Source of the DNA: an uncultured bacterium
GTDB taxonomy: Bacteria > Actinomycetota > Acidimicrobiia > Spongiisociales > UBA4744
Length of the DNA: 34,955 nucleotides
Direction: 5' to 3'
NCBI GenBank assembly: GCA_965549635.1
Contig: CBEVHI010000003.1
Coordinates: 1-34,955, forward strand
Shown in pieces: positions 1-34,955 of this stretch. Made by a program: the position numbers and the translations under genes. The first letter of the stretch is position 1. Each line of letters begins with the position of its first letter. The notes beneath the pieces are model-generated. The model did no database searches. It saw only the letters and a program-made list of their open reading frames with translations, and was not told the origin of the DNA.

Positions 1-57
1 TGGGGACGAAGGGAATGAACGTGGTCGATCTGGTGTTTCCAGAGCGGCAGACTACCC

Positions 58-78
58 TATACCCCTCAGGGGTACCCT
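58..78. promoter_or_regulatory. CsoR/RicR-family operator-like palindrome overlapping a candidate -10 element upstream of thioredoxin
   Basis: TACCCC-TCA-GGGGTA at 60-74 is a perfect inverted repeat fitting TACCC-N5-GGGTA. TACCCT at 73-78 is a TANNNT -10 candidate. Confidence 0.65.
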
Positions 79-101
79 ACTTTCGAATGCTGGAGTGAAT
101 C

Positions 102-503
102 ATGGCGACCGTTGCATTGACCAAGGACAACTTCGAGGACACGATCATGAACAATGACATGGTCCTCATCGACTTCTGGGCCGAGTGGTGCGGCCCGTGC
201 AAGATGTTCGGTCCGGTCTTCGAGAAGATGTCCGAGCAGTATCCAGACATGGTGTTCGGCAAGGTGGACACCGAAGACCAGCAGGAGCTCGCCGGCTACT
301 TCAACATCCGGTCGATTCCCACGCTGATGGTCTTCCGAGAGAAGGTCATCCTCTTCTCGCAGGCAGGAGCCCTTCCGGAGCCGATGCTCGAGGATCTCAT
401 TGGCCAGGTTCGCGAAATCGACATGGAAGACGTCCATCGCAAGATCGAGGAGCAAGCCGCGGAAGCCAACGAAGAGGAGCAAGGCGCAGAAGCCAACGCT
501 TGA
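102..503 (+). CDS. trxA: Thioredoxin
   Basis: DFWAEWCGPCK active site, RSIPTL cis-Pro motif, GGAG SD upstream. Confidence 0.95.
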   Translation: MATVALTKDNFEDTIMNNDMVLIDFWAEWCGPCKMFGPVFEKMSEQYPDMVFGKVDTEDQQELAGYFNIRSIPTLMVFREKVILFSQAGALPEPMLEDLIGQVREIDMEDVHRKIEEQAAEANEEEQGAEANA

Positions 504-525
504 GAAGAACTGCATCCGAGGATTC

Positions 526-556
526 GCTGCCGTCGGGGCTCCGACGGCAGCTCTTT
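526..556 (+). terminator. Intrinsic terminator-like hairpin after thioredoxin
   Basis: GCTGCCGTCGG-ggct-CCGACGGCAGC, an 11-bp perfect stem followed by TCTTT. Confidence 0.7.
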
Positions 557-672
557 AGGAGTCTGCTGAGTAATGCCGTTGGGCGGATCGGCGATCAGGA
601 GAGGTACGGGTACTCGGCTGAGGTCGATGCGCCTCGGACTATTCTCAGCGGTTCTCACAGAGAGGTGATTCC

Positions 673-1812
673 GTGCCCGGGCGTGACCGCGCAACGATGC
701 TCTTCACAACGAAGTTCGGGGCGGAGCCTTCAGGGCTCGTGCGAGTTCCCGGGCGTGTCAACCTCATTGGCGAACACACCGACTACAACCGCGGGTTCGT
801 GCTCCCGATGGCGGTGGATCGAGAGGTCTGGATCGCCTATCGGCCGAGGTCCGATCGCAGGATCGTGCTCAGATCCGAGGCTTTCGTCGACGACATCCAC
901 ATCGACCTGGATGCACTGACCCGTGGCGAAGGATGGGGCGAGTACGTCAAAGGGATTGCCTGGGCGATGGAGACCTCGGGAAATCGCCTGCAGGGATGGG
1001 AGGGGGTCGTCGCCAGCGATGTCGCCATGGCCGCAGGCCTGTCCTCGTCGGCCGCCCTCGGGATCGCCGTGGAGGCCGTCTTCTCCAAGGTCTCAGACCT
1101 CGGCTGGGACCCCACCTCGTTTGCTCGGCTCCAACACCGGTCGGAGAACGAGTGGGTTGGAGTCCGCAGCGGCATGATGGACCCGCTCATTGCGACCGGT
1201 GCCCGCAAGGGCCATGCCATGCTGATCGACTGTCTGACCCTCAAGGGCACTCAGGTTCCTCTCCCCAGGGAGGCTGCGATCGTCGTCATGGACACAGGAA
1301 CGAGAAGGAATCTCGTCGATGCCGGCTACAACGAGCGGCGGAGCCACTGTGAGACTGCGGCTTCTTCCCTTGGTGTCTCCACACTGCGCGACGTCACCCT
1401 TGATCAGCTCCAGGGGCACGAACCCCGACTGGGACACGATGTCTTCGGATGCGCCTATCACGTCGTGACCGAGAACGAACGCACCCTTGCCGCGGCCAGA
1501 GCCCTCGAACGGCGAGACCTCAGTGAAGTGGGCCGTCTCATGAAGGCCAGTCATGCCTCATTGCGTGACTCGTTCGGTGTCTCCAGCAGACCCCTCGACG
1601 CAATGGCGGAGGCTGCCGATCAGACCGCTGGTTGTTTTGGGGCGCGGCTCACAGGAGCCGGCTACGGGGGTGTGGTGATCGGTCTCGTCGCCCGGGAGTC
1701 CACTTCCTCCTTCATCGAAGAGGTCGAAGAGGCCTTCCACGAAGCCACCGGCCTCCAAAGCCACTGCTATGTCGTCGAGTCTGCGGATGGCGCGAGCTTC
1801 GAGTCACCGTAA
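673..1812 (+). CDS. galK: Galactokinase
   Basis: PGRVNLIGEHTDYN signature, GHMP motif AAGLSSSAA, ARLTGAGYGG. GAGGTG SD before GTG. Confidence 0.93.
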   Translation: MPGRDRATMLFTTKFGAEPSGLVRVPGRVNLIGEHTDYNRGFVLPMAVDREVWIAYRPRSDRRIVLRSEAFVDDIHIDLDALTRGEGWGEYVKGIAWAMETSGNRLQGWEGVVASDVAMAAGLSSSAALGIAVEAVFSKVSDLGWDPTSFARLQHRSENEWVGVRSGMMDPLIATGARKGHAMLIDCLTLKGTQVPLPREAAIVVMDTGTRRNLVDAGYNERRSHCETAASSLGVSTLRDVTLDQLQGHEPRLGHDVFGCAYHVVTENERTLAAARALERRDLSEVGRLMKASHASLRDSFGVSSRPLDAMAEAADQTAGCFGARLTGAGYGGVVIGLVARESTSSFIEEVEEAFHEATGLQSHCYVVESADGASFESP

Positions 1813-2156
1813 ACCGCCACCGGATGTAGCCAGAATCTCGCCAGTGGTGTCGCGGCACTCACCAGCCAATCCAGCGCCTCGCGGTAGGCCTTGGTGTCTC
1901 CCTGTGAGCCGGCAAGATCCGACTCCACATCTTCGAGCGCGGTCTCGAGACCGTAGAGCAATCCCTGCAGCTCTTCGAGATCCTCACGCGAGATGAGGAT
2001 CTCATCGGGTCCCAGTCCCCTGGCCCCGGCGAGCTTGCGAGCGATGTGCGCCTGCTGTCGGCAGCCTTGCTTACAGTACCGGCGAGGTCGACCAACGCCT
2101 TTCTGCTCGGGGAGCACTCCCCCGCACCAACCACAACGGCGAGCTCGTTTCGTCAC
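1767..2156 (-). CDS. Hypothetical protein with N-terminal CxxC...GRPRRYCxxxCRQ putative zinc-binding motif and a helical C-terminus
   Basis: CGWCG...GRPRRYCKQGCRQQA. Start placed at GTG 2156, 7 nt after TAGCAT (-10-like). The 3' end overlaps galK convergently by 46 nt. Confidence 0.75.
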   Translation of the reverse strand: MTKRARRCGWCGGVLPEQKGVGRPRRYCKQGCRQQAHIARKLAGARGLGPDEILISREDLEELQGLLYGLETALEDVESDLAGSQGDTKAYREALDWLVSAATPLARFWLHPVAVYGDSKLAPSADSTT

Positions 2157-2166
2157 GTGACGGATG

Positions 2167-2877
2167 CTAGCGAACACGTTTTCGGTTTCGCAGGATTGCG
2201 AACCCGATCACCGCGATCAATGCAAACGAGAACCACTGGATCGCATAGGAGAGATGCGGTCCGTTGCTCAGCTGAGGATCCTCAGGGACGACCGGTTGCG
2301 GTCCACTGGCGTCGGGGATCTGAGACCGCAGCTCGATGTACATCGGCTCGAGCGGCCAAGGGAGCTGCGCGGCAAGCCTGTCGAGATCAGGCCAGTAGAT
2401 CTGGGTGAGCACGCCCGATGCGGGGTCCGTTGGCCCCACGGCAGGTGGCTGTCGCGAGCTGCGCAACACTCCGGTTACTTCGACGCGACCGTCTGGTGGC
2501 GCCAGCTGGGTCAAGGGGGTGCTGTCGAAGGAGAGAGGTACCCACCCCCGATCGACGAGGACCGCGTGCCCGTCCGTGAGGATCAGCGGTGTGAGTACAT
2601 GGAAGCCGTTCTGCCCGTCGTTGGATCGGTTTCTCAGAAGCAGCTCATGCTCAGGGGCGTACTCCCCCACCGTCACGACGCGCCGGTACTCGACGTCGGC
2701 AGGATCTTCGAGCGCCTCTGCCAGAGGGATCGTCTTTGCTCCGAGGCGCAGCGCAATCTGTTCGTTGGCGGCACTTCGCTCTTCGAGACGATCGAGCTGC
2801 CAGACACCAAGTCTCATGAACGCCGCCGCGAGCAGGAGCACGGCAATCCAGCCGACGGTCTGGGCTGAGCGGCTCAT
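2167..2877 (-). CDS. SURF1 family cytochrome oxidase biogenesis protein
   Basis: LGVWQLDR, VLTPL, LVDRGWVP and HLSYAIQWFSFA motifs, with two terminal TM segments. Confidence 0.93.
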   Translation of the reverse strand: MSRSAQTVGWIAVLLLAAAFMRLGVWQLDRLEERSAANEQIALRLGAKTIPLAEALEDPADVEYRRVVTVGEYAPEHELLLRNRSNDGQNGFHVLTPLILTDGHAVLVDRGWVPLSFDSTPLTQLAPPDGRVEVTGVLRSSRQPPAVGPTDPASGVLTQIYWPDLDRLAAQLPWPLEPMYIELRSQIPDASGPQPVVPEDPQLSNGPHLSYAIQWFSFALIAVIGFAILRNRKRVR

Positions 2878-2886
2878 CGTTGAACT

Positions 2887-3066
2887 CTATGCCGCCGGAT
2901 CCTCCCGGGAGCGCTGCAAGAGGAGTCGCGCCAGTTCGAGCGCTGTTGCGTCGTCAGGAGCGGAGTAGGCGACAGGTCGCTCGATCCACCCTGCGATCTG
3001 TGCTGGAGAGACCGGCTCGTGCCCCTGCAAAGCCTCGGCCAACTCGTCGCTCCAGAACCACCGCAC
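2887..3066 (-). CDS. Small hypothetical protein, 59 aa (MRWFWSDELAEALQGHEPVSPAQIAGWIERPVAYSAPDDATALELARLLLQRSREDPAA), absent from the ORF track
   Basis: GGAGGT SD 5 nt before GTG 3066, TACGGT -10 candidate at 3091-3096. The ORF fills the ggt-SURF1 gap on the same strand. Confidence 0.65.
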   Translation of the reverse strand: MRWFWSDELAEALQGHEPVSPAQIAGWIERPVAYSAPDDATALELARLLLQRSREDPAA

Positions 3067-3149
3067 CGTGTACCTCCCTCGATCGCTCCCACCGTACAGC
3101 GCGTGTCAAGAGACTCGGACCTGGGGAAATACAGGCTTGCCATTCACCC

Positions 3150-4673
3150 TCAGTCGGTCACGTAGGAGGCGCCGGAGCGGCGTGGATCAACGCCCGTCTC
3201 GAGAGTCCCGTCAGGGTGCAGGGCTGCCGCGGCAACCCCTCCGAAGAACATGTCGAGGCCTTCGAATGCTCTTGTCGATGCGTCGACTGCGTCCATGGGC
3301 ATCCCCGGCTCGCAGGCGACCAGGTAGGCGTCCTCGGTCAGTTCGACGTGCACCCGGGGATGCGACACGGCCTCCTGAAGGCCCATGCCGAGGTCAACGT
3401 GATTGAGAAAGGATTGGAGGATCGCCGTCGTGATCCGGTCGGCGCCTGGTGACCCAATCGCCACGACAGCGCCCGAGTCACTTCGGGCGATGGTTGGTGC
3501 CATGTTCGAGAGCAACCGCTGACCCGGCTCCAGCGAATGCAGTCCGCCCGGGTTCAGCTCCAACTCGCCGAGAGAGTTGTTCAACCAGATACCGGTGCCC
3601 GGTGGCATGGATCCGGAACCGTACCCGGCCGAGAACGTGGCCGAGCATGCGAGCCCACCGCCGTCGACCACGGAGGTGTGGATCGTCGACGGAGACTCGA
3701 GCAGGCTCTCGAATCCATCCCTCTCGATCGCGTCCAATAGGGCTAGCGCCTCTCTGGCCAGGTCTTCTGACCCGTCGAGGTGCTCCTTGCGATAGGCGAA
3801 GACGGTCCGCTCGACAGCCACCAGCCTGGCGACGGCCTCAGGCGTCCAACCCCTGTCCAGTCCCTTCATCGACATCAACATCGCGGCCAGGGCAGCCCCT
3901 CCGACGGAGGGAGGTGGGTTCGTGGCGACTCTCCATCGATCGTGGTCGAGGACGAAGGAGTCGCGGGAGAGTGCCTCGTAGTCGGCCATGTCCCGAACGG
4001 TCAACAGGCCGCCCCCACGGTCGACATCCGCCAGGATGCGCTCCGAGAGACGCCCTTCGTAGAAGGCTCTGGCCCCTTCATTGGCGATCTCCTCGAGGCT
4101 CTCCGCCAATCCGGGGATACGCACGATGTCACCTTCACCCAGGCATTGCCCCGTCGAGTCATGGAGTGCCGAATGGCTGGCCTCGTGCCAGCCGAAGATG
4201 GTGTCGTGACAGTGTGCGAGGTAGCGGGCTGCCGCCCCGGAGAGGGGGAAGCCCCGACGAGCCAGTTCGATCGATGGTTCGACCAACCGGCTCCACGGCA
4301 GGTCGCCGTACAGGTCCGATGCCAGCTGACAGGCAGCCGGTGCCCCGGGGACAGCGATCGAGCCGGGGCCAACCGTCGTCGTCATCCCGCCTCCGTACGC
4401 CATCCACGCGTCGAAGACCCCGCCTCCGAACCGTGACCGATCCTGGCCCTTCCCCGGCATCACTGCATAGCCGTCAATGGTGCGAGGGTCGCCGTCGGGC
4501 GGCCAGATGGTGAGGAACCCTCCTGCACCAAGGGCAACGATTCCCGGCTCGGAGATCATGCCGACGAGGGATGCGGCGATGGCGGCGTCGACGGCGTTGC
4601 CACCTTGAGAAGCTATCTGTTGGGCCGCAGCGGCCGCGTGTGGAGAGACTGCCGCAGCAGCGAGACGCGTCAT
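3150..4673 (-). CDS. ggt: Gamma-glutamyltransferase family protein
   Basis: GGNAVDAAIAA, VPG, nucleophile region STIHTSVVD, SNMAPT and GSPGADRI motifs. Confidence 0.9.
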   Translation of the reverse strand: MTRLAAAAVSPHAAAAAQQIASQGGNAVDAAIAASLVGMISEPGIVALGAGGFLTIWPPDGDPRTIDGYAVMPGKGQDRSRFGGGVFDAWMAYGGGMTTTVGPGSIAVPGAPAACQLASDLYGDLPWSRLVEPSIELARRGFPLSGAAARYLAHCHDTIFGWHEASHSALHDSTGQCLGEGDIVRIPGLAESLEEIANEGARAFYEGRLSERILADVDRGGGLLTVRDMADYEALSRDSFVLDHDRWRVATNPPPSVGGAALAAMLMSMKGLDRGWTPEAVARLVAVERTVFAYRKEHLDGSEDLAREALALLDAIERDGFESLLESPSTIHTSVVDGGGLACSATFSAGYGSGSMPPGTGIWLNNSLGELELNPGGLHSLEPGQRLLSNMAPTIARSDSGAVVAIGSPGADRITTAILQSFLNHVDLGMGLQEAVSHPRVHVELTEDAYLVACEPGMPMDAVDASTRAFEGLDMFFGGVAAAALHPDGTLETGVDPRRSGASYVTD

Positions 4674-4726
4674 ATCGGCTAGAGCGTAATCGCAGCACTG
4701 CTCCTACGACTTGGTACGGTCAGTCT

Positions 4727-5122
4727 GTGCACGTGTTTCGGTTCGCCCTGATCGGCTTGCTCGCGCTCTCGACGGCAGGCTGTGCCCCACCGGCATCCCC
4801 CGGGCCGGTCGGATGTGCCGACGTTCTCTCCGTCGAGGTGTCGGCATCCTCTGATGGAACCTATCGCTTCGATGTCACCGTCGCATCGGACGACACCGGA
4901 TGGGAGAAGTACGCCGACGCATGGGAGGTGAGAACGCCCGCCGGCGTTGTCGTCGCCACGCGTCAGCTGGCCCATCCTCACGTCGAAGAACAGCCGTTCA
5001 CTCGCTCCCTCTCCGGCGTGCGTGTGCCCTCAGAGACGCTCATCGTCGCTGCCCGGGACTCGGTGGAGGGCTTCTGTGGTGACACGTTCACCATCCGTAT
5101 TCCCGAGGGTACCGGGGGTTGA
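4727..5122 (+). CDS. Conserved hypothetical lipoprotein with HPH motif
   Basis: Signal peptide ending LSTAG-C from GTG 4727, 6 nt after TACGGT. Mature part reads FDVTV-S-DTGWEKYADAWEV...LAHPHVEEQPFTRS. Confidence 0.75.
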   Translation: MHVFRFALIGLLALSTAGCAPPASPGPVGCADVLSVEVSASSDGTYRFDVTVASDDTGWEKYADAWEVRTPAGVVVATRQLAHPHVEEQPFTRSLSGVRVPSETLIVAARDSVEGFCGDTFTIRIPEGTGG

Positions 5123-5440
5123 GTGCTCGAGACACGGGGACGAGTCCGGGCGAACGGCGACTTGTTCCGCGATGATCTCCAGTCTGCTGCGACGTCCCTT
5201 TGCACCATCCCAGAACCGCCGCTGCACCGTGCCGACCACCCAGAGCCGGGATCCGGTTGACAACCCGGTCATGTCGTCGGAGGGGTCCCAGAGGGTGACG
5301 GGAAGCACGTCCACCCTTCGACGCGGACGCTCGCTTCGGACCGTGAGAAGGTAGCGAATGAGACGCGAACCGGACTCGAAAGAGCGTATCTCCGGCGGCG
5401 CTGCCAGGTGTCCACCGAGAACCGTCAGGTTGAAGTCCAT
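5030..5440 (-). CDS. Single-stranded DNA-binding protein paralog (SsbB-like OB fold)
   Basis: N-x-V-L-G-x-L...PEIR, VTLW, G-x-R-L-x-V-x-G-x-V-x-x-R-F-W and LEIIAEQV pattern. GAAAGG SD. No DDxPF acidic tip. Confidence 0.8.
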   Translation of the reverse strand: MDFNLTVLGGHLAAPPEIRSFESGSRLIRYLLTVRSERPRRRVDVLPVTLWDPSDDMTGLSTGSRLWVVGTVQRRFWDGAKGRRSRLEIIAEQVAVRPDSSPCLEHSTPGTLGNTDGERVTTEALHRVPGSDDERL

Positions 5441-5519
5441 GTCGATGCCTTTCCGGGGAAGGCGGGAGGTGACGCCGAGCGTACGAGACAGGTGTGACAG
5501 CTTCGCCTACTCTGGCCGC

Positions 5520-6437
5520 ATGAAAGACCTACGTGCCGTCGAGATCGGCGATCACCTGTACGCGATCGATGCCTGGATGGAGGGACAGCCGGAGCGGCTT
5601 GCCTGCTACCTCTTCGACACCCCGGAGCGGGTTCTGGTCGAAGTCGGTCCCTCCGCCACGCTAGGCCACCTCATCGACGCCCTGGATGCGCTCGGGGTAG
5701 ATGATCTCGCCGCGTTTGTCGTCACCCACATTCATCTGGATCACGCCGGTGGAGTCGGGCAGATGGCCAAGCGCTACCCGAACGCGCGGATCGGCGTTCA
5801 CACGCGAGGAGCCCGGCATCTGGTCAACCCTGACCGCTTGTGGGCGTCCGCAGCGCAGGTCTTCGGGGAGGAGTGGCTTCTGCGCGAATGGGGACCGATG
5901 GAACCGGTGGATACCGAACGGCTCATCGTTCTCGATGAGGGGAGCCGGGTTTCCCTGGGTGCCGGCAGGTCTCTCGACGTCATGTACACCCCGGGCCACG
6001 CGAAACACCATGTCGTGTTTCAGGACTCTGCGGAAGGGGGAATGTTTGTTGGGGATGCGCTTGGACTGTGCTATCCGCACGGCCACTTCGTGCAGCCGGT
6101 CACACCTCCGCCCGACTTCGACCCCGACGCGCAGATCGAGCAAATGCATCGTATGCGGCAGCGTCAGCCGAGCTTCCTCGGGTTCGCCCACTTTGGGCCA
6201 CGCTACGACGTGGACGCCACGCTCGAAGAGGCCGAACAACGCTTGCGCGAGTGGGTTGACGCGGTTGCCACGTTCTCCGAACTCACCAACGACGATGCCG
6301 GAGAGCGTCTGAGGGTGTGGACCGAGCGCAAGTACCAGGCCCTCGGCTACGGCAGCGTCGAGATCGCCGGCTACGCGGAGAAGACCAACTGGCCGATGCA
6401 GGCAGCCGGCATCAGAAGGTGGCTGGCCTCCCGGTGA
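5520..6437 (+). CDS. Metallo-beta-lactamase fold hydrolase
   Basis: THIHLDHAGG, TPGHAKHH, GD and AHFG motifs. Start ATG 5520 lies 6 nt after TACTCT. Confidence 0.9.
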   Translation: MKDLRAVEIGDHLYAIDAWMEGQPERLACYLFDTPERVLVEVGPSATLGHLIDALDALGVDDLAAFVVTHIHLDHAGGVGQMAKRYPNARIGVHTRGARHLVNPDRLWASAAQVFGEEWLLREWGPMEPVDTERLIVLDEGSRVSLGAGRSLDVMYTPGHAKHHVVFQDSAEGGMFVGDALGLCYPHGHFVQPVTPPPDFDPDAQIEQMHRMRQRQPSFLGFAHFGPRYDVDATLEEAEQRLREWVDAVATFSELTNDDAGERLRVWTERKYQALGYGSVEIAGYAEKTNWPMQAAGIRRWLASR

Positions 6438-6455
6438 GCTGCTGTCGGTCCGGAC

Positions 6456-7301
6456 TCAGTGGGCGATCAACGCAAACGGAAACTCGAATGCCGAATCGCT
6501 GCTGACCTGCTGTTCGAGCGGAGTGACCACGTCGCCTCTCGTGAGAGCATTGCCGTACACGAAGACCGGCATCCCTAGCTCGAGTTGGCCAAGCAGGTAG
6601 GTCATATCCGGAATGCGCACACGCACACACCCGTGTGAGGCCGGATACGTTGGCACGCTGCTGGATCCGTGGATGGCGTACCCGCCCCTGAAGTAGTAGG
6701 GCTCGTAGAGGCCACCCAGGTACGAGATCCGCCAGCCTTCGACATGGCGGTAGAAGGAGAACGCCCCCTCCGGCGTTCGCGCCCGAGCGATGCCTCCTCC
6801 TCGACCCCGGTAGGTGCCGCCGCTTCCCGAGGAGATAGGAAGCACACTCGTGACCGCCTGATTCTCGATGAGGAAGAGCACCTGGCGTTGGAGATCTACC
6901 TCGACTCGATCGGGATCGACAGACGCCTCGAGTTGGATGGGCTCATCGAAGAACACCCAGTACGTCGACCGAAAGATCCCGTCCCTGGGAAGCCCGTGAG
7001 CTTTCTCGAAAGCGATCACGGCCGCCTGCAAGGCCTCACCGAACCGACCGTCGACCGTACCCGGACGGAAGCCTTGTTCGGCCAGCCGTCGTTGAAGGAG
7101 CCGGACGCCGTAGCCTGTCGATCCTGCCTTCAGTTCCCGCGGAGGCGCCCACCCCTCTCCGTACCCGAACACGTTGGGGTCGTCGAACGAGACGGCGACC
7201 GCCTGGTTCCCGGCCAACGTCACGACCAGAACCGCGCCCACGATCACCACGAGCACTCCGCGAACCACTTCTCTCCCTGGCACAACAAAGGCATCGACCA
7301 T
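6456..7301 (-). CDS. L,D-transpeptidase (YkuD) with peptidoglycan-binding domain
   Basis: N-terminal hydrophobic segment, PG-binding repeat (VRLLQRRL...VDGRFG...AFEKAHGL..DG), AIHG...SHGCVR catalytic motif. Start position uncertain. Confidence 0.9.
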   Translation of the reverse strand: MVDAFVVPGREVVRGVLVVIVGAVLVVTLAGNQAVAVSFDDPNVFGYGEGWAPPRELKAGSTGYGVRLLQRRLAEQGFRPGTVDGRFGEALQAAVIAFEKAHGLPRDGIFRSTYWVFFDEPIQLEASVDPDRVEVDLQRQVLFLIENQAVTSVLPISSGSGGTYRGRGGGIARARTPEGAFSFYRHVEGWRISYLGGLYEPYYFRGGYAIHGSSSVPTYPASHGCVRVRIPDMTYLLGQLELGMPVFVYGNALTRGDVVTPLEQQVSSDSAFEFPFALIAH

Positions 7302-7320
7302 CGAGGCCCGTAGCTTGAGT

Positions 7321-8052
7321 CTACGCTCCGCCTTGGCGTATTTCCCCTCTGAGTTCGTCGAGACCGGGCATCGATGGATCGTGCTTCTCGATGGCCCGAA
7401 GAAGCTTCAACGCCGTCTCCCGGTCACCGAGACGTCCCGCAGCCCGGGCGGCGACGAACCATTGTCGGAGATCCTCTTCGAACGGATTCTGGCTCAGTCG
7501 CTTTGGATTGGCTACTTCCCATGCCGATCGCGCCTCGCCCTGGTCCATCAGGAAGGAGGCGAAGACGACCCGCCCCTCCTTGAGGACCTCGGGTCGACCA
7601 CCCAGTTCCGCCAGCTCGTTCCAGACCTTGCGGACATCTTCGTCGCGGCCGAGGGCGCGAAGAGCGTCCATCTCGACGGGCATATGGACCGTGTCTCCGG
7701 TGAGACGCCGGTAGGTCCTGAGCTCGGTGAGCGCCTCCTTCCAGAGCCCGCTCCGATAGGCACTCAACCCGAGTAGTTCGCGGATGGCTGCCGCTCGGGG
7801 AGAGAGCTGCTTCGTCTTGAGGAGCACGGAGCGGGCCTTCTGATAGCGTCCGCCGGCAAAGGCGTCCGTCCCTGCTTCGAGCAGGTAGAGCGTCTCTTCG
7901 AGCCGTTCTTTGCGGGTGACGCGCGTGATCTCCTCGCGTAGCCACTTCGGCAGGGTCGTCCCCTTGCCGGTGACGATGCGACGCTCCCGATCTGGACTCC
8001 CCTGGGCCCGAGACCGTGGTCGTTTGTCCTTGTCTCGACGATCGGTGGGCAT
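7321..8052 (-). CDS. Tetratricopeptide repeat-like protein
   Basis: Helical repeats (RELLGLSAYRSGLWKEALTELRTYRR). Matches the protein typically downstream of tyrS/rrn in Actinobacteria. GGAGG SD. Confidence 0.8.
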   Translation of the reverse strand: MPTDRRDKDKRPRSRAQGSPDRERRIVTGKGTTLPKWLREEITRVTRKERLEETLYLLEAGTDAFAGGRYQKARSVLLKTKQLSPRAAAIRELLGLSAYRSGLWKEALTELRTYRRLTGDTVHMPVEMDALRALGRDEDVRKVWNELAELGGRPEVLKEGRVVFASFLMDQGEARSAWEVANPKRLSQNPFEEDLRQWFVAARAAGRLGDRETALKLLRAIEKHDPSMPGLDELRGEIRQGGA

Positions 8053-8060
8053 TTGACCTC

Positions 8061-8096
8061 CAAACAGATGGGCCGCCCTGTCGGCGGCCCATCTGT
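8061..8096 (-). terminator. rrn terminator hairpin downstream of 5S
   Basis: ACAGATGGGCCGCC-gacag-GGCGGCCCATCTGT, a 14-bp perfect stem with a short U run. Confidence 0.75.
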
Positions 8097-8105
8097 CACA
8101 TATGT

Positions 8106-8224
<119 letters not shown>

Positions 8225-8507
8225 CCCGGTGAGTGCTCGGCACCCCGAGCACTCCATAGCGAGCATGTATGCGGAGTTGGATTCAAATCCAAGCCCTCGG
8301 CCGATTAGTACCGGTCAGCTCAACGCATTGCTGCGCTTACACATCCGGCCTATCAACCTGGTCATCTACCAGGGGCCTTACCCGATTTGTTCGGTGGGAG
8401 ATCTCATCTTGAGGTGGGCTTCACACTTAGATGCCTTCAGCGCTTATCCCTTCCGTACTTAGCTAACCAGCCATGCCCTTGGCAGGACAACTGGCACACC
8501 AGAGGTA

Positions 8508-8541
<34 letters not shown>

Positions 8542-8566
8542 CCCCGCAAATCTCCTACGCCCGCGA

Positions 8567-8598
<32 letters not shown>

Positions 8599-8617
8599 AA
8601 ACCCAGCTCGCGTGCCG

Positions 8618-8699
<82 letters not shown>

Positions 8700-8723
8700 C
8701 CGTCGATATGGACTCTTGGGCGC

Positions 8724-8754
<31 letters not shown>

Positions 8755-8884
8755 GCCGATGAGCCATGGCGCTTCCACATGCCACCATGGGATCATTAAG
8801 CCCGACTTTCGTCCCTGCTCGACTTGTAAGTCTCGCAGTCAAGCTCCCTTGTGCCTTTACACTCAACGCCTGATTGCCGACCAG

Positions 8885-8926
<42 letters not shown>

Positions 8927-9205
8927 CACCGCCCCAGTGAAACTGCCCACCAGGCACTGTCCCTGATCCGGATAACGGATCGAGGTTAGAAGCCCGCTAT
9001 ACGAAGGGTGGTATTTCAAGGGTGACTCCACGCCAGCTGACGCCAACGCTTCCAAGTCTCCCACCTATCCTACACATCGTATATCAGACTCCAATGCCAA
9101 GTTGCAGTAAAGGTTCCGGGGTCTTTCCGTCCTGTCGCGGGTAGTGAGCATCTTTACTCACAATGCAATTTCGCCGAGTCCCTGGTTGAGACAGTGCCCA
9201 AGTCG

Positions 9206-10002
<797 letters not shown>

Positions 10003-10896
10003 GACTTCAGAGCTTCGCCTTACGGCTAACCCCTCCGCTTGACCTTCCGGCACCGGGCAGGCGTCAGAGCGTATACGTCGTCTTGCGACTTAGCACGCTC
10101 CTGTGTTTTTAGTAAACAGTCGCTTGGGCCTGGTTTCTGCGGCCCCCTCAGGCTTCGGACGCAAGTCCTACACCTTACCGGGGCGCCCCTTCTCCCGAAG
10201 TTACGGGGCCAATTTGCCGAGTTCCTTAACCAGGGTTCTCTCGCTCGCCTTGGTATTCTCTACCTGTCCACCTGTGTCGGTTTGGGGTACGGGCGCCTGC
10301 GCACTCACTAGAGGTTTTTCTAGGCGGCTTGGGCGTTCAGCGGCTTCGCCTGAATCGGCTCGGCATCGTGCCTCGGGAACACGAGGTCCGGATTTGCCTA
10401 GACCTCTCCCTACACACTTACCCCGGGTCAACCAACGCCCGGGTCCGCTTACCCTTCCGCGTCACCCCATTGTTCGCCTACTACCAGCGGGGTCGGTAGG
10501 CCCCGAAGGGCTTTCCTTAGCACACTGGGTTTGGCCGGATCGCACGCGAGGCGGTACGGGAATATCAACCCGTTGTCCATCGATTACGCCTTTCGGCCTC
10601 ACCTTAGGTCCCGACTAACCCTGGGCGGACGAACCTTCCCCAGGAACCCTTGGACATCCGGCGGAGGAGATTCTCACTCCTCTTTCGCTACTCATGCCGG
10701 CATTCGCACTCGGGCAGCCTCCACGGCTGGCTCACGCCGCCGCTTCGAGGGCTGCTCGACGCTCCCCTACCGATCCTGTCGCCTGGACCCACACCTCGAG
10801 AGGTATGGGTCGAGCTCATGACAGAATCCCGCAGCTTCGGCACCGAACTTGAGCCCCGTTACATTTTCCGCGCAGAATCACTCGACCAGTGAGCTG

Positions 10897-10945
<49 letters not shown>

Positions 10946-11513
10946 TTGGGCGACTCCACATCGTTTCCCACTAAGTTCGGATTTAGGGGCCTTAGCTGGC
11001 GGTCTGGGCTGTTTCCCTTTCGACTACGAAGCTCATCCCCCGCAGTCTGACTGCTGTATTCTAAAGCCATGAGATTCGGAGTTTGACTGGGGTCAGTAAG
11101 CTTGTTGGCCCCCTAGCCCAATCAGTGCTCTACCCCCATGGCGAAACATACAACGCTAGCCCTAAAGCTATTTCGGGGAGAACCAGCTATCACCGAGTTT
11201 GCTTGGCCTTTCACCCCTATCCACAGGTCATCCCCCAAGTTTTCAACCTTGGTGGGTTCGGGCCTCCACGAGGTCTTACCCTCGCTTCACCCTGCCCATG
11301 GATAGATCACTCGGATTCGGGTCCAGGACACGCGACTCGACGCCCTATTCAGACTCGCTTTCGCTGCGGCTTCGGCACACGCCTTAACCTTGCCACGTAT
11401 CGCTGACTCGCCGGCTCATTCTTCAAAAGGCAGGCGGTTAGGGATCAATGATCCCCTCCCACTGCTTGTAGGTCCACGATTTCAGGTTCTCTTTCACTCC
11501 CCTCACCGGGGTG

Positions 11514-11555
<42 letters not shown>

Positions 11556-12095
11556 TAGGAAGTACTTAGCCTTACGAGGTGGTCCTCGCAGATTCACACG
11601 GGATATCCCCCGTGATACTTGGGAACTCCACCAGGAGATCGATGCGCTTTCGCCTACAGGGCTGTTACCTTCTGCGGCCCGTCGTTCCAGACAGGTTCAG
11701 CTCACGCTCGATTTTGTGACTCCTTGACGGCTCCGATGCGCCGTCGGGTGGGTCCCACGACCTCGGTATGGCAACACCATCGGGTTATTCCACCACACCG
11801 GTTTAGGCTCATTCCCTTTCGCTCGCCGCTACTCGGGAAGTCGTTGTTACTTTCTTTTCCTCGGGGTACTGAGATGTTTCAATTCCCCCGGTTCCCTCTA
11901 CCGGCCCTATATATTCAGACCGGAGTGACTGGGCATTACCCCAGACGGGTTTCCCCATTCGGATATCCCCGGATCGAAGCTCGCTTGACAGCTCCCCGGG
12001 GCTTTTCGCAGCCTGCCGCGTCCTTCTTCGGCTCCTAGCGCCAAGGCATCCATCGTAGACCCTTAGTAGCTTGGATAGATAGAATCCAAAACGTT

Positions 12096-12127
12096 ATACA
12101 TGCTCGCTATGCAGTTCTCAAGGTGCC
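12096..12127 (-). promoter_or_regulatory. Spacer boxA and 5' arm of the 23S processing stalk
   Basis: GGCACCTTGAGAAC is boxA-like. CATAGCGAGCATGTAT (12096-12111) is a perfect 16-bp complement of 8255-8270 downstream of 23S. Confidence 0.8.
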
Positions 12128-12271
12128 GTCAAGAGAGACGATCAATATGACCGAACTCCCTCACAACTAAACAGCGTGCCTCATTTGACCATCCGAAACA
12201 AGTCCGAGTGGCCAACATCGTCAGTAAATCAACTAAGAGCTATGAGGCCTAAGCCTCGTTGTTGCTCCTTA

Positions 12272-13802
<1,531 letters not shown>

Positions 13803-13945
13803 ACAGATTCAGGCTCCCCAAAAGGGTTGCCCTCGAACTGTCAGAGAGATTTCCTAGTTGCGCCTCGAGCTTGACATCCCGAGACGCGCCTTGGAGTACG
13901 TCCATCCCGAGCGGCGAACCGCCGAGGATGGATTACTGACTATTT

Positions 13946-13971
13946 GGCACGCTGTTTAGTTGTCAAGGAGC
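13946..13971 (-). promoter_or_regulatory. rrn leader boxA and 5' arm of the 16S processing stalk
   Basis: GCTCCTTGACAAC is boxA-like. 13946-13963 is a perfect 18-bp complement of 12163-12180 in the ITS. Confidence 0.8.
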
Positions 13972-14084
13972 CCGGAGCGCTCAGACAGCGTCTGGGCAGC
14001 GTTCCAACCCCTGGAGGTTTCGACTCGCCCCACCGACTCGTGTCGGCAGGCACCGATCCCGGCGGGCGACCCCCGGGGGATGGA

Positions 14085-14112
14085 ACTGTAACCGTTTCCC
14101 CACCGATGTCAA
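14085..14112 (-). promoter_or_regulatory. rrn sigma-A promoter
   Basis: TTGACA-N16-TACAGT on the minus strand upstream of leader boxA. Confidence 0.8.
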
Positions 14113-14279
14113 ACCACCGCGCTCCCAGCGCACGAGCCTGTCCCGCCAAGTCGACACGGCACCCGGCCCGGCGCACCGTTCGGGCAAGAAGGGCGAGGTT
14201 CGGCGCTTCTGTCAGGGCGACATCGTGACTCGTGAGCGGCGCCGGTTCTCCTCGACTGCCGCATCTCAGAAACCTGAGG

Positions 14280-15467
14280 TCAGTCCGAGGCGAGCCTCAT
14301 ACGGGCGTACCGACGCTTGCCGACTTGAAGTGTGGCACCGGCCAACGCAGAGCTTGGCAGAGTCTCCTCGAGTACCTTCTCGCCATCGACCTTCACCGCG
14401 CCCTGGGCAATCAGGCGCCTGGCATCGCTCGAGCTGTTGGCCAGCCCGTGCTCTCGCAGGAAGCCGGGGAGCCAGACCTCTTCCCCTTCGGGCAAGGTGA
14501 GCTCGGGGGCGTCGTCCGGCACCTCGTGGCGCTTGAACAGAAGATCGAAGGAGGCTTCAGCCGCCGCGGCTGCTTCGTCTCCCCAGTAGATGCCGACAAT
14601 CTGTGCGGCCAGTCGTCGTTTGGTCTCTCCCGGATGTAGCGAGCCGTCGGCGAGACCACGGGCGACGCCGCCCAGCTCTTCCTCTGTCATGTCGGTGCAC
14701 AACTCGAAGTAGGAGACAATCAGCTCGTCGGGGATGCTCATGAGCTTGCCGAACATGTCGCCGGCAGGTTCGTCGATCGCCACGTAGTTGCCCAGAGATT
14801 GCGACATCTTGTGAACACCGTCTGTCCCGAGGAGCAGCGGCATTGTCATCGGAATCTGGGGATCCTGGCCGGCGCGCTCCTGCAGCACCCTGCCCACCAT
14901 GAGGTTCCACAGCTGATCCGCGCCGCCCAGTTCGACATCGGCCTCCACAGCCACGGAATCCATACCCTGGAGAAGCGGATAGAGGAACTCCATCAGGGAG
15001 ATCGGCTGGTTGGCCTCGTATCGCTTGGCGAAGTCCCCCCGCTCGAGCATCTGGGCCACGGTCACCTGCGACGTCAACTCGAGGATCTCTCTCATATCCA
15101 GCGCTCCCAGCCACTCCGAGTTGTAGCGAATCTCCAGCGGCTCGGGGAGAAGGACCTTTCGGAACCCACCCAGAAGGTTCTCGGCGTACCGGGCCACTTC
15201 CTCGGCAGAGAGACGCCGGCGAGTTTCGCTCTTGCCCGAAGGGTCCCCCACCTGAGCGGTGAAGTCACCCACGATCAGCACAGCGGTGTGTCCGAACTCC
15301 TGGAACTCCCTGAGCTTTCGCAGTACCACAGCCCAACCCAGGGTCACCGCCGGAGCGGTCGGATCCAGACCCAACTTGATCCTCAACGGCCTCCCCAACG
15401 CAAGCTTGCGCTCCAGTGCTTCCTCTGTGACGACCCGCTCGGTGCCTCGCAACAGCTCGGTCAGCAT
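14280..15467 (-). CDS. tyrS: Tyrosine--tRNA ligase (type II-like, C-terminal S4 domain) with atypical signature motifs
   Basis: KLGLDPTA, GDFTAQVGDPSGKS, FLYPLLQG-DS, ELGG-DQ, KMSQSLGN and S4 domain. GAGGAGG SD before ATG 15467. Confidence 0.93.
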   Translation of the reverse strand: MLTELLRGTERVVTEEALERKLALGRPLRIKLGLDPTAPAVTLGWAVVLRKLREFQEFGHTAVLIVGDFTAQVGDPSGKSETRRRLSAEEVARYAENLLGGFRKVLLPEPLEIRYNSEWLGALDMREILELTSQVTVAQMLERGDFAKRYEANQPISLMEFLYPLLQGMDSVAVEADVELGGADQLWNLMVGRVLQERAGQDPQIPMTMPLLLGTDGVHKMSQSLGNYVAIDEPAGDMFGKLMSIPDELIVSYFELCTDMTEEELGGVARGLADGSLHPGETKRRLAAQIVGIYWGDEAAAAAEASFDLLFKRHEVPDDAPELTLPEGEEVWLPGFLREHGLANSSSDARRLIAQGAVKVDGEKVLEETLPSSALAGATLQVGKRRYARMRLASD

Positions 15468-15652
15468 GCATCCTCCTCGGTTGCGCAGGTTAGTGCCGGA
15501 CCCTCCGCGAACTGAAGGCACCCGCACAAGGCGACCCGGTCGACGGGAGCACCAAATCCCTGTCTTCCACCGACAGGTCGGTACGCTGGCTGCGACAGTG
15601 GTGCGCCGTCGCGATGGCCAAGCGGGACGGTGGATCGCCACCCGGGAAGGCT

Positions 15653-18037
15653 ATGAAGCGCTGGTTGCTACTCCTTGCCGGCTTCTCGCTGCTGGCGGCA
15701 GCGTGCGGCCTGCAGCCGATCGATGACCCTGGACTGGGCACTCGGGGTCTGACTTCGCTCGTCTACGCCGCTGACGGCTCGATACTCGCGCAGTGGCACG
15801 CCGAAGAGGACCGCGTGCTGGTCGGCTTCGACGAGCTTCCCCGCTCGCTCATCGATGCCGTCGTGGCCATCGAGGATGAGCGCTACTGGGAGCACGCCGG
15901 CGTCGATCTTCGGGCGCTGGCTCGTGCCATCGTCGCGAACCTCGACGCCGGCGGAGTCGTCCAGGGGGCCTCCACCATCACCCAGCAGTACCTCAAGAAC
16001 GTGGTGTTGACCCCCGAGGTCACACTCGACCGCAAGCTGACCGAGGCGGCCCTGGCTCTTCGGCTCGAGGAGGGCCTCACGAAGGAGGAGATCCTCGAGC
16101 GATACCTCAACACGGTCTACTTCGGCGATGGCGCATACGGCGTGGGAACTGCTGCCGCACACTTTTTTGCGAAGTCCCCCGCAGACCTGACACCTGGCGA
16201 GTCGGCGCTTCTGGCGGCTCTCATACAATCGCCTTCCGACACCGATCCTTATCGCCATCCTGAAGACGCACTGCGCCGCCGCAGGGTGGTCCTTGACAAG
16301 ATGGTCGAGCTTGGCTGGCTCACACCCTTCGATGCAGAGTCCGCCGACCAGGAGCCTCTCAGCCTGAGTCCGCGCACGAGCACCCAGCAGGAGCGCTATC
16401 CCTACTTCACCGAGGAGGTCAAGCGCCGTCTTCTCGCCGATCCAGCACTGGGACCGACCGCCCAGGATCGGTACAACGCGCTGTTCCGCGGAGGCCTCCG
16501 GATCTACACGACCATCGATCCTGCGGTCCAGGAGGCGGCCCGTGCCGCCGTGGACTCCGTGATCGAAGGAGAGCATCCCTCGGCTGCCGTCGCAGCCGTA
16601 GACCCTCGCACCGGACATGTGCTCGCACTCGTGGGTGGACGAGACTTCTATGACCCGAAGGATCCGCACGCCCAGTTCAACCTCGCGGTGCAAGGTCGAC
16701 GCCAGCCAGGATCGGCCTTCAAGCCGTTCACTCTTGCTGCCGCTCTCGAACACGGTCTCACGCTCGACTCGGTGTTTCAGGGCGGACGTTCCATCACCAT
16801 TGAGACCGATTCCGGCCCCTGGACCGTCCAGAACTACAACGAAGCAGCATTTCCCAACCTGACGCTCCTCGAAGGCACGGTGTACAGCGTGAATGTCGTC
16901 TACGCTCAGGTCGTCAACCTCGTCGGCGCCGAACACGTCGTCGATGTCGCAGAGGCGGCCGGTATCGACCAGGATCTGCAGCCCTTCGACTCCATCGCCC
17001 TCGGAGCACAAGAGGTTTCTCCCTTGGACATGGCTTCTGCGTACGGGACGTTCGCCGCGGACGGCATCCACGTAGACCCCATCTTCGTGACCTCGATCGA
17101 GACACATGACGGAATCAACATCTGGGAACCCGTCCCGGTCGTCACCGAAGCGATGGACAAGAGCATCGCTCAATCGGTGACCGCCGCTCTCACCGAGACG
17201 GTGCTGCGCGGCACGGGTCAGCAGGCCAAGATTGGCCGACCGATCGCCGGCAAGACCGGTACCTCTCAACAGCACAGGGATGCGTGGTTCGTCGGCTACA
17301 CCCCCGAGCTCTCGGCAGCGGTATGGGTGGGGTATGCGGAGGGACAGGTGGCCATGGAGCCCCCCACCACACCGTTCACCATCACCGGAGGAACGTGGCC
17401 TGCGCAGATCTGGGCACGCTTCGCATCCGGCGCGCTTGCGGGCACTCCCTACGGCCAGCTCCCCACAGCAGACACCGAGGGCATGGTCACCGTCGAGGTC
17501 GATCTGTCCACCGGGTTCCTCGCCGGACCCTACTGCCCGAGATCCCACGTCGCTCGGATCAGGGTACCGGCCGACCAGGTGCCAACGGTGGTCTGCCCGG
17601 TGCACAATCCAGCCGGAGTCGTCGAAGCAGGTGCGGCAACCGTGCCCGACGTGATCGGTCTCGACCTCGGATCTGCGGTCGAAGCACTCACGACAGCCGG
17701 CTTCACGAACCGCATCGACTGGAGTGATGGAGGCTCGCTGGCACAGGGAACCGTGTTCAATCAGAGTCCTTCCGCCGGAGTCCCCGCTCAGGCCGGGAGC
17801 CAGGTGCGTCTCGTTGTTGCCGGCCCTGAACCCGGTTCCACTGTTCCTTCGGTGCTTGGTTTTCCTGTCGATCAGGCCACAGCGGAGCTCCAGGCCATCG
17901 GAGTGGCTGTCGAGGTCATCACCGAAGCCGAGGCGAACCCGAACGATGCGGCGCGCCGAAGCGGCGTCGTCTGGAAACAGCAACCCGCGCCGGGATCACC
18001 CGCCGGGCCTCCGGTGCGGATCTGGGCAAACCCCTAG
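15653..18037 (+). CDS. Class A penicillin-binding protein (transglycosylase + transpeptidase) with C-terminal PASTA domains
   Basis: EDERYWEHAGVD, GASTITQQ, RKLTE, KEEILERYLN; SAFK, SVN and KTG; PDVIGL and PSVLGF PASTA starts. ATG 15653 preferred as start. Confidence 0.93.
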   Translation: MKRWLLLLAGFSLLAAACGLQPIDDPGLGTRGLTSLVYAADGSILAQWHAEEDRVLVGFDELPRSLIDAVVAIEDERYWEHAGVDLRALARAIVANLDAGGVVQGASTITQQYLKNVVLTPEVTLDRKLTEAALALRLEEGLTKEEILERYLNTVYFGDGAYGVGTAAAHFFAKSPADLTPGESALLAALIQSPSDTDPYRHPEDALRRRRVVLDKMVELGWLTPFDAESADQEPLSLSPRTSTQQERYPYFTEEVKRRLLADPALGPTAQDRYNALFRGGLRIYTTIDPAVQEAARAAVDSVIEGEHPSAAVAAVDPRTGHVLALVGGRDFYDPKDPHAQFNLAVQGRRQPGSAFKPFTLAAALEHGLTLDSVFQGGRSITIETDSGPWTVQNYNEAAFPNLTLLEGTVYSVNVVYAQVVNLVGAEHVVDVAEAAGIDQDLQPFDSIALGAQEVSPLDMASAYGTFAADGIHVDPIFVTSIETHDGINIWEPVPVVTEAMDKSIAQSVTAALTETVLRGTGQQAKIGRPIAGKTGTSQQHRDAWFVGYTPELSAAVWVGYAEGQVAMEPPTTPFTITGGTWPAQIWARFASGALAGTPYGQLPTADTEGMVTVEVDLSTGFLAGPYCPRSHVARIRVPADQVPTVVCPVHNPAGVVEAGAATVPDVIGLDLGSAVEALTTAGFTNRIDWSDGGSLAQGTVFNQSPSAGVPAQAGSQVRLVVAGPEPGSTVPSVLGFPVDQATAELQAIGVAVEVITEAEANPNDAARRSGVVWKQQPAPGSPAGPPVRIWANP

Positions 18038-18052
18038 AGATGTCCCTGGCGA

Positions 18053-18592
18053 CTACTCCCCGGAGGCGACCACGTAGCGCCACAGCCGGTCTGTGGCCCT
18101 GCTCACGCCGATCCTTGCGGTAGCTCGTACCTTTGGGTGGTCCTTGCCCAGCACCAGGCGGACCGGACCGTTTGAGAGGCTGGTCCCATCATGGTCACCG
18201 GTGATCCCCATTGCCTGACACAGCTTTCCGGGACCGTCACACAGGTGATCCGCTCTCCCCCTGCGCTGCTGCATCATCGCCACGCCATCGAGCGGCACAC
18301 CAGCCCGCAAGAGAACCGCTTCTCCACGCCCCTCTTGGCCGGTCACCACGTTGGCACACCAGTGCACGCCGTAGGAGCGATAGACATACAACGTCCCCGC
18401 GGGGGCGAACATGGACGCATTGCGCCCGGATCGGCCCTTGGCCGCGTGGCTGGCCGGGTCGTCGAAGCCGCCATAGGCTTCCACTTCGACGATTGCCACC
18501 TCTGTGACGACGCCTTCGAACTCGGTGCGCAGCTTCGCTCCAAGGAGAAGCGGGGCAATCTCAGCGACAGACCCTTCTGGAAACTCGATCAC
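18053..18592 (-). CDS. mpg: DNA-3-methyladenine glycosylase (AAG/MPG family)
   Basis: IVEVEAY, DPASHA, YVYRSYGVH, AVLLRA, GPGKLCQA and RIGVS motifs. GTG start overlaps the argF stop (GTGA). Confidence 0.92.
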   Translation of the reverse strand: MIEFPEGSVAEIAPLLLGAKLRTEFEGVVTEVAIVEVEAYGGFDDPASHAAKGRSGRNASMFAPAGTLYVYRSYGVHWCANVVTGQEGRGEAVLLRAGVPLDGVAMMQQRRGRADHLCDGPGKLCQAMGITGDHDGTSLSNGPVRLVLGKDHPKVRATARIGVSRATDRLWRYVVASGE

Positions 18593-19481
18593 TCGAACAG
18601 GTGAAGGAGCAAGGCCTTGAAGCTGTGGAGGCGATTCTCCGCCTGGTCGAGAATCCGCGAACGAGCGTGATCGACCACCGCATCGGTCACCTCGCTCCCC
18701 CGGTGTGCGGGCAGACAATGCAGGAAGATCGCATCGCCATTTGCCTTCTCGAAGAGCTCGAGATCGACCTGGAATGGAGCGAACAGTCGACTCCGCTCGT
18801 CCGCTTCTGCCTCCTGTCCCATCGAGGCCCACACGTCGGTGTAGACGACGTCGGCGCCACTCACCGCTTCGTCCGGATCGCCGGTCACGAGGACGTCTCC
18901 GTATGAAGCCGCCTTCTTCACATACTCCGGGTCAGGTTCATAGCCTGCGGGCGTCGCGAGGCGCACCTTCATTCCCACCATTGCCGCGCCGACCATGAGC
19001 GAGTGAGCAACGTTGTTGCCGTCGCCGACATAGGCGAGCACCGTTCCGGCCAGCGGCCGGTTCTGCGCGATCGTCTGCAGGTCGGCCAACGCCTGACAGG
19101 GGTGTTCAAGGTCCGAGAGCAGGTTGATCACCGGAGCTTCGGCGTGCCTCGCCACCTCAACGAGATCGGAGTGATTGAACACCCGCATCGCAATCACATC
19201 GAGGTATCGGTTCAACACCCCCGCAACGTCCTTGACCGCCTCGCGTGTCCCGAGGCCCACTTCCTGCTGACCCAGGACCACCGGAGTTGCACCGAGTTGC
19301 GCGGTGGCGAGCTCGGTTGACACCCTGGTTCTCGTCGATGGTTTCTGGAAGAACAGTCCTACGGACCGGCCACTGAGCCGGTCTCGTACCGCGCCGGGAT
19401 CGTGCCGAACGCCCTCTGCTCGGGCGAGCACCGCGCGAAGTTGGTCAGGTCCGAGATCATCGATGTGTAGGAAGTCCACTC

Positions 19482-19485
<4 letters not shown>
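18589..19485 (-). CDS. argF: Ornithine carbamoyltransferase
   Basis: STRT, HPCQALAD, GDGNNV, DVWASMG, HCLPA and QAENR motifs. Confidence 0.95.
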
Positions 19486-21865
<2,380 letters not shown>

Positions 21866-21869
<4 letters not shown>

Positions 21870-22900
21870 TGGAACTGCCCCAGAACACGCACGTCGTTTT
21901 CGAAGAAGTGCCTGATATGACCTATGCCGTGTCGGACCATGGCGAGACGCTCAACGCCGACCCCGAACGCGAACCCTGAGACGCTCGTAGGGTCATAGCC
22001 GACCGACGTGAAGACGTTGGGATCGACCATGCCGCATCCGAGCAGCTCGATCCATCCGGTCTGCGCACACACTCTGCACCCGCTCCCCTCACAGTTGAAG
22101 CACGACACGGCCATCTCCGCCGATGGTTCCGTGAAAGGGAAGAAGTGCGGATACATTCGGATCTCGCGACCGGTCCCGAAGAACCGCTCCATGAAGTACA
22201 GGAGCGTGCCCTTCAGATCCGCAAAGGTGAGACTTTCGTCCACGGCCAGCCCCTCGATCTGCGTGAACACGGGAGAGTGGGTCGCATCGAGCGCATCCGC
22301 CCGGTACACCCTTCCAGGGACGATCACATAGACAGGAGGGTCGTTCTGTTCCATGTAGCGAACCTGCATTGGTGACGTCTGCGTGCGGAGCAGCAGTTCA
22401 TCCGCCGCATCTCCCCAATCGACGTACAGCGTGTCCGACTCGAGTCTTGCCGGGTGGCTCGCCGGCGTGTTGAGTGCGTCGAAGTTGTAGGCGGCGGTCT
22501 CGACCTCCGGTCCGGTCGCCACGGCATATCCGAGAGCGGTGAAGATGTCGCTGACTTCCTCGATGGTCTCGGTGAGCAGGTGGTGGTGGCCTCTCGGTAG
22601 GGAGAAGCGAGGCAGCGTCACGTCGACCTTTTCGCGCTCGAGGAGGTGATCTTCGGCTGCCAGTTCCAGTTCGGATTCTCGTCGCTGGAGGAGTTCACGC
22701 AGCTCCTGGTAGGCCTCGTTGAGCGCTGCCCCGATCACTGGCCGCTGCTGCGCGTCGAGGCGCCCCAGATTCCTGCGCTGTTGGGCGATGTACGAGCCCT
22801 TCCCGATCAGCTCTCGGGTCAGTTCCTGTAGCTCCTCGACGGTCGCGGCGGCAGCGATACGCGCCGGAGCCTCGGAGCGAAGTTGGGTGATGCGGTCCAT
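21866..22900 (-). CDS. pheS: Phenylalanine--tRNA ligase alpha subunit
   Basis: LLRTQTSPMQ, PGRVYR, FPFTEPS and GFAFGVGVERL motifs. Confidence 0.97.
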
Positions 22901-22932
22901 CGTTCCGGCAGGTTAGCGCGACGGACCACCCG

Positions 22933-23718
22933 TCAAGCTCCCTGCCTGCCCCTCCTCTCCCCTCGATGCCCTCGCCGCCATTCGTAGGCGAGAATGGCAC
23001 CGGCGACTCCGGCATTCAGGCTCTCGGTTCCGCCGGGCATCGGGATGGTCACCCGCTGGTCCGCCGCATCCGCCACCGCCTCGGGGAGGCCGCGGGCTTC
23101 CGATCCGACCAGAATCGCCACCGGGGACGGCACGTTGATCTGGCCGATGTCGACGCCTGCCGCCGGAACACTGGCAACCAGAGAGTGGCCCCGAGCCCGG
23201 AGCGACTCCACCGTGATGCCGGTTTCGACACGGATGCGGAAATGGGCACCTGCCGCGGCGCGCAGCGCTTTCGGTGACCATGGATCCGCGCTCGTCGCGT
23301 CGACCGCAACATCCATGTCAAAGGCGGCTGCCGACCGTATCAGCGTTCCAAGGTTTCCCGGGTCGGCAACCCCCCAGAGAACCAGGCAGGACCCGCTCAC
23401 GGATACCGAGGGAGGGATTCCGATCACGGCAACCGGACCCCGAGGATGTTGCGTCGGAGCAAGGCGATCGAGCACCTCCCGGCTGACGTACACCGCCGCA
23501 CCCGTACTCTCTGCCAGCTGGTCTCCGGACAGTGCGAAGACAACCTCGGGTTGGTGACCGGCCTCGACAGCGGCTCCGACGACATTGGGGCCTTCGAGCA
23601 GGGTCCTTGCCTGGAGGCGCCGCTCGCGGGTGCGCCGAAGCTTGAGTGCCGCGACGACCCGCGGGTTGCGGGGAGATTGGATCAGCTCAGGACCGGGCTG
23701 CGTTTGCTGCCTCGACAA
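22933..23718 (-). CDS. TrmH/SpoU family RNA methyltransferase
   Basis: [19 protein letters not shown] and [13 protein letters not shown] motifs. Start uncertain (TTG 23718 or CTG 23685). Confidence 0.9.
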
Positions 23719-24043
23719 TCTGTGAGAACGATGCCGGATCGCTGACGGCCATCTCGGCGAGCATCTTGCGATCGACGTCGATCTCCGCTGCCTTGAGACC
23801 GGCCATCAACTGGGAGTAGGTGGTTCCGTTCTGACGTGCTGCCGCGTTGATACGCGAGATCCACAGCCGGCGGAACTCTCCCTTGCGTGCCCTGCGGTCC
23901 CGATACGAGTCGGACATGGCATGCATGACCTGTTCATTCGCCGTGCGGAACCTGCGGCTCTTTGCGCCTCTGTAGCCCTTGGCCCGGTTGAGCACCTTGC
24001 GGTGTTTCTTCCTGCCGTGGAGGGCGCGTGTTACTCGTGCCAT
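23687..24043 (-). CDS. rplT: 50S ribosomal protein L20
   Basis: MARV...AKGYRG...[12 protein letters not shown]...DRKMLAE. Confidence 0.98.
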
Positions 24044-24053
24044 CAGCTACCTC

Positions 24054-24245
24054 CTACTTCCCCAGGAGACGCGAGGCCGTACGCTTGTCTCCGCCTGTCA
24101 ACACCTTGTTTCCCTTCAGCTGCCGGAACCGCTTCCGGCTCTTCGCCAGTTTCAGGTGGCCTCTCCCGGCCCGGGCGCGCACGAGCTTTCCCGAGCCGGT
24201 GCGTCGAATGCGCTTGGCAGCGCCCCTATGGCTCTTCGTCTTCAT
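24054..24245 (-). CDS. rpmI: 50S ribosomal protein L35
   Basis: KTKSHRGAAKR...TGSGK, located between infC and rplT. Confidence 0.95.
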   Translation of the reverse strand: MKTKSHRGAAKRIRRTGSGKLVRARAGRGHLKLAKSRKRFRQLKGNKVLTGGDKRTASRLLGK

Positions 24246-24890
24246 TCAGCTACTCCTCTCCTCAACGCCGCCCGCATCGGTGTCGGGAGGCTCCGGCATC
24301 GCATCGGTTTCCTTCGCCGGCTCTGCCGTGGCTGCTTCGGTCGTCGGGTCCGCGGTTGCGTCCTCTTGGGTCTCGACTTTCGCCCGACGGACGGGAACGA
24401 GCACCATGTGCATGTTCCGTCCCTCCTGTTTGGGCGCCTGCTCGATCTTCGCCGCCTCGCCGATCTCTTCGACGAGCCGGTCGATGATCTTCAGACCAAG
24501 CTCTGGTCGCGACATCTCCCTACCGCGAAACCAGATCGTGATCTTCACCCGGTCGCCATGCGCCAAGAACTTGAGCACCTGATTCCGTTTGATCTGGTAG
24601 TCGTGATCACCGATTTTGGGCTTGAACTTGACTTCCTTGATGACGGTCTTGGTCTGGTTCTTGCGTGCCTCTCTCGATTTCACGGACAGCTCGTACTTGT
24701 ACTTGCCATAGTCCATGAGCCGACACACCGGAGGGTCGGCACTCGGTGCCACCTCCACCAGGTCGAGACCTAGCTGGTCAGCCAGCCACAAGGCCTCCTG
24801 CAGTTTCTTGATTCCGATTTGGCCACCGTCGGGGTCAACGACTCTGACTTGCCGGGCTCGGATGTACCCATTGACGCGTAGTTCGGCGAT
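24246..24890 (-). CDS. infC: Translation initiation factor IF-3, non-canonical ATC start
   Basis: LDLVEVAP, PPVCRLMDYGKYKYE and FRGRE motifs. GAGGAGG SD 6 nt before in-frame ATC at 24890. Confidence 0.95.
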   Translation of the reverse strand: MAELRVNGYIRARQVRVVDPDGGQIGIKKLQEALWLADQLGLDLVEVAPSADPPVCRLMDYGKYKYELSVKSREARKNQTKTVIKEVKFKPKIGDHDYQIKRNQVLKFLAHGDRVKITIWFRGREMSRPELGLKIIDRLVEEIGEAAKIEQAPKQEGRNMHMVLVPVRRAKVETQEDATADPTTEAATAEPAKETDAMPEPPDTDAGGVEERSS

Positions 24891-24904
24891 CGCGATCCTC
24901 CTCA

Positions 24905-25000
24905 ACGTAAAACGACAGCAAGCGAAGCCCACTGCCGTTGACAACCACGGCGCACCGTGAGGTGGCCGGGTGGGAAGGTCTCCACTTGCGCTCGATTGTT
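24905..25000 (-). ncRNA. Candidate L20 ribosomal protein leader
   Basis: 5' UTR of infC-rpmI-rplT with complementary GCAAG...CUUGC and CCCAC...GUGGG segments, in the position of known L20 leaders. Confidence 0.55.
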
Positions 25001-25006
25001 CACGGC

Positions 25007-25034
25007 AGTATACGGGGAGGGCTCAGCCTGTCAA
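25007..25034 (-). promoter_or_regulatory. infC operon sigma-A promoter
   Basis: TTGACA-N16-TATACT. Confidence 0.85.
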
Positions 25035-25040
25035 TGCGAC

Positions 25041-25514
25041 TCAGGGCCGGCTGATGGCCTCGAGTGCATCCAGCGTGACCAGCACAGCCTTCGCCGCCTC
25101 GAATCCCTTGTTGGCGGGTCCAGGAAGAGCCCGCTCTCGAGCGTGCTCATACTCGGTCACCGTCAGGATGGCATTGCCGATCGGGGCTCCGGTCGACACC
25201 GAAACGGAGGCGATCCCGGAGATCGACTGCGTTGCGACATGCACGTAGTGATCGGTCTCGCCTTTGATGACCGCACCGATGGCGACAACTCCGTCGTGGC
25301 CGGCCTCGATGAGACGTCGTGCCACCAGCGGAATCTCCAGGGCGCCCGGAACCCGCACGATGGTCACCGTCTCCGTTCCGGCGGCTTTGAGCGCCTCGAG
25401 AGCGCCGGCGAGGAGTCCGTCGGTCACCACACGGTTGAACGTGGACACGACCACACCGATGTGTCTCCGCTCACCCTTTCCCGCCCCTTGGATTTCACTG
25501 ATGCGCATCGGCAT
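25041..25514 (-). CDS. ribH: 6,7-dimethyl-8-ribityllumazine synthase
   Basis: [18 protein letters not shown] and NKGFEAA motifs. The start could be ATG 25508. Confidence 0.95.
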
Positions 25515-26718
25515 CCTCCAGGTGGATCGAGTGCCCGAGCTTTCGCACCTTGGTGGTGAGGTAGCTCAGATTCTCCGGGTTGGGTCGGACCTCGAGGGGA
25601 ACCGTCTCGACAATCTCGAGACCATACCCCTCGATGCCGGCACGCTTCGTCGGGTTATTGGTGAGCAGGCGCATCGTCGTGATACCCAGATCTGCCAGGA
25701 TCTGGGCACCGACTCCGTAGTCCCTGGCATCGGTGGGGAGTCCCAGCTCGAGGTTCGCCTCGACGGTGTCCCTTCCGTGATCCTGGAGCGCGTATGCCTC
25801 GAGCTTGTGCATGAGGCCGATGCCCCTGCCTTCGTGGCCGCGCAGGTAGAGGATGACCCCACGGCCTTCCGCGGCGATCTTTCGCATGGCGTCATGCAGC
25901 TGAGAGCCGCAGTCGCAGCGCAAGCTCCCGAGCGTGTCGCCCGTCAAGCACTCTGAGTGCACTCGTACGAGCACGTCCTCGTTCGATGAGACGTCTCCCT
26001 TGACCAGCGCCAGGTGCTCCCTATGGTCGATCAGGGACTCGTAGGCGATCGCCTCGAAGTCGCCGTACTCGGTCGGAAGACGTGCCTCCGCCCCTCGCCT
26101 GATGAGCCGCTGGTTTCGGCGTCGGTGTGCGATGAGATCGGCGATCTGGATCATCACCAGACCGTGAGTGGCGGCGAACTCTTCCAGTTCCGGCAGACGG
26201 GCTGTGGAACCATCGTCGGTGACGATCTCGGCGAGAACCCCCGCCGGTCGAAGGCCTGCGAGGGTGGCGAGATCTACCGCCGCCTCGGTGTGTCCGGCTC
26301 GTCGCAACACACCCCCCGGCTGATAGCGCAGCGGAAAGATATGCCCCGGTCTTGTGAAGTCCTCAGGTTCGCTGGTCCGATCCACGATCGCGGCGATCGT
26401 CGCCGCACGATCCGCAGCGGAGATACCGGTGGTTGTCGTAGGTCCATAGTCGACAGAGACCGTGAAAGCAGTATGCCTGGCATCCGTGTTCTGGGTCACC
26501 ATCATCGGGATTCTCAGCTCGTCGAGCCGCTCCCCCATCAGCGGCACGCAGATGATTCCGCTGGTGTGACGCACCATGAATCCGATCTGCTCCGCAGTTG
26601 CCTTCTCGGCCGCGATGATCAGATCTCCCTCGTTCTCTCTGTCCTCATCGTCGACGACGACGACGAACTCCCCACGGGCAATCGCCGCGACGGCATCCTC
26701 GATCGGAGAGAAACTCAC
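25495..26718 (-). CDS. ribBA: Bifunctional DHBP synthase / GTP cyclohydrolase II
   Basis: [43 protein letters not shown] and HEGRGIG motifs. GTG 26718 overlaps the upstream stop. Confidence 0.97.
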
Positions 26719-27302
26719 GATGAACTCCCGACGAGGCGTTCGACGTACTTGGCGATCACATCGCACTCGATGTTGACGCTGTCGCCCGGTCTGCGCTGTC
26801 CGAGCACAGTGACCTTCAGCGTGTGAGGAATGAGCGCGACTTCAAACCAGCTCGCGCCCACGGCGGTAACCGTCAAGCTGACCCCGTCCAGCGCGACAGA
26901 ACCCTTCTCTGCGATGTAGCCGGCGAGAACAACCGGCATCTCCACTCGCATACGGACGCTGTCCCCTTCCCGCCGCAGAGAGTGAACGGTACCGATGCCG
27001 TCCACGTGACCCTGGACGATGTGCCCATCGAATCGGCCCGTGGCCGCCAGTGGCCGCTCCAGATCGACGGTCGAGCCCGGTTCGAGATCTCCCAGATTGG
27101 TGCGGACCCTCGTCTCGTGGACCACGTCGGCGGCAAACCCGTCCTCGAGTGTCTCCACCACGGTCAAGCAGACCCCATTGACGGCCATGGAGTCACCGAC
27201 TCCCAGCCCGCCAAGGTCGGTCTCGATCTCCAACCGGTACGCCTCTTCGGTCTGCGTGACCGAGCGAACCGATCCAAGTGCTTCGACGATTCCAGTGAAC
27301 AT
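26715..27302 (-). CDS. ribE: Riboflavin synthase
   Basis: [24 protein letters not shown] and LIPHT motifs. Confidence 0.96.
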
Positions 27303-28345
27303 CAGTCCTTCTCCATTTCGGCTTCGATCTTGATGTCGTTTCCCAGGGGCGTCACGGCGGTGATGTGCACCTCATGAGCGTCGTCCAGTGTCGGGAAGGA
27401 GGCTGAGAACACCGTGCGGCCGGTTCCGCCGGCAAGTAACCCGCCCAGGTAGAGGACGAGCCTGTCGACGAGTCCCGCTGCCAGCAGGGACGCAGCCAGT
27501 GTTGGCCCTCCTTCGACGAGGATGTCGATCACACCGCGCTCCCCGAGAGCGTTGAGGGCGCTGGTGAGGTCGACTCCGACCGGACCCGGTGCCGTGATCG
27601 TATCGATCCCCTCGATCTGTGCGGATGCGAGAGCAATCGGACTGCGCGCGAGCACCAGGGCGTCTGTCGGAAGCGGTTTCGATCCCACGACGATGATCGG
27701 GACCGGCTGCGGCCCGGCATAGCCTTCGAGGCGTACATCGAGTCGAGGGTTGTCACTCCGGACGGTCCCGGCTCCGACCATGACCGCATCCGACCTCGCC
27801 CGAAGCCGGTGAGCGTCCTCGCGAGCAGCCGTACCGGTGATCCATCGGGACGACCCGTCGACGGCGGCTACTTGTCCGTCGAGCGTCGAGGCCACTTTCA
27901 GGATGACGAAGGGCCGACCGGTCTTTCGATGATGGAAGTAGCCGGGGTCGAGAGCAATCGCCTCAGAAGGCAGCACACCTACCTCAACGCTCAGTCCCGC
28001 CGCCCTCAGCTGGTCGATGCCACTGCCGGCGACACGGCTATCGGGATCCTGAACAGCGACGACGACCCGGCGTATGCCCGCGGCAAGGATGGCGTCGACA
28101 CAAGGGGGCGTTCTGCCGTGGTGGGAGCACGGCTCCAGAGTGGCGTAGATCGTTCCGCCACGGGCGTCTTCGCCTGCCTCCTGCAGGGCCATCACCTCCG
28201 CGTGCGGTGTGCCTGGTCCTGCGTGGCTGCCCTGACCTTTCAAGGTGCCGTCGGGCCCCACCACGACCGCCCCCACTCTCGGGTTGGGGTGCGGGTGTGT
28301 GTCTCGTGCGAGGGAGAGACACCGGGCCATCCACTGTTCGTCCAC
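27302..28345 (-). CDS. ribD: Riboflavin biosynthesis deaminase/reductase
   Basis: PNPRVGAV, HAEV, LEPCSHHGRTPPC, SRWITG and EGG motifs. Confidence 0.96.
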   Translation of the reverse strand: MDEQWMARCLSLARDTHPHPNPRVGAVVVGPDGTLKGQGSHAGPGTPHAEVMALQEAGEDARGGTIYATLEPCSHHGRTPPCVDAILAAGIRRVVVAVQDPDSRVAGSGIDQLRAAGLSVEVGVLPSEAIALDPGYFHHRKTGRPFVILKVASTLDGQVAAVDGSSRWITGTAAREDAHRLRARSDAVMVGAGTVRSDNPRLDVRLEGYAGPQPVPIIVVGSKPLPTDALVLARSPIALASAQIEGIDTITAPGPVGVDLTSALNALGERGVIDILVEGGPTLAASLLAAGLVDRLVLYLGGLLAGGTGRTVFSASFPTLDDAHEVHITAVTPLGNDIKIEAEMEKD

Positions 28346-28390
28346 AGTTCACCTCTGCTGACTGGGCGAGCGCGCACGAACGCGAGACGC

Positions 28391-28505
28391 CCTCCTTCTC
28401 TCATCCGGACTGTCACCGTCGGCCCCGGAGTTCCACCGGATCCACCCCGAAGGGGTCGCGGGCTTTCACCGCCGGTCGGGAATCGCACCCTGCCCTGAAG
28501 GGGGC
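28391..28505 (-). ncRNA. FMN riboswitch
   Basis: CTTCAGGGCAGGGTGCGATTCCCGACCGGCGGT...AGCCCGCGA...CCGACGGTGACAGTCCGGATGAGAGAAG directly upstream of ribD. TACACT -10 at 28514-28519. Confidence 0.97.
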
Positions 28506-28539
28506 TGTGTGTCAGTGTAGTGCCGTATCCGGAGGAGCT

Positions 28540-29469
28540 TCAGCCGGATCGACGGTCGATCTCGTACGCCGAGCCTGCGGTCGCCTTGGCGAATTCCTTC
28601 ATCTCCACCGCTACTGCCGACGCTTCCCACTGTGAGGTGATCTCGCGATGACGGTTCGTTGCTACACCGAGCGAGAAGGAGATCACCGGGTAGGCGTGCT
28701 GCTCCCCTCTCCGGTCGGCTACCTCGATGTACCCCCGCAGAGCGTCCGCGGTGTCGTAGAAGTCCAGAATCCCGGCGTCGAAGATGCGGATCGTTGCCTG
28801 ACAGAACGCTTCGCAAGACTCCGGATCGACGATCGCGACGAAGTCGTCTCCGCCGATGTGGCCGACGAATACCCGTGGGTCGGGGTTCTCGGCCGCGGCC
28901 TCCAGAAGGGCGTGCGCCGTAAACTTGATCACCTGGTCTCCTCGCATGAAGCCGTAGTGGTCGTTGAACGACTTGAAGTTGTCGAGGTCGGCGTGGATGA
29001 TGCCGATCGGTCCACCCTCTGCGACGCGGCGTTCCATCTCCTCGGAAATCCGGAAGTTCCCCGGCAGACCTGTCAGCGGTGAGACGTCACGCATCGTCTG
29101 TGATCGTCGCATCACCGCCTTCACTCTCGCGACGAGCTCGTCGACGTCGAACGGTTTGTTGATGTAGTCGTCGGCGCCAAGATCAAGGCCGCGGATGCGA
29201 TCTTCAGGCATCGTTCTCGCCGTCAGAAGGATCACCGACGTGTTTGCCGCCGAGGGGTGTGTCCTCAGGCGTCGCAGCACGTCGAACCCGTCCATCTCCG
29301 GCATCATCACGTCGAGGAGGACCAGATCCGGCGGCTCTTGCATGACCGACTCGATCGCCTCTCGACCATCTCTGGCCTCGGCGACCTGGAATCCCTCGAG
29401 CTCCAGGTTCACGCGAATGAACTGGAGGATGTCGGGATCGTCGTCTGCTACGAGTATCCGCTGGGCCAT
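28540..29469 (-). CDS. Response regulator with GGDEF-type (GGDDF) output domain
   Basis: REC domain (ADDD, LLDVMMP, LTA, KPF); SPLTGLPGN, DLDNFKSFND and GHIGGDDF. Confidence 0.92.
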   Translation of the reverse strand: MAQRILVADDDPDILQFIRVNLELEGFQVAEARDGREAIESVMQEPPDLVLLDVMMPEMDGFDVLRRLRTHPSAANTSVILLTARTMPEDRIRGLDLGADDYINKPFDVDELVARVKAVMRRSQTMRDVSPLTGLPGNFRISEEMERRVAEGGPIGIIHADLDNFKSFNDHYGFMRGDQVIKFTAHALLEAAAENPDPRVFVGHIGGDDFVAIVDPESCEAFCQATIRIFDAGILDFYDTADALRGYIEVADRRGEQHAYPVISFSLGVATNRHREITSQWEASAVAVEMKEFAKATAGSAYEIDRRSG

Positions 29470-29470
29470 C

Positions 29471-30130
29471 TCACTCCTCGATCGCGGCTCTGAGCCGGTT
29501 CACGGCTCCGATCGGGTCTGACGATCCGAAGATCGCGTTGCCGGCCACAAACACATCTGCGCCGGCATCGCGAGCCATGCGGGCATTCTCCGGACTCACA
29601 CCACCATCGATCTCTATATCGGCCCCCAAGCCACGGGAATCAATGAACTTTCTCGCCTTCTCGACTTTTTCGAGGCTCTCGACGATAAAGGTCTGGCCAC
29701 CGAAGCCAGGATGCACCGACATCACCAGCAGGAGGTCGACGAGTTCGATGAACGGTTCCACCGCTGCGAACGGGGTCGGCGGGTTCAGGGCGAGGCCGAA
29801 GGCCAGACCGTGCTCTCGAGCCTGTGCCGCCACCCGGGTTGGGTCCGGGTAGACCTCGATATGCACCGTCGCCAAGTCGGCACCTGCTTCGCGCAGTACC
29901 GGGAAGTACACATCCGGGTTCGTCGTCATCAGATGGCAATCGAAGAACAGGGCAGAGGTTCGCCGCAGCGCCGCGATCAGTGGCATCCCAAAAGTCAGGT
30001 TGGGTACGAAGTGCCCATCCATCACGTCGAGGTGGAGCAGTTCGACGTATGGTTCGATGCGAGCTACATCCTCGGCGAGGTGTGCAAAGTCGGCGGAGAG
30101 AATCGAAGGGGCGATGCGCGCAGGTTGCAT
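29471..30130 (-). CDS. rpe: Ribulose-phosphate 3-epimerase
   Basis: IAPSILSADF, HLDVMDGHFVPN, MSVHPGFGGQ and DGG motifs. Confidence 0.97.
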   Translation of the reverse strand: MQPARIAPSILSADFAHLAEDVARIEPYVELLHLDVMDGHFVPNLTFGMPLIAALRRTSALFFDCHLMTTNPDVYFPVLREAGADLATVHIEVYPDPTRVAAQAREHGLAFGLALNPPTPFAAVEPFIELVDLLLVMSVHPGFGGQTFIVESLEKVEKARKFIDSRGLGADIEIDGGVSPENARMARDAGADVFVAGNAIFGSSDPIGAVNRLRAAIEE

Positions 30131-30173
30131 TGGGCGAGTGTATCAACGACGCTGCCACCGCAGGAGCACCTGG

Positions 30174-31076
30174 TCAGCTCAGCCTGCCGAGACCATGCCC
30201 ACGTGCCCATGCGGCCGCGTCCATCCGCTTCCGATTGGCCGGCTGCACCTCCATGAGCTCGAGTGATCCCTTCCCGGTTCCGAGCAGGACGCGGCCGCCA
30301 TGGATGGCCAGCTCTCCTTCGTGCAAGTCGGTCTGCTCCGCTCGTCCGGTTCGCCAGATCTTGATCCGATCCTCGCCATGGATCGCCCATGCACCTCCCC
30401 GGCCCGCGAGCGCCCTCACCTGCCGGTCGATGAGGTCGGCTTGGGAGAACACGTCGATCCTCATCTCCGAAGCGTCGATGCGCTTGGCGTAGGTGACGCC
30501 TTCGGTCGGCTGTGGGCGAGGCTGGAGAGCCCCGGCGATGTAGGCGGGGAGAATCTCCACGAGCAACTTGGCCCCCACATCGGCGAGGCGCCCACCGACC
30601 AGCGGGGCGTCGTCTCCTGCATCGATGGTGACCTCCCGTTGTGCCACGATCGGGCCCGTGTCCAACCCTGCGTCGAGTTGCATGATCGTCACGCCTGTCT
30701 TCTCATCCCCGGCGAGGATCGATCGTTCGATCGGGGCGGCTCCGCGCCAGCGCGGAAGGAGGGAGAAGTGCACGTTGAGGAACCCGTGCGCCACGAGGGC
30801 CAAGGCGGACTCTGGGATCAGGACTCCGTAGGCAACCACGACCGCCACGTCGATTTCGGCTCGCTCGAGCACTTCACCGATGTCGCCCCCGCGCTGGGGC
30901 TGTTGCACCTCGATTCCCTGCTCCATCGCCGCCAGCTTGACCGGCGATGGGACCGTGCGCCGCGCTCTGCCCGAGGGCCGATCAGGCCGAGTCACCACCA
31001 GTACCACCTGGTCCCCGAGTGCAGTGAGGGTGGGCACCGCTGTCTCCGGTGTCCCCAGGAAGGCGATGCGGGTCAC
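30174..31076 (-). CDS. fmt: Methionyl-tRNA formyltransferase
   Basis: FLGTP, NVHFSLLPRWRGAAPI and LDTGP motifs. Confidence 0.96.
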   Translation of the reverse strand: MTRIAFLGTPETAVPTLTALGDQVVLVVTRPDRPSGRARRTVPSPVKLAAMEQGIEVQQPQRGGDIGEVLERAEIDVAVVVAYGVLIPESALALVAHGFLNVHFSLLPRWRGAAPIERSILAGDEKTGVTIMQLDAGLDTGPIVAQREVTIDAGDDAPLVGGRLADVGAKLLVEILPAYIAGALQPRPQPTEGVTYAKRIDASEMRIDVFSQADLIDRQVRALAGRGGAWAIHGEDRIKIWRTGRAEQTDLHEGELAIHGGRVLLGTGKGSLELMEVQPANRKRMDAAAWARGHGLGRLS

Positions 31077-31564
31077 AGTCCCAGGGCCTCTTCGCGGAGT
31101 TCTCGCAGTGCCTGTTTGCGAACTCTGCGTTCGAGCCGCTCGATCAGCAACATCCCTTCGAGGTGATCGATTTCGTGCTGGAGGACCCTGCCGAGGAGTT
31201 CTTCGCCTGCGTACTCGACCGGCTCTCCGAATTCATCCAGACCTGTCGCCCGCGCGAACGCCGGGCGTTCAATCGGCCAGAACCGGCCAGGGACCGACAG
31301 ACATCCTTCATCGAACACCCAATCACCCGAGCTCTCGAGCAGCACAGGGTTGATCAGTGCCTTGGGCCCGTCTCCAGCGTCGAAGACCACGACTCGACGC
31401 GATATGCCGATCTGCGGGGCGGCGAGGCCGACTCCCGGAGCGTCGTACATCGTTTCGATCATGTCGGCAACGAGGCGCCTGATGCCGTCATCGACCTCTT
31501 CGATCTCCTGAGCTCGTGTTCTCAGGACGGGGTCGCCAAACGTTCGAATGGGAAAGATCGCCAT
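31073..31564 (-). CDS. def: Peptide deformylase
   Basis: GVGLAAPQIG, EGCLS and QHEIDHL motifs. Confidence 0.97.
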   Translation of the reverse strand: MAIFPIRTFGDPVLRTRAQEIEEVDDGIRRLVADMIETMYDAPGVGLAAPQIGISRRVVVFDAGDGPKALINPVLLESSGDWVFDEGCLSVPGRFWPIERPAFARATGLDEFGEPVEYAGEELLGRVLQHEIDHLEGMLLIERLERRVRKQALRELREEALGL

Positions 31565-31577
31565 TGGCGGGAGCCTA

Positions 31578-31606
31578 CTAGTGGTGTGCCGCTCAATCAG
31601 TGTCAG
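31578..31606. repeat. 29-bp intergenic repeat, copy 1
   Basis: CTAGTGGTGTGCCGCTCAATCAGTGTCAG matches 34751-34779 at 26 of 29 positions. Confidence 0.75.
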
Positions 31607-31754
31607 AGGCTCTCCGAGGACTCGGCGTCATCTGGCAACGACACAGGATCAGTCGCCTCAAGGACTGAGGACGCAGCCAGGGGCGTCGATCGCCGGTGAG
31701 TACATGACTTGTGACCCGGGACACTGGTGCAGCGAAGGCGTCGGCGGGACCGGC

Positions 31755-33524
31755 TCAAAGATCGATCGGATCCACGTCGAGGCGCACGACGCCGCCTTTG
31801 TCGCGGATCTTCTGGACGACGGGACGGAGCGATTCCCGAACCGGTCCCAGGTTATGACCTTGGATGAGCCAGCGGAGGTTTCCCTGGCGTTCCACCGGAC
31901 CGAGCAGCGTCGCTTCGCTGCCGATGGCGTCACGCAGGCGGTTTGCCGCACCCTCGGTTTCGCCGGCAACCTGCACGATGATGACCTCACCGACTGGAGG
32001 GAGGCCGAGCTCGGTGCGCGCTTCCAGCTCTCCTCGCAGGAACGGCACGGGGTCGCCTGCCCGCAGCGCCGAGATTACGGGATGGTCGGGCAGTCCAGTC
32101 TGAACGATCAACCGCCGGCCTCTCCCGAATCTGATGGTCGCCGCCAGGCGGGCCAGGACCCGAAGCGCCTCTTCCGCAGCGTTGTAGGTGCTGCCCAGGA
32201 TGAGCCCGTCTGCATCGACGACGACAGCGAGTCCTATGTCTGTCAGCGAAGGTACGTCGCGCTCCGTCCCCACCCACAACGGAGCATCGGAGCCAACCGG
32301 TCCCACGCTTTGTGGGCCATGTGCTTGCCGGAGGACCTCGGTGATGCGACCGACACCCGCTCCGAGCGCCTCAAACCGCACCCCTCCGCAGCTCGGACAC
32401 CCTCCCAGTTGCGCTCCACAGCGGTTGCACTCCTCACCCGGCTCCGGTCGGGAACCGCACGACGGGCACACACGCAAGGTCTTGCATGCCACGCAGCGCA
32501 ACGCCGGTGCATAGCCTCGACGGTGACTGAACACGAAGATCCTCATCCCTCGCTTCATGGCGCCACTCACGGCCGCGCGAACGCGGTCCGTCAGCAAACC
32601 GCCACCTGGAGGGGCTTCACCCCGATCCACGATCTCGACCGGCGGCCAGCTGCGGGCCGTCCGCCGTTCGAGCCGCACCCCTGCCGCCAGCACCGTGGTG
32701 CTGGGGACACTGCCCAGATACCACACGTTGAAACGCTCCACCGACGCCCTGCGGCGAATGACCTCACGGGCATGCACCGTCGGGGTCTGTCGGTCGCGCA
32801 TAGCCCGTCTGCCCTCCTCGACGATGACCGCGAGCCGAAGATCCGCAACGGGCCAGAACGCAATTCGGTGTGTGCCAACCACGACGTGCCCTGGCACTGC
32901 GCACGCCGTGCTCCAGGCAGAGGTCACTTCACGATCCGCAGCCGACGGTTGCACTTCGAGCAGACGGCTCCCGAGGGAAGCACGGAGGGAAGCGGCATGG
33001 CCGGCTACCTCCGAACCCGTGGCGAGAATGACCATCGCCGATCCCCCCGCGGCGGCGACCTGCCCGACGTGCCCCAACAGGGCACTCACTCCCGGTTCGT
33101 CGGTCATTGTGTAGACGGAGGCGCTTCTCGCCCCCTTCATGGCGGTGGCAACCGGAGCGGGAAGCTGCCCCTCTGATGCTCGGCGAATCGGCTCCCCTGG
33201 TGGCTCCTTGGTTCGCTGCGGAAGGTTTGGCGGCCCGGAGCGGCGGAGGAGTGTCGCCAGCGGAGCGATGTAGTGCAGGGACGCCCACCGGAGCGTCTGC
33301 AGCAGCGCTGGGGTGAAGAACGGCGTCTCGCTGGAGACCGCCTTGATCGGTTTCAGACCATCAGGTTCGCCGTCTTCCAGACCCACGACCCAACCGCGCA
33401 CCACCCGCCTCCCCAGAGGGACCCGCACGAGGGAGCCAACGCTCACAGGATCGTCGGTGGCGTATCGGAACCCTTCGTCAACGGCATATGTTGGCAAGTC
33501 GGGAACGACTCGCGCGATGCGCAA
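31755..33524 (-). CDS. priA: Primosomal protein N' with degenerate helicase motifs
   Basis: N-terminal GSLVRVPLG 3'-binding domain, RRGYAP, four CxxC, GAGVGRI and LDVDP end. Syntenic metK-priA-def-fmt. Start TTG 33524. Confidence 0.88.
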   Translation of the reverse strand: MRIARVVPDLPTYAVDEGFRYATDDPVSVGSLVRVPLGRRVVRGWVVGLEDGEPDGLKPIKAVSSETPFFTPALLQTLRWASLHYIAPLATLLRRSGPPNLPQRTKEPPGEPIRRASEGQLPAPVATAMKGARSASVYTMTDEPGVSALLGHVGQVAAAGGSAMVILATGSEVAGHAASLRASLGSRLLEVQPSAADREVTSAWSTACAVPGHVVVGTHRIAFWPVADLRLAVIVEEGRRAMRDRQTPTVHAREVIRRRASVERFNVWYLGSVPSTTVLAAGVRLERRTARSWPPVEIVDRGEAPPGGGLLTDRVRAAVSGAMKRGMRIFVFSHRRGYAPALRCVACKTLRVCPSCGSRPEPGEECNRCGAQLGGCPSCGGVRFEALGAGVGRITEVLRQAHGPQSVGPVGSDAPLWVGTERDVPSLTDIGLAVVVDADGLILGSTYNAAEEALRVLARLAATIRFGRGRRLIVQTGLPDHPVISALRAGDPVPFLRGELEARTELGLPPVGEVIIVQVAGETEGAANRLRDAIGSEATLLGPVERQGNLRWLIQGHNLGPVRESLRPVVQKIRDKGGVVRLDVDPIDL

Positions 33525-33526
33525 GG

Positions 33527-34699
33527 TCAGCCTGCCTCCCTGGCGAGGTCGGCCGCTGCCTCCGTCGACTCCCATGGAAACGCCTCCCGACCGAAGTGCC
33601 CGTATGCCGAAGTGGGCGTGTAGATCGGCTGCCGGAGTCCGAGCCGATCGATGATGGCCTCAGGCCGGAAGTCGAAGAACTCGCGGACAAGCGCATCCAG
33701 GGCCTTCGGATCGATGTGTGCAGTCTCGAAGGTCTCGACACGGACCGAGAAGGGTGTCGCCCTTCCGATCGCATATGAGAGCTGCACCTCACACTCATCG
33801 GCCAGGCCTGCCGCAACCACGTTCTTGGCTGCGTGGCGAGCTGCGTAAGCTGCTGAGCGGTCCACCTTGGTCGGATCCTTCCCGGAGAACGATCCTCCAC
33901 CGTGGCGTGCGGTGCCGCCGTAGGTGTCGACGATGATCTTGCGACCGGTGAGACCCGTGTCGGCTTCGGGACCCCCTATCTCGAACTTGCCGGATGGGTT
34001 CACGAGCAGCTCGAAGTCACCCATCAGGGAGGAGGCGATCGCCGGACGAACCACCACTTCGACAAGGTCTTGCTCGAGGCGCTTGTGCTCGGTACCTGGC
34101 TTGTGCTGCGTGGAGATCAGCACCCTGCGCACGGCTACCGGCCGCCGACCCTCGTACTCGACGGTGACCTGTGTCTTCCCGTCCGGACCGAGGTAGTCGA
34201 GGATTCCGCTCTTGCGGACTGTGGCCAGCCGCTTTGCAAGCAGATGAGCGTAGTGAATCGGTGCCGGCATCAACTCGGGCGTCTCGTCGACCGCATACCC
34301 GAACATGATTCCCTGGTCGCCGGCGCCCAGATGGTCAAGGGGGTCGGTCGACCCGTTTCTCCACTCGAGCGAGGCCTCCACACCTCCCGCGATGTCGGGG
34401 CTCTGCACGCCCAGCATGTCTTCTACTTCGCACGTGTCGGCCGAGAACTTCCGTGACGAGTCGGTGTACCCGACAGCCCTGATGGCGCGACGGGCGACGG
34501 CATCAACGTCGACATCCGCGGAGCTTCCCACCTCACCGGCAACGATGACCCTGTCGCGAGTGACGAGCGTCTCACAGGCGACCCGACCCATGGGATCCTG
34601 GCGTAGGACCTCGTCGAGGATCGAATCAGACACGCGGTCGGCGACCTTGTCGGGGTGTCCTTCGGTTACGGACTCTGAGGTGAAGAACCAGTTCTGCAT
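33527..34699 (-). CDS. metK: S-adenosylmethionine synthase
   Basis: FTSESVTEGHPDK, GAGDQG, GRKIIVDTYGG and GGGSFSGKDPTKVDRS motifs. Confidence 0.98.
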   Translation of the reverse strand: MQNWFFTSESVTEGHPDKVADRVSDSILDEVLRQDPMGRVACETLVTRDRVIVAGEVGSSADVDVDAVARRAIRAVGYTDSSRKFSADTCEVEDMLGVQSPDIAGGVEASLEWRNGSTDPLDHLGAGDQGIMFGYAVDETPELMPAPIHYAHLLAKRLATVRKSGILDYLGPDGKTQVTVEYEGRRPVAVRRVLISTQHKPGTEHKRLEQDLVEVVVRPAIASSLMGDFELLVNPSGKFEIGGPEADTGLTGRKIIVDTYGGTARHGGGSFSGKDPTKVDRSAAYAARHAAKNVVAAGLADECEVQLSYAIGRATPFSVRVETFETAHIDPKALDALVREFFDFRPEAIIDRLGLRQPIYTPTSAYGHFGREAFPWESTEAAADLAREAG

Positions 34700-34750
34700 T
34701 GTCGGGAGTATACGGGTGCCAGGTCGTTGGAGCCGCTGCTACGCCGAAGG

Positions 34751-34812
34751 CTGGTGGTGTGTCGCCCAATCAGTGTCAGGGACCCGGCAACACTTGGGCC
34801 ACGGACCACTAG
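34751..34812. repeat. 62-bp imperfect palindromic element containing copy 2 of the 29-bp repeat
   Basis: Nested inverted segments: CTGGTGGT...ACCACTAG ends, CCCA/TGGG and AGTGT/ACACT. Confidence 0.65.
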
Positions 34813-34955
34813 GTCCGGCGAATGCCGGCTCTCTTTGCCACGAGATCCCACAGTCTGCCTGCGACCTCGACCTTCGTCAGCAGCGGCCAGAGATCGATGT
34901 GGCCATCACTCTCGATGATGGCCACCTGGTTCGTATCCGTCCCGAATCCCGACCC
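34809..34955 (-). CDS. coaBC: 3' end of bifunctional phosphopantothenoylcysteine decarboxylase/ligase (partial)
   Basis: My translation GSGFGTDTNQVAIIESDGHIDLWPLLTKVEVAGRLWDLV...* matches the CoaBC C-terminus. coaBC-metK is the standard actinobacterial order. Confidence 0.85.
   Translation of the reverse strand, partial: GSGFGTDTNQVAIIESDGHIDLWPLLTKVEVAGRLWDLVAKRAGIRRT

Follow-up and report, generated by a model that had tools for sequence, protein, structure and literature searches.

It was in tyrosyl-tRNA synthetase (TyrRS) that mutagenesis first revealed the roles of the residues of HIGH and KMSKS. The HIGH histidines and the second KMSKS lysine are the textbook stabilisers of the transition state of tyrosine activation, and changes at H45 and K233 of the B. 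stearothermophilus enzyme cause large losses of rate. Bacterial TrpRS, a sister class Ic enzyme, can carry TIGN at the HIGH site and shows that Thr is tolerated at the first position of this motif. Published work describes His45 of B. stearothermophilus TyrRS as catalytic and its K230FGKT234 loop as stabilising the transition state, with the KMSKS lysines contacting the ATP phosphates. It gives the motifs of human cytoplasmic TyrRS as 49-HVAY-52 and 222-KMSSS-226 and that of yeast TyrRS as KMSAS. The title of the 2002 paper by Austin & First has potassium functionally take the place of the second KMSKS lysine in human TyrRS. In another class I enzyme, IleRS2, the HIGH motif reads GxHH. This is presented by Brkic et al. 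(2023, Nat Commun 14:5498) as a natural and widely distributed housekeeping enzyme in which the altered HIGH is accommodated by surrounding changes.

The window analysed here, by which we mean the whole stretch of 34,955 nucleotides, carries on its minus strand a tyrS gene (14280..15467) for a 395-aa TyrRS of the T. thermophilus type, assigned from its ORF and translation, from profile matches and from a structural model. Translation of the minus strand from 15467 to 14280 gives 395 aa with zero internal stops, and a Shine-Dalgarno sequence read from the DNA, GAGGAGGA (15478..15471, minus strand), is located 3 nt 5′ of the ATG. The intact ORF with a strong ribosome-binding site that had been described in a sequence-only reading of this DNA is present. 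On the NCBIfam equivalog profile TIGR00234 (tyrS; cut-off 113.8 bits) the product scores 337.9 bits, over profile positions 12–404 of 406. It also includes the class Ic Rossmann domain (PF00579, 211.5 bits) and a C-terminal S4-like tRNA-binding domain (PF01479, 30.2 bits, cut-off 22.8) at residues 332–365 (14373..14474, minus strand). Alignment by HMMER with the Thermus thermophilus TyrRS 1h3e gives an E value of 4.9e-99 and 44% identity.

Opposite HLGH of 1h3e the protein carries T42-L-G-W45 (ACC CTG GGT TGG; 15344..15333), directly preceded by DPTAPAV, and opposite KMSKS it carries K220-M-S-Q223-S (residues 220–224; 14810..14796). Two further motifs, all of them on the minus strand, also differ: DQLWN (residues 184–188; 14918..14904), with W187 for the usual F, faces DQRFN, and QGMDS (residues 167–171; 14969..14955) faces QAYDS. 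These four motifs and their coordinates, as first listed from the sequence, were all reproduced by minus-strand reading and translation. Of the class I signature H-x-G-H, TLGW keeps the Gly only, and KMSQS retains the first Lys, the Met and the two Ser of the two-lysine KMSKS signature but has lost its second Lys. In ancestry and fold the window TyrRS belongs to class I, but its sequence falls outside the class I signature.

The remainder of the active site is conventional. In an alignment of 65 variant and canonical TyrRS, including the window protein, K31, D35, G44, D75, R83, Y163, D170, Q185, N188, K220, M221 and S224 are invariant, as is D184, which together with Q185 and N188 belongs to DQLWN. 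The tyrosine-pocket stretch YPLLQGMDS (14981..14955, minus strand) keeps Y163, Q167 and D170, with Q167 conserved in at least 90% of the sequences, and the retention of these pocket residues claimed earlier holds. D75, Y163, Q167 and D170 align with D78, Y169, Q173 and D176 of the B. stearothermophilus pocket, an assignment with which the 1h3e alignment agrees. R83, the first residue of R83-R84-R85 (15213..15221, minus strand), aligns with B. stearothermophilus R86. An AlphaFold model of the window TyrRS has a pLDDT of 94.1 and TM scores of 0.88–0.89 to T. thermophilus TyrRS (9sdf and 1h3e). Its lowest-confidence loop, residues 71–90 (mean pLDDT 70–79), contains R83–R85. The cognate tRNA-Tyr(GTA) of the genome, 83 nt in length with G1-C72, A73 and a long variable arm, is of the normal bacterial type.

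The distribution of the altered residues was followed in two sets of cluster representatives: the 120 closest to the window protein, which share 65–100% identity and form its sub-lineage (set 1), and 120 from a second lineage (set 2). W45, at the fourth position of HIGH (HIGH-4), and Q223, at the fourth position of KMSKS (KMSKS-4), are found in 240/240 representatives, with T at HIGH-1 in 235 of them and H in the other 5. Within set 1 the HIGH motif reads TLGW in 114 sequences, HLGW in 5 and TFGW in 1, and KMSQS is present in 120/120. The W/Q pair is retained down to ~45% identity. Exchange of T and H at HIGH-1 involves two nucleotide changes and, in the trees, is found within the clade, with W and Q unchanged. 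Since T, W and Q go together across hundreds of sequences, the changes at the ATP site are a coordinated and selected set rather than noise, in line with the remodelling first suspected, and both HIGH histidines (to Thr and Trp) and the second KMSKS lysine (to Gln) have changed together, as a fixed set. Mapping of the TLGW clade, proposed as a check, places the variant in a large lineage. The remodelling is nevertheless narrower than had been thought. TLGW and KMSQS belong to it, but DQLWN is specific to the sub-lineage (W187 in 120/120 of set 1, F in 120/120 of set 2) and QGMDS is ordinary variation, its Met site being variable in canonical enzymes also, with QGMDS itself occurring in the HIGH/KMSKS proteins P0136 and P0196. 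Loss of the HIGH-4 histidine had likewise been over-read as unusual, as this residue is often replaced in TyrRS: among 40 TyrRS fetched from the window's class, HxGH is found in 10 and HxGN, HLGF or TLGW in the remaining 30.

The genome to which the window belongs is 98.2% complete and includes one TyrRS. The possibility of a second, canonical tyrS had been raised with the original observation; none was found in this genome at E≤10, where the other PF00579 match is a TrpRS with HIGN and KMSKS. A survey at E≤1e-15 of 121 genomes of this order, each at least 90% complete, gave exactly one TyrRS gene in 117 and no match in the other 4; in this count the two matches in one genome (G263) are halves of one gene. 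Likewise, 5/5 carriers of the variant examined in other families of the Actinomycetota and 2/2 variant MAGs filed under other phyla have a single copy. The W/Q pair extends to further Actinomycetota families and to 5/61 genomes of a second phylum, so that the variant, fixed across whole orders and across whole families which include genomes of ~1 Mb, is present in at least two phyla. Carriers have genomes of ~1 Mb in family f12 and of 2–3.5 Mb elsewhere, and every variant member found derives from an uncultured genome or a metagenome. In phylogenetic trees the W/Q rows are scattered, yet one common origin of all W/Q sequences is not rejected by an AU test (p 0.47); there may have been one origin or several.

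The two fourth positions look coupled in a wider sample. In 145 representative TyrRS the second KMSKS lysine is lost in 19, with an intact HxGH in 0/19, while among those which keep the lysine HxGH is intact in 110/126. Enzymes that have lost the lysine show the pairings W/Q, Y/Q and R/[TS] at HIGH-4 and KMSKS-4. Loss of the lysine would thus be accompanied by a change in HIGH. Correction for relatedness leaves the coupling tentative: supported branches supply just 3 usable independent pairs, so that the test is underpowered, and the sign test gives a p of 0.5 or more.

The tyrS gene lies in what had been called a canonical tyrS-rrn locus, and the arrangement bears this out: the 16S rRNA gene (13802..12273, minus strand) is directly 3′ of tyrS on the same strand, and this order is shared by 6/10 related loci. 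Two sigma-70-like consensus matches in the tyrS-16S spacer (13939..14112, minus strand; 2 found against 0.2 expected from shuffles) are probably rrn promoters. In the window tyrS has a PBP1A-like gene and the rrn operon as its neighbours, and nothing there suggests a biosynthetic or transporter setting. No T-box or other known leader RNA was detected upstream of tyrS; a scan of the window at Rfam gathering thresholds returned the rRNAs and an FMN riboswitch elsewhere.

These observations are best accommodated, with a probability that we put at roughly 0.78, if the window TyrRS is the sole, working housekeeping enzyme of its genome, with a neutralised ATP/pyrophosphate site, and represents a large natural subfamily of the T. 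thermophilus type. A sequencing or assembly artefact has nothing in its favour and a negligible probability, and is contradicted by the codon-level motif, which recurs in hundreds of independent assemblies of different origin. It is also very improbable that the protein is a degenerate or moonlighting paralog, with a canonical tyrS elsewhere charging the tRNA. The loss of three signature residues is the sole point in its favour, and it is contradicted by the single copy in this genome (apart from TrpRS) and in its order, by the full-length tRNA-binding C-terminal domain and by the conserved tyrS-rrn position.

Two further explanations take the enzyme to be functional. The ATP site may have been remodelled under selection for a lower affinity for a natural inhibitor, of the adenylate mimic or nucleoside-sulfamate type, and the sequence-only reading had indeed proposed an inhibitor-resistant TyrRS subfamily. 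Precedents exist in other class I enzymes: the altered HIGH of GxHH IleRS2 gives mupirocin resistance of up to 1000-fold, and human TyrRS is described as less prone to nucleoside-sulfamate hijacking, a property connected with the greater mobility of its KMSSS loop. However, no inhibitor is suggested by any of the data, and the usual marks of a self-resistance or second-copy synthetase, an extra copy or a biosynthetic cluster (compare the IleRS2 second gene and AgnB2), are lacking here: there is no second, sensitive copy and the PBP1A-like and rrn surroundings include nothing biosynthetic and no transporter. Fixation over whole families and at least two phyla is also more readily explained by an old variant, neutral to beneficial, than by a local arms race. 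We consider intrinsic resistance unlikely, and that part of the earlier proposal gained no support. The other explanation is a slower TyrRS, in which relaxed selection on turnover in slow-growing, small-genome lineages allowed the residues to be lost by drift and then locked in, with no new catalytic device. This would agree with the uncultured and often small genomes of the members, with the absence of the HIGH-4 histidine from 30/40 of the fetched TyrRS of the class and with the preference of IleRS2 for slower-growing bacteria noted by Brkic et al. (2023). Drift, however, predicts scatter in the residues, whereas W and Q are invariant in all 240 representatives, persist as a pair in distant members and stay fixed while HIGH-1 alternates between T and H inside the clade. 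A merely slow enzyme thus appears improbable as well.

For the working housekeeping enzyme that we favour, Tyr-AMP would still arise from the usual in-line attack on ATP. K79, R83 and K220, which are retained and align with B. stearothermophilus K82, R86 and K230, would hold the pyrophosphate leaving group together with Mg2+. The lost charged contacts could be taken over by neutral hydrogen-bond donors, namely the Thr hydroxyl, the Trp indole NH and the Gln amide. A monovalent cation may contribute, on the model of human TyrRS (HVAY/KMSSS), and in the window's sub-lineage the extra arginines R84 and R85 may do so too. Basic residues at positions 84 and 85 were rejected as a general compensation because the pattern holds in the window's lineage and fails in the second: position 84 is basic in 112/120 of set 1 and P in 76/120 of set 2, and position 85 is R in 119/120 of set 1 and Q in 110/120 of set 2. 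Outside the Acidimicrobiia a basic residue at 84 is found in 2/8 fetched variant members. Because H45 and K233 mutants lose so much of their rate, the neutral replacement set is not obviously sufficient. The W/Q TyrRS may plausibly use a different catalytic solution.

A more far-reaching and rather doubtful extension is that the W/Q enzymes represent a third signature state among bacterial TyrRS, one not described before. Stabilisation would then be provided by a bound cation and neutral donors without the HIGH histidines or the second KMSKS lysine, the Trp would be packed on the ATP ribose/adenine, and HIGH-4 and KMSKS-4 would be epistatically locked throughout TyrRS, the human enzyme included. 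If this were true, there would be bacterial TyrRS that are naturally poor at adenylate-mimic binding or nucleoside-sulfamate hijacking.

Our literature search found no paper describing a TLGW/KMSQS TyrRS variant: the term "KMSQS" was absent and "TLGW" with "tRNA synthetase" led to unrelated work only. The existence of a large natural lineage whose sole TyrRS has no counterpart of H45, H48 or K233 would imply that the textbook set is not obligatory. T/W/Q against H/H/K provides a ready-made system of forward and back mutations for the coupling of the class I motifs, and could tell whether bacteria came to the cation solution of human TyrRS on their own. The W/Q enzymes, which are common in uncultured Actinomycetota, would be misjudged by motif-based annotation rules and by inhibitor design that take HxGH/KMSKS for granted.

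Among described systems, T. thermophilus TyrRS (1h3e, 9sdf), which we take to be the bacterial "type 2" or TyrZ-like form, shares with the window enzyme its Rossmann, helical and C-terminal S4-like architecture, the tyrosine pocket, DPT, GDPSG..R, DQ..N and the first KMSKS lysine. The two differ in HLGH/KMSKS of 1h3e against TLGW/KMSQS, and in V41, R84/R85 and W187 of the window protein. B. stearothermophilus TyrRS, the reference for the classical mutants (T40, H45, H48, K82, R86, K230 and K233), is of type 1, with DQWGN and KFGKT; relative to it the window enzyme combines the natural equivalents of H45T, H48W and K233Q. TrpRS serves another substrate family, and the window genome's own copy does not share the variant motifs. 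In IleRS2, HIGH positions 1 and 3 are swapped, the histidines are kept and the antibiotic effect has been demonstrated, whereas both histidines are gone from the window TyrRS. Human TyrRS resembles the window enzyme in the absence of the second KMSKS lysine and in an aromatic residue at HIGH-4; it keeps the HIGH-1 histidine and has Ser at KMSKS-4, whereas the window TyrRS has also lost the HIGH-1 histidine and has Gln at KMSKS-4. The window protein scores 77.9 bits against the NF006330 profile of archaeal/eukaryal-type TyrRS, below the cut-off of 220, and the likeness is convergence and not membership. As an analogy, human and yeast TyrRS would offer the best functional parallel for the window enzyme.

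The protein P0001, encoded by the tyrS gene of the window, is a homologous tyrosyl-tRNA synthetase (TyrRS) which, judged by its sequence, fails the class I signatures at three catalytic positions. Its ORF runs on the minus strand from an ATG at 15467 to a stop at 14280 (395 residues), with a Shine-Dalgarno sequence (GAGGAGGA) 3 nt upstream of the ATG. The ORF is intact, as the sequence-only reading had it, and the protein can be aligned from end to end with the Thermus thermophilus TyrRS 1h3e (E 4.9e-99). It includes PF00579 and S4 domains, and its score against the tyrS equivalog TIGR00234 is 337.9 bits (cut-off 113.8). Retranslation of the minus strand gave the same motifs as that reading: DPTAPAV-TLGW, with TLGW (ACC CTG GGT TGG) at 15344..15333, KMSQS at 14810..14796, DQLWN at 14918..14904 and QGMDS at 14969..14955. 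Opposite TLGW, KMSQS, DQLWN and QGMDS, the T. thermophilus enzyme has HLGH, KMSKS, DQRFN and QAYDS.

The tyrS-rrn arrangement was also correctly recognised: the 16S, 23S and 5S genes are found downstream of tyrS on the same strand, and a promoter scan placed two promoter-like sites in the tyrS-16S spacer. The order tyrS then 16S recurs in six of ten related loci; two carry about 3 kb downstream of tyrS without rRNA and two have too short a flank to judge. An 807-aa ORF divergent from tyrS (15614..18037, plus strand) resembles, by eye in translation, a PBP1A-like class A penicillin-binding protein. The 23S rRNA match (8285..12076, minus strand) covers 3792 nt against a 2925-position model, and only 48% of 8900..10400 can be aligned to E. 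coli 23S. It includes a match to a group I intron that falls below threshold (RF00028, 9262..9475; 24.8 bits, E 0.0024) and a 207-aa ORF (9299..9922, minus strand) for a LAGLIDADG homing endonuclease (PF00961, 3e-21). The gene probably bears an intron in the region of 9262..9922; the unaligned stretch at this place is about 720 nt in the window, and about 300 nt and about 1,050 nt in the related genomes G023 and G134. The tRNA scan detected no tRNA genes in the 16S-23S spacer (12077..12272) or elsewhere in the window, and an FMN riboswitch (RF00050, 108.5 bits) is present at 28389..28506 (minus strand).

A second tyrS had been considered possible. In the window's assembly (98.2% complete, 421 contigs) the sole PF00579 match other than P0001 is a 334-aa TrpRS (GGIHIGN and KMSKS) with 33.6 bits on the tyrS model, and the genome therefore has one TyrRS. 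Across the window's order, 117 of 121 genomes at least 90% complete, including the unpublished G202 and G205, carry a single TyrRS gene (E<=1e-15) and four have no match; the only double match, in G263, comes from a single gene split in two. These counts exclude a degenerate paralog, and an artefactual origin of the P0001 motifs was also excluded. The genome's tRNA-Tyr(GTA) is 83 nt long; it has G1-C72 and A73, and its variable arm is long. A crude ORF scan of the genome, limited to class I enzymes spelled K-M-S-x-S, turned up four more enzymes; each of them has KMSKS, and three have H-[MI]-G-[HN].

Among the 120 cluster representatives closest to P0001 (65-100% identity, labelled Acidimicrobiia or Actinomycetota MAGs by their sources), 114 carry TLGW, five HLGW and one TFGW, and all 120 carry KMSQS. 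On species-representative contigs TLGW is present in 10 of 80 loci, nine with KMSQS and one (L010) with VMGQS, while loci at <=51% identity to P0001 have HxGH/KMSKS or other variants. Two single sequences have also lost the first KMSKS lysine: L010, from an Actinomycetota MAG (TLGW with R-VMGQS), and L018, from an Acetothermia-labelled MAG (TLGH with SMSQS-R). In the window's class, the back-translated pattern DPTxxxxTLGW matched in 87 of 201 genomes, of which 83 are left after removal of chance matches outside the TyrRS gene in G024, G051, G055 and G131. These belong to families f1, f2, f4-f8, f12 and f13, and f12, with genomes of about 1 Mb, has the pattern in 43 of 47. Forty TyrRS genes taken from the class are of three kinds: TLGW/KMSQS (10), a T. 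thermophilus type with KMSKS (13; 9 H[LV]GF, 4 HxGH) and another bacterial type with DQWGN and KFGKS/T (17; 11 HxGN, 6 HxGH). In these loci (L085-L124) one kind is in use per genome. Since the TyrRS of family f3, which belongs to the window's own order, is of the DQWGN/KFxKS type (mostly HxGN) and not TLGW/KMSQS, the sequences imply gene displacement of tyrS within the order.

In the phylum, the TLGW pattern was found in 44 of 301 genomes, a count which takes in nine unpublished genomes (G273, G289, G317, G349, G384, G409, G433, G480 and G491) and three off-target matches in family f14. The new matches are in families f46 (20/21), f53 (5/9), f59 (9/17) and f88. All eight sampled matches, which include L128 from the unpublished G409, fall inside TyrRS genes, also have KMSQS and are 53-60% identical to P0001; five of five checked variant genomes from this sample have a single TyrRS. 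A second homolog search, with one phylum-sample TyrRS as query, gave 120 representatives with TLGW (119) or TFGW (1) and KMSQS (119) or KRSQS (1). The variant is the only TyrRS in both of two MAGs labelled Chthonomonas sp. and Gammaproteobacteria; in the phylum of the former, 5 of 61 genomes match the TLGW pattern.

Several changes are common to all of these enzymes, referred to here as W/Q enzymes: HIGH-4 is Trp and KMSKS-4 is Gln in 240 of 240 cases from the two lineages, HIGH-1 is Thr in 235 of 240, with reversal to His within the clade, and Val or Ile stands immediately ahead of the HIGH motif. The window's sub-lineage additionally has R84/R85, W187, M159 and Q72. In the second lineage P84, Q85, F187 and R72 are found instead, and the extra arginines were therefore rejected as a general compensation. 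In an alignment of 65 variant and canonical TyrRS sequences, K31, G33, D35, G44, G74-D75-P76, R83, Y163, D170, Q185, N188, K220, M221 and S224 are invariant. The tyrosine pocket, already thought to be retained (Y163, D170), the HIGH Gly, the first KMSKS lysine and the GDPSG...R Arg are therefore untouched. The AlphaFold model of P0001 is confident (pLDDT 94.1, pTM 0.89) and can be superposed along its entire length on T. thermophilus TyrRS (TM 0.88-0.89). Its confidence is lowest at residues 71-90, in the loop that carries K79 and R83-R85.

His48 of the B. stearothermophilus TyrRS has a role at the ribose. In the same enzyme, His45 is described as catalytic and the K230FGKT234 loop as a transition-state stabiliser; both KMSKS lysines are reported to contact the ATP phosphates, and a passage citing Kobayashi 2005 has HIGH of E. 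coli TyrRS touching the ATP gamma-phosphate. P0001 would be expected to form Tyr-AMP by the usual mechanism because K79, R83, K220, D184-Q185 and the tyrosine pocket are intact, and Thr, Trp and Gln could act as neutral hydrogen-bond donors in W/Q enzymes. The missing charge might be supplied by a cation, by analogy with human TyrRS, in which, to judge by the title of Austin & First 2002, potassium reportedly takes the place of the second lysine; in the window's sub-lineage R84/R85 may be an alternative source.

The sequence-only reading had also proposed an inhibitor-resistant subfamily. Good published precedents exist, IleRS2 with GxHH and a KMSSS loop whose mobility is tied to lower reaction hijacking, but nothing in the present data favours such an origin of the altered ATP site. 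Relaxed selection in slow growers could be invoked for the lost motif residues but leaves the invariance of W and Q unexplained. We found no description of a TyrRS with KMSQS or TLGW in a literature search whose coverage lay mostly outside subscription journals.

The two motifs tend to vary together in the TyrRS sampled. Among 145 representatives at 50% identity with both motifs aligned (five fragments and the query dropped), the second KMSKS lysine is lost in 19, none of which has an intact HxGH: His-4 alone is lost in nine, both histidines in nine and His-1 alone in one. HxGH is present in 110 of the 126 that retain the lysine. The pairings are xLGW with KMSQS, HLGY with KM[SG]QS, and H[IV]GR with KMS[TS]S, the last gaining Arg in HIGH where Lys is lost. 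H[IVL]GR with KMS[TS]S is found in the homologs P0175, P0215, P0216, P0265 (640-714 aa) and P0166 and at locus L076, four of these six having a long N-terminal extension; from the sequences, this combination looks like charge relocation. The pairing is a raw association: tree-based contrasts on supported branches gave three independent cases, and because there are only three the sign test, which fell short of significance, was unable to reach it. The AU test did not reject one common origin for the 20 W/Q rows sampled (lnL difference 4.46, p 0.47). As for characterised enzymes, yeast TyrRS is reported as KMSAS. The Plasmodium falciparum enzyme, given as HIAQ/KMSKS, has lost His-4 and kept the lysine, and the former can therefore be lost while the latter is retained. 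Human TyrRS, given as HVAY/KMSSS, obeys the pairing seen here, with the lysine lost and HIGH altered.
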